Shown here in pieces: positions 1 through 64,000 of a DNA stretch of 64,000 nt. The stretch is taken from the NCBI RefSeq assembly GCF_030013595.1, contig NZ_CP122768.1; one strand, 5' to 3'. The stretch is from Escherichia coli. GTDB lineage: Bacteria; Pseudomonadota; Gammaproteobacteria; Enterobacterales; Enterobacteriaceae. Numbering within the stretch: position 1 is the first letter of the stretch; every line of letters starts with the position of its first letter. Both the position numbers and the translations under genes were made by a program. The notes beneath the pieces were generated by a model. That model was not told the DNA's origin, did not search any database, and was given only the letters and a program-made list of their open reading frames with translations.

Positions 1-63
1 CTTCATAAAGAATACCGACTCGGCCGTAACATCTGATTCTTTTAAAAATTGATTCTTTTTCAT
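1..63 (-). CDS. msrP: First 21 codons of periplasmic methionine-sulfoxide reductase subunit MsrP (YedY); the gene runs off the left edge
   Basis: Reverse strand has ATG at 63..61 and reads MKKNQFLKESDVTAESVFFMK, which I recognise as the YedY/MsrP N-terminus. Its position downstream of hiuH matches K-12 order. Confidence 0.75.
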   Translation of the reverse strand, partial: MKKNQFLKESDVTAESVFFMK

Positions 64-171
64 AAGCCATCACACTTTTTTGTCGTTAGCCAGCAAGAGC
101 CGTTTACTGTTAATCTGTCAGGGAGCCACCTCCCTAACAGTAGCAGAGATCTGCTTTTATATATTTATGCA

Positions 172-585
172 TTAACTGCCACGATAGGTTGAATACCCAT
201 ATTGGCTAAGTAATAAAGGCACATGATAATGCTCGTTCACTTTATTGATATGAAATTCAACGGGGATCTCAGGGAAGAAACTTTCAAGATTTTGTTTCTT
301 GAAATAGTCCCCGGTTTTAAATACGACACGGTAATCGCCCGTAGTTGCAGTTTGCTCGGGCCACAGTGCCTTAATTCGTCCATCCTTATCTGTTTTGGCG
401 GTATTAAGTTGTAACCAGCCGTTATCCGCTTTCTTTTCAAGAGTGACTGTCACGTCGGCAGCGGGTTTTCCTGTTTGCTGGTTCAAAATGTGCACGCTAA
501 GAATGTTTTGTTGTGCAGCATAGACCAAAGAAGGTAATGAAAATGCAGCCGTTACTACGGAGAGTACTAAATAACGCTTTAACAT
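172..585 (-). CDS. hiuH: 5-hydroxyisourate hydrolase, transthyretin-like periplasmic protein
   Basis: 137-aa ORF with a signal peptide (..SLVYAAQQ) and the C-terminal YRGS motif of transthyretin-related proteins; recognised as YedX/HiuH. Confidence 0.92.
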
Positions 586-717
586 GTTTATATCCTTGTC
601 ATGTGAATGAGTTTTGAGGATAGCGAAAAAGCGTCCAGGGTAACCTTACAGAAGCATTACAATTTTGTAATGAACCAGGCTGTTTCTATAACATATGATT
701 TATGGCATATTATTTTC

Positions 718-1389
718 ATGAAGATTTTACTTATTGAAGATAATCAAAGGACCCAGGAATGGGTAACGCAGGGGCTTTCCGAAGCGGGTTATGTCATTGA
801 TGCCGTTTCTGATGGCAGAGATGGGCTTTATCTTGCGCTGAAGGATGATTATGCATTGATCATTCTGGATATTATGCTTCCGGGTATGGATGGCTGGCAG
901 ATCTTACAAACGTTAAGAACAGCAAAGCAAACCCCTGTTATTTGCCTTACTGCAAGGGATTCTGTCGATGACAGAGTCAGAGGGCTGGAGAGTGGAGCAA
1001 ATGATTATCTGGTAAAACCTTTTTCATTTTCTGAGTTGCTGGCAAGGGTTCGGGCACAATTAAGGCAACATCACGCTTTGAATTCAACATTAGAAATCAG
1101 TGGCTTAAGAATGGACTCTGTTAGTCAAAGTGTGAGCAGGGACAATATCAGTATTACACTGACGCGCAAGGAGTTTCAGCTACTTTGGCTACTGGCCTCC
1201 AGAGCTGGCGAAATTATACCCAGAACGGTTATTGCGAGTGAAATTTGGGGAATCAACTTTGATAGTGATACCAATACGGTGGATGTCGCCATTCGCAGGC
1301 TCCGCGCAAAAGTTGATGATCCTTTTCCTGAAAAGCTAATCGCCACAATCCGGGGGATGGGCTATTCATTCGTAGCGGTAAAAAAATAA
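718..1389 (+). CDS. hprR: OmpR-family response regulator HprR (YedW)
   Basis: The ORF is open from 607, but MKILLIEDN at 718 gives a 223-aa protein. It has a receiver domain (DIMLPGMDG) and a winged-helix C-terminus (RGMGY). Confidence 0.9.
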   Translation: MKILLIEDNQRTQEWVTQGLSEAGYVIDAVSDGRDGLYLALKDDYALIILDIMLPGMDGWQILQTLRTAKQTPVICLTARDSVDDRVRGLESGANDYLVKPFSFSELLARVRAQLRQHHALNSTLEISGLRMDSVSQSVSRDNISITLTRKEFQLLWLLASRAGEIIPRTVIASEIWGINFDSDTNTVDVAIRRLRAKVDDPFPEKLIATIRGMGYSFVAVKK

Positions 1390-2747
1390 TGAAAAGATTA
1401 TCTATAACCGTCCGTTTAACCTTGCTTTTTATATTGCTGCTGTCTGTTGCTGGCGCTGGAATTGTATGGACTCTCTATAATGGCCTGGCAAGTGAGTTGA
1501 AATGGCGCGATGATACAACACTCATTAACCGGACAGCGCAGATCAAGCAGTTGTTAATTGATGGGGTAAATCCAGATACGTTACCTGTGTACTTTAACCG
1601 GATGATGGATGTTAGTCAGGATATCTTGATCATTCATGGTGATGGCATCAATAAAATTGTTAACCGGACAAATGTCAGTGATGGCATGTTAAATAACATA
1701 CCTGCTAGTGAGACAATCAGCGCAGCTGGCATTTACAGAAGCATTATTAATGACACAGAGATAGATGCTTTACGAATTAATATTGATGAAGTTTCGCCAT
1801 CATTAACGGTTACTGTGGCTAAATTGGCTTCAGCCAGACATAACATGCTTGAACAGTATAAAATCAATAGCATTATAATTTGCATTGTCGCCATTATACT
1901 GTGCTCAGTATTAAGTCCGTTGTTAATCAGAACGGGGTTACGAGAGATCAAAAAGTTGAGTGGTGTAACGGAAGCGCTGAATTATAACGATAGCCGAGAG
2001 CCTGTTGAAGTTAGCGCATTACCGAGAGAACTAAAACCTCTTGGGCAGGCGTTGAATAAAATGCACCAAGCCTTAGTCAAAGATTTTGAACGCCTTAGTC
2101 AATTTGCTGACGATCTCGCTCATGAACTTAGAACGCCAATTAATGCATTACTGGGTCAGAATCAGGTTACGCTCAGTCAAACCAGAAGTATCGCTGAATA
2201 TCAAAAAACAATTGCCGGAAACATTGAAGAGCTGGAAAATATTTCGCGGTTAACAGAGAACATACTGTTTCTTGCCAGGGCAGATAAAAACAATGTTTTG
2301 GTGAAACTGGATTCGCTTTCTCTCAATAAGGAAGTCGAAAATTTGTTGGACTATCTTGAATACCTTTCAGACGAGAAAGAGATTTGCTTTAAGGTCGAGT
2401 GCAATCAGCAAATTTTTGCGGATAAAATTTTACTGCAACGAATGTTATCGAATCTTATTGTTAACGCTATTCGATATTCACCAGAAAAATCGCGCATTCT
2501 TATAACCAGTTTTCTTGATACCAACGGTTCTCTTAATATTGATATCGCCAGTCCTGGAACGAAAATTCATGAGCCTGAAAAACTCTTCCGTAGATTTTGG
2601 CGGGGAGATAATTCGCGTCATTCCGTAGGTCAGGGACTTGGTCTTTCTTTAGTCAAAGCGATTGCCGAATTGCATGGGGGAAGTGCTACGTATCACTATC
2701 TCAATAAGCATAATGTGTTCCGGATTACGTTACCGCAAAGAAATTAA
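1389..2747 (+). CDS. hprS: Sensor histidine kinase HprS (YedV)
   Basis: 452 aa with two TM segments, an H-box (LAHELRTPIN) and an ATPase G-box (GQGLGLSLV). An ATGA-type overlap joins it to hprR. Confidence 0.9.
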   Translation: MKRLSITVRLTLLFILLLSVAGAGIVWTLYNGLASELKWRDDTTLINRTAQIKQLLIDGVNPDTLPVYFNRMMDVSQDILIIHGDGINKIVNRTNVSDGMLNNIPASETISAAGIYRSIINDTEIDALRINIDEVSPSLTVTVAKLASARHNMLEQYKINSIIICIVAIILCSVLSPLLIRTGLREIKKLSGVTEALNYNDSREPVEVSALPRELKPLGQALNKMHQALVKDFERLSQFADDLAHELRTPINALLGQNQVTLSQTRSIAEYQKTIAGNIEELENISRLTENILFLARADKNNVLVKLDSLSLNKEVENLLDYLEYLSDEKEICFKVECNQQIFADKILLQRMLSNLIVNAIRYSPEKSRILITSFLDTNGSLNIDIASPGTKIHEPEKLFRRFWRGDNSRHSVGQGLGLSLVKAIAELHGGSATYHYLNKHNVFRITLPQRN

Positions 2748-2853
2748 CATAGGGCTTCAGTACGCCATAAATTAACCGTGAAAAACGCAGCCACGTCGTG
2801 AGTACTAACGCGGCTGCGATTGATTATGCGCTTACATTCAAACGTAACAGGGA

Positions 2854-3705
2854 TTAACCCGCGTAAGCTGCCAGCATTTCCTGCGCCGCCAGTTTACCCA
2901 ACGCATTCGCTGCGAAAGGACTGTCGCCGGTGAGAACTTTACGGTCCTTATGTACTCGCCCGGTGATGTCGTCATTAATGATGTTCATGCCCATTTTCTT
3001 CAGCTCTTCGCCAAAGTACCAGGTGAGATGACCCGGCATATAGCCTATCTCTGGTGTTTGTTTGTCTGCGGCGTCTGGGAATGCGCAAATGGAATAACCA
3101 TTCAGTGGGTTATCGCCGTGGCGAAGTGCCAGAAAAGCCGCCGGGCCGTGGCAAAGGGAGATAACAAAACGGTCATTTTTGATTGCCCACTGTAAAGCGG
3201 CAGCTACGTCCTGGCTTTCAGGTAAACCAATAAGTGCGCCATGACCACCAGGAACAAAGATTGCTGCATATTCGCTGTCAGCGTTGAGGCTGGCGACAAC
3301 ATCCGCGAGTTTCTTCGGATTGCGGAACAAAGATTTATGCTGCTCAAAGAATGGCATTACTTTTTCATCTTTGTGCGGCATAGCCCAGTATTCAAACTTG
3401 GTCATCAGACCGGAAATGGTCGCCACTTCGAATTCGAAACCTGCAGCGTGGAGATGATACAACGGCAGCAATGTTTCAATCGGATGGTTACCGGTCGAGA
3501 ACAGTTTTCCGTTATCGGTCGGCAAATAACGTTCGTCCGCGGCGATCACCAGAATTTTATGTTTACCGCGATACGGTTTTGGATAGTCCACGCCATCAAG
3601 ATCAGAGACAGGACTGGTATATTGGCTAAGCGAATATTCTGAAGGGAAGAATGCATTATCTTCAGCAATATCGACCTGCGGATTTTTACTTGTTTGAACA
3701 GTCAT
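2854..3705 (-). CDS. hchA: Hsp31 glyoxalase III / chaperone (DJ-1/PfpI family)
   Basis: 283-aa ORF MTVQTSKNPQVDIAEDNAFFPSEYS... recognised as HchA; it contains the nucleophile-elbow motif SLCHGP. Confidence 0.95.
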   Translation of the reverse strand: MTVQTSKNPQVDIAEDNAFFPSEYSLSQYTSPVSDLDGVDYPKPYRGKHKILVIAADERYLPTDNGKLFSTGNHPIETLLPLYHLHAAGFEFEVATISGLMTKFEYWAMPHKDEKVMPFFEQHKSLFRNPKKLADVVASLNADSEYAAIFVPGGHGALIGLPESQDVAAALQWAIKNDRFVISLCHGPAAFLALRHGDNPLNGYSICAFPDAADKQTPEIGYMPGHLTWYFGEELKKMGMNIINDDITGRVHKDRKVLTGDSPFAANALGKLAAQEMLAAYAG

Positions 3706-4214
3706 AGTGTATTCCTTATTGTTGCTTAGTTAGGGTAGTCACTATATTTGCGACTGAGCTGGTCGCTATTTTTAACCAGGCTGGAAAATTGAGTCAATAT
3801 ATCGAAAGCGGTAGTCGTGGGTGTAAGTATGTAATGATGATGCTGCACTGGTGTTGAATATTATTCACGCCAAATTTTCCTTATTGAGCTACGTCGTCGC
3901 AAGTGGCCTCAATGATTTTAGACCATTATCAGAGGTACGGGGCGGCGGGGAGAGATTTAGTGCTGTGGAATATCGTGGTGCTGATGAATATTTATATCCC
4001 GGATTGGCAGAGAAAAAGCTTTTTTCATGCACTATTTTTGCAAATATTTCTATATGGGGGGCGGTTTTGTTGCAGATTAATTCATAAAGAAATGCATTTG
4101 GGTGTTGGCTGGAAGAGACGCTGGTAGATTTTATTGAGCCAGGAGGGGCGGGGTAATGTGCTGTATCGATATGCTTTGGCAAATGCGTGTGCCGCAGATG
4201 GAGATGAAATGCCA

Positions 4215-4253
4215 ATAAAAAAGCCTGAGTTCGATGAGGGACGAACTCAGGCT
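4215..4253 (-). terminator. Rho-independent terminator downstream of the porin gene
   Basis: Stem AGCCTGAGTTCG/CGAACTCAGGCT (4222..4233 / 4242..4253). On the minus strand it is followed by TTTTTTATT. Confidence 0.6.
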
Positions 4254-4295
4254 ATTGTTAAGTTTTACAGTAACACGCCGCGGCGCGTTGGCTGA

Positions 4296-5483
4296 TTAGA
4301 ACTGGTAGACTAAGCCCACAGCTACGATATCATCGGTAGCGATGCCGTTTTCTTTGTAGAAGTCGTCGTCGTTGTCCAGCAGGTTGATTTTGTAATCAAC
4401 GTAGGTGGACATGTTTTTGTTGAAGTAGTAGGTCATACCAATATCAACATATTTAACCAGATCTTTGTTGGTGTAATGATGATTGCCCTGGCTGTCGAAG
4501 TTATCACTATTTACACCGCCTAAATCCTTACCTTTAGATTGCAGGTAAGCGATGGACGGGCGCAGACCGAAGTCGAACTGATACTGAGCAACCACTTCAA
4601 AGTTTTGGGTTTTGTTAGCGATCGCATCAGCATCACCGTAACCAGTCATGTTACGGGTTTCAGCATACATAGCTGCTAAGTAAACGTTATTAGCGTCGTA
4701 TTTAGCACCAACGGTCCATGCTTCTGCTGTTTCACCGCCAGCAGTTGCATCGAAGCGATCTCCATAACGAGTGTTATGAGTACCTTTGTGAACCTGATTG
4801 TCGGTACGGTCAGAGTTAGAGTAAGCAGCGCCCAGACTTAAACCAAAGTCAAAGTCATAGGAAGTGGACATACCGAAGCCGTCGCCGTTCTCTTTAGCTA
4901 ACTTACGGCCATTACCGTTACCAGAACCTTCCTGACCGAATAATCCATCATCTTCATTATTACCCTGATATTGCAGAGCAAAGTTCAGGCCATCGACCTG
5001 GCCAAAGAAGCCATTGTTACGGTAGGTTGCAACACCATTAGCACGACCGTTCATGAAGTTGTCGGCACCAGCATAGGTATCGCCACCAAATTCTGGCAGC
5101 ATATCGGTCCATGCTTCGATGTCATATACGACACCGTAGTTACGACCATAGTCGAAAGTACCATTCTGACCAAAGCCTAAACCTGCAAATGCCAGACGCG
5201 TTGCGGTATTACCTTTGTCGCTTTCAGGACCGTTTGCGCCAATGTTAAATTCCCACTGACCATAACCAGTGAATTGGTCAGCGATCTGAGTTTCACCTTT
5301 GAAACCGATACGGGCATATGACATGTCGCCATCGCTGCCAGCATCATCAGAGAAGTAGTGCAGGCCCGCTACTTTTCCGTACAAATCCAGTTTATTACCA
5401 TCTTTATTATAGACTTCAGCCGCATTTGCTGCGCCAGCAACTAATAACGCCGGGACCAGCATTGCCAGAACTTTTCTTTTCAT
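4296..5483 (-). CDS. yedS: OmpC/OmpF-family general porin (YedS-type), apparently intact
   Basis: ORF open to 5513; [21 protein letters not shown] at 5483 is a typical porin signal peptide. The protein is 16-strand-porin-like and ends ...VGLVYQF. Confidence 0.88.
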
Positions 5484-6048
5484 TATGTATTCCCTTGTGA
5501 TTATAATCTTCATGAATATATCAATAAGTGCTGTTATCCAAAAAAAAGCACATTTGGATACTATTCTATGAAGTTCATTTTATTTTAAAGATTACATGTA
5601 ACAAATGTATTTAAAAGATTTCAAAATGTTTCCAATCTGTTTAATATAATTCAGAATTATGAATTCTGAATATAAATATTCACGAATATTATGAATGCAT
5701 ATCAATATGTTATGAGTTGAGCGGAAACATAGGGAGTATCAATGATTGTTGTGCTAAACGGCTGGTGTGATCTCGCGCACATTAATGAAGGCATAAAAAA
5801 AGCCGGCATCATGCCGGCCCAAAAAATATAAACAAGACGATAAAAGGCTAATAACGGAAGCATCATGACACAGAATAATAAAAAGGGATAATTGTAATCA
5901 GTGCTAATATATTGATTGAATGAATTAATAAAGCCGATATCAAAGATAAATAAAATCGCTCAAAACGATTTTTCCTGTATTCACTGCCATTGCGCAAAAA
6001 TTATCTATTTGTTCAAAAAATGATTGAGTCTTGACTGGCTCATCCAAT

Positions 6049-6414
6049 GTGGAAAAATGTGACTTTTATCACATAATAGTACTAAGTCTGAATTTTCCGG
6101 GTTATCTCAAAATGGAATACGGTTCGACAAAGATGGAAGAGAGACTCACTCGCAGCCCTGGTGGCAAATTGGCTTTGTGGGCTTTCTATACATGGTGTGG
6201 CTATTTTGTCTGGGCAATGGCGCGTTACATCTGGGTGATGAGCCGGATCCCCGATGCCCCCGTGTCGGGATTTGAAAGCGATTTAGGCTCTACCGCGGGA
6301 AAGTGGTTAGGGGCACTGGTTGGCTTTTTATTTATGGCTCTGGTCGGGGCATTGTTAGGCAGCATTGCCTGGTACACCCGACCTCGTCCCGCACGTAGCA
6401 GACGCTATGAATAA
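6049..6414 (+). CDS. yedR: Small inner-membrane protein YedR
   Basis: Two hydrophobic segments ([37 protein letters not shown]). The start is uncertain: TTG 6031, GTG 6049 or ATG 6112. GTG 6049 gives the 121 aa I recall for K-12. Confidence 0.7.
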
Positions 6415-6452
6415 AAACTGCTAAGGTTGCGACCCTTGGCAACGGAGCGCGT

Positions 6453-7148
6453 ATGGACGTACAACACTGGCAGGTACAGTTCGAAAACTGGTTGAAAAAC
6501 CATCATCAGCACCAGGACGCGGCCCATGACGTGTGTCATTTTCGCCGCGTCTGGGCTACGGCACAGAAGCTGGCGGCAGATGACGATGTCGATATGCTGG
6601 TGATTTTAACCGCCTGTTATTTTCACGATATTGTGAGCCTGGCGAAAGATCATCCGCAACGGCAGCGTTCTTCAATCCTGGCGGCAGAAGAGACGCGTCG
6701 CCTGCTCCGTGAAGAGTTCGTGCAATTTCCGGCGGAGAAAATTGAGGCCGTTTGTCATGCCATTGCCGCGCACAGTTTCAGCGCGCAAATCGCCCCCTTA
6801 ACAACGGAAGCTAAAATCGTCCAGGATGCGGATCGGCTGGAAGCCCTGGGGGCGATTGGCCTGGCGCGCGTGTTTGCCGTTTCAGGGGCATTGGGCGTGG
6901 CGCTGTTTGATGGCGAAGATCCGTTCGCACAGCATCGCCCGCTGGATGATAAACGCTACGCGCTGGATCATTTCCAGACTAAGTTGCTGAAGCTACCGCA
7001 AACCATGCAAACCGCAAGAGGCAAGCAGCTGGCGCAGCACAACGCGCAATTTTTAGTCGAGTTTATGGCGAAGCTCAGTGCCGAACTGGCGGGGGAGAAT
7101 GAAGGTGTCGATCACAAGGTGATAGATGCGTTTTCACCCGCGGGCTGA
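6453..7148 (+). CDS. yedJ: HD-domain phosphohydrolase YedJ
   Basis: 231 aa with H..HD metal-binding motifs (CHFRRV..., [17 protein letters not shown]). Confidence 0.85.
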
Positions 7149-7214
7149 GCGCGTGGCCCTAAATGGCTGTAATTATGTTAACCTGTCGGCCATCTCAGAT
7201 GGCCGGTTAAATCT

Positions 7215-8633
7215 ATGCAGGAAAATATATCAGTAACCGATTTATACAGCACCGGGAATGCCGCACAGGCAATGCTGGAGAAACTGCTGCAAATTTATGA
7301 TGTTAAAACGCTGGTGGCGCAGCTTAATGGTGTGGGTGAGAATCACTGGAGCGCGGCAATTTTAAAACGTGCGCTGGCGAATGACTCGGCATGGCATCGT
7401 TTAAGTGAGAAAGAGTTCGCCCATCTGCAAACGTTGTTACCCAAACCACCGGCACATCATCCGCATTATGCGTTTCGCTTTATCGATCTATTTGCCGGAA
7501 TTGGCGGCATCCGTCGCGGTTTTGAATCGATTGGCGGACAGTGCGTGTTTACCAGCGAATGGAACAAACATGCGGTACGCACTTATAAAGCCAATCATTA
7601 TTGCGACCCGGCGACGCATCATTTTAATGAAGATATCCGCGACATCACCCTCAGCCATAAAGACGGCGTGAGTGATGAGGCGGCGGCGGAACATATTCGT
7701 CAACACATTCCTGAACACGATGTATTACTGGCGGGTTTTCCTTGTCAGCCATTTTCGCTGGCTGGCGTATCGAAAAAGAACTCGCTCGGGCGGGCGCATG
7801 GTTTTGCCTGCGATACCCAGGGCACGCTGTTCTTTGATGTGGTGCGCATTATCGACGCGCGTCGTCCGGCGATGTTTGTGCTCGAAAACGTCAAAAACCT
7901 GAAAAGTCACGATAAAGGAAAAACGTTCCGCATCATCATGCAGACGCTGGAGGAACTGGGCTATGACGTGGCTGATGCAGAAGATAACGGGCCGGACGAT
8001 CCGAAAATCATCGATGGTAAACATTTCCTGCCGCAGCACCGTGAACGCATCGTGCTGGTGGGGTTTCGTCGCGATCTGAATCTGAAAGCCGATTTTACCC
8101 TGCGTGATATCAGCGAATGTTTCCCTGCGCAGCGAGTGACGCTGGCCCAGCTGCTGGACCCGATGGTCGAGGCGAAATATATCCTGACGCCGGTGTTGTG
8201 GAAGTACCTCTATCGTTATGCGAAAAAACATCAGGCACGCGGTAACGGCTTCGGTTATGGAATGGTTTATCCGAACAATCCGCAAAGCGTCACGCGTACG
8301 CTGTCTGCGCGTTATTACAAAGATGGCGCGGAAATTTTAATCGATCGCGGTTGGGATATGGCCACGGGTGAGAAAGACTTTGACGATCCGCTGAATCATC
8401 AACATCGTCCACGTCGGTTAACGCCTCGGGAATGCGCGCGCTTAATGGGTTTTGAAGCGCCGGGAGAAGCGAAATTCCGCATTCCGGTTTCGGACACTCA
8501 GGCCTATCGCCAGTTCGGTAACTCGGTGGTCGTACCGGTCTTTGCCGCGGTGGCAAAACTGCTTGAGCCAAAAATCAAACAGGCGGTGGCGTTGCGTCAG
8601 CAAGAGGCACAACATGGCCGACGTTCACGATAA
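7215..8633 (+). CDS. dcm: DNA-cytosine C5 methyltransferase Dcm
   Basis: 472 aa with C5-MTase motifs FAGIGG (I), GFPCQPFS (IV), ENV (VI) and QFGNSV (X). Confidence 0.95.
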
Positions 8634-9084
8634 GGCCACACGCAGCAAAAATATGCGCGCAATTGCCACGCGTGATACGGCGATTGAGAAGCGTCTCGCC
8701 AGTTTGTTAACCGGGCAGGGACTGGCGTTTCGCGTTCAGGACGCCAGTCTGCCCGGACGCCCGGATTTTGTCGTTGATGAATATCGCTGCGTGATATTTA
8801 CCCACGGCTGCTTCTGGCATCATCATCACTGCTATCTGTTTAAAGTGCCTGCGACTCGAACCGAGTTCTGGCTGGAGAAGATAGGTAAAAATGTTGAGCG
8901 GGATCGCCGTGATATCAGTCGCTTGCAGGAGCTTGACTGGCGTGTACTGATTGTCTGGGAGTGTGCGTTACGTGGGCGCGAGAAGCTGACGGATGAAGCG
9001 CTTACCGAGCGTCTGGAAGAGTGGATCTGCGGCGAAGGTGCCAGCGCGCAGATCGACACGCAGGGGATTCATTTACTCGCTTGA
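8614..9084 (+). CDS. vsr: Very-short-patch repair endonuclease Vsr
   Basis: [17 protein letters not shown]... starts at 8614 inside the longer listed ORF and gives 156 aa. It overlaps the dcm 3' end by 20 nt in another frame, as is known for dcm-vsr. Confidence 0.93.
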
Positions 9085-9993
9085 TGCGTCCTGAATAACT
9101 GGCGCAACTACGGGTTTGGCCGGGAAGAGATATTTTCCCAACGTGACCAGTACCACTGCGAAGACAATTACGCCGAGCGCCAGCCATTCAATCTTCGACA
9201 GCGTCTCTCCGCCCAGTCCCGTACCCAGCAAGACCGCGACCACCGGGTTAACGTAGGCGTAGCTGGTGGCGAGAGCCGGACTGACGTTGCGGATTAAATA
9301 CATATAAGCGTTAATGGCGATAATCGAACCAAACAGCGCCAGATAGCCGACCGCAAGGAAGCCTGAAAGGGAAGGGAGCGCCGTCAGTTTTTCACCCGCA
9401 ATTATCGACGCGATCATTAACACCACGCCTGCCGCCAGCATCTCAATCGCACCCGCCATCATCCCTACAGGTAAGGTAATGCGCGAGCCATAAACCGAGC
9501 CAAACGCCCAGCTAATCGAGCCGATTAAAATCAGAATCGCGCCCCACGGATTGCCGCTTAAATTTCCACCGCTATTGAGCATGATGATTCCGGCAAGCCC
9601 AATGGCGATACCCACCCATTCCAGTTTGCGCGTTTTAATGCCAAACAGGCGGCTGAAGCACAGGGTAAAGAGGGGCACGGTTGCAACCACTACGGCGGCG
9701 ATGCCGGAAGGAACATTTTGATGTTCGGCAACCGTCACCATGCCATTACCGACAGCCAGCAATAACAGGCCAATCAGCGCGGCATTGAGCAACGGACGTA
9801 GCGGGGGGAGTTTGTGTCCGCGCAGTAGCAAAAATGCCAGCAATAAAATACCGGCTGCCAGGAATCGAACGCCCGCCATCATTAACGGAGGCCAGCTTTC
9901 CACGCCAATCCGAATGACAAAATAGGTTGAGCCCCAAATGATATACAACGCAAACAGCGCGCCAAAAAGCGGTAACAACTGGCGGAAACGCAT
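9073..9993 (-). CDS. yedA: EamA/DMT-family inner-membrane transporter YedA
   Basis: 306 aa with ten predicted hydrophobic helices and duplicated EamA halves. Confidence 0.88.
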   Translation of the reverse strand: MRFRQLLPLFGALFALYIIWGSTYFVIRIGVESWPPLMMAGVRFLAAGILLLAFLLLRGHKLPPLRPLLNAALIGLLLLAVGNGMVTVAEHQNVPSGIAAVVVATVPLFTLCFSRLFGIKTRKLEWVGIAIGLAGIIMLNSGGNLSGNPWGAILILIGSISWAFGSVYGSRITLPVGMMAGAIEMLAAGVVLMIASIIAGEKLTALPSLSGFLAVGYLALFGSIIAINAYMYLIRNVSPALATSYAYVNPVVAVLLGTGLGGETLSKIEWLALGVIVFAVVLVTLGKYLFPAKPVVAPVIQDASSE

Positions 9994-10165
9994 AATCCCT
10001 CACGGTGGAAATAAAAAGGTGGGTCATAGTAAACGTGAAAATCATTCTGCTGGCGAGAGATATAATTGCACTTGATTGTTAAAAAAATGTTGACCTGTGA
10101 AGCAAGTATCAGAGCTGCCGTTTTTGCTTCATACTTACACCCTTCAACAATAAAAATGAGAGGGA

Positions 10166-11083
10166 ATGCTTTTGGCCGGGAGTAGTTTACTGACGTTGCT
10201 CGATGATATCGCCACACTGCTGGACGATATTTCCGTGATGGGCAAACTGGCGGCGAAGAAAACCGCCGGTGTATTAGGGGATGACTTATCGCTCAATGCG
10301 CAACAAGTTTCAGGCGTGCGGGCCAACCGGGAACTTCCCGTGGTCTGGGGCGTGGCGAAAGGATCGCTGATCAATAAAGTGATTCTGGTGCCGCTGGCGC
10401 TGATCATCAGTGCGTTTATCCCGTGGGCGATTACGCCACTGTTGATGATTGGCGGCGCGTTTCTCTGCTTTGAAGGGGTAGAGAAAGTGCTGCATATGCT
10501 GGAGGCGCGTAAACATAAAGAAGATCCGGCGCAGAGTCAGCAACGTCTGGAGAAGCTGGCGGCGCAGGATCCGCTGAAGTTTGAAAAGGACAAAATAAAA
10601 GGGGCGATTCGTACCGATTTTATATTGTCTGCGGAAATTGTCGCCATCACGCTGGGGATTGTGGCCGAAGCGCCGTTGCTTAATCAGGTGCTGGTGCTTT
10701 CAGGCATCGCGCTGGTAGTGACCGTGGGCGTCTACGGTCTGGTAGGGGTTATCGTTAAGATTGATGACCTGGGGTATTGGCTGGCGGAAAAATCCAGCGC
10801 ACTGATGCAGGCATTAGGTAAAGGGTTATTGATCATTGCGCCCTGGCTGATGAAAGCGTTATCGATTGTCGGCACGCTGGCGATGTTCCTCGTCGGCGGT
10901 GGGATTGTGGTACATGGAATTGCGCCGCTGCATCACGCCATTGAACATTTCGCCGGGCAGCAAAGTGCAGTGGTGGCGATGATATTACCGACTGTTTTAA
11001 ATCTGATTCTTGGTTTTATCATCGGCGGCATCGTGGTGCTGGGAGTGAAAGCAGTAGCGAAAATGCGTGGTCAGGCACATTAA
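10166..11083 (+). CDS. yedI: DUF808 inner-membrane protein YedI
   Basis: 305 aa; N-terminus [23 protein letters not shown] recognised as YedI. Confidence 0.85.
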
Positions 11084-11161
11084 TACTCGCACTGGCTATT
11101 ATGCAAAATTCGCCATCTTCAACTAAGGTGAACAAGTTTCACTCGAAAAAAGGAGGCGAGT

Positions 11162-11404
11162 ATGAGCTTTATGGTTAGTGAGGAAGTTACGGTTAAAGAG
11201 GGCGGCCCGCGGATGATTGTCACTGGATACTCCAGCGGTATGGTTGAGTGTCGTTGGTATGACGGTTACGGGGTCAAGCGGGAAGCTTTTCATGAAACCG
11301 AGCTTGTTCCGGGGAGGGGAGTCGTCCTGCGGAAGAAGTTTGAAAGGGTATCATTAACACCAGGCCGGATCACATCCGGCCTGGTGTACCAATGCCTGCA
11401 ATGA
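11162..11404 (+). CDS. yodC: YodC (DUF2158) with an altered, extended C-terminus (apparent 1-nt frameshift)
   Basis: The N-terminal 50 aa (MSFMVSEEVTVKEGGPRMIVTGYSSGMVECRWYDGYGVKREAFHETELVP) match YodC. After the G-run at 11311..11320 the frame changes, and the ORF reads through a terminator-like hairpin. Confidence 0.6.
   Translation: MSFMVSEEVTVKEGGPRMIVTGYSSGMVECRWYDGYGVKREAFHETELVPGRGVVLRKKFERVSLTPGRITSGLVYQCLQ
11357..11387 (+). terminator. Perfect 14-bp-stem hairpin downstream of the ancestral yodC stop
   Basis: ACACCAGGCCGGAT-CAC-ATCCGGCCTGGTGT. There is no clear T-run, so it could instead be a REP-like stem-loop. Confidence 0.45.
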
Positions 11405-11513
11405 ATGATAGTCGCGTCTTATCATGCCACCATTATAAAATTATCGCTGTTTTGCGGTACGTTATCGCCGGGTTATGCCAGAATCATAAAAAAGCAGGTT
11501 GGGTGTCGTCAGG

Positions 11514-14038
<2,525 letters not shown>

Positions 14039-28835: not shown

Positions 28836-30037
28836 GCGATCTCCTTAGCAGTCTGCGGTGCCGCACGGAGGAAGAAGCGTTTTTCCCAGCCGATAATCAA
28901 CATCAGCGCAGCAAACAACAGCAAATATGTCACCAGCAGGCCACCCATCGGACCAAAGGTTTTCAGTAGGTTGATTTTGTCCCAGTCGGTGGCCAGCGCC
29001 GGAGCGAAATCATCCCAGTAGTACGCCAGAATCGTTGAGCCGATCACGTTGCCCAGACCGACCCACCAGTAGTGCACCTGGCCTTCTACCGCGCGGTACA
29101 TCCAGCCGGTTTCGCAGCCGCCTGCCAGCACGATGCCAAAACCAAACAGTAAACCACCAATTACCGCGTTTGGTCCTGCCCACATGATTTTGGGTTCAAC
29201 GCCTAACTGTACGTAACTGAAGATCCCGATGGCACTTACCGCCATACCGATAATGATTGCTTTCGCCATATGGGTACGTCCGGTGATCCACATATCGCGG
29301 AACGCCGAAGTAAAGCAGATTTGCGCACGTTCAATCAGTAAACCAAAGCCGACGCCAAACAGCATTGCCAGCCCCAGTTTGGGCTGGTTCATCGCCGTCA
29401 GCAGCGCCCAGCCCAGCATGCCGAAAAAGACCAGCATCCCGAGACGAAAACGACGCCGCGCCTGATCCGGTTTTTGCGTCAGCGGCGAGGCGGCAGAAAC
29501 TTTCTGCATTTTCACGGGAATACGGAAGATGGGCAGCAGGGTAAAGCGCGCGCCAAACCATGAACCAATGGCAGTGGCGATGGCAAAGAACCAGGCGTGC
29601 AGCGAGAACTGAGGAATGCCGGTAAAGAACGCCGCCAGGTTACAGCCCATTGCCAGACGCGCGCCAAAACCGGCGATAATGCCGCCAATGATGGCCTGCA
29701 TAATGCGGATACGGCTGCGCGGCATGCGTAGTTTGATATTGTTGGCCCACAGCGCTGCGGCAAAGCAGCCGCCAAACATACCGAGGATCATCATCCCGTC
29801 GATGCGGGTTAATGGCGATCCTTCCAGATGGATAATTTTAAAGTAACCCCACTCTTCAGCATGGACGCCAAACAGCTGCAGGAGCTGACCGCCCCAACGG
29901 GTAAATTCACCCGTGACAGCCCAAAAGGTGCCAGTAATGCCAAAATAGTAAGTGGAGAGAATACCCGCCGCGATGACCGCAGGGATGGGTGCCCAGAATT
30001 TAATCAACCAGGCGTGTTTGAATTGCTGCCATGACAT
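28832..30037 (-). CDS. yedE: YedE/FdhT-type sulfur/selenium transporter
   Basis: 401 aa polytopic membrane protein, overlapping yedF by ATGA. Confidence 0.9.
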   Translation of the reverse strand: MSWQQFKHAWLIKFWAPIPAVIAAGILSTYYFGITGTFWAVTGEFTRWGGQLLQLFGVHAEEWGYFKIIHLEGSPLTRIDGMMILGMFGGCFAAALWANNIKLRMPRSRIRIMQAIIGGIIAGFGARLAMGCNLAAFFTGIPQFSLHAWFFAIATAIGSWFGARFTLLPIFRIPVKMQKVSAASPLTQKPDQARRRFRLGMLVFFGMLGWALLTAMNQPKLGLAMLFGVGFGLLIERAQICFTSAFRDMWITGRTHMAKAIIIGMAVSAIGIFSYVQLGVEPKIMWAGPNAVIGGLLFGFGIVLAGGCETGWMYRAVEGQVHYWWVGLGNVIGSTILAYYWDDFAPALATDWDKINLLKTFGPMGGLLVTYLLLFAALMLIIGWEKRFFLRAAPQTAKEIA

Positions 30038-30223
30038 GAATGTAGCCTCTGAACTCAGAAGGTTTGAAACAAGAGTCGCGAATCATACATCATGCACATT
30101 TATTTTCGGGGTAATAATTCACAAAAATAATAGTTAGATCAAATTTCTCTCTGAACCTGGAAAGGCTGGCGACATCAGGGCTTTAATGCCACAATCCTCT
30201 TTTCTTCTCATGCAGGACGAATG

Positions 30224-30637
30224 ATGAAAAAACTCGCAATTGCAGGCGCGCTCATGTTGCTGGCGGGCTGTGCCGAAGTCGAAAACTATAACAATGTCGT
30301 GAAAACCCCCGCGCCGGACTGGCTGGCGGGCTACTGGCAGACCAAAGGGCCGCAACGTGCGCTGGTCAGTCCGGAAGCGATAGGCAGCCTGATTGTCACT
30401 AAAGAGGGCGATACCCTCGATTGCCGTCAGTGGCAGCGGGTGATTGCCGTGCCGGGTAAATTGACATTGATGTCTGATGATCTCACTAACGTTACCGTAA
30501 AACGTGAGCTGTACGAGGTTGAGCGTGACGGTAACACCATTGAGTACGATGGTATGACGATGGAGCGTGTGGATCGCCCGACGGCAGAGTGTGCCGCCGC
30601 GCTGGATAAAGCGCCGTTACCGACGCCACTGCCGTAA
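30224..30637 (+). CDS. yedD: Lipoprotein YedD
   Basis: MKKLAIAGALMLLAGC contains a lipobox; 137 aa from 30224. Confidence 0.85.
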   Translation: MKKLAIAGALMLLAGCAEVENYNNVVKTPAPDWLAGYWQTKGPQRALVSPEAIGSLIVTKEGDTLDCRQWQRVIAVPGKLTLMSDDLTNVTVKRELYEVERDGNTIEYDGMTMERVDRPTAECAAALDKAPLPTPLP

Positions 30638-30670
30638 TGAAATCTCCCCGGCTTGCCGCCGGGGATGAAT

Positions 30671-32158
30671 TTAAATCACCTCTTCGATAACCCACACGCT
30701 GACGCTGCCGCCGTTGCAAAAGAAGGTCGCTTCGCCGTTTTCGTCAGTCACTACGCTCTCTTGCCGGTTCCCCAGAAAATCACGCCAGGTTTTATTGCCG
30801 TAATTCTCTCCCAGATGAATGGTTTTTTCGCCATCATCCCCGTTCGACATGACCACCACGCAGCCGGGATATTCGTCAGTGCCACTGCGGCTAAAGGCAA
30901 TGCAGTTCGGATGGTCGAAAAATAACGTCTGTACACCGTGGGCGAAACGCTGACGGGCGAGAATTAACTCATCAAGCTGTTCGATTATTGGCATATCTAT
31001 CGGATAGGTTTGCCCGTCACCACCGACATCTTCGTAATGCGCACCGTAGAGGTCCGGATAGAACACCGAAGGAACGCCATTTTCCCGCAACAAAATTAGA
31101 GCATACGCCAGCGGTTTAAACCACGGTTCGACCGGCGCTTCGAGGGCTTGCAACGGTTGGGTGTCATGATTGGCAACGAGGGTTACGGCGTGGAAAGGAT
31201 CGGCTTCCACTAATGTACCCGTGAAAATCTGCGTCATGTCGTAGTCGCGCCCCATGCGCGATGCTTCATGGAATTTCATCTGCAGCGGCGCATCAAACAG
31301 CATGGTTTTGCCTTCCACCTGATCAATATACGTTTGCAGTTTATCGACTTCATGCGACCAGTATTCAGCCACAATAAATAGCGGCTTTGGTGCAACTTCC
31401 TGTACGTGTTCGATCCACTCTTTATAAAACCACGCCGGAATATGTTTGACCGCATCAAGACGAAAACCGTCGCATTGCGTTTGTTCCATCACCCAGCGCG
31501 CCCAGTATTTAATCTCTTCCGTCACGGCATGATTGCGGAAATCGATATTCTCGCCCATCAGGTAATCGAAATTACCGAGTTCATCATCAACCTGATCGTT
31601 CCAGCCTTCGCCGGTGTAGTCGTTAACAATTTTAAAAATGCCATCTTCATCAGGGTTTTCGATATGGTCGATACCGCTAAAACATTTAAAATCCCAGATA
31701 AACTGCGAGTATTGCCCGGCACGTGCGGGGAAGGTGTAACGCGTCCAGCCTTCGCACTCAATGATTTCTTCGTCAATTTGCGTACGATCGTCAGCATTTA
31801 CACGCTGCACGCGAATAGCTTCTTTTTCATCCGCGCCCATTTTGTGATTGACTACCACGTCCAGCAGCACCGCAATGTCATTACGTTTCAGAGCGTCAAT
31901 GGCGGCCAGCAGTTGTGTTTTATCGCCATATTTAGTAGGGATGCTGCCTTTCTGATCAAACTCGCCTAAATCAAATAAATCATAGGAGTCGTAGCCGACC
32001 GAATACCCGCCCGATGCGCCTTTATAGGCGGGCGGCAACCAGACCATATTGATACCAATATCATTAAAACCGTCGGCGCGCTCGGCCAGTTCAGGCCAGA
32101 GCTTACCGCCTTCCGGGTAATACCAGTGAAAACATTGTAACAGCGTGGGATTACGCAT
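30671..32158 (-). CDS. amyA: Cytoplasmic alpha-amylase AmyA (GH13)
   Basis: 495 aa with GH13 motifs [15 protein letters not shown] and FVANHD. Confidence 0.95.
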
Positions 32159-32235
32159 TCTTCGACTCCATTCAAGGGGAACATTAGAAGCGTAGCCGTA
32201 ATCGGATTATTCGCGAGCCATCGGCTCGTTAAGAT

Positions 32236-32601
32236 TCAAAAGAGGTTATCCTGCGGAGCCAGCACAAAGCCGCCCTGATCGCCATAGGCACTTAACACCG
32301 ATTTTTGCATCGATGACTGACCGACCAGTTTCGCCAGTTCATCCATCCGAATCTGTAATAACTGCTTCACCTTGCTTTCGTTATCGAGAATCAGGCGCAG
32401 CATCGGGCGGAGTTGCTCCTGCATCGTGGTGGACGGCTCAACCTCTTCAGTCAGGTGTGCAATCTCCTGCACCGCATTCACATACGCCATTTCGCTGGCG
32501 ATGAGTTCGTCCCACTGTTCTTCCGTTGCCAGGCGTAACATGAGCTGGCTTTTTTCGACGAGTTGTTGCCAGGCGAAATACAAATGCGGTGCGTGGTTCA
32601 T
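32236..32601 (-). CDS. fliT: Flagellar chaperone / FlhDC antagonist FliT
   Basis: 121 aa helical protein, downstream of fliS. Confidence 0.9.
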
Positions 32602-33011
32602 CAGACTGGGTCCTGAATCAAAGAAGGGGAGAGTAACGACTCTTTCCAGGCATCGGCAATATTGCGCATTAATGCTTCCACTTCTTCGACTGCGGAGACA
32701 TCGTTGCGTAAATTGGCTTGCAGCAAGCGCCTGACCATATAGCTATAAAGAGCAATCAAGTTTTGGGTTAATTCGTCTTTGCTCTCTTCATCAAGACTCA
32801 CCCGCAGCCCGTTCTCAATGATGTTGATCGCTTTTGACAAAGAGACGCCTTTGCCTTGCTGATTGTTGTCCTGCATAAACAGGCGCGCTCTAACCAGTGC
32901 GCTCAGCACTCCATCAAATAGCATGGTGACCAGCTGTTGCTGGCTGGCGCTCATTACGGCGCTTTCGACGCCAATTTGTGCATAGGCCTGGGTGCCTTTT
33001 GCCGCGTACAT
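32601..33011 (-). CDS. fliS: Flagellin chaperone FliS
   Basis: 136 aa, [23 protein letters not shown]... Confidence 0.92.
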
Positions 33012-33035
33012 GACCTGTCTCCCGATAAATAATGA

Positions 33036-34442
33036 TTACTTGGAATTACTGTTGTTTTCGAACTGCTGCGTTAAGTAGCTGCTGGTGCTATTTAACGAGG
33101 TCATTAAAACGTCCAGTTGGGTAAATTGTTCTTTGTAGCGAGCGACCTGCGCATCAATGCGATCGCTGGCGGCGTTGTAGTCTTTAGTTAACTTATTCAG
33201 GGTCTTACTAACGCCATCGGTAGCGGCTTTAATAATGCCCGTTGTCGAAAGCCAACTGGTCAGGTTGCTGCCGATGGTGGTCGTGATGCCGGTTTTTTTA
33301 CCATCGCCAACAATCAATGCACCTACGCCGCTGGCATCTTTTTTCAATGCAGCGGTGAGTTTGTCGGCATCCAGCTCCAGTTTGCCATCGCTGGGATCGG
33401 TCGTGATACCAATCTGCGCCAACGTTTTATAGTTGGAAGAACTAACGGTATTACTCAGCATCGACTTCAACTGCGTCTGAATCGTCCGCAACGTGGAGTC
33501 GCCGAGCAGTGCGCCATTGCTAGAACTCTGGCTATCAGCTCCCGCATCTACGGCGGTGTATTTGGTCAGGCTGCTGAAGGTATCTATTAGCGAGTTATAG
33601 GCATTCACCCAGTCTTTAATCGCCGTTTGCGCTTTGGAGGTGTCCTGAGTGATGGTCAGCGTCTGGTTGCCCGTGGTGACATCGTTCAGGTTCAGGGTGA
33701 TGTTTTCCAGCGCGTCGCTGATGGTGTTGCTGCTGTTCTCGATGGCGACGTTGTTGACCGTCAGCTGCGCATTCTGGGCGGCGACCGAGACCTCCATGCC
33801 GTTGCTGCTGGCACTGGCGTCATAGCCTATAAAACTTTGTAGCGCATCATCACCGCTAACCGAGAGCGTCATCGCATTGTCAAGGCCGGTGTCATTTGAT
33901 GTGACTGACAGACGATATTCACCGTTACCCACGTTAATGATGCTCGCGCTAACACCCGATTTTGCGTTGTTGATGGCATCACGGATCCCGCTTAACGACG
34001 AGTTAGCCGCGCTGATATCAATGGTAATCGGATCTTTGTCGCCGCCTTGTTGAATGGTGAGTTTGCTGTCGCTGGTGGCGATCGCCGTTTTCGTATCGTC
34101 TCTGGTGGTACGCGTGGTCAGGGTTTGCGCCTGCGCCAGATGGGTGACGCTGATGGTGTATTTCCCGGCGATGGCGTTACCTGCGGTGGTGGCACTGAAC
34201 GCGGTGGTGCTGCTGGTGGTGCTGGTGGCGGAAAAAAGATCGGCTTTAGACAATGCAGTATTGGCGGTCTGGAAAGTCGTCAGCGCGCTTTTCAGCGTAC
34301 CGTAGGCGCTAAGTTTAGCGGTAAACGACGATTGCTGATTTGAAATAGGGGTTAGCGTCGCTTTTTGCGCGGCGGTGAGGCTATCAAGGATTGAACTTAA
34401 ATCCAGGCCTGACCCGACTCCCAGCGATGAAATACTTGCCAT
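33036..34442 (-). CDS. fliD: Filament cap protein FliD
   Basis: 468 aa, MASISSLGVGSGLDLSSILDSL... Confidence 0.95.
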   Translation of the reverse strand: MASISSLGVGSGLDLSSILDSLTAAQKATLTPISNQQSSFTAKLSAYGTLKSALTTFQTANTALSKADLFSATSTTSSTTAFSATTAGNAIAGKYTISVTHLAQAQTLTTRTTRDDTKTAIATSDSKLTIQQGGDKDPITIDISAANSSLSGIRDAINNAKSGVSASIINVGNGEYRLSVTSNDTGLDNAMTLSVSGDDALQSFIGYDASASSNGMEVSVAAQNAQLTVNNVAIENSSNTISDALENITLNLNDVTTGNQTLTITQDTSKAQTAIKDWVNAYNSLIDTFSSLTKYTAVDAGADSQSSSNGALLGDSTLRTIQTQLKSMLSNTVSSSNYKTLAQIGITTDPSDGKLELDADKLTAALKKDASGVGALIVGDGKKTGITTTIGSNLTSWLSTTGIIKAATDGVSKTLNKLTKDYNAASDRIDAQVARYKEQFTQLDVLMTSLNSTSSYLTQQFENNSNSK

Positions 34443-34485
34443 GCGATTTCCTTTTATCTTTCGACACGTAAAACGAATACCGGGG

Positions 34486-34512
34486 TTATCGGCCTGAATT
34501 GCGCAAAGTTTA
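34486..34512 (-). promoter_or_regulatory. Sigma-28 (FliA) promoter of fliDST
   Basis: The minus strand reads TAAACTTT-N11-GCCGATAA, a near-perfect match to the sigma-28 consensus TAAAGTTT-N11-GCCGATAA. Confidence 0.8.
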
Positions 34513-34604
34513 CGTTTAATTGTTTTTTTTAATAGCGGGAATAAGGGGCAGAGAAAAGAGTATTTCGGCGACTAACAAAAAATGGCTGTTTGTGAAAAAA
34601 ATTC

Positions 34605-34631
34605 TAAAGGTTGTTTTACGACAGACGATAA
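34605..34631 (+). promoter_or_regulatory. Sigma-28 (FliA) promoter of fliC
   Basis: TAAAGGTT-N11-GACGATAA lies about 77 nt upstream of the fliC ATG. Confidence 0.8.
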
Positions 34632-34707
34632 CAGGGTTGACGGCGATTGAGCCGACGGGTGGAAACCCAATACGTAATCAACGACTTGCAATATAGGATA
34701 ACGAATC

Positions 34708-36360
34708 ATGGCACAAGTCATTAATACCAACAGCCTCTCGCTGATCACTCAAAATAATATCAACAAGAACCAGTCTGCGCTGTCGAGTTCTATCGAGCGT
34801 CTGTCTTCTGGCTTGCGTATTAACAGCGCGAAGGATGACGCCGCAGGTCAGGCGATTGCTAACCGTTTTACTTCTAATATTAAAGGCCTGACTCAGGCTG
34901 CACGTAACGCCAACGACGGTATTTCTGTTGCACAGACCACCGAAGGCGCGCTGTCCGAAATCAACAACAACTTACAGCGTATTCGTGAACTGACGGTTCA
35001 GGCTTCTACCGGGACTAACTCTGATTCGGATCTGGACTCCATTCAGGACGAAATCAAATCCCGTCTGGACGAAATTGACCGCGTATCCGGTCAAACCCAG
35101 TTCAACGGTGTGAACGTACTGGCGAAAGACGGTTCGATGAAAATTCAGGTTGGTGCGAACGATGGCCAGACTATCACTATCGACCTGAAAAAAATTGACT
35201 CTGATACGCTGGGGCTGAGTGGGTTTAATGTGAATGGTGGCGGTTCTGTCGCTAACACTGCTGCATCTAAAGCTGACTTGGTAGCTGCTAATGCAACTGT
35301 GGTCGGCAACAAATATACTGTGAGTGCGGGTTACGATGCTGCTAAAGCGTCTGATTTGCTGGCTGGAGTTAGTGATGGTGATACTGTTCAGGCAACCATT
35401 AATAACGGCTTCGGAACGGCGGCTAGTGCAACGAATTACAAGTATGATAGTGCAAGTAAGTCTTACTCTTTTGATACCACAACGGCTTCAGCTGCCGATG
35501 TTCAGAAATATTTGACCCCAGGTGTTGGTGATACCGCTAAGGGCACTATTACTATCGATGGTTCTGCACAGGATGTTCAGATCAGTAGTGATGGTAAAAT
35601 TACGGCAAGCAATGGAGATAAACTCTACATTGATACAACTGGGCGCTTAACGAAAAACGGCTCTGGTGCATCTTTGACTGAGGCTAGTCTGTCCACACTT
35701 GCAGCCAATGATACCAAAGCGACAACCATTGACATCGGCGGTACCTCTATCTCCTTTACCGGTAATAGTACTACGCCGGACACTATTACTTATTCAGTAA
35801 CAGGTGCAAAAGTTGATCAGGCAGCTTTCGATAAAGCTGTATCAACCTCTGGAAACAATGTTGATTTCACTACCGCAGGTTATAGCGTAAACGGCACAAC
35901 TGGCGCTGTAACAAAAGGTGGTAATTCGGTTTATGTTGATAACAACGGGGCGTTGACCACATCTGATACTGTAGATTTTTACCTACAGGATGATGGTTCA
36001 GTGACTAACGGCAGCGGTAAGGCAGTTTATAAAGATGCTGACGGTAAATTGACGACAGATGCTGAAACAAAAGCAGCTACGACAGCCGATCCCCTGAAAG
36101 CTCTGGACGAAGCCATCAGCTCCATCGACAAATTCCGCTCCTCCCTCGGTGCCGTTCAAAACCGTCTGGATTCTGCGGTGACCAACCTGAACAACACCAC
36201 TACCAACCTGTCTGAAGCGCAGTCCCGTATTCAGGACGCCGACTATGCGACCGAAGTGTCCAATATGTCGAAAGCGCAGATCATTCAGCAGGCCGGTAAC
36301 TCCGTGCTGGCAAAAGCTAACCAGGTACCGCAGCAGGTTCTGTCTCTGCTGCAGGGTTAA
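34708..36360 (+). CDS. fliC: Flagellin FliC (550 aa; conserved termini, distinct central antigenic domain)
   Basis: The N-terminus [22 protein letters not shown] and C-terminus ...[12 protein letters not shown] are canonical. The middle ~300 aa are Thr/Ser/Gly/Asp-rich and variable. Confidence 0.95.
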
Positions 36361-36401
36361 TCGTCGTACCTGATTAACTGAGACTGACGGCAACGCCAAA
36401 T

Positions 36402-36503
<102 letters not shown>

Positions 36504-36533
36504 CTTGAATGGTAATTTGTCAGCAACGTGCTT

Positions 36534-36556
36534 CCCCGCCACCGGCGGGGTTTTTT
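36534..36556 (+). terminator. Rho-independent terminator after fliC
   Basis: CCCCGCC-ACC-GGCGGGG followed by TTTTTT. Confidence 0.75.
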
Positions 36557-36678
36557 CTGTCCGCAATTTACCGGTAACCCCCAAATAACCCCTCATTTCA
36601 CCCACTAATCGTCCGATTAAAAACCCTGCAGAAACGGATAATCATGCCGATAACTCATATAACGCAGGGCTGTTTATC

Positions 36679-37398
36679 GTGAATTCACTCTATACCGCTG
36701 AAGGTGTAATGGATAAACACTCGCTGTGGCAGCGTTATGTCCCGCTGGTGCGTCACGAAGCATTGCGCCTGCAGGTTCGACTGCCCGCGAGCGTGGAACT
36801 AGACGATCTGCTACAGGCGGGCGGCATTGGGTTACTTAATGCCGTCGAACGCTATGACGCCCTACAAGGAACGGCATTTACAACTTACGCAGTGCAGCGT
36901 ATCCGTGGCGCTATGCTGGATGAACTTCGCAGCCGTGACTGGGTGCCGCGCAGCGTGCGACGCAACGCGCGTGAAGTGGCACAGGCAATAGGGCAACTGG
37001 AGCAGGAACTTGGCCGCAACGCCACGGAAACTGAGGTAGCGGAACGTTTAGGGATCGATATTGCCGATTATCGCCAAATGTTGCTCGACACCAATAACAG
37101 CCAGCTCTTCTCCTACGATGAGTGGCGCGAAGAGCACGGCGATAGCATCGAACTGGTTACTGATGATCATCAGCGAGAAAACCCGCTACAACAACTGCTG
37201 GACAGTAATCTGCGCCAGCGGGTGATGGAAGCCATCGAAACGTTGCCGGAGCGCGAAAAACTGGTATTAACCCTCTATTACCAGGAAGAGCTGAATCTCA
37301 AAGAGATTGGCGCGGTGCTGGAGGTCGGGGAGTCGCGGGTCAGTCAGTTACACAGCCAGGCCATTAAACGGTTACGCACTAAACTGGGTAAGTTATAA
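36679..37398 (+). CDS. fliA: Flagellar sigma factor FliA (sigma-28)
   Basis: GTG start, 239 aa, with sigma-70 regions 2-4. GCCGATAA at 36646..36653 upstream is a sigma-28 -10 box. Confidence 0.95.
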   Translation: MNSLYTAEGVMDKHSLWQRYVPLVRHEALRLQVRLPASVELDDLLQAGGIGLLNAVERYDALQGTAFTTYAVQRIRGAMLDELRSRDWVPRSVRRNAREVAQAIGQLEQELGRNATETEVAERLGIDIADYRQMLLDTNNSQLFSYDEWREEHGDSIELVTDDHQRENPLQQLLDSNLRQRVMEAIETLPEREKLVLTLYYQEELNLKEIGAVLEVGESRVSQLHSQAIKRLRTKLGKL

Positions 37399-37443
37399 CG
37401 TCAGTAAATGCCGCACTTTAACTTTGACTACCAGGAGTTCTTA

Positions 37444-37995
37444 ATGATGGTGCAGCACCTGAAAAGACGGCCATTAAGCCGCTATCTTAAAGACTTTAAA
37501 CACAGCCAGACCCATTGCGCGCATTGCCGTAAATTACTCGATCGTATTACCCTCGTTCGCGATGGCAAAATAGTGAATAAAATCGAGATTTCCCGCCTGG
37601 ACATGCTTCTTGATGAAAATAGCTGGCAAGTGGAACAAAAATCATGGGCGGCATTGTGCCGATTTTGCGGTGATTTACATTGTAAAACGCAGAGTGATTT
37701 TTTCGATATTATCGGCTTTAAGCAATTTCTTTTTGAGCAAACTGAAATGAGCCCTGGTACGGTGCGTGAATATGTCGTTCGTCTGCGCCGTTTGGGGAAT
37801 CATCTTCACGAGCAAAATATTACCCTCGATCAGCTGCAGGACGGTTTCCTTGATGAAATCCTCGCCCCGTGGCTGCCCACCACCAGCACCAACAATTACC
37901 GCATCGCGTTACGGAAGTATCAACACTATCAGCGTCAAACGTGTACCGGACTTGTGCAGAAATCCTCCAGCCTGCCTGCTTCTGATATATATTAA
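37444..37995 (+). CDS. fliZ: FliZ regulator
   Basis: MMVQHLKRRPLSRYLKDFKH at 37444 gives 183 aa; downstream of fliA. Confidence 0.9.
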   Translation: MMVQHLKRRPLSRYLKDFKHSQTHCAHCRKLLDRITLVRDGKIVNKIEISRLDMLLDENSWQVEQKSWAALCRFCGDLHCKTQSDFFDIIGFKQFLFEQTEMSPGTVREYVVRLRRLGNHLHEQNITLDQLQDGFLDEILAPWLPTTSTNNYRIALRKYQHYQRQTCTGLVQKSSSLPASDIY

Positions 37996-38082
37996 ATAAG
38001 AATAAGATGTAGCGGAGTTGTTTTTGTGTTTACAAACAATGGCTCTACACTGCAAACAGACATAACAACATTCGGGGTGAAT

Positions 38083-39974
<1,892 letters not shown>

Positions 39975-39988
39975 CTCCGGAAACGCTC

Positions 39989-40657
39989 ATGCAAGAAAGT
40001 ATACAACTGGTTATTGATTCCTTGCCGTTCCTGCTGAAAGGGGCTGGGTATACGCTGCAACTCAGTATCGGCGGCATGTTTTTTGGCTTACTGCTAGGGT
40101 TTATTCTCGCGCTGATGCGCCTTTCACCAATCTGGCCCGTGCGCTGGCTGGCGCGTTTTTATATCTCTATTTTTCGTGGTACGCCACTCATCGCACAACT
40201 GTTTATGATCTATTACGGCTTGCCGCAGTTTGGCATCGAACTAGATCCCATTCCGTCAGCAATGATTGGTCTGTCGCTAAACACTGCCGCCTATGCTGCC
40301 GAAACGCTGCGTGCCGCCATTTCTTCTATTGATAAAGGTCAGTGGGAAGCTGCTGCCAGTATTGGTATGACGCCGTGGCAGACCATGCGTCGCGCGATTT
40401 TGCCACAGGCGGCGCGGGTGGCGTTGCCGCCGCTGTCGAACAGCTTTATCAGCCTGGTAAAAGATACGTCGCTGGCCGCGACAATCCAGGTGCCGGAGCT
40501 GTTCCGTCAGGCGCAGTTGATTACCTCGCGCACGCTGGAAGTGTTCACCATGTACCTGGCGGCTTCGCTCATCTACTGGATCATGGCGACAGTATTATCG
40601 ACGTTGCAGAACCATTTTGAGAATCAACTTAATCGCCAGGAGAGAGAACCAAAATGA
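39989..40657 (+). CDS. tcyL: Cystine ABC transporter permease TcyL (YecS)
   Basis: 222 aa with an EAA-type permease loop. Confidence 0.9.
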   Translation: MQESIQLVIDSLPFLLKGAGYTLQLSIGGMFFGLLLGFILALMRLSPIWPVRWLARFYISIFRGTPLIAQLFMIYYGLPQFGIELDPIPSAMIGLSLNTAAYAAETLRAAISSIDKGQWEAAASIGMTPWQTMRRAILPQAARVALPPLSNSFISLVKDTSLAATIQVPELFRQAQLITSRTLEVFTMYLAASLIYWIMATVLSTLQNHFENQLNRQEREPK

Positions 40658-41406
40658 GTGCCATTGAAGTCAAGAACCTGGTGAAAAAATTCCACGGTCA
40701 GACGGTGCTGCACGGTATCGACCTTGAGGTGAAGCCTGGCGAAGTAGTGGCAATTATCGGTCCAAGTGGTTCCGGCAAAACCACGTTGCTACGCAGCATA
40801 AATCTGCTGGAACAACCGGAAGCGGGAACCATCACCGTTGGCGATATCACCATTGATACTGCACGTTCATTAAGTCAGCAAAAATCGCTGATTCGCCAGT
40901 TGCGTCAGCACGTCGGGTTTGTCTTCCAGAACTTTAATTTGTTTCCGCATCGTACGGTGCTGGAAAACATTATTGAAGGGCCGGTGATCGTCAAAGGTGA
41001 ACCGAAAGAAGAGGCCACGGCGCGCGCTCGCGAGCTGTTGGCGAAAGTTGGGCTGGCAGGTAAAGAAACCAGCTATCCACGTCGTTTGTCTGGCGGTCAA
41101 CAGCAGCGTGTCGCGATTGCGCGAGCGCTGGCAATGCGTCCTGAAGTGATTTTGTTTGACGAGCCAACGTCGGCGCTGGATCCAGAGCTGGTGGGCGAAG
41201 TCCTGAACACCATCCGCCAGCTGGCGCAGGAAAAGCGCACCATGGTGATTGTGACGCACGAAATGAGCTTTGCCCGGGATGTTGCGGACCGGGCGATCTT
41301 TATGGACCAGGGGCGGATAGTCGAGCAGGGGGCCGCAAAAGCGTTATTTGCCGATCCCGAGCAGCCTCGCACCCGCCAGTTCCTCGAGAAGTTTCTGCTG
41401 CAATAA
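40654..41406 (+). CDS. tcyN: Cystine ABC transporter ATPase TcyN (YecC)
   Basis: 250 aa with Walker A (GPSGSGKTT), the LSGGQQQR signature and Walker B (ILFDE). Confidence 0.93.
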   Translation: MSAIEVKNLVKKFHGQTVLHGIDLEVKPGEVVAIIGPSGSGKTTLLRSINLLEQPEAGTITVGDITIDTARSLSQQKSLIRQLRQHVGFVFQNFNLFPHRTVLENIIEGPVIVKGEPKEEATARARELLAKVGLAGKETSYPRRLSGGQQQRVAIARALAMRPEVILFDEPTSALDPELVGEVLNTIRQLAQEKRTMVIVTHEMSFARDVADRAIFMDQGRIVEQGAAKALFADPEQPRTRQFLEKFLLQ

Positions 41407-41635
41407 TAAGAAAAAATCAGCCCCGACGATTCACCTGTCGGGGCGGGACGCCATTTCAAGCGTAATAAAAGTGCTTAACAAATCAGCATAACTCATTAAT
41501 AACATAAGAGAATACGATAGCTTGCAAAAGTAATTCATTGCCTGAATAATATAAATTATATATAAATCTTATTTATGTGATAGTTTGAATTATCATTATA
41601 AATGATACTCACTCTCAGGGGCGTTGCGGTTTACT

Positions 41636-42358
41636 ATGCAGGATACGGATTTTTTCAGCTGGCGTCGCACGATGCTGTTGCGTTTTCAGAGGATGGAGGC
41701 CGCAGAAGAGGTCTACCATGAAATAGAGCTTCAGGCTCAGCAGCTGGAGTACGATTACTATTCGTTATGTGTTCGCCACCCGGTACCATTCACGCGACCT
41801 AAAGTGGCTTTCTACACCAATTACCCTGAGGCGTGGGTTAGTTATTATCAGGCAAAAAATTTTCTCGCAATTGATCCGGTGCTGAACCCTGAAAACTTTA
41901 GTCAGGGCCATTTAATGTGGAATGATGACTTATTCAGCGAAGCACAGCCGTTATGGGAAGCTGCGCGCGCACATGGTTTACGCCGCGGTGTCACTCAGTA
42001 TTTAATGCTGCCAAATCGGGCGCTGGGCTTTTTGTCCTTTTCCCGTTGCAGCACGCGCGAAATACCCATTCTTAGTGATGAACTGCAATTAAAAATGCAG
42101 TTACTGGTGCGCGAAAGTCTGATGGCTCTGATGCGTTTAAATGATGAAATAGTGATGACGCCAGAGATGAATTTCAGCAAGCGCGAAAAAGAAATTCTGA
42201 AATGGACGGCGGAAGGGAAGACATCAGCAGAGATAGCGATGATTTTGTCAATCTCTGAGAATACGGTCAATTTCCATCAGAAAAACATGCAGAAAAAAAT
42301 CAATGCACCAAATAAGACCCAGGTGGCCTGTTACGCGGCCGCTACTGGCTTAATTTGA
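41636..42358 (+). CDS. sdiA: LuxR-family AHL receptor SdiA
   Basis: MQDTDFFSWRRTMLLRFQRM at 41636 gives 240 aa, with a C-terminal LuxR HTH. Confidence 0.93.
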   Translation: MQDTDFFSWRRTMLLRFQRMEAAEEVYHEIELQAQQLEYDYYSLCVRHPVPFTRPKVAFYTNYPEAWVSYYQAKNFLAIDPVLNPENFSQGHLMWNDDLFSEAQPLWEAARAHGLRRGVTQYLMLPNRALGFLSFSRCSTREIPILSDELQLKMQLLVRESLMALMRLNDEIVMTPEMNFSKREKEILKWTAEGKTSAEIAMILSISENTVNFHQKNMQKKINAPNKTQVACYAAATGLI

Positions 42359-42386
42359 GCGCTTTTCTTTCTGCGTGCCAGATGCA

Positions 42387-42421
42387 AAAACCGGCTGAAA
42401 GGCACGCTCTCAGCCGGTTTT
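42387..42421. terminator. Bidirectional terminator between convergent sdiA and yecF
   Basis: AAAACCGGCTGA-(11 nt)-TCAGCCGGTTTT, flanked by A and T runs. Confidence 0.65.
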
Positions 42422-42424
42422 ATA

Positions 42425-42649
42425 TTACTGACGGTAGGCTTGTTTAATTTGCTTAACCGTTTTGGAAAATACTGCAGCCTGGGTTTCGTCTTCGATCAGC
42501 GCAAGCTGTTTTTCCATCTTTAACATCACGCGGCCCGCGTCAGCTTGTCCCATCGCCTGCAGCATCAGCGTCAGCATCGCTTTCAGGCAGGAGACTTCAT
42601 TTGCCAGTTCTTGATTATTCTCGGCAGTAGAAAAATCAGGCGTACTCAT
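42425..42649 (-). CDS. yecF: Small protein YecF (DUF2594)
   Basis: 74 aa, [26 protein letters not shown]... Confidence 0.8.
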
Positions 42650-43107
42650 TTATTTTCCTCGTCATGTTGCAATGAAAATTTGCGGTGAAAAATGTTAAGG
42701 CGGCGGAGTATACCATAAGCTTCGCTAAAAATAGCAGTGGTTGTTTTTTGAGCGTGATATCGGCAGTGCTATAAAATACGTTAATATAATGACCAATAAA
42801 TATTTTTATCATGAATGTTTTTTGCCCGTATTGTTCGGGTTAATTAATGTTACATATTCAGCGGGCTGATTTTCATTTTTGCTGAATAAAGTCAATTTTT
42901 GTCACATTTCATCGCAGGGCTTACAGTGAAACGATCCCGGAAGCCGTTGGTGACGGGCGTGACCATAACTGTGGACAATCGAATTTACAAAAACGAGAGA
43001 AAAATCGAATACCCACCATTTTTAACGTTTCAAAGTTGCAATAAAAACCGCTAATATACGAATGACTAACTATCAGTAGCGTTATCCCTATTTCTGGAGA
43101 TATTCCT

Positions 43108-43764
43108 TTGATCAACGTTCTACTTGTTGATGACCACGAACTGGTGCGCGCAGGGATACGACGCATTCTGGAAGATATAAAGGGTATAAAAGTCGTCGGT
43201 GAGGCATCGTGCGGTGAAGACGCCGTTAAGTGGTGCCGGGCAAATGCCGTTGACGTGGTGCTAATGGACATGAGTATGCCGGGCATTGGCGGTCTTGAGG
43301 CGACGCGTAAAATCGCGCGTTCCACAGCTGATGTCAAAATCATCATGCTTACCGTCCATACAGAAAACCCTTTACCAGCGAAAGTCATGCAGGCCGGTGC
43401 TGCGGGCTACCTCAGCAAAGGCGCGGCTCCGCAGGAAGTCGTGAGTGCGATCCGTTCTGTCTATTCAGGGCAGCGTTACATTGCTTCTGACATCGCTCAA
43501 CAAATGGCGTTAAGCCAGATCGAACCAGAAAAAACAGAAAGCCCATTTGCCAGTTTGTCTGAACGTGAATTGCAGATTATGCTGATGATCACCAAGGGCC
43601 AGAAGGTCAATGAGATCTCAGAACAGCTCAATCTCAGTCCGAAAACGGTGAACAGCTACCGCTATCGTATGTTCAGTAAACTAAACATTCATGGCGATGT
43701 TGAGCTGACTCACCTGGCAATTCGCCATGGTCTGTGTAATGCGGAGACATTATCAAGTCAGTGA
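43108..43764 (+). CDS. uvrY: Response regulator UvrY (BarA partner, NarL/FixJ family)
   Basis: TTG start, 218 aa, with a receiver domain and a LuxR-type HTH. Confidence 0.93.
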
Positions 43765-45593
43765 GTGATCAGTTTGACGCAAAAGCGTTTTTAAAAACCG
43801 TAACCAGCCAGCCAGGCGTTTATCGCATGTATGATGCTGGTGGTACGGTTATCTATGTCGGCAAAGCGAAAGACCTGAAAAAACGGCTTTCCAGCTATTT
43901 CCGTAGCAACCTCGCTTCGCGCAAAACCGAAGCGCTGGTCGCCCAGATCCAGCAAATTGATGTAACGGTTACTCATACAGAAACCGAAGCGCTGTTGCTG
44001 GAACACAACTACATCAAACTCTATCAGCCGCGTTACAACGTTTTGCTACGCGATGATAAATCTTATCCTTTTATCTTCCTGAGTGGCGATACTCACCCGC
44101 GTCTGGCGATGCATCGTGGTGCGAAGCATGCCAAAGGTGAATATTTCGGCCCGTTCCCGAATGGCTATGCCGTACGTGAAACACTGGCGCTACTGCAAAA
44201 GATATTCCCCATTCGCCAGTGCGAAAATAGTGTTTATCGCAATCGCTCGCGTCCGTGTCTGCAATATCAGATAGGGCGCTGTCTGGGACCGTGCGTTGAA
44301 GGACTGGTGAGTGAAGAAGAATACGCTCAGCAGGTCGAGTATGTGCGCCTGTTTTTGTCTGGCAAAGATGATCAGGTGCTTACGCAACTCATTAGCCGTA
44401 TGGAAACTGCCAGCCAGAATCTGGAGTTTGAAGAAGCGGCACGTATTCGCGACCAAATTCAGGCGGTGCGACGCGTCACCGAAAAACAGTTTGTGTCCAA
44501 TACCGGCGACGACCTTGACGTTATTGGTGTGGCGTTCGATGCGGGCATGGCTTGTGTCCACGTATTGTTCATTCGTCAGGGTAAAGTGCTCGGCAGCCGC
44601 AGCTATTTCCCGAAAGTGCCTGGCGGTACGGAACTGAGCGAGGTGGTGGAAACCTTCGTAGGTCAGTTCTATTTACAAGGCAGCCAGATGCGCACCTTAC
44701 CGGGTGAGATCCTGCTCGATTTTAATCTTAGCGATAAAACGCTGCTCGCCGATTCCCTTTCAGAACTGGCGGGACGCAAGATTAATGTTCAAACTAAACC
44801 TCGCGGCGATCGGGCGCGTTATCTGAAACTCGCGCGCACCAATGCGGCGACGGCCTTAACCAGCAAACTTTCGCAGCAATCTACCGTTCACCAGCGACTG
44901 ACCGCACTTGCCAGCGTGTTGAAATTGCCGGAAGTGAAGCGGATGGAGTGCTTTGACATCAGCCATACCATGGGTGAACAAACCGTCGCTTCCTGTGTGG
45001 TGTTTGATGCTAACGGCCCGCTGCGTGCGGAGTATCGGCGCTATAACATTACTGGCATTACGCCGGGCGATGATTATGCGGCGATGAATCAGGTGCTGCG
45101 TCGGCGTTATGGTAAAGCCATCGACGACAGTAAGATCCCGGATGTGATCCTTATTGACGGCGGCAAAGGCCAGCTTGCGCAGGCGAAAAATGTCTTCGCC
45201 GAACTGGATGTCTCATGGGATAAAAATCATCCGCTGCTACTTGGCGTTGCCAAAGGAGCAGATAGGAAGGCTGGGCTGGAAACGCTGTTCTTTGAGCCGG
45301 AAGGTGAGGGATTCAGTTTGCCGCCAGATTCTCCCGCGCTGCATGTTATCCAGCATATTCGCGACGAATCACACGATCACGCGATTGGTGGGCACCGTAA
45401 AAAACGGGCGAAGGTCAAAAATACCAGTTCCCTGGAAACCATTGAAGGCGTCGGGCCAAAACGTCGGCAAATGTTGTTGAAATATATGGGCGGTTTGCAA
45501 GGTTTACGTAACGCCAGCGTTGAGGAAATTGCAAAAGTGCCGGGTATTTCGCAAGGTCTGGCAGAAAAGATCTTCTGGTCGTTGAAACATTGA
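43761..45593 (+). CDS. uvrC: Excinuclease ABC subunit C
   Basis: GTG start overlapping the uvrY stop. 610 aa with an N-terminal GIY-YIG domain (GVYRMYD...VIYVGKA) and a C-terminal (HhH)2 domain. Confidence 0.95.
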
Positions 45594-45649
45594 TGTCTCT
45601 GTAGCAACATAGGGGTAATCTTACTGACAACAGATAGTTACCCGTCATT

Positions 45650-46198
45650 ATGCAATTTAATATCCCTACGTTGCTTACACTGTTCCGTGTCATCCTTATC
45701 CCATTCTTTGTATTGGTCTTTTATCTGCCTGTCACCTGGTCGCCGTTTGCCGCCGCGCTCATTTTCTGCGTCGCGGCGGTGACTGACTGGTTCGATGGTT
45801 TTCTGGCACGCCGCTGGAACCAGAGTACCCGGTTTGGTGCTTTCCTTGACCCTGTAGCAGATAAAGTTCTCGTGGCTATCGCCATGGTGCTGGTAACCGA
45901 GCATTATCACAGCTGGTGGGTGACCTTACCGGCAGCAACGATGATCGCCCGTGAAATTATTATTTCTGCGCTACGCGAATGGATGGCGGAGTTGGGTAAA
46001 CGCAGTAGCGTGGCTGTCTCCTGGATTGGGAAAGTGAAAACCACTGCCCAGATGGTGGCGCTGGCCTGGCTGCTGTGGCGTCCGAACATTTGGGTTGAGT
46101 ACGCCGGTATTGCACTTTTCTTTGTGGCTGCGGTACTGACTCTGTGGTCAATGTTGCAATATTTGAGCGCTGCGCGTGCAGATTTGCTTGATCAGTGA
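45650..46198 (+). CDS. pgsA: Phosphatidylglycerophosphate synthase PgsA
   Basis: 182 aa with the CDP-alcohol phosphotransferase motif DxxDGxxAR...D ([10 protein letters not shown]...DPVADK). Confidence 0.95.
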
Positions 46199-46248
46199 TC
46201 GTTTCGGCGCAATTTTCAGCAAACGATCAAAAGTGGTGAAAAATATCG

Positions 46249-46276
46249 TTGACTCATCGCGCCAGGTAAGTAGAAT
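46249..46276 (+). promoter_or_regulatory. Sigma-70 promoter of the glyW-cysT-leuZ operon
   Basis: TTGACT-16 nt-TAGAAT followed by a GC-rich discriminator (GCAACGC). Confidence 0.7.
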
Positions 46277-46349
46277 GCAACGCATCGAACGGCGGCACTG
46301 ATTGCCAGACGATAATAAAATCAAGTTATTAACTGATTGCTTGATGAAT

Positions 46350-46425
<76 letters not shown>

Positions 46426-46479
46426 GTTTAAAAGGCATCGGCGTCAAGCGGATGTCTGGCTGAAAGGCCTGAAGAATTT

Positions 46480-46553
46480 GGCGCGTTAACAAAGCGGTTA
46501 TGTAGCGGATTGCAAATCCGTCTAGTCCGGTTCGACTCCGGAACGCGCCTCCA
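46480..46553 (+). tRNA. cysT: tRNA-Cys (anticodon GCA)
   Basis: 74-nt GGCGCGTTAACAAAGCGGTTATGTAGCGGATTGCAAATCCGTC...ACGCGCCTCCA. Confidence 0.97.
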
Positions 46554-46565
46554 CTTTCTTCCCGA

Positions 46566-46652
46566 GCCCGGATGGTGGAATCGGTAGACACAAGGGATTT
46601 AAAATCCCTCGGCGTTCGCGCTGTGCGGGTTCAAGTCCCGCTCCGGGTACCA
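46566..46652 (+). tRNA. leuZ: tRNA-Leu (anticodon TAA), class II with a long variable arm
   Basis: 87-nt GCCCGGATGGTGGAATCGGTAGACACAAGGGATTTAAAATCCCTCGGCGTTCGCGCTGTGCGGGTTCAAGTCCCGCTCCGGGTACCA. Confidence 0.97.
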
Positions 46653-46695
46653 TGGGAAAGATGAGAATAAAATCAAAGCAATAAGCAGTGTCGTG

Positions 46696-46719
46696 AAACC
46701 ACCTTCGGGTGGTTTTTTT
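46696..46719 (+). terminator. tRNA-operon rho-independent terminator
   Basis: AAACCACC-TTCG-GGTGGTTT followed by TTTT. Confidence 0.8.
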
Positions 46720-46782
46720 GTGTCTTCTTTCTCATTTCCGAAGATGCGTCCGAAGATGATTTTTCTCTGGACGCATCATCAT

Positions 46783-47826
46783 TCATTTTCTCTGGCCACC
46801 AACTACGGGCACTACTTTAACTTTTCGGTCATATGCTGCTGTCTGTCGTGGGTTCTTATGCCCGGAAATTGCTTGCTTCTCTTCCAGGCTGCCTTCCAGA
46901 TCAGAGATACCTTTTGCTTTCAGATCATGAAATGTGAAGTCTATTTGCAGATGAGGATATTTTTCCTGTGCTGCCGCTTTGACATCACGCCAACGAGAGT
47001 TAAAACCATCACGGGTGTACTTGCCTCCGGTAGTTTGATGAATCACAAACAGGCTACTGATTCCCGGTTTTAATGGCAGAGAACGAGCCAGAGCTATCGC
47101 TTTCTGCAGACGAGGCGACCAGGCTTTGATTTGCTTAACGCCGGTTTTTCCCTGACGAATGTAGATCCCGGAATCGAACAGCTGGTCTTTCTGTAATGAA
47201 AGTACATCACTCTGTCTGGCCACACATAAGTAGGCAATCTCCATTGCCACGCGAACAACATCAGGAGACACTTCATAAACGGCCTGATATTCTTCATCCG
47301 TAATATAACGTTCGCGTGCTGTCTCTTTAAACTGCTTAACTCCCTGACAAGGATTCCTCTGGACATAACCTCGTTCATAACCCCAACGGAATACCCTGGA
47401 CATAAAGCTTTTTTCCCTATTTGCCTGAGTTCGGCTTGATAAACCGCGTTGATCCATATAGCGCCGAATATGTTCAGGTTTGATTTTATCCGGGTCGATC
47501 TTCCCGAAGACAGGCAGAACTTTTCCGGAATATTTTGTGTAGTCTTTCCTGGTTTCGACTGCCAAATCCATAAAATCAGGGGAGGTCATGAATTGTTCCG
47601 CGAGCGCCTGAAAAGTATTTCTTTCTTTTTCGTCACCGACCGCTTTTTCATATGCCAGCCATACGGCTGATCGTGGCGCATCCAATGCGCACAGGCGTAT
47701 CGCTTTGTTATCTTTATTCCTGAATTCGTAGGCCGCTTTGCCCTGGTAAACACGAGGCGGCATCCAGTTATCTGCTGGGTTCTTTCTCTTTCCGGCCATT
47801 AAATATTGCTCCAAAATCAGGTTCAT
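46783..47826 (-). CDS. int: Tyrosine-recombinase phage integrase
   Basis: 347 aa. The C-terminal catalytic region has R (CVARQSDV), HDLK and GH...Y (AISGHKNPRQTAAYDRK). It is adjacent to a tRNA locus. Confidence 0.9.
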   Translation of the reverse strand: MNLILEQYLMAGKRKNPADNWMPPRVYQGKAAYEFRNKDNKAIRLCALDAPRSAVWLAYEKAVGDEKERNTFQALAEQFMTSPDFMDLAVETRKDYTKYSGKVLPVFGKIDPDKIKPEHIRRYMDQRGLSSRTQANREKSFMSRVFRWGYERGYVQRNPCQGVKQFKETARERYITDEEYQAVYEVSPDVVRVAMEIAYLCVARQSDVLSLQKDQLFDSGIYIRQGKTGVKQIKAWSPRLQKAIALARSLPLKPGISSLFVIHQTTGGKYTRDGFNSRWRDVKAAAQEKYPHLQIDFTFHDLKAKGISDLEGSLEEKQAISGHKNPRQTAAYDRKVKVVPVVGGQRK

Positions 47827-48031
47827 CTTCTTTTCGCGTCGTCACCTCCTGTAAATTGCGAAATTTTATTGGGTTCAAGAAATGGCCCCAGGTTGTTTTT
47901 GGGTGCCCGTCAGCCCTTTCCATGAAGAAAATTCCAGCCCGGCGAAGAGCCTCACATTGCTTTGATTTAAGTGGGCTTCCCGTCAGCTCGACCATTTCTT
48001 CTCTGGTGATTATGTCGTGATCGCTTTTCAT
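47768..48031 (-). CDS. Excisionase-like small DNA-binding protein (DUF4224-like)
   Basis: 87 aa. It overlaps the int start, as xis genes do. ITREEMVELTGSPLKSKQCEALRRAGIFF resembles phage Xis/DUF4224 HTH proteins. It has the conserved GAGGAAAGACC RBS. Confidence 0.55.
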   Translation of the reverse strand: MKSDHDIITREEMVELTGSPLKSKQCEALRRAGIFFMERADGHPKTTWGHFLNPIKFRNLQEVTTRKEDEPDFGAIFNGRKEKEPSR

Positions 48032-48191
48032 GGTCTTTCCTCATTATGTAGCTTATTGCGTCATCTGCCTTCTGGCAGGCACGGGCAATATCAGACTCGG
48101 TCAAAGTCTGTTTCCTGACGCTGGCCGACAGTCGGCCAATTTTGATATCAAATGCGGAGAGCAGAGTTGCTCCCGGTTGCCATCGCAGCAT
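47967..48191 (-). CDS. Hypothetical phage protein (74 aa)
   Basis: ATG at 48191 lies 5 nt after GGAGGA. The product overlaps the next gene by 65 nt, so it is uncertain. Confidence 0.4.
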   Translation of the reverse strand: MLRWQPGATLLSAFDIKIGRLSASVRKQTLTESDIARACQKADDAISYIMRKDHEKRSRHNHQRRNGRADGKPT

Positions 48192-48240
48192 TGTGATCCT
48201 CCGGTTACTGGTGAAACGCAATGCTAGCGATGGTGAGTTT

Positions 48241-48423
48241 TTATTTCTGATTAGGCGTAATCAGTTCTGGTGGGGGGAATGCCGATTTCTCCCGCGTGAC
48301 CTTAATGTTTTCTGGCAGGTGTAGCCCAAGTTCGCAGCGACTCCGTGCTTCAATAATGCCATTGGTACCATCGGCAAGTACCAGGTGAACCGCGTCACCA
48401 CGCTTTAATGTGAGTTTAAGCAT
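48241..48423 (-). CDS. Small beta-rich protein, CsrA-like or AbrB/SpoVT-like (60 aa)
   Basis: MLKLTLKRGDAVHLVL...ELGLHLPENIKVTREK aligns by eye with CsrA [15 protein letters not shown]...[16 protein letters not shown]. The assignment is tentative. Confidence 0.4.
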   Translation of the reverse strand: MLKLTLKRGDAVHLVLADGTNGIIEARSRCELGLHLPENIKVTREKSAFPPPELITPNQK

Positions 48424-48992
48424 TAGCGTACCCTCAGCGAACGTTCGCCGCGTTCCAGATGTGCGCCTGGTACCGGGTTTAATAACTCGGCTGGTGGTGT
48501 TTCTCCACGCGCCAGTATTTCGGCGGCAACCGCCTCCGCAGATTCAATCACTTCTTTAATGGCTCGCTTGTTTGGTGTAATAACCGTTTCTACATCAACA
48601 AGTGACACGCCTTCATACTCATCCGGGATCTTATCTTTGCTATCGATAATTACCCGGATAGCCCCCTGTGCATCAGTAAATGTGTTTTTTGCGGTTTTTA
48701 GTTTATCCAGGCCAGCAGCTTGCAGGCAGGCGAGCATATGCTTCCGAATTGCTTTTTCCTTGCCTTCAAAGGACGTCTTACGGGTAGCCAGGCGAGACAT
48801 TTCTTCAGCGCAGGTACTGGCATTGCCCTGTAAATTACGGCAGATGACCATCATGGCGTCCAGTTTGTCTCCCAGTTCTCCTTCCATACCTTCAAGCGTG
48901 TCGGCGATCATCTCTGGCGTCAGTTCGTCGGAGGTTTCTAACAGGTCAATCAGACTGGCATATTCTTTTGCAATAGCGATAGCAGTGCTCAT
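48423..48992 (-). CDS. Siphovirus Gp157-family protein
   Basis: 189 aa. The pattern EYASLIDLLE..DELTPEMIADTLEGMEGELGDKLD and a central coiled coil are typical of PF05565 as I recall it. Confidence 0.5.
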   Translation of the reverse strand: MSTAIAIAKEYASLIDLLETSDELTPEMIADTLEGMEGELGDKLDAMMVICRNLQGNASTCAEEMSRLATRKTSFEGKEKAIRKHMLACLQAAGLDKLKTAKNTFTDAQGAIRVIIDSKDKIPDEYEGVSLVDVETVITPNKRAIKEVIESAEAVAAEILARGETPPAELLNPVPGAHLERGERSLRVR

Positions 48993-51214
48993 GCTGTTTG
49001 CTCCTGTGCTGCGGTGAGGGCGGTGAGGCGTTCGGTTTTGATTTCATTCAAACGGCGCAGGCGCGAACCAAGATAAGTTGAATACTCCTTATCACCTTTG
49101 GATTCTGCGGCCTTGCGGTGAACTTCTACTTCCCGCGCAATAAGGCCATAGACTTTATTAACTTCATTGGGGGTTACGGCTGCAGCCAGTGTTTTGGCAA
49201 CACCTGAGAGTCGTTCATCCAGTTCTTCACGCAGTCGGGTAGCATCCTCTGCTTTCTCGCTTGCCTTCTTAATACTGTATTCTGTATTCAGCTCGGCGGT
49301 GTAGGCACTATCGTTATGCATATCCATATAAACATCTGCCGCAAATCCCAGATGAGATAGTGCTTTGACGGTGGCATCAGTAAGAGACTTTTTGGAGGCC
49401 TCTTTTTCCATTACCAGTGCCCCTTTGTTATTTTTTGATATGTAATCCGTGTGGCCATATGACGGAATAAATCCTTTCACTCCGTTCCAGATGTACCAGA
49501 GATCTATCCGGATGGTGTGTACTGACAGGCAGAACAGGGAACCGTCAGCATCCCTGACAGGTTTTTGTCCAATAATTTTCCCTGTCTGATCCTGTATAGG
49601 TTCAAGTAATGGCACACCGCGATCCACTCGCTCCTCCTTGATTTCAACTCCCCAACCAATGCCTTCCATTCCCAGCACTTCAGTCGCACGCATCAAAATA
49701 TATTGTGCGCGTATGGAGTGCAGTCCTGCACCGTAATCATTATGTGTGACATACGCAGGATCGGTCCGCTGAACGCGATTCCAGATAGCCAAATTTGCTT
49801 TGCTCTGGTCATCATTCATTGCTGACAGATAATGCTCCATGCGAATTGATGCAGTTTTTTCCTCGGCATGGGGCGGCTCAACCAGCGCGTCAACGTTCTG
49901 CACCAGGTCTTTTACCTGCTCGCTAAGTTTTTCTTGTGGAGGAGTCTCTTCTGCCGGGGTAATAGCTGCAGGTTCCCTCTGTGATACGGCGTTATTTTCA
50001 GGTACGTCATACACATGGCGAGGCGTGACAAACTGCTCACGCAACTGCTGCAAACTACGTTCTCCAGCATTTGCTGCTTCGCTTTTTTCGCCCTGATTTG
50101 AGGGTGTTTCTGACATCATTCCATCAATTGAGAATCGCCCGCCGCCGTGGTTGGTGACTTTTACATCATCCTTTGGTGCTGTTTCCTTTGGCTTCTCTTC
50201 AACAGCATTTGCATCACGCTGCCCGTTAGCTTGCAGCCAGTTGTCGATGTGACTGCGCAGGGATTGCGGGAAGTGGTACGTGTCTTTTGCGGGGGCGCTC
50301 TGAATAACACCGAATACTGATGCGCGGTCATAGGCAAGGATCTGATCCGTTGTGCGCAAGGCCATTGACCAGCGTTTAAAATCCTCCCGATCCTGGCTGA
50401 TTATTTCGTCTGCCGCTTTCAGGACGCTGGGGGTGATTTTTTCCGGGCCAACGGGTAACAGGGCGCAGGCAATTTCACGATCCAGTGTGGCGTGAGTCTG
50501 TTGGTAAGGACGTGCGGATGCTGTTTCTGGTTTTACCTCCGGCAGCATTTCATCGCGTTTACCGGGATTCTCTACCCATTTTTTTATAAATTTGGAGATA
50601 GTCCAACTGGTCGGGTTTTGTTCCTGGGTATCGCAACTTGCCAAAATTGCATGTACCAGATTATTCAATCCAGCAATATGCATGTACTCGATGGGCTTAC
50701 ACGCCACCATGGCATCAAGAACGATGCGGTTAAACGCGTCAACCTCATCCTCACTGTCAGTATCACTGTTGTCGAGCATCTCCAGGTATTCACGCGTCTG
50801 CGCAAGCAATTCACTGTCGACTTCGTTGGCGTCGTGGCTGAACAGCAGGACGGCGGCGAAGCGTTCACGAGCCGGCAGTTTCATCAGGTCGTTAACCTGT
50901 GCGATATCTGCTGAACCGCTATCTGAATCAGCGGGGGTGTTAACTACCCATTTTTCGCCATCAAAACTGTGTTCTGTGGCAAACGTCTCATCAAACTCAC
51001 CGACGCCAGGGCGCGGTTGGCCCGGGGCATCTTCCCAGATTTTAGGTTTGAAATAGTTGTCGCCGTGGTCAGGGTAGGCTTCCCACAATTTGCCGATGAT
51101 GATGTTCTCGGCAACTTTTTTGTTAGGGGCGTCGATGGCGATGGCCAGCGCCGGGATCGCGCCGTTTTTGAGCGCGCCTTTTTTCGCTTCTAACAAGCCG
51201 TTAAAGATGGTCAT
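48989..51214 (-). CDS. Large (741 aa) phage protein with a C-terminal Rad52/Sak-like single-strand annealing domain
   Basis: The C-terminal ~250 aa (GLHSIRAQYILMRATEVLGMEGIGWG...KKSLTDATVKALSHLGFAADVY) resemble Rad52-family SSAPs. The acidic N-terminal ~470 aa are unassigned. Conserved RBS present. Confidence 0.5.
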   Translation of the reverse strand: MTIFNGLLEAKKGALKNGAIPALAIAIDAPNKKVAENIIIGKLWEAYPDHGDNYFKPKIWEDAPGQPRPGVGEFDETFATEHSFDGEKWVVNTPADSDSGSADIAQVNDLMKLPARERFAAVLLFSHDANEVDSELLAQTREYLEMLDNSDTDSEDEVDAFNRIVLDAMVACKPIEYMHIAGLNNLVHAILASCDTQEQNPTSWTISKFIKKWVENPGKRDEMLPEVKPETASARPYQQTHATLDREIACALLPVGPEKITPSVLKAADEIISQDREDFKRWSMALRTTDQILAYDRASVFGVIQSAPAKDTYHFPQSLRSHIDNWLQANGQRDANAVEEKPKETAPKDDVKVTNHGGGRFSIDGMMSETPSNQGEKSEAANAGERSLQQLREQFVTPRHVYDVPENNAVSQREPAAITPAEETPPQEKLSEQVKDLVQNVDALVEPPHAEEKTASIRMEHYLSAMNDDQSKANLAIWNRVQRTDPAYVTHNDYGAGLHSIRAQYILMRATEVLGMEGIGWGVEIKEERVDRGVPLLEPIQDQTGKIIGQKPVRDADGSLFCLSVHTIRIDLWYIWNGVKGFIPSYGHTDYISKNNKGALVMEKEASKKSLTDATVKALSHLGFAADVYMDMHNDSAYTAELNTEYSIKKASEKAEDATRLREELDERLSGVAKTLAAAVTPNEVNKVYGLIAREVEVHRKAAESKGDKEYSTYLGSRLRRLNEIKTERLTALTAAQEQTA

Positions 51215-51244
51215 TGGTCTTTCCTCATTACAGGTCAGTGGTCT

Positions 51245-51565
51245 TTAGTAGGGGATTTCATCAGTATCTGGCGTGTATTCGATGCAAAGTAACTGCTGGA
51301 TTTTGTCATCGATAGCAGCAATACGCTGTTGGGCGTCGGCGACTGTTTTCTGTTTTTGCTCATACAGCTGCTCGACCTGCAAACCGATGATGTCGATTGG
51401 CTGGGGCTGGTTGACGGTAATTTCAATTTCGCGGCTTTCCAGAAGGATGTACCTGTCTGGAAAATTTTTTGACATATCAACAGTCGCAACAAGCAGCTTT
51501 TCGTGGCTGAAAGTTGAAGTTGCATAATTAATAAAGAGTGTTACTGGGATGGTGCGCGCTTCCAT
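51245..51565 (-). CDS. Hypothetical phage protein (106 aa)
   Basis: AAGGAG lies 5 nt upstream of the ATG. It is the first ORF after the ORF-free leader. Confidence 0.55.
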   Translation of the reverse strand: MEARTIPVTLFINYATSTFSHEKLLVATVDMSKNFPDRYILLESREIEITVNQPQPIDIIGLQVEQLYEQKQKTVADAQQRIAAIDDKIQQLLCIEYTPDTDEIPY

Positions 51566-52413
51566 AGCGACTCCTTGGTGATGTATACTCGGGACCGATC
51601 AGCGAATATTGATCAGCTTCCATAGCGTCAGTGTCGTTGGTCTTTCCTCATCACAAGTTTGGTCACTTGTGATAAATCCGAATGGTTTGGTCGCCGTTCG
51701 GGGTAACTGGCCCGCCTTGTGCGGGTCTTTTGCTATCTAAAGGGTGCCGGTTACGTTTCCGGCGTCGTTATGTTTCCATCACGACCGTACGGGGCTGGTC
51801 TTTCCTGTTTTGAGCTGGTCAGGCTCATGGTCAACGCTGGTCAGGCGTGGTACTTCCTCCGGTCTTTCCCTGGTGTCACGCTGCGGGTTTGGCCTCTCCT
51901 GTTGGGGACTCAGGCACAGCGATAAAACCTGGCTGTGTGAAAAAATGGCCCATCGTGCGGACTGGGCAAAGGCTAAACACAGCAAATTGATGATGGGCGC
52001 CCGGAATCGAACCGGGTAACGGGCAGGGAGTTCCCGTTAAACACCTGTTCACCACAACCGGGAGCGCACTCCGCCATTTCAAAATTTAACGACAAAGCTC
52101 AAAGTTGAGTCGATGAAGTGCGCTCTCGTGTTGTAGCCAGGACTCTTCCCTGGTGGTCACACCGTATCGCCTTGATGGTGAATCAATCGCTCATACCTGG
52201 CTGTGGCTTGCACATTCCGGCTAGCTGCTATGGAGACAACGCGTTAAGGCTCCGCTTCCATCCAGACCGCTTCGACACATGTGCCATATGCCGGCGAAGT
52301 CTTTCCCTCTGTCATCGTGTTGGCGCCGACGCGCAAAATTTGATGCCGTCTTTCCGGCTGTCAGAACGTGTTTCTGAACAACTGCCGCTGGGTAAGCGTT
52401 GTTGATGAAAGTG

Positions 52414-52442
52414 ACTTTACAATTTGTATTTGTAATGGTCAA
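52414..52442 (-). promoter_or_regulatory. Candidate PL: TTGACC-17 nt-TAAAGT with a 19-bp operator filling the spacer
   Basis: The minus strand reads TTGACCattacaaatacaaattgTAAAGT. The operator TTACAATTTGTATTTGTAA (52417..52435) recurs at OR. Confidence 0.65.
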
Positions 52443-52561
52443 CGTATTTTTAAAAAATAATTTGTAGTTAGGGGCAAAAAAATATTCACTGTGTAAAGGT
52501 GTTTTTGTGTTAGGGGGAAAGTTGCATGCCAGCAGCGGCTGGCCTGGAAATTTGAACTGAA

Positions 52562-52975
52562 CTATTTTGTCTGGTTTTTGGCTTCAAGTAGTTCTTTTAG
52601 CAGTAGATCGAAGTGCTCTCTTTTTTCTTTTAGCTCATTGATTAATTTATTTTTTTCGCTCTCAGGCAGTCCTCTGAATAGTTGCAGTAGAGCCTGTTCT
52701 TGCGGGGTTAGTTCTTGATTGTAATTACCCGGGTGTAGCGTGGATTCATCCAAATATTCACCTTCATTCATGAAGAAAAAATGAACAGGGTATCCGGTCA
52801 CTTTTGCTAGCTTGTCTAATTTATCTTTTCTTGGAGTTACCCCATTACACCATGCCTGAACTGATTGAGCCGTAACCCCAATATGGCGAGCTAACTCAGA
52901 TTGAGACCAGCCTAAGTCTTTTAGAATCCGTTGTAGTCGGCTAGCAAAAGCCATGTTTTTCGTTTTTGTGTTCAT
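52562..52975 (-). CDS. cI-like XRE-family HTH repressor (no S24 peptidase domain visible)
   Basis: The HTH is LGWSQSELARHIGVTAQSVQAWCNG. It is divergent from the cro-like gene. The start is uncertain (TTG 52990, ATG 52975 or ATG 52954). Confidence 0.8.
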   Translation of the reverse strand: MNTKTKNMAFASRLQRILKDLGWSQSELARHIGVTAQSVQAWCNGVTPRKDKLDKLAKVTGYPVHFFFMNEGEYLDESTLHPGNYNQELTPQEQALLQLFRGLPESEKNKLINELKEKREHFDLLLKELLEAKNQTK

Positions 52976-53009
52976 ACCGTAAGGATACAAGGTTTAATTG
53001 TAGGGAGCA

Positions 53010-53047
53010 TTGCAAATATAATTTGTAATTACAGTTATGATTTGTAA
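53010..53047. promoter_or_regulatory. OR: two abutting 19-bp operators overlapping a TATAAT -10 box
   Basis: TTGCAAATATAATTTGTAA (53010..53028) and TTACAGTTATGATTTGTAA (53029..53047). TATAAT lies at 53017..53022, facing the cro-like gene. Confidence 0.65.
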
Positions 53048-53073
53048 TGATGGCGCGGACACAAGGAGTCCAT

Positions 53074-53304
53074 ATGGATAAACAACTGCAAGACAAAATT
53101 CTTTCCGTAATGAGTCAATCCGAGTTAGGGCGGCGATTAGGGAAAAAACCACAAACGGTAAGCCTCTGGTTCAAAGGAAGGGTTCCCGGTGAAGAGGTTT
53201 TGCGCACATCTGAAGCTCTTGAATGGCGCGTGACCCCCCATGATCTTAGACCGGATCTTTACCCAAACCCAGATGACAGCTTGCCTAAAACGAAAGCAGC
53301 TTAA
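53074..53304 (+). CDS. Cro/YdaS-like HTH protein
   Basis: ATG at 53074 lies 5 nt after AAGGAG. SQSELGRRLGKKPQTVSLWFKGRVP...DLRPDLYPNP resembles the YdaS/Cro family. Confidence 0.75.
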   Translation: MDKQLQDKILSVMSQSELGRRLGKKPQTVSLWFKGRVPGEEVLRTSEALEWRVTPHDLRPDLYPNPDDSLPKTKAA

Positions 53305-53362
53305 CTGTTGGTGAGCCCCAAATCTGATTAAGCGTAATCAATTTTTAGCGACAGGAGACGCT

Positions 53363-53839
53363 ATGGAAAACCAAGAGGAATTACAAAAAGAGATTTTGAC
53401 CTGGGCGGCAAGGGCAGGGCAGGAACTCGTCACGATTGAAATCTGCCGGGCCTGGTTCAGTCAGGGACGCAATGATGAGTTGAGACTACATGAATTTGAG
53501 GACGCGGACGGCAATGTGGACTGGAGAGCCATCAACAACAATCGGCAGAAAATCTTTCGCTGGTTACGTGGCGAGACAACGGCGGCGCGCCGAAAAACTC
53601 AGGTGCTGGCCAGTGTGATGAAAGCCGTGCTACCCGCAGAACGGCGGGCGCGTCTGGAGTCGCCGGGCGATCCCGTTTTGCTGGCAACGCTGGCGGCAAA
53701 AGAAGGGGTGGAAGCGATTAACGCTGTACATCTCCACTTCGCGCCAGAGATAACTATTCAGGAAATTGACGAAGCAATAGCGGCGCTGGTAGCGACGCGA
53801 GGGGCAGTGATAAGCACTGCGCAAGGCCATCATGCATGA
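53363..53839 (+). CDS. YdaT-like (CII-like) regulator
   Basis: 158 aa. IFRWLRGETTAARRKTQVLASVMKAVLPAERRARL parallels Rac YdaT IYHRWLKGETKTQREKIQKLIPAILAILPRELRHRL, as I recall it. Confidence 0.6.
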   Translation: MENQEELQKEILTWAARAGQELVTIEICRAWFSQGRNDELRLHEFEDADGNVDWRAINNNRQKIFRWLRGETTAARRKTQVLASVMKAVLPAERRARLESPGDPVLLATLAAKEGVEAINAVHLHFAPEITIQEIDEAIAALVATRGAVISTAQGHHA

Positions 53840-53878
53840 GCGCCTGACCAGCGTTTAACTTATACCGAGGAAAGACCG

Positions 53879-54103
53879 ATGTTAAGACATATTGACCGCA
53901 TTACCTGGCGTAACGGCTGGCACCTGAATGGACGCCCGGCACATGTTGCAGAGATCCAACCTATTTTTGATGGGCGTATGGCTGCCGCGCTTTCGGTGTG
54001 GGAGCAGTATGAATCCAGGAAGGTCGAGTTGCGCGACAAAGGGCTGAGCAATGCGGACTATGAAGCCGGTTGTCGTCAGATAGCCGAAGCTCTGGAGATC
54101 TGA
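53879..54103 (+). CDS. Hypothetical phage protein (74 aa)
   Basis: Preceded by the conserved RBS CCGAGGAAAGACCGATG. Confidence 0.55.
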   Translation: MLRHIDRITWRNGWHLNGRPAHVAEIQPIFDGRMAAALSVWEQYESRKVELRDKGLSNADYEAGCRQIAEALEI

Positions 54104-54105
54104 GT

Positions 54106-55182
54106 ATGAGTCGTTTGCTGATTAACGAAAACCCCCTTCAGGTCCTGCCCACGTTGGCATGCACTATAGGGTTGAATGAAGCCATCGTTCTACAGCAAAT
54201 CCACTACTGGCTGAATTCATCTCAAAATTTCTTCGAAAATCGCCACTGGGTGTACAACAGTGTGACCGATTGGCAAGAACAATTCCCGTTCTGGAGCGAG
54301 TCGACAATAAAACGCGTGCTGGCCAATCTGGAAAAATTGAATGTGGTATTTACTGGGAACTTTAACAGTGATGCCTGGGATAAAACCAAGTGGTATTCAA
54401 TCAATTATGCCCAGTTATGTAAGATTGAAGAGACAACATTCCCTGTGGCCAATCGATTAGGTCAAGTTGACCCAATCGAAGAGGTCAATGTGACCCAAGC
54501 ATCAGGTCAAGTTGACCCATGCGCTAAGGTCAAAATGACCCAATCTCTTACAGAGAATACAACAGAGAGTACTACAGAGAGTACTACAGAGATAAAAGAT
54601 CCCCCTTACCCCCAAAAGGGGGAGGGCGAGGAAATCATTCTCGCTGACGCTCAAAAAGCTCTGAACTACTACAACGAGAAAGTCGGTACACGCTGCCGCG
54701 ACGTTAAACCGTTTGTCATGCTGCTGACTGCCACCACCACCCGCGCTGGTTACAGCGTGGCTGAGATTCAGTTAGTAATTCGTTGGGTTATTGCGACATG
54801 GCGCCGTCGTAGCGGAAGCGTGCCGAAACCTGCGAACATTTGCCGCGTAAACCGGTTTGACGGATATCTGGCTGACGCTGAGGCGTGGGCCACTGCTGAG
54901 GCTGCCGTTGACCCTGCTGAAGTTGTGAAGGGCTACAACGAGATTCTGGGCGACCTGCTACCTATAGCTGAAATTGATACTGACCGCCGTCGGGCAATCC
55001 TGCGCCTGCTGGCACATATGCGCACGCAAACTCTTGGCGCATTTATCGGCTACTTCGAAAAATTCCGCGATAACGCCCCAGACTTCTATTTCGGCGGCGA
55101 ATATCGCACCGGCTGGCGGGCAGGGTTTGATTACCTGATGAAGCCAGAAACACTGCGTAAAACCAGGGAAGGGGCATTATGA
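54106..55182 (+). CDS. Replication initiator / replisome organiser (lambda O-like role) containing the origin iterons
   Basis: MSRLLINENPLQVLPTLA... is an N-terminal winged-helix organiser-like region. The internal iterons and the position upstream of dnaB support the call. The listed ORF opens at 54070, but the ATG at 54106 follows the previous stop. Confidence 0.7.
   Translation: MSRLLINENPLQVLPTLACTIGLNEAIVLQQIHYWLNSSQNFFENRHWVYNSVTDWQEQFPFWSESTIKRVLANLEKLNVVFTGNFNSDAWDKTKWYSINYAQLCKIEETTFPVANRLGQVDPIEEVNVTQASGQVDPCAKVKMTQSLTENTTESTTESTTEIKDPPYPQKGEGEEIILADAQKALNYYNEKVGTRCRDVKPFVMLLTATTTRAGYSVAEIQLVIRWVIATWRRRSGSVPKPANICRVNRFDGYLADAEAWATAEAAVDPAEVVKGYNEILGDLLPIAEIDTDRRRAILRLLAHMRTQTLGAFIGYFEKFRDNAPDFYFGGEYRTGWRAGFDYLMKPETLRKTREGAL
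54460..54597 (+). repeat. ori-like array: four iterons GGTCAAnnTGACCCA at ~22-23 bp spacing, then four 12-bp tandem units
   Basis: Iterons lie at 54460, 54483, 54505 and 54528. The ACAGAGA(A/G)TAC(A/T) units span 54550..54597. Confidence 0.7.
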
Positions 55183-56570
55183 ATCCAGAAGAACTGGAAG
55201 CGATCGTTCTCGCTGGTCTGATTAACGGTGGCGCGACGCCTGACGCGTTTGATGTGATTGCCACTACTCCGGAGGAAGCCTTCAGCATCGTGTTTCACCG
55301 TCGCGCTTTCAGCGAAATCAAAAAGCAGGCACTGGCGAACGGCATGATCGACATGTTGTTTATCAGCGAAGCGCTGGGCGGTTCCAGCCTTGCGGATCTG
55401 TCTCAAATATCCCGGATCCCGGCAACGGTACCGAATCTGAAAGGCTATGCCGGGAAAATGGTGCGGGCATGGCGGAGCCGCAAAATGGCGGCATTGTTGC
55501 AATCTGGCGCGGATGGTATCCGTAACGCTGTAAACCAGAGTCAGCGTGATGAGGTTATTGAATCTCATGTTGCTCAGGTGCTGGATATGAGCGCCGCTAC
55601 CGGCACAGTCCAGCCGGTACACATCAAAGAGCTGTTACCGCTCTACATTGACACCGTTGATAAACGGATGTCTGGCGACGCGCAGGAAATGATGCTGAAA
55701 ACCGGAGTCGAGGATCTGGATGTCGCCCTGGGCGGTATCAACATGACCGACCTTGTTGTGGTTGCCGGTCGTCCAGGCATGGGGAAAACGGAATTTACCC
55801 TGAAGATTATCGATGGCGTTACCGCAGATGGCGGCGGCGCACTGTTTTTCAGCATGGAAATGGGCGCTCAGCAGATTGTTGAACGTACCGTTGCCGGGGC
55901 TGGGAATATGTCCACGTCGCGTCTGCGTAATCCAAAAGAAATGGACGATGAGGATTTGACCAGATTAACCGCCGCGCTTGCAATCATGCAGGATCGCGAT
56001 ATCTGGATTGTTGATGCCACTGATTTGACGATTGAGCAGATCCGCGCCATTGCAGAGACTCATAAACGCCGTTATCCGCACCTGAAGTTGATTGGTGTTG
56101 ATTACATGGGCCTGATCAAAAAACCGAAGGCCGAGCGCCACGATCTCGCTGTCGGGCATATCTCCCGCAACATGAAGACTATGGCCATGCGTCTGCATAC
56201 CCCTGTTTTTGCTCTTAGCCAGCTTTCCCGCCAGGTGGATTCTCGACCTGCTGGCCAGCGTCGCCCGGTGATGTCGGACCTGCGCGATTCCGGCAGTGTT
56301 GAGCAGGACGCTGACAGCATTTTGTTTTTGTACCGCGATGAAGTTTACACACCTGATTCACCTGCAAAGGGTATCGCCGAGGTGATTATCGGTAAAAACC
56401 GTTCTGGCGGGGCAGGTGAAATTATTTATCAGGAATTCCGGAATGGGCATTTCCTGCCAATTGATCAACACGTAGCACGCGAAAAATTACGCATCCAGAA
56501 GGAGGCAGAGCAACCGAGAAAACGTGAAAAACGGTATTCAAACAAAAACTTTAATACGGACCCATTTTAA
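55179..56570 (+). CDS. DnaB-family replicative helicase
   Basis: 463 aa with Walker A (GRPGMGKTEF), Walker B (IGVDYMGLI), ALSQLSR and DLRDSGSVEQDAD motifs. Confidence 0.92.
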   Translation: MNPEELEAIVLAGLINGGATPDAFDVIATTPEEAFSIVFHRRAFSEIKKQALANGMIDMLFISEALGGSSLADLSQISRIPATVPNLKGYAGKMVRAWRSRKMAALLQSGADGIRNAVNQSQRDEVIESHVAQVLDMSAATGTVQPVHIKELLPLYIDTVDKRMSGDAQEMMLKTGVEDLDVALGGINMTDLVVVAGRPGMGKTEFTLKIIDGVTADGGGALFFSMEMGAQQIVERTVAGAGNMSTSRLRNPKEMDDEDLTRLTAALAIMQDRDIWIVDATDLTIEQIRAIAETHKRRYPHLKLIGVDYMGLIKKPKAERHDLAVGHISRNMKTMAMRLHTPVFALSQLSRQVDSRPAGQRRPVMSDLRDSGSVEQDADSILFLYRDEVYTPDSPAKGIAEVIIGKNRSGGAGEIIYQEFRNGHFLPIDQHVAREKLRIQKEAEQPRKREKRYSNKNFNTDPF

Positions 56571-56608
56571 CCACGCATGACCAGCGTGAAATAACCGAGG
56601 AAAGACCA

Positions 56609-57019
56609 ATGACCACCATTTCAGGCAAATTAGAGTACCCGTCGGACAAAGGACACATAGACGACGGTAAAAACTATCTCGACGTCATTTTGTGGAATAT
56701 GAACGCCGGGCCACGTGCGCGCACTCGTGCGGTTTTTGTACCAAGACCCAAAGCAGGCAATTTTTCAACACCAGCTCAGCCTGCCCGTCAGGCATCCGTA
56801 GCCGCAGCGCCAGCAGTGAAATGTAAGGGTAAAACGCACATCGGGATCGCGATTCGCAGAAATGGTGAGCGGCAAGTGAAACTCCACGAAACAGCGACAA
56901 CCTGGTGTGCTTCACCGCATGAAACTTACGACAAGATAACCGGGCAGCGCATTGGTGCGCCTGGTCGCTGTCGCCTGCTGTTGAGCTCCATCACTCCGAT
57001 AGAAAAGAAAGGGGCGTGA
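56609..57019 (+). CDS. Hypothetical phage protein (136 aa)
   Basis: Conserved RBS ACCGAGGAAAGACCAATG; no recognisable domain. Confidence 0.55.
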   Translation: MTTISGKLEYPSDKGHIDDGKNYLDVILWNMNAGPRARTRAVFVPRPKAGNFSTPAQPARQASVAAAPAVKCKGKTHIGIAIRRNGERQVKLHETATTWCASPHETYDKITGQRIGAPGRCRLLLSSITPIEKKGA

Positions 57020-57020
57020 T

Positions 57021-57257
57021 ATGACCGGGCAATCAGATTACCTGCCGCCCGGCTTACCACACAACCGCGCCAAATGGCCCCAGGAATACCAGCTTAAAGA
57101 GCACTACGACATGCGAGCGGCGGCGCTGATCCGCCAACTCTTTGAGAAACGTATTCCGAGGGGAAGCGTGATTGAGCAAATCGGAATGACGCCGGATACA
57201 TACCGGGAATTTTTCAGAGAGCGTCTGAACTACTGGAGAGGGGTGATGGAACAATGA
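57021..57257 (+). CDS. Hypothetical phage protein (78 aa)
   Basis: Tightly packed with its neighbours, starting 1 nt after the previous stop. Confidence 0.5.
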   Translation: MTGQSDYLPPGLPHNRAKWPQEYQLKEHYDMRAAALIRQLFEKRIPRGSVIEQIGMTPDTYREFFRERLNYWRGVMEQ

Positions 57258-57565
57258 AATACAAACGGTGGGTGCGTGCGGAAGTCGTAATCATCAAACA
57301 ATGTGCAGGCAGCATGACAGTTGAACGTATAGGGCAGCTTATTGGCAGAACCGGTGCAGCGGTACGCACAAAAGCGCGCGAGCTGAAAATCTGTATGTAT
57401 CTGCGGGGTAATTATCATCAGTCAGCGAAATACTGCCAGGAGGATATCGAGCTGGCAAGGGAATTACATCAGTCGGGTATTAATCGCCAGGATATCGCGG
57501 AAAAACTCGAAATGCCGATCGGAGCGGTGAATCAGTTTGTTTATTTTGAGCGGAGGATTTCATGA
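57254..57565 (+). CDS. Putative DNA-binding phage protein (103 aa, two HTH-like segments)
   Basis: ATGA overlap with the upstream gene. HTH-like segments are MTVERIGQLIGRTGAAVRTKAREL and INRQDIAEKLEMPIGAVNQFVY. Confidence 0.5.
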   Translation: MKYKRWVRAEVVIIKQCAGSMTVERIGQLIGRTGAAVRTKARELKICMYLRGNYHQSAKYCQEDIELARELHQSGINRQDIAEKLEMPIGAVNQFVYFERRIS

Positions 57566-57786
57566 AAGAACTTTTTCTGGCATTTGTGCCCCGGTTTATT
57601 AATGACCAGATCGCACTGACTAATAATGGTGAACAATATGAAATTGCCTGCAGCATGGTGGATGTGAATCCTGGCGAACGGTATGACGCGATGTGTGACC
57701 TGAAAATATTTACCTGGCTGGGTTGGGCTATTCCGTGTGGAGAACCAACCAATATTCGCCCATTTGAGAGCAGGGAGGCTGTATGA
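57562..57786 (+). CDS. Hypothetical phage protein (74 aa)
   Basis: ATGA overlap with the upstream gene. Confidence 0.5.
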   Translation: MKELFLAFVPRFINDQIALTNNGEQYEIACSMVDVNPGERYDAMCDLKIFTWLGWAIPCGEPTNIRPFESREAV

Positions 57787-57893
57787 GTGAATTGAAAATA
57801 CGAATGAACCCAAGTCGCAAGGCGATCAAATTTGCGCAGTGTGTCTTGCAGATGGCTGAAGGTGAATGTTATATAAAAGAGTGTCATGGATAA
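57783..57893 (+). CDS. Possible small Cys-containing ORF (36 aa)
   Basis: ATGA overlap with the preceding stop. The product is MSELKIRMNPSRKAIKFAQCVLQMAEGECYIKECHG. It is below the ORF-track cutoff and is supported by translational coupling only. Confidence 0.3.
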   Translation: MSELKIRMNPSRKAIKFAQCVLQMAEGECYIKECHG

Positions 57894-57949
57894 CAAGGCA
57901 CTCACTATCAATGATTATCTGTTAAAAAAGCAATCGACAAGGAGTTGAA

Positions 57950-58207
57950 ATGCAGACTCAATTAAAGGTTAAAGGCGGTTATAGTCATTTTTTCTTCGCC
58001 AATATTGAAGTCTCACAAAGAGAGTCAAATGGCGGTTTGGTTGTCGTTAGGGATGTTAATATACCTATTACAACAACAACTCTCTCTCTGTTAGAGAATT
58101 ACGCTGTAGGGCAGGTGTTGACGTTAGAACAAAAGAATGGCGATTTTTTTGATGTGTATTACGTTGGAACTGATGGGAATAACTTTCAGTTTTCAACGCA
58201 CTGCTAA
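57950..58207 (+). CDS. Hypothetical phage protein (85 aa); its 3' end is duplicated at 63183
   Basis: AAGGAG lies 6 nt upstream of the ATG. A stem-loop AAGGCCCTG-TGAG-CAGGGCCTT (58214..58235) follows. Confidence 0.55.
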   Translation: MQTQLKVKGGYSHFFFANIEVSQRESNGGLVVVRDVNIPITTTTLSLLENYAVGQVLTLEQKNGDFFDVYYVGTDGNNFQFSTHC

Positions 58208-58354
58208 TTTATCAAGGCCCTGTGAGCAGGGCCTTCGAAAGCCTACTAAAGTCTGTTTCATAGAGAGAGTTATTTGCGATTAAAAAGGTATTTGGTCACG
58301 ACCAGCACGATAGAGAATACATCTTTCAAAGTACCGCCCATATAAAACAGTTAC
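58115..58354 (+). repeat. Left copy of a ~240-bp imperfect direct repeat bracketing the accessory cassette
   Basis: Aligns along its whole length with 63183..63418, roughly four-fifths identical by eye, e.g. CTAAAGTCTGTTTCATAGAGAGAGTTA and AAAAAGGTATTTGGTCACGACCA. Confidence 0.85.
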
Positions 58355-58649
58355 ATATGCACTTGATGACTAAGCTGGCACCAGGTTAACACCATGCGCC
58401 AGCTTGAAGGAGACTTCAGTTATTGGTTTCTGAGGAAAGCGATTCTTGAAAGGGTCATTTGCGTCTGGCAGTCGACCATTTTCTTGACTTCAGCATCTGT
58501 TCCTTTCTTGACTTCAGCATCTGTTCCCTGCATTGAAACTTTACCGCACATAGCATCCTTAGTTTTGATCCACTGGCGCTGAGAAGGCAGCAACTTGAAC
58601 CGCCCCGGAAATCCTGGAGACTAAACTCCCTGAGAAAGAGGTAAACAGG

Positions 58650-58976
58650 ATGACTAAAAATACTCGTTTTTCCCCCGAAGTCCGTCAGCGGGCGATTCGT
58701 ATGGTTCTGGAAAGTCAGGATGAATATGACTCACAGTGGGCGGCAATTTGTTCCATTGCCCCAAAGATTGGCTGTACGCCGGAGACTCTGCGTGTCTGGG
58801 TTCGCCAGCATGAGCGGGATACCGGGGGCGGTGATGGTGGGCTCACCAGCGCTGAACGTCAGCGTCTGAAAGAGCTGGAACGTGAAAATCGTGAACTGCG
58901 CCGCAGTAACGATATCCTTCGCCAGGCTTCCGCTTATTTTGCGAAGGCGGAGTTCGACCGCCTCTGGAAAAAATGA
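58650..58976 (+). CDS. IS629 OrfA (HTH transposase N-terminal part)
   Basis: 108 aa, [33 protein letters not shown]..., recognised as IS629/IS1203 OrfA. An A-run (GGAAAAAATG) sits at its end for -1 frameshifting. Confidence 0.92.
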
Positions 58977-59863
58977 TGCCACTGCTGGATAAGCTGCGTG
59001 AGCAGTACGGGGTCGGACCGGTATGTAGCGAACTGCATATTGCCCCGTCAACGTATTACCATTGTCAGCAACAGCGACATCATCCGGATAAACGCAGTGC
59101 CCGTGCGCAGCACGATGACTGGCTGAAGAAAGAGATACAGCGCGTATACGATGAAAATCACCAGGTATACGGTGTGCGTAAAGTCTGGCGTCAGTTGTTA
59201 CGGGAAGGTATCAGAGTGGCCAGATGCACTGTGGCACGTCTCATGGCAGTTATGGGACTTGCCGGTGTTCTCCGGGGTAAAAAGGTCCGCACTACCGTCA
59301 GCCGGAAAGCCGTTGCCGCAGGCGACCGCGTAAACCGTCAGTTCGTGGCAGAACGACCTGACCAGCTGTGGGTGGCTGATTTTACTTACGTCAGCACATG
59401 GCAGGGCTTCGTCTATGTGGCGTTTATCATTGATGTGTTTGCCGGATACATCGTGGGGTGGCGGGTCTCATCGTCTATGGAAACGACATTCGTGCTGGAT
59501 GCGCTGGAGCAGGCGTTGTGGGCCCGTCGTCCGTCTGGCACCATCCATCACAGCGATAAAGGCTCTCAGTATGTGTCACTGGCCTATACGGAGCGACTAA
59601 AAGAAGCCGGATTACTGGCATCAACAGGGAGTACAGGCGACTCGTATGACAACGCGATGGCTGAGAGCATCAATGGTCTTTACAAAGCGGAGGTAATACA
59701 CCGTAAGAGCTGGAAAAAACGTGCAGAAGTGGAACTGGCCACACTAACGTGGGTGGACTGGTATAACAATCGACGATTGCTGGGAAGGCTGGGCCATACT
59801 CCTCCGGCAGAAGCAGAAAAAGCTTATTATGCTTCCATCGGAAACGATGATCTGGCAGCCTGA
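58973..59863 (+). CDS. IS629 OrfB (DDE catalytic domain)
   Basis: 296 aa with the DDE motif context (WVADFTYV..., HSDKGSQY..., [10 protein letters not shown]). Confidence 0.92.
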
Positions 59864-61436
59864 GTTCACAGATAAAACACTCTCCAGGAAACCCGGGGCG
59901 GTTCAACTCTTTTTTCTTCGCCGGGGTTAACTTGCTCCAGACGGTATTCAAATCAGAGTCAGCATTTGCAAATGCCATTCGGGACTGATCAAGGCTTTCA
60001 GATTTTTGCGGCTGAAGTTGTGCCTGCCTCTCTTTTTGCTTCTCCGCCTCATACCTGGCCTGTTCCTGTGCCCTGAGTTGCACCTGTTGTTCCGCTTCAA
60101 TTTGACTCTGTTGGGCATCCTTAGCCTGCTGGATTTTCTGCTGCTCAACGATCGGGTTGATAATGGAAAGCGATGTCAGTAAAGCGGCGCCCACTGATAT
60201 CGGATTATCAGAAGAGGTTTTTACAAAAACGTTTTTCTGATCGTCGGTCGCCTGCACGGTGTAGGTGATACGCCTTGAAAAGGCGTTTGCGTTGTTCTCC
60301 AAAAACAGATTTTCCATTTGCTTATCGAGATTACGATTAAAATTCTTTCTGTAAGCATCTGAAAGCTGGACGTACTCGTTCGCAGGTAGAGTCATCGTCA
60401 CGGTCCCTTCACAAGTTTTCATTGTGCTGCCCGTGTCACTTGATGTTGTGGAGATTTCAGAGACGGCTAGTTTGATCTTGTCCAGTGTGCTTCGTTTGGT
60501 CTGATTAGTGACATCAGGGTATTTATCGACCTGTTCAGAGAGTCCTTCATAAGCAGATTTTTTTAATAAATCCATGAGAGCTGATTGGGTCATTTCCGAA
60601 GAACAACCGATCTCATCTTTTTTGTTATCACAGCCTGTAAGGGCAATGGCGAGTAAGAGTACTGAGTATTTTAATCTCATGAATTCCCTTTAGAGTAAGG
60701 ATTGGTTTTTAAGACGCGGTCTGTAATCAGTTCCGAGAGCTACAGTAAACAACGCTGAGCACTGAACGCATCACAGGCAAGGTAAAAGGTGATATCGGCA
60801 AAGGCTGTGAAACCTTTAATTCAACAGATGGGAACGGTATGCACAGGATCCTGTAACGACGCTCCCAAAACTGGAAACCTGTAAGGCATGTTTTCGCTGC
60901 TGAACTTAATATACGAACCTGCACTATCATGAACATATTTTATATCGTTATACCCCGAGTGATTGTGCCCGGCAATGGATAGTGTCCTGGAGGAATTATT
61001 TCTAATGTAAAAGGAAGATATTTAATTTCGATGTGGGATTATTACCTGTCTATAAGAACAATGACTTTATCTGGCAGTAAGCAGACATCTATTAGCTTAC
61101 TGAAGGGGGGCTGTGATTTGACCATTAACGGCATGAGATATATTGTCTATTGGTGATTGTTCTGAGGCCGATATCACGTTAACGACCAAGTAAAATAACA
61201 TGAAAAATTATTTATTAATGATTGCCAGCATTAAATGTAGTGATACCTCATTAGCAGGGTGCTCCGCAATGACTGCGATGAACTAAAAAATCAGTCATAA
61301 CCATGAAAAAAACAAGTGTATCAGCGAAATTAAATCTGGTGAAAGCATTTAATTACTTGTTAATGACGCAATAAAAACATACTATGGAAATGTAACAGCT
61401 AATCTACAGTTCTTGTCAATAGGGGCGCACAAGAAA

Positions 61437-62027
61437 ATGTTAAATGAATTTAAGGAAAAGCTACTATCCGACGATATCCGCGATGTCTACCAACGATACC
61501 TTTTAGGACATGACATCTGGTATTTTCGGGAACAAAAAAAATCAATAACCTTTGCTAAAGATTATGATGAGTTTAAGCTATATATGTCTAAGAAGCTTGA
61601 AATTCATGTAAATAATATTGCAATTGTTGGAAGTGCTAAGATGGGATTCAGCTTGAGCCCTGATAAAAATTATCGAACATTTAACGATGAGTCAGATATA
61701 GACTTGGTTTTAGTATCCGACAGAATTTATAAATCTTCCTGGATGGCATTTATTGAATTACAATCAAAGAATTATTTGCCTGTATATGCTCCTGTAGCTA
61801 AAAATATTTTCAAAGGATTCGTGTCATTGAAGGAGTTAGATATTAGAGTCGATTTTTTTAATAAATGGTCCCGTAACGTTGAACCATTAAAAAAAGACAT
61901 TCAAACTATTTTTGGAATACCTAACGACATCAACTACAGAATTTATGACTCTTGGGAGTCCGTTGAACGCTATCACATAGCTGGGTTGAATAGTCTAAAA
62001 GATAAGTTACAAGGACAATTGATATGA
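61437..62027 (+). CDS. Putative Pol-beta-superfamily nucleotidyltransferase-fold protein (196 aa from ATG 61437; ORF open from TTG 61413)
   Basis: IAIVGSAKMGFSLSPDKNYRTFNDESDIDLVLVS shows a G-S...D-x-D arrangement. The gene is AT-rich, and its stop overlaps the next start (ATGA at 62024). Confidence 0.55.
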   Translation: MLNEFKEKLLSDDIRDVYQRYLLGHDIWYFREQKKSITFAKDYDEFKLYMSKKLEIHVNNIAIVGSAKMGFSLSPDKNYRTFNDESDIDLVLVSDRIYKSSWMAFIELQSKNYLPVYAPVAKNIFKGFVSLKELDIRVDFFNKWSRNVEPLKKDIQTIFGIPNDINYRIYDSWESVERYHIAGLNSLKDKLQGQLI

Positions 62028-63082
62028 GAGCTATTGATCTAATTAAAGTTGAATCGAAAGACATTAAATGGTTGACGGATAATTTGAAATCAGGTGTTAT
62101 TACAGTTGATAATTCATATCAGAGAAAATATATCTGGCAGCAAAAAGACCAAGTGGCCTTAATTGAGACAATATTAATTGGCTACCCAATCCCTGAGATT
62201 TACCTTTGGGCAAATAATACTGATCCTGACACTGGAGATACTAAATATTCAATTGTAGATGGACAGCAAAGGCTAACCACAATCCAGCGATATTTAAATG
62301 ATGAGTTTAAGTTAAGCAAAGCAGCTATAGATGATAAAGAAGCCGACTATAGTGGGAAAATTTTTTCAGAATTGTCGGCAGATAACAAACGTGATTTTTG
62401 GCGATACCAATTCTCATCCAGATTTATTAATGAATCATTGAGATATGATGAGATTGCAAAGTTATTTTTACGTCTAAATAGAACAAATACTACGTTAAAT
62501 CCTCAAGAACTTCGTAATGCTGAATTTAATGGCGAGTTTTTAAGATTAGCCGAAGAAATTGCACAAAATGAATTTTGGGATAATTATAAGATATTTACTC
62601 AGTCAGATATCCGTCGGATGCAAGACATTCAATTCATCAGCACATTATTGATTTTCTTACGAATGGGTATTGAGCAGGATAATACACAAAAATCAATTAA
62701 TCGAGTGTATGATCAATACAATGAGAATTACCCTGAGGCGACTGAGGACAGAATTATCTTTAACGAAGTGTTAAGGATCATATCTCAAATTATCAACAAT
62801 AAACAAGTATTAGAATCAGTTGTAAAGAAAAAAGGCCATTTGTATTTTATATTTGTGCTGGCATACTATTATTTACAGCTTAGTAAATCTAAGCTTGTTG
62901 ATATGAATGTTATTAGTTCAAAGCTCGAGGATTTTTTTAATATTTATGAGTTAAATGAACAAGATAACCCCCATCCACTGGTTGAGGAATATAGATTCCT
63001 CAGCCAAGAGGGTTCAAAGAAGAGTCATAACAGACAGCGTAGATTTGATATTTTGAAAGAATTTTGCTCTTTACATGATTAA
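62024..63082 (+). CDS. Stand-alone DUF262 (ParB/GmrS-like) protein, 352 aa, without a visible DUF1524/HNH module
   Basis: The N-terminal motifs YQRKYIWQQKDQVALIETILIGYPIPEIYLW and SIVDGQQRLTTIQRYL are the DUF262 signature. Confidence 0.7.
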   Translation: MRAIDLIKVESKDIKWLTDNLKSGVITVDNSYQRKYIWQQKDQVALIETILIGYPIPEIYLWANNTDPDTGDTKYSIVDGQQRLTTIQRYLNDEFKLSKAAIDDKEADYSGKIFSELSADNKRDFWRYQFSSRFINESLRYDEIAKLFLRLNRTNTTLNPQELRNAEFNGEFLRLAEEIAQNEFWDNYKIFTQSDIRRMQDIQFISTLLIFLRMGIEQDNTQKSINRVYDQYNENYPEATEDRIIFNEVLRIISQIINNKQVLESVVKKKGHLYFIFVLAYYYLQLSKSKLVDMNVISSKLEDFFNIYELNEQDNPHPLVEEYRFLSQEGSKKSHNRQRRFDILKEFCSLHD

Positions 63083-63093
63083 ATGACGAAAGT

Positions 63094-63124
63094 GGGTTGT
63101 TTATAAGAATTGAATAAACAACCC
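63094..63124 (+). terminator. Stem-loop terminator after the two-gene operon
   Basis: GGGTTGTTTAT-(9 nt)-ATAAACAACCC followed by ATCATTTTA, a weak T tract. Confidence 0.55.
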
Positions 63125-63182
63125 ATCATTTTAATGTACTCTGAATCCTCTCATTCTTAGTGAAATATTGTTTTTAGAACAC

Positions 63183-63418
63183 GTATTGACGTTAGAACAA
63201 AAAATAGATTTTTTTGTGATGTATTACGTTGGAGTTGATGGGATAATTATATGTTTTCAATACATTGTTAATTTATCAAGACCCTGCGACTAAGGTGTTC
63301 GAAAATCGACTAAAGTCTGTTTCATAGAGAGAGTTACTTGCGTTTAAAAAGGTATTTGGTCACGACCAACACGAGGCCGAATACCTCAGTTTAAGTACCG
63401 CTCATGTACAACAGTAAC
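63183..63418 (+). repeat. Right, decayed copy of the ~240-bp direct repeat
   Basis: It includes a degenerate copy of the last ~30 codons of the 57950..58207 ORF (LTLEQK...YYVG.DG) and its downstream region. Confidence 0.85.
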
Positions 63419-63603
63419 GTTTGCTGATAGTGTCGCATTATCTTGCAGAGGACGCAGGTTAAATAGAACAAGCATATGTACCTGGTTTTTGTAATATTGG
63501 GTATAACATATGCTTTATAGGAGCGCGCTCAATGACCAACCGAGAAAGAATCTCCTGACAGATACAGTTATTTTCACCCTCTCCATAACATAAGGGAGTT
63601 TTT

Positions 63604-64000
63604 ATGTCGGAAGTGAGTATCGTAGAAGACGCCCCACGCCCAGTAGTCGCCGAATTGGCAGATCTGTTACAAGCACAACCATTTCATCAGAATCAATATG
63701 ATAACTTATGTCGCTTTATGATTTATTTTTCCCTGGCTGAATCAAAGTTAACATCAATGGCTGCTGGCCTTGGTAGAACTGACGCACTGGCACAGGAACT
63801 GGTTGTGCATAACGGCATGGACAGTCAGACCATAGATGATTGCTATCGTTATTTTATACGACGCTATCGAGACAGCCCTGATAGCGATTACCGCTTCAAT
63901 AAACTGGCCCCGCCTGAGTATGTTAAGAATGCAATCAGAGAACGCTTTGTTACGCTACTTCAGATACAGTCTCCAACAATTGAAGATAAAATCAGCTTTG
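63604..64000 (+). CDS. Hypothetical phage protein, 5' part (open to the window edge)
   Basis: ATG at 63604 lies 7 nt after AAGGGAG, with no stop through 64000. The product begins MSEVSIVEDAPRPVVAELADLLQAQPF... It is absent from the ORF track because it is unterminated. Confidence 0.55.
   Translation, partial: MSEVSIVEDAPRPVVAELADLLQAQPFHQNQYDNLCRFMIYFSLAESKLTSMAAGLGRTDALAQELVVHNGMDSQTIDDCYRYFIRRYRDSPDSDYRFNKLAPPEYVKNAIRERFVTLLQIQSPTIEDKISF

Follow-up and report, generated by a model that had tools for sequence, protein, structure and literature searches.

A new folded RNA family lies in a probable polycistronic RNA cassette at the head of a prophage early leftward operon

What fills the 848 nt between the early leftward promoter of an Escherichia coli prophage and the first gene of that operon? 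The stretch in question (51566-52413) lies within a segment of 64,000 nt from contig NZ_CP122768.1, in the following called the window, and the original prediction had left three readings for it: a long structured leader or antitermination RNA, the scars of several deleted genes, or a GGA-motif RNA acting with a CsrA-like protein. A sequence check found all features listed for the stretch at their positions and showed them to be non-random. From the analysis below, neither an empty leader nor scars alone can describe this stretch. It is probably the noncoding head of the early leftward operon of the prophage, organized as a polycistronic RNA cassette and not as an untranslated spacer.

A promoter scan of 51200..53400 returned a single sigma70-like site, the PL-like TTGACC-17-TAAAGT at 52442..52414 on the minus strand, which is the promoter that had been singled out before. 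It lies directly downstream of a cI-like HTH repressor gene (52562..52990, minus strand; Pfam HTH_3). In heteroimmune relatives the promoter/operator sequence is divergent and the transcribed leader is kept. The first early-left genes encode a phrog_2479 protein of 106 amino acids (51245..51565, minus strand) and an exonuclease. The stretch itself contains just short, overlapping ORFs of 30–95 amino acids on both strands, none of them with a match among the PHROG families. The earlier statement that no credible ORF is present holds for these, but a 31-aa upstream ORF (51528..51623, minus strand) extends into the 3′ end of the interval and overlaps the first early-left gene at its RBS and start. 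Its variants are 48 aa long in the relative L107 and 38 aa in L001, and it belongs to no PHROG family.

Two hairpins on the minus strand, AACAAC...GUUGUU (52403..52377) and UCAGAA-ACACG-UUCUGA (52377..52361), are kept from about the transcription start in the window, L041, L107, L001, L023 and L052, although their immunity regions differ, and one A-to-G change among the relatives retains a G.U pair. The second hairpin had been described as following a boxA-like motif; the stem-loop is kept in heteroimmune relatives, but the boxA-like CGCUUACC reads CGCACUAACC in the L001 group (72%-identical relatives). Membership in the lambda N/nut system was rejected on account of this change, the absence of an N-like ORF and the identity of the first genes (phrog_2479 and exonuclease). 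Further along the same strand, a small hairpin GCC-GGAAAGAC-GGC (52345..52358) displays GGAAAGAC and has the form GCCC-GGAAAGAC-GGGC in the L001 group. It represents a module junction: in L107, a relative of 98% identity, two convergent small ORFs occupy a 0.5-kb insert at precisely this hairpin. Stem covariation is also seen in the hairpin GCGC-GUCG-GCGC (52323..52334, minus strand), which reads UUCGG-GUCG-CCGAA in the L001 group with an unchanged loop.

Downstream of these hairpins lies a structured RNA of ~165 nt, in the following called the core. The covariance model of the core, R1, has one match in the 64-kb window, 52294..52130 on the minus strand (130.9 bits, E=2e-41, model positions 1-160), within the range of 120-169 bits at which family members score. 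The match is full-length, with P1, P2, P4, P5, P6 and the conserved junctions. Across the family the core is 150-201 nt long and consists of six helices and a pseudoknot. Its elements are the P1 hairpin with the loop GGCAC, P2/P3 with a UUCCUUG loop, an invariant 21-nt junction GGUAGCCGGAAUGUGCAAGCC, P4, P6 with the loop GAAGAGU, and a P5 loop YUCACCA that is pseudoknotted with GGUG.

This fold is supported by covariation. Among 42 diverse sequences, 94.7% of cells were paired, and slid controls did not exceed 51%; both sides had changed in 13 pairs. With 80 distinct model-aligned sequences the values were 95.3% and at most 47%, with compensatory changes in 13 of 25 pairs, a result reached by none of 500 shuffles. 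The pseudoknot, too, changes across the family, from UCACC:GGUGU to UAACC:GGUUU and GAACC:GGUUU. The case for a structured RNA has become stronger than originally proposed, as the first ~480 nt of the stretch consist of conserved RNA modules with covariation.

The strand of the core follows from its G.U pairs, which are frequent (UG in 76/80 and 78/80 sequences at two positions) and would become A.C mismatches on the opposite strand; the core is therefore placed on the minus strand. Promoter and terminator lie on the same strand, and the tRNAs near the core are co-oriented with it in 47 of 47 cases. Minimum-free-energy z-scores were modest (-2.0 and -2.3), did not favour the minus strand and are decisive neither for structure nor for strand.

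The consensus of the junction is GGUAGCCGGAAUGUGCAAG(C/U)C, and the window copy reads GCUAGCCGGAAUGUGCAAGCC with one G-to-C change, a C for the G in GGUAGCC. All 41 remaining sequences of the alignment have a G at this position (UG 41, other 1), as does every listed sequence of an independently ascertained set. Because of the C at this otherwise invariant junction G, the window's own core copy may be impaired.

Could the region encode small proteins instead, by a 95-aa plus-strand or a 73-aa minus-strand ORF over the core? A stop-free frame is present in 72 of the 80 distinct cores, mostly on the antisense strand, and a few records, including mEp460, annotate a hypothetical protein there. However, the core lengths spread over all three mod-3 classes (33/29/18), the variability of the columns has no third-position periodicity (0.175/0.22/0.179), no PHROG family is matched, and conservation tracks base pairs, not codons. 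We consider a coding function of this kind extremely improbable.

The core was found in more than 120 viral contigs and in P1, P7, D6, Stx2c, mEp460, phiV10, Uetakevirus (epsilon15-like) phages and many lambdoid phages. Of 5426 complete E. coli genomes, at least 959 (roughly one in six) contain it, and these carriers include a prophage common in ST131-type strains. Most E. coli cores are one base different from the copy in the window (99.4% identity). The number of cores per locus was one in 82/82 loci. By an independent search pattern we identified 23 model-confirmed matches, 22 of which belong to Enterobacterales (11 genera); the remaining one lies on a 1.7-kb contig labelled as a Bacillota MAG, which is probably misbinned. 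Eight non-enteric matches to the pattern, none with a covariance-model match, were discarded as chance.

In nearly all phage records the annotation at the core is 'none'. Annotation pipelines leave the core blank or place spurious 'hypothetical proteins' over it, and a naive ORF-based survey of the contexts was noisy because such spurious ORFs cover the RNA cassettes. Rfam 15 was run at the gathering score and at E<=10 on the window, SPN1S, SJ46, L001 and L094, yielding only sub-threshold matches to RprA, DicF, tRNA-Sec and the tmRNA T-arm. No family matched the core at either setting, with the window, SPN1S and SJ46 as three divergent representatives, apart from Zeta-pan in the window at E<=10 (17.5 bits, E=3.9), which is at chance level. 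A mimicry of 16S rRNA, suggested by eye, was dropped, as the Rfam SSU model had no match at E<=10. A search of literature full text for the invariant junction sequence gave no match, and keyword searches on Pas sRNAs, the P1 transcriptome, RprA-like RNAs and put brought up nothing relevant to the core or cassette, although an earlier description may exist. The core is a new RNA family, unannotated and in no Rfam 15 family. Phage P1, Stx2c-converting and epsilon15-like phages and about every sixth complete E. coli genome carry this folded RNA, with its invariant 21-nt junction, without annotation.

Next to the core follows a long helix on the minus strand (52054..52134), formed by ACAAC(A)CGAGAGCGCACU and AGUGCGCUCCCGGUUGU and enclosing a loop of ~46 nt. 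The 9-bp pairing described before is real and is the central part of this helix of 17-18 bp (52134..52117 with 52070..52054). Compensatory variants occur in many loci (GAGAGCAUUGG/UCAGUGCUCUC and AAAAGAGCGCUG/UAGUGCUCUUUU), one locus has a 21-bp version, and in L004 and L006 the homologous module precedes the core. The helix is a putative RNase III cleavage site.

The T-arm hairpin CCCGG-UUCGAUU-CCGGG that had been pointed out is present at 52016..52000 and is part of a decayed tRNA-like unit (51991..52055, minus strand) with a 5′ GUGGUGA and an anticodon-arm-like ACGGG/CCCGU. The T-arm is its only canonical part, and the 3′ strand pairs at 4/7 acceptor positions. A true tRNA was rejected, as ARAGORN called no tRNA or tmRNA over the region and the best match in the Rfam tRNA clan was tRNA-Sec with 19.3 bits versus a gathering score of 47. 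In other phages the same slot is occupied by tRNA-Arg(UCU) or by intact GUGGUGA...CACCAC tRNA-like RNAs; the unit is absent from the L001 group.

An RprA-like 3′ module follows, AAUUUGCUGUGUUUAGCCUUU with the intrinsic terminator GCCCAGUCCGCACGAUGGGC-CAUUUUUU (51940..51988, minus strand; terminator at 51967..51940), detected with Rfam and a terminator scan. Against a gathering score of 70, the Rfam RprA model (RF00034) scored 34 bits (E=0.075) for the window module and 50.2 bits (E=3.7e-5) for the homologous module of L001, which aligns over the full model. Both the conserved 3′ stretch of RprA (UUGCUGUGUKUAGYCUUUGCCC) and its Rho-independent terminator hairpin are present in the window module in nearly the same form. 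The module differs from RprA in being phage-borne and operon-internal, and in its middle hairpin. In RprA this hairpin carries the known seed (PMC5861431). In the window the tRNA-like insert stands in its place, elsewhere AAUCACG..CGUGAU. The promoter scan detected no sigma70-like promoter downstream of the terminator and ahead of the first gene.

These modules form a recurrent cassette in the order repressed promoter, core, helix of 18-21 bp, tRNA or tRNA-like slot, and RprA- or DicF-like sRNA with terminator, as seen in SPN1S and ST512-phi13.3. Some cassettes are closed by a DicF-like module, and in SPN1S and L006 ORFs begin immediately 3′ of the cassette terminators. Linked to the core are phage tRNA-Arg(UCU) and tRNA-Ile2 genes, tRNA-like RNAs and sRNA mimics. 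The core also occurs without any nearby tRNA, for example in the L001 group.

Lambdoid phages have the order cI, promoter, core. The cassette of epsilon15-like phages forms a very small operon of its own, flanked by late genes. In P1 the order is Pban, dicF-like region, tRNAs, trnI, core (71023..71204) and ban, placing the core ~2.3 kb from Pban and just upstream of ban; the ban operon of P1 is dispensable under laboratory conditions (PMC10695390). A sigma70-like promoter was found at most 200 nt upstream of the core in 37 of 105 distinct contexts (median ~54 nt), with a distance of just 6-13 nt in five contexts. These data define a modular noncoding cassette that phages put immediately after their repressor-controlled early promoters.

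What the data show directly is how the core folds, from covariation, on which strand it lies, that it is a single copy close to the promoter, and that the modules recur in the same order, with tRNAs in the slot in other phages. For the polycistronic RNA cassette as a whole we suggest the following course of events, which we judge to be likely, if not firmly so. Transcription from the repressor-controlled promoter (52442..52414) would first yield the two small leader hairpins and next the ~165-nt compact RNA (52294..52130) of the family common to P1-like, epsilon15-like, Stx2c and many lambdoid phages. The 18-bp helix, the decayed tRNA-like unit and the RprA-like small RNA ending at the intrinsic terminator (51967..51940) would then follow. 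The long helices and tRNA-like units may serve as punctuation, at which RNase III, RNase P and RNase E of the host would cut and so set free the core and the sRNA as separate, stable molecules. Some of the transcripts, but not all, would get past the terminator and extend into the genes for recombination, excision and integrase.

As the 21-nt junction is invariant and the surrounding phage proteins are unrelated, the core may act in trans on a conserved host component. A bolder reading, which we judge less likely than not, is that it is a new phage RNA class acting on a conserved host machine and portable among otherwise unrelated enterobacterial phages. In one version it would be an RNA-only modifier of RNA polymerase replacing N in N-less lambdoid phages; an action on RNA polymerase, if true, would explain how these phages pass internal terminators. 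In the other version it would be a decoy or inhibitor of tRNA-directed host enzymes or defence nucleases, which would fit its linkage to tRNA genes, tRNA-like RNAs and sRNA mimics. Should its targets be RNA enzymes or defence systems of the host, the core would constitute a new phage counter-measure. Both versions are open to direct tests in P1 or in an inducible prophage of E. coli.

The position of the core also invites a cis-acting interpretation, namely an RNA-only processive antiterminator or anti-pausing element like HK022 put. Such an element would modify RNA polymerase starting at the early promoter, carry it through the internal terminator or terminators into the early-left genes and replace N in these N-less lambdoid phages. 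The put RNA is ~70 nt long with two stem-loops, is present as a putL/putR pair in both early operons, binds the zinc-binding domain of the RNA polymerase beta' subunit and suppresses termination (PMC9378689). Like put, the core is a phage-encoded folded RNA located just after a repressor-controlled early promoter and before terminators in N-less lambdoid phages (PMC9378689). It is promoter-proximal in the 37 of 105 contexts mentioned above, and many lambdoid loci carry it immediately behind cI, at the position of nutL/N in lambda and of putL in HK022. No N-like ORF was found in the operon downstream of the core, an intrinsic terminator without a later promoter separates the core from the first gene, and the ORFs of SPN1S and L006 start directly after the cassette terminators. 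A cis-acting leader would fit the P1-like position as well. Because put acts untethered to the transcript (PMC9378689), RNA processing is compatible with an antiterminator role.

On the other side, there is a single core and none in the rightward operon, unlike the putL/putR pair, and the epsilon15-like cassette is a stand-alone mini-operon among late genes. In P1 the distance of ~2.3 kb from Pban speaks against such a role, too. The early region of HK022 lacks an R1 match, the best score on 24000-32000 with filters off being 8.9 bits. Moreover, U-tracts are often weak in the terminators of the cassettes, and leaky read-through then requires no special factor. Antitermination by the core in cis therefore appears doubtful to us. 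That the core is itself a put RNA was rejected: it is larger (150-201 nt, six helices and a pseudoknot), single-copy, and also present in P1-like and epsilon15-like phages, where it is linked to tRNAs. The nut/put part of the original prediction finds no support in the size of the core, in its single copy and in the HK022 score; the boxA-like motif is not kept and an N-like ORF is absent.

Other known systems share single aspects with the cassette. The dicBF operon of Qin with DicF, and the 'dicF-like region' that the P1 record annotates in the same operon as the core, place an sRNA inside a repressor-controlled early prophage operon, and DicF is released from a polycistronic transcript by processing. 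In contrast, the terminal module in the window is RprA-like rather than DicF-like, and dicBF has no counterpart of the ~165-nt core. The phage T4 species 1 and 2 RNAs, the E. coli RtT RNA and 3'ETS-leuZ are stable non-tRNA RNAs lying, like the core, in tRNA transcription units, from which they are released by the tRNA-processing machinery; the T4 RNAs still have no known function. They have no sequence or model similarity to the core, and RtT, which is in Rfam, gave no match. The c4 antisense RNA of P1/P7 is a folded regulatory RNA cut from an operon transcript by host enzymes. It maps to the immI region, is ~77 nt long and forms a separate family in Rfam, whereas the core is unrelated and located in the P1 ban operon.

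The distal ~370 nt of the stretch (51937..51566) are of a different kind, containing intercistronic junction motifs without genes. Repeated junction modules on the minus strand at 51798..51937 comprise a hairpin CACAGC..GCUGUG, copies of GGAAAGAC (51869..51862 and 51805..51798) and the CUGACCA-loop hairpins CGC-CUGACCA-GCG (51847..51835) and GAGC-CUGACCA-GCUC (51826..51812). They are kept in the L001 group with extra copies, and the same motifs lie between stop and start codons at the real gene junctions 53841-53879 and 56574-56609. The junction sequence CGCCTGACCAGCGTT was recovered as claimed at 51833..51847 (minus strand), 53841 (plus strand) and 56574 (plus strand) with 2 mismatches, where 0.12 were expected. 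The four reported copies of GGAAAGAC are all exact, and the interval holds an unlisted fifth at 51640..51647. In total the window has 10 copies versus 1.9 expected, a number reached in 0/100 shuffles; all ten lie inside the prophage and are co-oriented with genes.

Recurrent motifs of this type could make the leader a GGA-motif sponge for an operon-encoded CsrA-like protein or for host CsrA. GGAAAGAC recurs five times, sometimes shown in a hairpin loop, and GGA occurs 20 times on the minus and 8 times on the plus strand. The 20 occurrences are, however, merely 1.3-fold over the 15.5 expected by composition in 848 nt, and the motif is the ordinary RBS of the phage at real genes. The 60-aa ORF supposed to be CsrA-like (48241..48423) has no Pfam match and no BLASTP alignment to E. 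coli CsrA, matching only phrog_2482, a family of unknown function. With no CsrA-like protein left, we regard a sponge as very unlikely.

The view of the whole stretch as decay, with remnants of deleted genes and no RNA function, has several points in its favour. In the distal part, the RBS-like GAGGAAAGACC occurs three times and the CUGACCA hairpin twice without ORFs, a start codon AUG has become ACG at 51640 relative to L001, L107 contains inserted genes, 52054..51706 is replaced in L052 and L064, and the tRNA-like unit is degenerate. In the proximal ~480 nt, however, the modules are kept across unrelated phages with compensatory base changes, and this covariation refutes decay for 52413..51938. 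The relative alignments contained no relative with genes aligning across the stretch, which argues against deleted-gene homologues as an explanation of the whole, and even the distal hairpins retain pairing through full replacement of their stems. Decay of the entire stretch is accordingly improbable. The distal ~370 nt, where relatives insert or swap modules, are the only part to which the scars reading applies. Within the proposed RNA cassette, the RBS-like GAGGAAAGACC motifs and GACCA-loop hairpins of 51937..51566 would mark where modules come and go.

Two further hairpins lie in this part. A terminator-like hairpin on the plus strand, GGCCCGCC-UUGU-GCGGGUC-UUUU (51709..51727), opposes the leftward operon and is kept in the L001 group. 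On the minus strand, the hairpin AUCACAAGU-GACCAA-ACUUGUGAU is followed by an RBS-like GAGGAAAGACC (51640..51672). The hairpin itself, noted before at 51649..51672, is real. Relatives swap the whole stem (CCGUAGGG/CCCUACGG) and keep the loop GACCAA. In L001 the GAGGAAAGACC motif precedes the AUG of the annotated 38-aa ORF, in place of which the window has ACG.

The gene-less stretch at 51566-52413 (0.85 kb) lies between the immunity region and the early-left operon of a prophage, and the object of interest within it is an unannotated RNA family, represented by a core of ~165 nt at 52294..52130 on the minus strand, together with its cassette. By BLAST against phage records, the full 0.85 kb aligned at 72% identity with the corresponding position of phages BUCT708/709, and the ~170-nt core alone matched unannotated gaps in Uetakevirus (SPN1S, Tyrion, PAT1), Klebsiella phages, SopranoGao and the P1-like SJ46. 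The exact core 17-mer GCCGGAATGTGCAAGCC is present in more than 120 viral contigs, and 96 distinct variants were obtained.

The core structure was drawn by eye and then tested for covariation. Helix P1 (CGGCAUAU/AUGUGCCG) carries the loop GGCAC, and P2 encloses the variable hairpin P3, whose large loop starts with UUCCUUG. The other elements are the invariant junction GGUAGCCGGAAUGUGCAAGCC, P4 (GCC/GGC), P5, whose loop YUCACCA forms a pseudoknot with a downstream GGUG, and P6 with the loop GAAGAGA. Among 42 diverse sequences, 94.7% of the cells were paired compared with at most 51% with slid partners; 13 pairs had changed on both sides, and none of 500 shuffles was as good. The covariance-model alignment of 80 distinct sequences gave 95.3% versus at most 47%, and compensatory changes in 13 of 25 pairs. 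The pseudoknot UCACC:GGUGU varies to UAACC:GGUUU and GAACC:GGUUU, and the P3 stems are wholly different from lineage to lineage. Comparative sequence analysis firmly supports this fold, and the core is a real, strand-specific and widely conserved structure. At 52220..52222 (minus strand), the junction of the window reads GCUAGCC, whereas every other sequence examined has GGUAGCC, an exchange of the invariant G for C; ~446 E. coli genomes carry a copy one base off that of the window, not necessarily at this G.

We assigned the core to the minus strand of the window because of its abundant G.U pairs, which would be A.C mismatches on the opposite strand, because all 47 of 47 neighboring tRNAs are co-oriented with it, and because promoter and terminator lie on the same strand. 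The core is not protein-coding, judging from lengths spread over all three mod-3 classes, column variability without codon periodicity and a PHROG search over its ORFs that matched no family. ORFs labeled as hypothetical proteins cross the core in mEp460 (locus L131, 2943..3311, minus strand, antisense), in the JL22 and PhiR63_1 records and in two E. coli plasmid records (H142 and H143); these are probably mis-calls, since none of them has a PHROG family and the reading frame is not maintained. A search of Rfam 15 with the core from three divergent representatives returned no matching family. A full-text literature search for the junction sequence, with incomplete coverage, found no occurrence, and an earlier description is possible.

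The covariance model has one hit in the window, at 130.9 bits, and each of 82 loci likewise gives just one. Phage P1 (NC_005856) carries the core at 71023..71204 between trnI and ban, which places it within the C1-controlled Pban operon. This operon also includes trnA, trnT and a region that the P1 record itself calls "dicF-like" (292..393 of locus L129). Further copies are found in P7, D6, RCS47, Stx2c phages, mEp460, cdtI, phiV10 and TL-2011b. Nothing is annotated beneath nearly all core matches in phage records, and a few have a hypothetical protein. At least 959 of 5426 complete E. coli genomes contain the core, on chromosomes and P1-like plasmids, and among the E. coli matches listed, RefSeq has no feature under nearly all and a hypothetical protein in the two plasmid records. 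We also searched across species, with one genome per species and a pattern independent of the 17-mer, and confirmed hits by the covariance model. This yielded 23 confirmed matches, 22 of them in Enterobacterales (11 genera) and one on a 1.7-kb contig labeled as a Bacillota MAG, which is probably misbinned. Eight non-enteric pattern matches that the model did not confirm were rejected as chance. The 21-nt junction is essentially invariant in this independently found set as well.

Reading the flanks of the core in many phages, we delineated a recurrent module order: a repressor-controlled promoter, the core RNA, a long helix of 18-21 bp with compensatory variants (GCAAC-N-GAGAGCAYUG / CAGUGCUCUC-N-GUUGU), a cargo slot, a hairpin AAUCACG..CGUGAU and a terminal sRNA module with a terminator. 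The association of the core with tRNAs and sRNA mimics is modular. Among lambdoid phages, cI is directly followed by the cassette. Of 105 distinct contexts, 37 have a sigma70-like promoter at most 200 nt 5' of the core, and in five the distance is 6-13 nt. In loci L004 and L006 the same helix module lies 5' of the core, which is therefore bracketed there as tRNAs are. The terminal module has two flavors. The RprA-like one, with an Rfam gathering score of 70, reaches 50.2 bits (E=3.7e-5) over the full model in a 72%-identical relative (L001, 3389..3508, minus strand) and 34 bits in the window; the DicF-like one reaches 22.7 bits (E=0.017) in locus L094 (2839..2888, plus strand). It seems that phages carry versions of sRNA scaffolds from host or prophage in which the seed hairpins are altered.

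The cargo slot contains tRNA-Arg(UCU) or a tRNA-like RNA (GUGGUGAAU to CACCAC), or is empty. The tRNA-like RNAs constitute a second conserved family, seen in the window (51991..52055, minus strand), L094 (2679..~2800, plus strand), L013, L019, L005 and many other loci. Its members begin with GUGGUGAAU, followed by a D-arm-like GCGC-AGGCUGAU-GCGC, 40-130 variable nt, a T-arm-like GCCGG-AGAUCAGCA-CCGGC and CACCAC-AA. Some have a canonical T-loop and a CCA end, namely UUCGAUU and CACCAC-A-CCA in L094, L108 and L112. ARAGORN made no call on these RNAs, and Rfam gave only a 13-bit tmRNA T-arm match.

In the window, the predicted promoter was found at 52442..52414 (minus strand), and the stretch indeed holds short overlapping ORFs only. 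On the same strand it is followed by a pair of conserved leader hairpins (52403..52361), a hairpin with GGAAAGAC in its loop (52358..52345), another with the loop GUCG and a covarying stem 5' of the core, the core itself, and the long helix (52134..52054). Next comes a tRNA-like unit (52055..51991) that has decayed, its acceptor stem pairing at 4 of 7 positions, and that the L001 group lacks; an RprA-like stretch with a terminator (51988..51940) completes the series. The core is single-copy and tied to this early promoter. The observation behind the original prediction is confirmed and its interpretation partly supported. The T-arm hairpin, the 9-bp pairing, the hairpin at 51649..51672 and the leader stem-loop are each visible in the sequence. 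The four exact GGAAAGAC copies were recovered along with an unlisted fifth at 51640; the window has 10 copies (1.9 expected), all within the prophage and oriented like the genes. The recurring junction sequence CGCCTGACCAGCGTT occurs three times (0.12 expected). The proposed boxA-like motif in the leader is not kept by relatives, and the idea of an RNA acting with a CsrA-like protein fails in its premise, the protein not being CsrA.

At the GGAAAGAC-loop hairpin, between leader hairpins and core, 0.5 kb is inserted in L107 (4461..4869), a relative of 98% identity. The insert holds one ORF of 74 aa without a family and, convergent with and overlapping it, one of 77 aa (phrog_20080), an arrangement that resembles a moron or a toxin-antitoxin pair. 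Spacers of two E. coli type I-E CRISPR arrays (loci L164 and L165) match the leader: one in NZ_CP133811 over 33/33 nt just 5' of the core (52291..52323), and one in NZ_CP147535 with 95.5% identity across 44 nt of the junction-motif region (51829..51872).

Based on the invariant junction and the unrelated phage neighbors, we propose a trans-acting core with a conserved host factor as its target. Cleavage by RNase III, RNase P and RNase E is predicted at the helices and tRNA-like units, and would set free the core and the sRNA, each as a stable RNA. The internal terminator would attenuate early-left gene expression; a scan past it found no sigma70-like promoter downstream. The main rival is a cis-acting antiterminator like put of HK022 (putL/putR). 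Position and the absence of N agree with such a role, but all testable defining features of put fail (PMC9378689), and the epsilon15-like and P1 contexts agree less well. CRISPRi of tciA, trnI and ban is tolerated in P1 (PMC10695390); assuming that the knock-down is polar, the core would be dispensable in P1 and accessory in the laboratory.

The distal ~370 nt contain three RBS-like GAGGAAAGACC motifs and the GACCA-loop hairpins CGC-CUGACCA-GCG, GAGC-CUGACCA-GCUC and AUCACAAGU-GACCAA-ACUUGUGAU, in the last of which relatives swap the entire stem and keep the loop. The same motifs lie between stop and start codons at the real gene junctions 53841-53879 and 56574-56609. In the relatives L052 and L064, 52054..51706 is replaced; a start codon of L001 is ACG in the window, and an upstream ORF of 31 aa extends over the start of the first gene. 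Motifs shared with real junctions, segment swaps and the altered start codon fit a reading as junctions without genes, yet this part is still built of conserved hairpins. GACCA-type loops (CUGACCA, AUGACCA, GACCAA) on covarying stems lie 10-27 nt upstream of the standard phage RBS GAGGAAAGACC at gene junctions (53841..53879, 56574..56609) and in the gene-less leader (51812..51847, 51640..51672); they look like a conserved intercistronic signal, e.g., a protein or RNase site. Facing the other way from the leftward operon, a canonical intrinsic terminator (GGCCCGCC-UUGU-GCGGGUC-UUUU) lies at 51709..51727 (plus strand); it is kept in the 72%-identical relatives, with no evident plus-strand transcript needing it.

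The window consists of enterobacterial chromosome, with rseX, DsrA and tRNA genes Gly-Cys-Leu (46.3-46.6 kb), and then the prophage, beginning directly after tRNA-Leu. The immunity region encodes a cI-like HTH repressor (52562..52990, minus strand), a YdaS-like Cro (53047..53304, plus strand) and a YdaT/CII-like protein. The early-left operon encodes a 106-aa phrog_2479 protein, a 741-aa exonuclease, a Gp157/Gam-like protein, a 60-aa protein without assigned function, a DUF4224 Xis-like protein and an ORF read as integrase. This putative integrase ORF (46783..47826) begins ~130 nt beyond tRNA-Leu (46566..46652), the final gene of its cluster. The 3' external transcribed spacer of the E. coli Gly-Cys-Leu tRNA operon, 3'ETS-leuZ, is a known sRNA sponge, and the prophage insertion may change or replace this trailer. 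The ALIL pseudoknot, which is the frameshift element of IS3-family transposases, scores 119 bits at 58931..59047 (plus strand) and thereby indicates that the prophage contains an insertion sequence.

Follow-up and report, generated by a model that had tools for sequence, protein, structure and literature searches.

Near the right end of the 64-kb stretch of Escherichia coli DNA analysed here (the window), a pair of imperfect direct repeats brackets 5 kb of accessory DNA in a prophage. What are these repeats, and did the intervening DNA create them on entry or is it exchanged through them? We propose that the repeat is probably the duplicated scar of a convergent gene junction and a passive substrate for homologous exchange in a hypervariable slot.

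Extent and composition of the repeat

The initial annotation described 58115–58354 and 63183–63418 as aligning at roughly four-fifths identity. The two segments do align end to end (MAFFT), with one 3-base and one 1-base gap, and blastn gives 80.7% identity over 249 columns (58112–58360 versus 63180–63424, E 4e-60). A repeat scan resolves three in-register blocks at spacings of 5064–5068 bases, spanning 58107–58360 and 63175–63424; the window holds these two copies only. The longest stretches of perfect identity measure 28 and 25 bases; each is found at exactly two places in the 64 kb and in 0 of 100 shuffles, and both lie in a 60-bp core (58245–58304). By comparison with relatives, the right-copy relic begins at ~63144 (equivalent to ~58073–58084), so the duplicated unit is nearer 290 than ~250 bases. 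An assembly artefact is excluded because the identical arrangement recurs in independent assemblies: locus L010 is 100% identical to the window after removal of IS629, and L001, L013, L026–L028 and L033–L034 share the arrangement (L029 and L036–L037 end before or begin after one repeat copy). The copies comprise the following features.

57950..58207, plus strand: intact 85-aa gene (ORF); its last ~32 codons (58112–58207) are the e part of the left copy
58214..58235, no strand: GC-rich hairpin, AAGGCCCTG-TGAG-CAGGGCCTT, -17 kcal/mol, z -3.6
58270..58360, minus strand: left relic r-L, end of the 201-aa gene (stop 58270–58272 and last ~27 codons; body absent here)
63144..63275, plus strand: right relic e-prime, decayed 3' part of a copy of the 85-aa gene, with frameshifts and stops (alignments, three-frame translation)
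63278..63299, no strand: degraded hairpin relic (AAGACCCTGCGACTAAGGTGTT), -4.1 kcal/mol, z -0.3
63334..63424, minus strand: right relic r-R, end of the 201-aa gene (stop 63334–63336 and last ~27 codons, with an internal stop)

Translated on the plus strand, both copies give the C-terminal end of the 85-aa protein, and on the minus strand that of a 201-aa protein. The repeat unit is the junction of two convergent genes: the tail of the 85-aa gene, the hairpin and the tail of the 201-aa gene. The minus-strand translation of r-L (boundaries set by blast), LFYMGGTLKDVFSIVLVVTKYLFNRK-stop, matches LQLYMGGTLTEVFGLVLVVTKYLFKRK-stop of the intact gene at 10705..11310 of L002; r-R reads LLLYMSGT-stop-TEVFGLVLVVTKYLFKRK-stop. 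The boundary of e-prime was defined against the L017 and ST131 copies. The left copy still terminates the intact 85-aa gene, the right copy consists of relics only, and neither retains the body of the 201-aa gene, which is intact beside an ImmA/IrrE gene in ST131-type prophages. The left copy had been described as the last ~30 codons of the 85-aa ORF, a stem-loop and ~120 bp; we found ~32 codons, the hairpin and ~125 bases. That last stretch is no plain spacer, as it contains the stop and last ~27 codons of the minus-strand gene. The right copy had been called decayed and noncoding, and its frame is indeed broken by 3-base and 1-base deletions and by stops.

Homologues of the 85-aa gene form 21 clusters, nearly all of 85 aa and with identity down to 53%, from prophages of E. 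coli, E. albertii, Klebsiella and Raoultella; the protein has no match in Pfam, PADLOC or NCBIfam. The left hairpin, between convergent gene ends, may be a bidirectional 3'-end element. It lacks a 3' U-run on both strands, and an intrinsic-terminator scan did not call it. Relatives keep the stem with altered sequence (ST131_R, -14.1 kcal/mol; L023_R, AAGACC...GGTCTT). The right hairpin relic equals the L023_R variant, which still pairs, at 32/33 positions, and L023_R adjoins a different cargo.

Cargo, empty sites and alternative gene sets

Between and beside the copies lie the following features.

58420..60680, minus strand: LprI-family lipoprotein gene, split by IS629 into 58420–58595 and 59906–60680 (Pfam LprI 2e-8, intact L001 allele)
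58596..59905, plus strand: IS629, 1310 bp, with inverted repeats and a 3-bp target duplication (ACT)
61117..63143, plus strand: variable cargo module; homology to all other LprI-carrying relatives ends at 61076–61116
61118–61146: promoter-like site of the cargo module
61413 or 61437 to 62027, plus strand: NTase-like gene
62024–63082, plus strand: NsnA-like ParB-DUF262 gene (PADLOC NsnA 4e-41; Pfam GmrSD_N 1e-24)
63092–63126: terminator-like hairpin of the cargo module, -16 kcal/mol, z -3.7
63604..64000, plus strand: start of a 182-aa gene that runs past the window end (L001 CDS 12628..13176 maps from 63604)

Deleting 58596–59908 in silico restores a 315-aa LprI ORF with the lipobox LTGC. IS629 is 98.9% identical to annotated copies, contains the ALIL frameshift pseudoknot (RF01497, 119 bits) and is missing from the otherwise 100% identical L010; it is a separate, later insertion outside the repeat system. 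Everything between the copies had been taken for cargo unrelated to phage propagation. The unit that is exchanged, however, is 61117–63143 and not the whole 5 kb: relatives are 95–97% identical over the LprI region as far as 61076–61116, and most related prophages retain LprI regardless of the content on its right. The variable module has a GC content of 31–34%, versus 52–55% for the replication genes; of 5426 complete E. coli genomes, only two contain it.

The locus lies between the replicative helicase gene and DUF1367/YbcO/Q, the nin-equivalent region, in agreement with its annotation as nin-type. A variable slot had been predicted there, with related prophages carrying other cargo or none, and our search of relatives found both. 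The E. coli prophages L007 and L012 have the 85-aa gene, one hybrid copy and the 182-aa gene, without LprI and the NTase/DUF262 genes. Their copy is left-type at 47/47 informative sites and then right-type at 43/44 (Fisher p 2e-25); the switch, at ~58253–58273, falls within the core that contains the longest identical blocks. In the window, the outer halves of the repeat pair agree with the empty-site relative at 131 of 131 and 94 of 95 positions. What lies between the copies is a presence/absence polymorphism, with the repeat as its boundary. In relatives, at least 11 other gene sets are found between these conserved flanks, and four different cargos have one right flank in common, plus ~85 bases upstream of the relic. 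Because relatives hold other genes or none here, the locus is a gene-swapping hotspot, ordinary but well documented.

The two-copy architecture also surrounds unrelated cargos (L014/L015, ST131). ST131-type, L014/L015 and L045 loci combine a degenerate remnant of the 85-aa gene and the hairpin with a complete 201-aa gene and ImmA/IrrE; the window type has the 182-aa and 226-aa genes instead of that pair.

Probable exchange at a duplicated gene junction

In the ancestor, the 85-aa gene and the hairpin would have been followed by the 201-aa and ImmA/IrrE genes in the opposite direction. No relative was found with the 85-aa and 201-aa genes both intact and adjacent, so we infer this junction, as we do the order of events and the acting recombinase; the ST131-type, L014/L015 and L045 loci are one step off such an ancestor. 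Recombination among related phage genomes probably then left two partial junction copies (e-hairpin-r) in the early, nin-equivalent region of a prophage whose integration site adjoins the glyW-cysT-leuZ tRNA cluster. Having no dedicated function, the copies would act as passive patches of diverged homology, and the DNA between and beside them as a hypervariable accessory or defence slot. Host or phage homologous recombination between co-resident or co-infecting relatives would cross over in the core at 58245–58304, gaining, losing or reshuffling the LprI module and the 2-kb AT-rich NTase-like/NsnA-like moron, and swapping the downstream alternatives (201-aa/ImmA versus 182-aa/226-aa). At 80% identity, with identical blocks no longer than 25–28 bp, the two copies in the window would recombine only inefficiently with each other.

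The units themselves are mosaic. The left relic of L017 bears a patch of sites of the intact-gene type. The window right copy combines the L023_R-like hairpin with a distal part that is L007-like (51/51 positions, and 43/44 downstream). In L039, a left side of ORF6N type meets window-type cargo at a breakpoint within LprI.

Non-homologous joints, too, appear to have shaped the locus, and they could be the whole explanation: both copies would be made by such joints and stay idle in later cargo change, with the empty sites as the ancestral state. In line with this, L008 and L011 have a cargo but a single copy. Where the right copy has its left edge depends on the cargo type (58062, ~58082, 58202, 58245, 58251), as independent illegitimate joints predict, which suggests that separate joints eroded it and that there is no fixed site. 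Within its switch zone (30–60 bp), L007 carries private substitutions, some of them of ST131_R type, and is therefore no simple deletion product of a window-type genome. However, idle copies do not account for a switch of parentage exactly within the conserved core of L007/L012, for the L017 conversion patch and the three-part mosaic, or for one right flank common to four unrelated cargos, and experiments with lambdoid phages have demonstrated exchange driven by homology at borders as diverged as these (PMC3945230). We regard scars alone as unlikely.

It is improbable that selection keeps both copies as noncoding elements (insulators, 3'-end elements or a small RNA flanking the island). Conservation is uneven, with 62/68 positions kept in the UTR and proximal r segment and ~74% in the remainder, and some relatives keep pairing by changes on both arms (AAGGCC/GGCCTT versus AAGACC/GGTCTT). 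Yet the right-copy hairpin is decayed, Rfam gives no match at E<=1, and the core overlaps stop-proximal codons of the 201-aa gene and contains no called canonical terminator or promoter. The right-copy core is of L005_R/L023_R type, and mosaic ancestry thus explains the high core identity.

Entry of this cassette could also have generated the duplication, by a Campbell-type single crossover of a circle with ~250–290-bp homology or as a long staggered-cut target duplication. The insert is bracketed by direct repeats in the same orientation, a single-copy empty site exists, and its left/right hybrid copy is what the reciprocal hybrids of a single crossover predict. A recent duplication, however, should leave near-identical copies, not copies 20% diverged with outer halves that agree with the empty-site relative. 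Other cargos, too, adjoin right copies of this type (the L023_R hairpin; ST131, L014, L045), LprI and its left relic are common to relatives with different cargo, and the interval holds no integrase or excisionase. With the data leaning to left/right divergence before this cargo was acquired, we give this origin very little credence. The 20% divergence, the L023_R-type hairpin and the two-copy loci elsewhere all speak against duplication on entry, and the duplication seems to be older than the present cargo. The annotation's proposal of entry or exchange by recombination, leaving a duplication, survives as exchange at the repeat, recorded in the hybrid copy, but not as creation of the duplication by this cassette.

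It is extremely improbable that a site-specific mobile element has the copies as its attL/attR-like sites or transposon ends: the polymorphism is bounded by direct repeats and the slot draws mobile DNA (several IS insertions in relatives), but the unit is long, 20% diverged, variable in its edges and made of recognisable gene fragments, it is confined to this prophage region (at most three places per genome, never a plasmid), the sole transposase in the interval is that of IS629, with its own inverted repeats and 3-bp duplication and absent from L010, and neither a recombinase acting on the core nor the unit bounding cargo at unrelated genomic sites was seen.

Comparison with known systems

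The 352-aa cargo protein fits the NsnA profile of Menshen (NsnABC) over near full length (4e-41) and bears the motifs QRxxxW, DGxQR and FxxxN, as do ParB-DUF262 defence proteins; these systems include Menshen, GmrSD, SspE, PD-T4-2 and Dazbog (Li et al. 2025, PMC12065111). Unlike them, it comes without the NsnB ABC-ATPase, NsnC or a DUF1524 nuclease domain, and its partner is the upstream ~196-aa NTase-like protein, which has no profile match in Pfam or PADLOC. In Yersinia, the same NTase-like/DUF262 pair occupies the P2 hotspot, flanked by gpA and the portal gene. The anti-phage hotspots of P2-like prophages and P4-like satellites (Rousset et al. 2022, PMC9122126) likewise hold many gene sets, with known and candidate defence genes, at a fixed position between conserved phage genes. 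Our slot differs in being of lambdoid type, in the nin-equivalent region rather than beside cos, and in borders marked by duplicated gene-end relics; any defence activity of its cargos is putative.

Lambdoid morons (Juhala/Hendrix; reviewed in 'The moron comes of age', PMC3594210) share several features with the locus: DNA between two genes of a collinear phage backbone, missing from close relatives, with deviant GC (31–34%), apparently its own promoter-like and terminator-like signals, and genes irrelevant to the lytic cycle. In contrast to morons, the slot is nested and composite (LprI module, variable module, alternative downstream modules) and flanked by duplicated relics of adjacent genes.

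The locus is typical lambdoid mosaicism, and relaxed recombination in temperate coliphages (De Paepe et al. 2014, PMC3945230; Martinsohn et al. 2008) offers a further comparison. 'HR traces' of ~80% identity lie at the borders of lambdoid mosaics, and divergence of 12–17% is tolerated by phage recombinases (De Paepe et al. 2014). As there, short stretches of ~80% identity flank exchanged segments, junctions are hybrid, and exchanges run among lambdoid prophages of E. coli, both defective and active. Unlike in those phages, no Rad52-like recombinase was found in the examined part of the prophage (ten ORFs, Pfam). The borders differ too: the diverged homology is here a direct repeat within one genome, and would therefore be able to mediate deletion as well.

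A diverged repeat built from two gene ends

The imperfect direct repeat of about 240 bp that the initial annotation placed around a 5-kb cassette is borne out by alignment: the two segments match end to end, with 80.7% identity over 249 columns in blastn (58112-58360 against 63180-63424, E 4e-60), which rules out chance similarity. A repeat search resolved the pair into three blocks in register (58107-58134, 58142-58178 and 58176-58360 against 63175-63202, 63207-63243 and 63240-63424), at spacings of 5064-5068 bases. The longest identical blocks, of 28 bp (58245-58272 and 63309-63336) and 25 bp (58280-58304 and 63344-63368), each occur exactly twice in the 64-kb window and never in shuffled sequence. 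On the inner sides of the copies the sequences are mutually unrelated.

Features of the locus (window coordinates)
57950-58207, plus strand: 85-aa gene
58112-58360: left copy of the repeat
58214-58235: hairpin of the left copy
58245-58304: core, with the identical blocks of 28 and 25 bp
58420-60680: lipoprotein gene LprI, split by IS629
58596-59905: IS629, ~1310 bp
61117-63143: cargo module with two overlapping genes (NTase-like and NsnA-like)
63180-63424: right copy of the repeat
63278-63299: relic of the hairpin in the right copy

An assembly artefact is rejected because the same arrangement is present in independent assemblies; one related locus, L010, does not differ from the window at all apart from IS629 (100% identity). 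A dispersed REP- or MITE-like repeat is likewise rejected: the sequence has two copies in the window and is present at no more than three places in any genome, all of them within this prophage region and none on a plasmid.

The left copy comprises, as first described, the tail of the 85-aa ORF (its last ~32 codons) and a stem-loop (-17 kcal/mol, z -3.6). The 85-aa gene is real; its homologues form 21 clusters, almost all of 85 aa, reaching down to 53% identity in Klebsiella/Raoultella prophages. The right copy is decayed and non-coding, its frame interrupted by stop codons and by two deletions, of 3 bases and 1 base, and the relic of its stem-loop folds at only -4.1 kcal/mol (z -0.3), in agreement with the earlier description. 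The ~120 bp past the stem-loop are no spacer but hold the end of a minus-strand gene. Translation on that strand gives LFYMGGTLKDVFSIVLVVTKYLFNRK for the left copy and LLLYMSGT, a stop codon and TEVFGLVLVVTKYLFKRK for the right copy, each ending at a stop codon; both match the C-terminus of a 201-aa protein (...LQLYMGGTLTEVFGLVLVVTKYLFKRK, then stop). Related prophages encode the complete protein (L002, 10705..11310, is one example), and its gene there adjoins an ImmA/IrrE (Peptidase_M78) gene. The repeated unit has three parts:

e, plus strand: 3' end of the 85-aa gene
hairpin: middle part, between e and r
r, minus strand: stop codon and ~27 codons of the 201-aa gene

The unit is thus a fossil junction of two convergent genes. 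In both relics of the 201-aa gene, homology to the intact gene ends within a few bases of one point and a few extra bases are common to both; their source is therefore a single truncated copy rather than two separate truncation events. ST131-type prophages (the group typified by L002) and loci L014/L015 and L045 combine the intact 201-aa/ImmA pair with a decayed remnant of the 85-aa gene and a well-formed hairpin (-14.1 kcal/mol), a layout that we infer to be one step from an ancestor with both genes intact. Homologues of the 85-aa protein were followed in E. coli, E. albertii and Klebsiella in search of such an intact junction (85-aa gene, hairpin, 201-aa gene), and none turned up; in Klebsiella the homologues have other neighbours.

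The empty site and traces of recombination

Related prophages had been predicted to include an empty site, and two do: L007 (E. coli JNE151685) and L012 (GCA_013159505). Their gene order is 74-aa gene, 85-aa gene, one copy of the unit, 182-aa gene and 226-aa gene; LprI and the NTase/DUF262 genes are absent and the equivalent of 58.3-63.3 kb is missing. The flanks match the window at 98.1% over 6 kb on the left and at 94.6% on the right, and the configuration occurs in 1 of 5426 complete E. coli genomes. The single copy equals the left copy at 131/131 positions through e and the hairpin and the right copy at 94/95 positions through distal r and beyond. At informative sites, where the two copies of the window differ, it is left-type at 47 of 47 and then right-type at 43 of 44 (Fisher p 2e-25), with the switch in parentage at about 58253-58273, inside the core. 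The switch zone of L007 carries private substitutions and others resembling the right copy of ST131-type loci; L007 is thus not a simple deletion product.

Other loci are patchworks too. The right copy of the window is mosaic, with its UTR and proximal r of the type seen in the right copies of L005 and L023 and its distal r of the L007 type. The left relic of L017 is window-type apart from a stretch of intact-gene-type sites in r, a conversion patch. An exact-pattern scan of IMG/VR returned 8 loci, adding one new cargo (L045) and one reassortant (L039), in which an ORF6N-type left side and the 3' part of LprI (87%) give way inside LprI to window-type sequence (99.6%), which continues across the cargo and the right copy. 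The locus has two marks of mosaic borders (De Paepe et al., 2014): a flanking stretch less alike (80.7%) than the exchanged segment yet far above background, and hybrid junctions, namely the L007/L012 switch and the conversion patch of L017. In a Pfam scan, ten prophage ORFs of the window included an integrase, Gp157, HTH repressors and YdaT, and no member of the Rad52, RecT or Erf families.

The left edge of the right relic varies between loci, lying at 58062 (ST131, L014, L017, L045), ~58082 (window), 58202 (L023), 58245 (L005) or 58251 (L006), and the four cargos with edge 58062 share about 85 further upstream bases that include another small hairpin. The varying edges and the shared upstream bases show two processes at work: non-homologous joints have eroded the relic, and cargos have been exchanged with a common flank already in place beside them. 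The shared stretch (L002 ~10425-10503, L014 ~12640-12717, L017 ~13960-14038, L045 ~4695-4772), with its hairpin GTCCGC...GCGGAC, is faintly similar to the middle of the 85-aa gene, and for this reason the decayed relic in these four loci may be a nearly full-length gene copy.

We consider it probable that the repeat is a scar of recombination between related phages with different neighbours at the 85-aa/201-aa junction and has no dedicated function of its own. Exchange between such genomes would have left the scar, and the repeat would then have become a patch of diverged homology at which cargo enters, leaves and reassorts. A pure scar, made by non-homologous joints and with no later role for the copies, is less likely; the switch inside the core and the L017 patch speak against it. 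The initial annotation had proposed that entry of this cassette produced the duplication. The cassette does lie between the copies and is missing from the empty site; the duplication is nevertheless older than the present cargo, because the copies are 20% diverged and because the right hairpin variant matches at 32/33 positions that of the right copy of L023, whose neighbours are another cargo and a complete 201-aa gene. Direct copies around an insert could also be att sites or transposon ends. An attL/attR pair or a transposon target duplication is rejected on a repeat length of 250-290 bp, 20% divergence and an edge anywhere from 58062 to 58251, and an element-borne recombinase because the only one in the interval is the IS629 transposase, which has its own inverted repeats and is missing from the otherwise identical L010. 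A selected non-coding element fits poorly with a scan in which the junction hairpin is not a canonical intrinsic terminator, the left copy and the conserved core lack promoter-like sites and the only promoter-like match in either copy (9/12) lies on the minus strand of the decayed e of the right copy; an Rfam scan of 56.5-64 kb at E<=1 found nothing in the repeat, its sole match being the IS629 ALIL pseudoknot.

A variable slot and its cargos

The prophage adjoins a tRNA-Gly/Cys/Leu cluster (46350-46652), followed by a tyrosine integrase (46783-47826). In E. coli S42 (L004) the integrase of a related prophage lies beside tRNA-Ser near mtfA; the family therefore uses more than one attachment site. 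Left of the locus are the replicative helicase (55179-56570) and four small conserved genes; to the right, past the end of the window, follow a 77-aa gene(-), genes of ~210-222 aa and 59 aa, DUF1367, YbcO/DUF1364, Q and holins. The assignment to a nin-type region stands, as a position between the helicase and the DUF1367/YbcO/Q block is nin-equivalent. About 8% of complete E. coli genomes, mostly ST131, have a prophage of this family. Megablast against INPHARED matched IS629 only, so that no sequenced phage there has the region at ~85% identity or more.

Other gene sets in place of the cargo, expected from the first reading, are abundant: the interval from the 74-aa gene to the 77-aa(-)/DUF1367/YbcO/Q block has at least 11 architectures. 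A fixed position with many alternative gene sets is one mark of a prophage defence hotspot in the sense of Rousset et al. (2022); anti-phage activity of the cargos would be the other.

Architectures of the slot (e', decayed e of the right copy)
ST131 type: ORF6N, r, LprI, 232 aa, e', hairpin, 201 aa/ImmA; matches of this kind in roughly 400 of 5426 complete genomes
ORF6N, r, LprI, GIY-YIG set, 201 aa/ImmA
ORF6N, r, LprI, 266 aa(-), transposase relic, 201 aa/ImmA
85 aa, unit, LprI, 455 aa(-)
85 aa, unit, LprI, 186 aa(-)/HNH_2(-)/GIY-YIG(-), then DUF2971/EMARD_N genes or a 329-aa gene
85 aa, unit, LprI, 339 aa, 201 aa/ImmA
85 aa, unit, LprI 3' remnant, GIY-YIG(-)/251 aa/DUF6650(-)/125 aa, e', hairpin, 201 aa/ImmA
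L045: 450-aa cargo

In ST131-type prophages an ORF6N-domain gene replaces the 85-aa gene. Many relatives carry, on the minus strand (L002 10705-11808), the 201-aa protein, which has a hydrophobic C-terminus and no family match, together with the ImmA/IrrE metallopeptidase; in the window, 182-aa and 226-aa genes replace this pair from 63425 onward. PADLOC defence matches in the slot, all of them profile matches only, are NsnA-like (4e-41), ImmA/IrrE as CapP (2e-25) and the ST131 232-aa protein as RTasTM (2e-5). The last of these (L002 9544-10242) is a weak match to a transmembrane partner of a defence-associated reverse transcriptase. Other cargos match GIY-YIG, HNH_2, DUF2971 and EMARD_N, and several have no profile match.

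LprI had been counted as part of the variable cargo. It is not: from the left r relic through LprI to 61076-61116, all LprI-carrying relatives match at 95-97%, regardless of the sequence to its right. The unit exchanged in the window is 61117-63143 and not the whole 5 kb, as other LprI-carrying relatives have different genes there. Within the LprI coding region, a perfect 24-bp tandem duplication (58480-58527) repeats GTDAEVKK and yields a 315-aa allele in the window, L001 and L010, against 307 aa in most relatives.

The insertion in LprI is an IS3-family element, with 26-bp terminal inverted repeats, an ALIL frameshift pseudoknot (119 bits) and a 3-bp ACT duplication; it is 98.9% identical to annotated IS629 and present in LprI of the window only. 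The AT-rich slot attracts IS elements, with independent insertions among near-identical relatives: an IS3-family element precisely on the left boundary of the right relic (equivalent to 63178-63184), a DDE_Tnp_1 element between LprI and the NTase-like gene, and an IS3-family element within the 85-aa gene. Elements in relatives lie at L001 10873-12201, L013 9513-10721 and 13271-14499, L028 10578-11791 and L016 8498-9666; the L016 prophage is truncated by an IS.

The exchanged unit has the anatomy of a moron, with a predicted promoter and terminator. It is missing from collinear relatives at the same point and deviates in base composition, with 31-34% GC across 61000-63200 vs 52-55% in the replication genes (55000-57200). 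A promoter-like TTGACC-17-TATTGT (61118-61146) agrees with consensus at 9/12 positions, in a region with fewer such sites than its shuffles, and a hairpin at 63092-63126 (13-bp stem, -16 kcal/mol, z -3.7) is followed by the U-run CAUUUUAAU. Only 2 of the 5426 complete E. coli genomes carry this cargo; among 24 contigs, none joins it to the 201-aa/ImmA pair, as a hypothetical parent would.

The second gene encodes a 352-aa protein that matches PADLOC NsnA (4e-41, profile positions 48-379 of 385) and Pfam GmrSD_N (1e-24). Its QRKYIW, DGQQR and FLRLN correspond to QRxxxW, DGxQR and FxxxN of ParB-DUF262 sensors; NsnA is defined by a ParB-DUF262 and a ParBDB domain with these motifs, and the protein passes as NsnA-like. 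A Menshen (NsnABC) system is rejected, as no NsnB ABC-type ATPase or NsnC effector is adjacent. The sole operon neighbour encodes an NTase-like protein of ~196 aa, which had no match in PADLOC, NCBIfam, Pfam (noise only at E<=10) or a PDB sequence search (noise only). Its homologues, about 100 clusters of ~196 aa, range across Enterobacteriaceae, Vibrio and as far as Bacteroidota. A search of the family alignment for a Pol-beta-like G-S ... D-x-D motif found G65, S86, D87 and D89 invariant and S66 nearly so. An AF2 model from 34 homologues (196/204 aa) reached pLDDT 90.9, a single-sequence AlphaFold model being unusable (pLDDT 36); Foldseek of the NTase-like model against the PDB returned nothing significant. 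The same overlapping pair is found on a Pontibacter chromosome and in a Yersinia enterocolitica prophage, where it occupies the P2-type hotspot flanked by gpA and the portal gene and has a PvuRts1I-like gene and HicB as neighbours. The pair is a mobile two-gene module and a reasonable defence candidate; we found no description of it in the literature searched.

Relation to known systems

The locus is a clean sequence-level example of accessory and defence gene turnover in temperate phages, in which the borders of a variable slot are the fossil ends of neighbouring genes. On the left the 74-aa and 85-aa genes, and on the right the e-hairpin-r unit plus the 77-aa(-)/DUF1367 block, can serve as anchors for mining this prophage family for candidate defence genes; the repeat pair is a testable substrate for recombination between diverged repeats, and the conserved two-gene DUF262 module is worth testing against phages. 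Seemingly, neither this hotspot nor its fossil borders are described in the literature searched. Tentatively, and with the odds rather against it, the locus could be a lambdoid-type counterpart of the P2/P4 anti-phage hotspots, in which gene-end relics supply the homology that shuffles defence cargo between prophages, and the NTase-like and NsnA-like pair, lacking NsnB and NsnC, could be a two-gene anti-phage system without a name as yet, travelling between P2 and lambdoid hotspots and extending as far as Bacteroidota.

Nothing in the locus is unexpected, and the current understanding of phage mosaicism is unchanged. Temperate coliphages carry "HR traces" of about 80% identity where their mosaic segments meet, and phage recombinases have been demonstrated to tolerate 12-17% divergence (PMC3945230). 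The repeat of the window resembles these borders in its ~80% identity at a mosaic edge (PMC3945230), the cargo module resembles a moron in its anatomy (PMC3594210), and the variable, partly defence-like genes recall the P2/P4 prophage hotspots (PMC9122126). The locus combines moron, prophage hotspot and mosaic borders of relaxed homologous recombination, all of them known kinds.

Follow-up and report, generated by a model that had tools for sequence, protein, structure and literature searches.

An AT-rich two-gene operon lies near the end of the Escherichia coli stretch analysed here (the window, 64,000 nucleotides of contig NZ_CP122768.1), and a sequence-only reading had put it forward as a candidate undescribed anti-phage system. 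This raises the question of what the two genes encode, whether they belong together, and whether they resemble anything already named. The features on which the answer rests are these:

61117 to 63148, plus strand: cargo cassette, a low-G+C segment made up of the pair, its own upstream region and the hairpin
61357 to 61385, plus strand: candidate sigma-70 promoter (TTGTTA, 17 nt, TACTAT), ~50 nt 5' of the ORF1 ATG, with 8 of 12 consensus matches
61437 to 62027, plus strand: ORF1, 196 aa, with an alternative TTG start at 61413
ORF1 residues 63 to 72 and 86 to 90: motifs IVGSAKxGxS and SDIDL, respectively
62024 to 62027, plus strand: ATGA stop/start overlap, the TGA of ORF1 with the ATG of ORF2, read from the sequence
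62024 to 63082, plus strand: ORF2, 352 aa, NsnA-like, no nuclease domain
63093 to 63125, plus strand: hairpin, a perfect 12-bp stem with a 9-nt loop, then a short U-tract, AUCAUUUUAAU

The coordinates first proposed for the two genes, with ORF1 starting at 61413 or 61437, their shared strand and their overlap all held when checked against the sequence. The ATG at 61437 is favoured as the start of ORF1 by alignments of homologues and by the way RefSeq annotates a locus of 99.9% identity. An AAGGA lies 9 nt 5' of the ORF2 ATG, and together with the ATGA overlap it is consistent with translational coupling; a gap of -4 or similar separates the two genes in most homologous loci. The low G+C reported for the pair was likewise recovered (0.326, versus 0.492 for the window), as was the AT-rich spacer upstream of ORF1, which measures 756 bp (60681-61436) with a G+C of 0.386. 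The stem-loop noted after the pair is also real, with a folding energy of -16.4 kcal/mol (z = -3.6 versus shuffles), and it falls inside the cargo boundary at 63148. Judged by its sequence, it is probably the intrinsic terminator of the pair; a consensus terminator scan did not call it, solely because its loop is 9 nt long. At the other end of the operon, we infer only from sequence that 61357-61385 may act as the sigma-70 promoter of the pair. A similar layout (TTGTCA, 17 nt, TATTCT) precedes an 86%-identical pair in Enterobacter, where the remainder of the spacer is unrelated. A consensus promoter scan found sites to be rarer than expected by chance, with none convincing upstream of ORF1 and 61357-61385 uncalled, and neither the spacer nor the pair matched anything in Rfam.

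The cassette has sharp edges. Homology to the prophage of E. coli strain ZH063 stops at 61116 and restarts at 63149, and in ZH063 the same flanks enclose different cargo; the segment from 61117 to 63148 thus replaces the alternatives carried by other E. coli lambdoid prophages. The flanks are common to 444 E. coli genomes, only 2 of which hold this cargo. The earlier placement of the pair as cargo of a lambdoid prophage, in its nin region, is supported, the slot itself being variable.

ORF2 is the more readily classified of the two products. Its N-terminal ParB/DUF262 NTPase domain (approximately residues 1-170; 1e-24 to Pfam GmrSD_N) retains the QR..W, DGQQR and F..LN motifs, which are invariant throughout the ORF2 family, as the DUF262 signature recognised at the outset implied. 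The C-terminal half is all-helical and ParBDB-like, with further invariant polar residues (R197, R198, D201, H272, Y274 and E322). The protein ends before any DUF1524 or HNH (His-Me) nuclease domain and none was found at its C-terminus, in agreement with the first reading, nor is a nuclease fold or toxin domain recognisable in either ORF. By sequence and fold, its nearest relatives are NsnA, PD-T4-2_A, BrxU and SspE, all of them defence sensors or restriction enzymes. The best PADLOC match, nearly full length, is NsnA, the sensor of Menshen (4e-41); PD-T4-2_A is also matched, at 2.5e-19.

ORF2 shares the architecture of NsnA, i.e., a ParB-DUF262 domain plus a helical ParBDB-type domain in about 350-385 aa without a nuclease, as described in PMC12065111. 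One might therefore take the locus for a decayed Menshen (NsnABC) remnant that happens to lie beside a hypothetical gene unrelated to it, the two sharing no function, a reading in line with the absence of both NsnB and NsnC. In Menshen, NsnA is directly followed by NsnB, an ABC/OLD-type ATPase (AAA_15 + DUF3696), whereas here ORF2 is followed by the hairpin and the cargo boundary; a search for NsnB at the locus found ORF2 to be the sole ORF of at least 350 aa in 60.7-64 kb. The NsnC effector (an inPIN-like domain at the N-terminus joined to a nuclease or toxin domain) is absent as well. Moreover, the Menshen partners lie downstream of the sensor, whereas the 196-aa nucleotidyltransferase-like partner here is encoded upstream, and we rejected Menshen as the identity of the pair.

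What decides the matter is how faithfully the two genes travel together. Of 80 species loci retrieved with the ORF1 profile, 3 were truncated and left out, and ORF2 lies directly downstream in 58 of the 77 assessable loci; most of the 19 loci without it hold longer ORF1 paralogues. Approached from the other side, in an independent metagenome search, all 23 ORF2 orthologues with enough upstream DNA are directly preceded by ORF1 (23/23). Among weaker DUF262 matches, ORF1 is directly upstream in only one (locus L125). Overlapping or abutting ORF1-ORF2 genes occur in Proteobacteria, Bacteroidota, Firmicutes, Actinobacteria, Acidobacteria, Cyanobacteria and Deinococcus. The pairing is thus obligate and reciprocal, and the suggestion that the two families might be neighbours across genomes is borne out in many phyla. 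An arrangement conserved this widely, with reciprocal pairing and invariant motifs in both proteins, effectively refutes the remnant reading as far as conservation can tell, leaving it barely credible. An apparent ORF1-ORF2 fusion in a phage contig (L101) was discounted as a sign of a complex; it differs from the near-identical L100 in homopolymer lengths and is probably an assembly artefact.

The remaining systems with related sensors fit no better. PD-T4-2 (Vassallo et al. 2022) likewise has two genes, one for a nuclease-less DUF262 protein; its partner is a HEPN protein, PF18735 (PMC10952713), and its gene order appears different. It was rejected, as ORF1 matches neither PF18735 nor PD-T4-2_B. 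Dazbog (DzbAB) is another two-gene, nuclease-less DUF262 system, with the DUF262 protein encoded first (10.1101/2022.08.27.505566) rather than second as here. It was rejected on this reversed order and on the lack of any PADLOC Dzb model for ORF1 or ORF2 at E <= 1. GmrSD shares the QR, DGQQR and FxxxN motifs of its N-terminal DUF262 NTPase domain with ORF2, but GmrSD, BrxU and SspE carry a C-terminal DUF1524/His-Me nuclease on the same polypeptide that ORF2 lacks. GmrSD was rejected as an identity for its different partner or architecture, as were WonAB/GrwAB (PMC12137116), GmrS/GmrSD doublets (PMC12373910) and PtuXYZ (PMC11980606). A known REBASE enzyme family was also rejected, since the PADLOC REase_II model PDLC03418 covers the DUF262 region only (E 1e-8 to 1e-12). 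No named system in PADLOC v2 or NCBIfam matches the pair, and no published name for it, or for a nucleotidyltransferase plus DUF262 system, was found in the open-access literature and bioRxiv. The initial impression of an unassignable architecture thus stands as regards named systems; it does not stand for ORF2, an NsnA-type DUF262+ParBDB protein, so that the locus combines a known sensor with a new partner.

ORF1, that partner, belongs to a family of about 1,500 clusters at 50% identity without a Pfam, NCBIfam or PADLOC model; at E <= 1, Pfam and PADLOC returned nothing but a chance-level match to DUF7074. The peptide motifs quoted for it in the sequence-only reading are present and essentially invariant as GS...SDxD: IVGSAKxGxS and D89 are invariant across 80 species (G65, S66 and D89 in 80/80), and 78 of these species retain S86 and D87. 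In a confident structural model, IVGS (63-66) follows the strand at 61-64, and D87-I-D89 opens the strand at 88-93; ORF1 thereby displays the Pol-beta pattern, in which hG[GS] follows strand 1 and strand 2 begins with [DE]h[DE]h. The best structural matches of the model, though weak, are MNT nucleotidyltransferases (1no5, 8xeh, 7ae2 and 5yep). Sequence profiles gave no significant support for this fold, either in Pfam scans, with the family HMM against PDB sequences, or in hhalign comparisons with KNTase and a shallow KNTase family profile; the fetched loci held no bona fide MNT genes for a better profile, and the final homologue search yielded 11 fragments only. ORF1 further differs from MNT/MntA (of HEPN-MNT type VII toxin-antitoxin systems) and KNTase in an insertion of ~9 residues between GS and DxD and in extra N- and C-terminal helices. 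It also differs in its third catalytic carboxylate: no conserved D/E lies at or near the strand at 128-130, and residues 129-133 vary among the 80 species. Such a carboxylate may be contributed from elsewhere. The nucleotidyltransferase fold first guessed for ORF1 is hence supported in part, by motif layout and weak structural matches, and left without backing by sequence profiles and the third carboxylate; going by the model, the ORF1 core is a probable, very divergent Pol-beta/MNT-like nucleotidyltransferase. That ORF1 is an enzyme is suggested by its invariant active-site-like motif, by the MNT structural matches and by longer paralogues located within Hma, pAgo-SIR2 and TIR defence loci.

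These structural matches, being to MNT antitoxins of HEPN-MNT systems, bring up a type VII toxin-antitoxin-like addiction or abortive-infection module, in which ORF1, as an MNT-type antitoxin, would nucleotidylylate and silence a toxic ORF2 (a ParB/Srx-fold NTPase or nickase) that is released on infection. The nucleotidyltransferase-first order and overlapping stop and start recall mntA-hepT operons (PMC7641770), and the invariant polar residues in the helical half of ORF2 might make up a second active site. In Dazbog, a deletion mutant of dzbB, the second gene and not the DUF262 one, was unobtainable, possibly owing to toxicity (10.1101/2022.05.11.491447). However, ORF2 is not HEPN, as the partner in HEPN-MNT systems is, no nuclease fold was detected in it, and long ORF1 paralogues exist without any DUF262 partner. 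A simple toxin-antitoxin pair also leaves unaccounted for a recurrent operonic association with DNA methylases and Vsr, described below, and we regard this reading as unlikely.

At least 18 of the 58 loci have a DNA methylase directly adjoining the pair (C5 upstream, or N6/N4 downstream). The 148 nearest-neighbour genes include 19 C5 methylases, 4 N6/N4 methylases and 4 Vsr genes, compared with 0 methylases among 109 distal genes of the same loci, which served as a control. The C5 methylase abuts ORF1 in 16/58 loci, on the same strand and with a gap of -8 to +13 nt, and adjoins it also in Bacillus and in phage contigs; in two other loci an N6/N4 methylase overlaps the end of ORF2. It follows that recruitment has involved more than one methylase family and more than one position. 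The methylase-linked pair occurs in many Firmicutes, some Bacteroidota and at least one acidobacterial genome, yet most such loci form one Firmicutes-type clade, so the independent associations are few (roughly three or four). An adjacent methylase was never seen in the proteobacterial clade, which includes this window, and neither the cassette nor the prophage as annotated at the 99.9%-identical locus contains a methyltransferase; restriction-modification logic is thus not directly transferable there. Such a subtype was not reported for Menshen in PMC12065111. It is echoed by Dazbog, which responds to DNA cytosine methylation (10.1101/2022.08.27.505566). The idea of a signalling enzyme with a nucleotide-sensing effector, offered originally, loses ground here, as methylase linkage in ~1/3 of loci favours a DNA-directed, restriction-like action.

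The same operons could be read as a DNA-modification or counter-defence module, in which methylase, nucleotidyltransferase-like enzyme and ParB-like NTPase would write a protective mark on the element's own DNA. The pair is indeed found on phage and prophage genomes, and decoration of DNA by a nucleotidyltransferase is possible in principle. This reading is highly improbable given that the closest ORF2 relatives all belong to defence, that many homologous loci lie in chromosomes away from any phage genes, that the proteobacterial form stands alone without a methylase, and that the pair sits in slots known for defence cargo. In P2 prophages, a pair of 49% identity occupies the GpA-GpQ slot, the main defence hotspot of P2 (PMC13586616). 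Downstream genes are unconserved over the 58 homologous loci, and further neighbours include TIR, CHAT-TPR, Mrr, Schlafen, RT and integrases.

Taken together, the domain identities, strict pairing, methylase linkage and hotspot locations observed here make it fairly probable that ORF1-ORF2 is an obligate two-gene anti-phage or anti-mobile-element module carried as prophage cargo. We infer that ORF2 would be its sensor, with a ParB/DUF262 NTPase and a helical ParBDB-type DNA-binding domain like those of NsnA and the N-terminal two-thirds of BrxU/SspE. It may read a state of the DNA (its modification or methylation status, or a phage-specific feature) and couple this reading to NTP binding and hydrolysis. 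ORF1 would be the dedicated enzymatic partner, most likely a divergent Pol-beta-type nucleotidyltransferase, activated by ORF2 to act on invading DNA or on a host target. In methylase-linked loci, the pair would constitute the 'restriction' half, with the cognate DNA methylase marking self DNA. The stand-alone pair of Proteobacteria, to which this window belongs, may be type-IV-like or infection-triggered, or possibly reliant on a host methylase. A more specific version of this defence module is restriction without a nuclease: ORF2 would read methylation and direct ORF1 to nucleotidylylate invading DNA or its ends, with the cognate methylase protecting self in the three-gene form. We consider this chemistry distinctly unlikely.

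DUF262/ParB-type sensors recur in bacterial immunity, in GmrSD, BrxU, SspE, Menshen, PD-T4-2 and Dazbog. ORF1 adds to them a new, widespread and strictly coupled partner family, and the methylase-linked subtype offers a genetically tractable self/non-self logic. If active, the pair would offer a minimal system of two proteins (196 + 352 aa) in which to examine the control that a DUF262 sensor exerts over a separate enzyme, would indicate that restriction-modification-like systems can work without a recognisable nuclease, and would improve defence annotation of E. coli P2-like and lambdoid prophages. Should restriction without a nuclease prove true, both the restriction chemistry and the defence-associated nucleotidyltransferase family would be new, the latter being present in Hma, pAgo and TIR loci as well.

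ORF1 and ORF2 form a two-gene cassette followed by a hairpin:

61413 (TTG) or 61437 (ATG) to 62027, plus strand: ORF1 (ORF call)
62024-63082, plus strand, as ORF1: ORF2 (ORF call)
63093-63125: hairpin with a 12-bp perfect stem, then a short U-tract (folding)

The genes share ATGA as stop and start. Homologue alignment favours the ATG at 61437 as the start of ORF1, hence a 196-aa product, and so does the way RefSeq annotates a 99.9%-identical locus of E. coli HCP5S3_I2. The hairpin has a fold energy of -16.4 kcal/mol (z = -3.6 versus shuffles), and G+C is 32.6% in the pair versus 49.2% across the window. The coordinates, shared strand, ATGA overlap, stem-loop and low G+C described in the sequence-only reading were all borne out. 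Against the E. coli ZH063 prophage, homology of the window ended at 61116 and restarted at 63149, therefore delimiting a mobile cargo (61117-63148) that comprises both genes, an upstream region of ~320 nt that goes with them, and the hairpin.

The flanks of this cargo are common to 444 of 5,426 complete E. coli genomes, only two of which hold the cargo itself. Judging by the surrounding genes, the slot belongs to a lambdoid prophage and has the replication genes on one side and Q on the other: RefSeq annotation of the HCP5S3_I2 locus places around it a replicative helicase, an LprI-family lipoprotein, DUF1367/DUF1364 and antiterminator Q, a helicase-to-Q gene order that upholds the nin-region setting proposed earlier. 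In ZH063, another small gene occupies the slot. It encodes a 232-aa hypothetical protein (5169-5867 of the fetched ZH063 locus, L092) with a weak PADLOC match to RTasTM, a DRT-associated transmembrane protein (1.8e-5), and an ImmA/IrrE peptidase gene lies nearby; this match and this neighbour are consistent with the slot holding defence-type cargo in other strains.

Two further features precede the cassette:

58596-59904: IS3-family element, with orfA (58650-58976) and orfB (58973-59863) in the usual frameshift arrangement
59670-60680, minus strand: LprI-family gene, its 3' end being the insertion point of the IS3-family element

Through this insertion, the C-terminus of the LprI-family gene was swapped for IS-derived sequence. 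The HCP5S3_I2 prophage, otherwise 99.9% identical, is free of that insertion and carries another IS3-family element directly past the ORF2 hairpin. An imperfect direct repeat (~230 bp, ~80% identity; window 58115-58355 and 63185-63420), also present in the HCP5S3_I2 and ZH063 prophages, encloses a block made up of the IS3, the LprI gene and ORF1-ORF2, with its left copy spanning the 3' end of an 85-aa ORF. These repeats may mark where recombination exchanges cargo in the nin-region slot.

Scanning from the ORF1 side, with one genome per species, yielded 80 loci from many phyla. An ORF2 relative lay directly downstream on the same strand in 58 of them (gap -140 to +36 nt); the other 22 were cut by a contig end (3) or had no ORF2 relative (19). 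An independent metagenome search, started from ORF2 and counting relatives that scored at least ~280 bits with enough upstream DNA, found ORF1 directly upstream in 23/23. Among weaker matches, only one (metagenome locus L125, 204 bits) has ORF1 upstream, and the remaining, more distant DUF262 proteins of that search never do. ORF1 and ORF2 are one unit, and the neighbourhood check suggested in the sequence-only reading came out in favour of the pair from both sides. Distant nuclease-less DUF262 proteins without ORF1 (340-460 aa, metagenome loci L124-L181) are in many cases tightly linked to another gene downstream (~210-360 aa), which suggests further two-gene DUF262 systems, whether PD-T4-2-like, Dazbog-like or new.

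ORF1 matched nothing in Pfam, NCBIfam or PADLOC, and only an unannotated PHROG. An exhaustive profile search gathered 1,544 clusters (50% identity) at E <= 1e-3 and 875 at E <= 1e-10, nearly all of them stand-alone proteins of 195-210 aa. The predicted structure, of very high confidence (pLDDT 95.7), has an alternating helix-strand topology in which strand 1 is followed by IVGS and strand 2 opens with D87-x-D89, the arrangement found in Pol-beta nucleotidyltransferases. Across 80/80 species, IVGSAKxGxS and D89 do not vary, and S86 and D87 are kept in 78/80; on strand 3, these 80 species share no third carboxylate. Based on the model topology, the Pol-beta-like motif layout and the near-invariant motifs, we regard ORF1 as a probable, very divergent enzyme of the NTase fold.

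ORF2 has GmrSD_N (DUF262) as its sole Pfam match (1e-24), in agreement with its initial assignment. Its top PADLOC match, nearly full length, is NsnA, the sensor subunit of Menshen (4.3e-41), followed by PD-T4-2_A (2.5e-19), a ranking repeated in homologues from Bacillus, Clostridia, Bacteroidota and P2 prophages. ORF2 also has the ParB-DUF262 plus ParBDB architecture of NsnA (PMC12065111). NsnB and NsnC are absent at the window locus and at homologous loci; therefore the pair is not a Menshen system, and this identity was rejected. Neither ORF1 nor ORF2 contains a recognisable nuclease. In some ORF2 orthologues the C-terminus is extended: those of two Bacteroidota loci (L043 10603-12117, L046 10591-12084) reach ~500 aa, and the C5 methylases there are likewise unusually long, while a Variovorax orthologue (locus L006, 8582-9832) has an added DUF3606 domain.

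On either side of the pair, the two closest genes were scanned together, taken in locus order up to 148 sequences (homologous loci L012-L058). They included 19 C5 DNA methylases, 4 N6/N4 methylases and 4 Vsr endonucleases, along with several type II restriction enzymes, integrases, Mrr, Schlafen, CHAT and a reverse transcriptase; there were no methylases among 109 control genes of these loci at a distance of >6.5 kb. In 16/58 loci, mainly from Firmicutes plus two Bacteroidota whose methylases differ in length, a C5 methylase gene lies immediately beside ORF1 in the same orientation, at a spacing of -8 to +13 nt, and likewise in the Bacillus guaA-pbuG island and two phage contigs. In one acidobacterial and one clostridial locus, the methylase is of the N6/N4 type and overlaps ORF2 at its end instead. 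This linkage is at odds with the main rival reading, a type VII toxin-antitoxin-like arrangement in which ORF1 would nucleotidylylate ORF2, although such an arrangement matches both the gene order and ORF1's resemblance to minimal nucleotidyltransferases. No methylase adjoins the pair in those proteobacterial loci that are nearest to the window; there, the pairs are carried in prophage cargo slots. In P2 prophages, a 49%-identical pair lies between GpA and the portal gene (>100 contigs), the main P2 defence hotspot (PMC13586616), and the pair is also found on nine IMG/VR contigs.

The 19 ORF1-only loci mostly encode longer paralogues (250-376 aa). Three of these (260-265 aa; L064, L067 and L075, ~9.9-10.7 kb) sit between HmaB, a DUF1156 adenine methylase, and HmaC, a DUF499 ATPase; they keep the invariant IVGSAKxGxS...SDxD motif, match no PADLOC model, and could be either a part of Hma systems that has gone unrecognised or cargo embedded in them. 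Elsewhere, a long paralogue adjoins a pAgo-associated SIR2 protein (PADLOC Aga_SIR2, 3.8e-170; L076 9932-15198), lies downstream of a Piwi-domain gene (L070 6518-12601) or lies upstream of a TIR-effector-like protein (L074 9800-12020). Because of these SIR2/pAgo, Piwi and TIR neighbours, the whole ORF1 superfamily appears to be defence-associated.

No name for the pair was found in PADLOC v2 (2023), NCBIfam (2026), RefSeq product names, open-access papers or bioRxiv, in line with the sequence-only reading, which could not assign the architecture to a named system. We class it as no new category of system, since its sensor is of a known type and its logic resembles that of known DUF262 systems. 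Most simply, the pair reads as a DNA-directed immunity module. The domain assignments, the pairing, the link to methylases and the hotspot locations are direct results of this analysis; which protein senses and which one acts, by what chemistry and with what phenotype, is inferred. In this reading, an NsnA-type sensor (ORF2) would cooperate with a dedicated enzymatic partner (ORF1). Where a methylase is present, the module would be a restriction-modification-like operon; in Proteobacteria, it would act as a stand-alone module, type-IV-like or triggered by infection.
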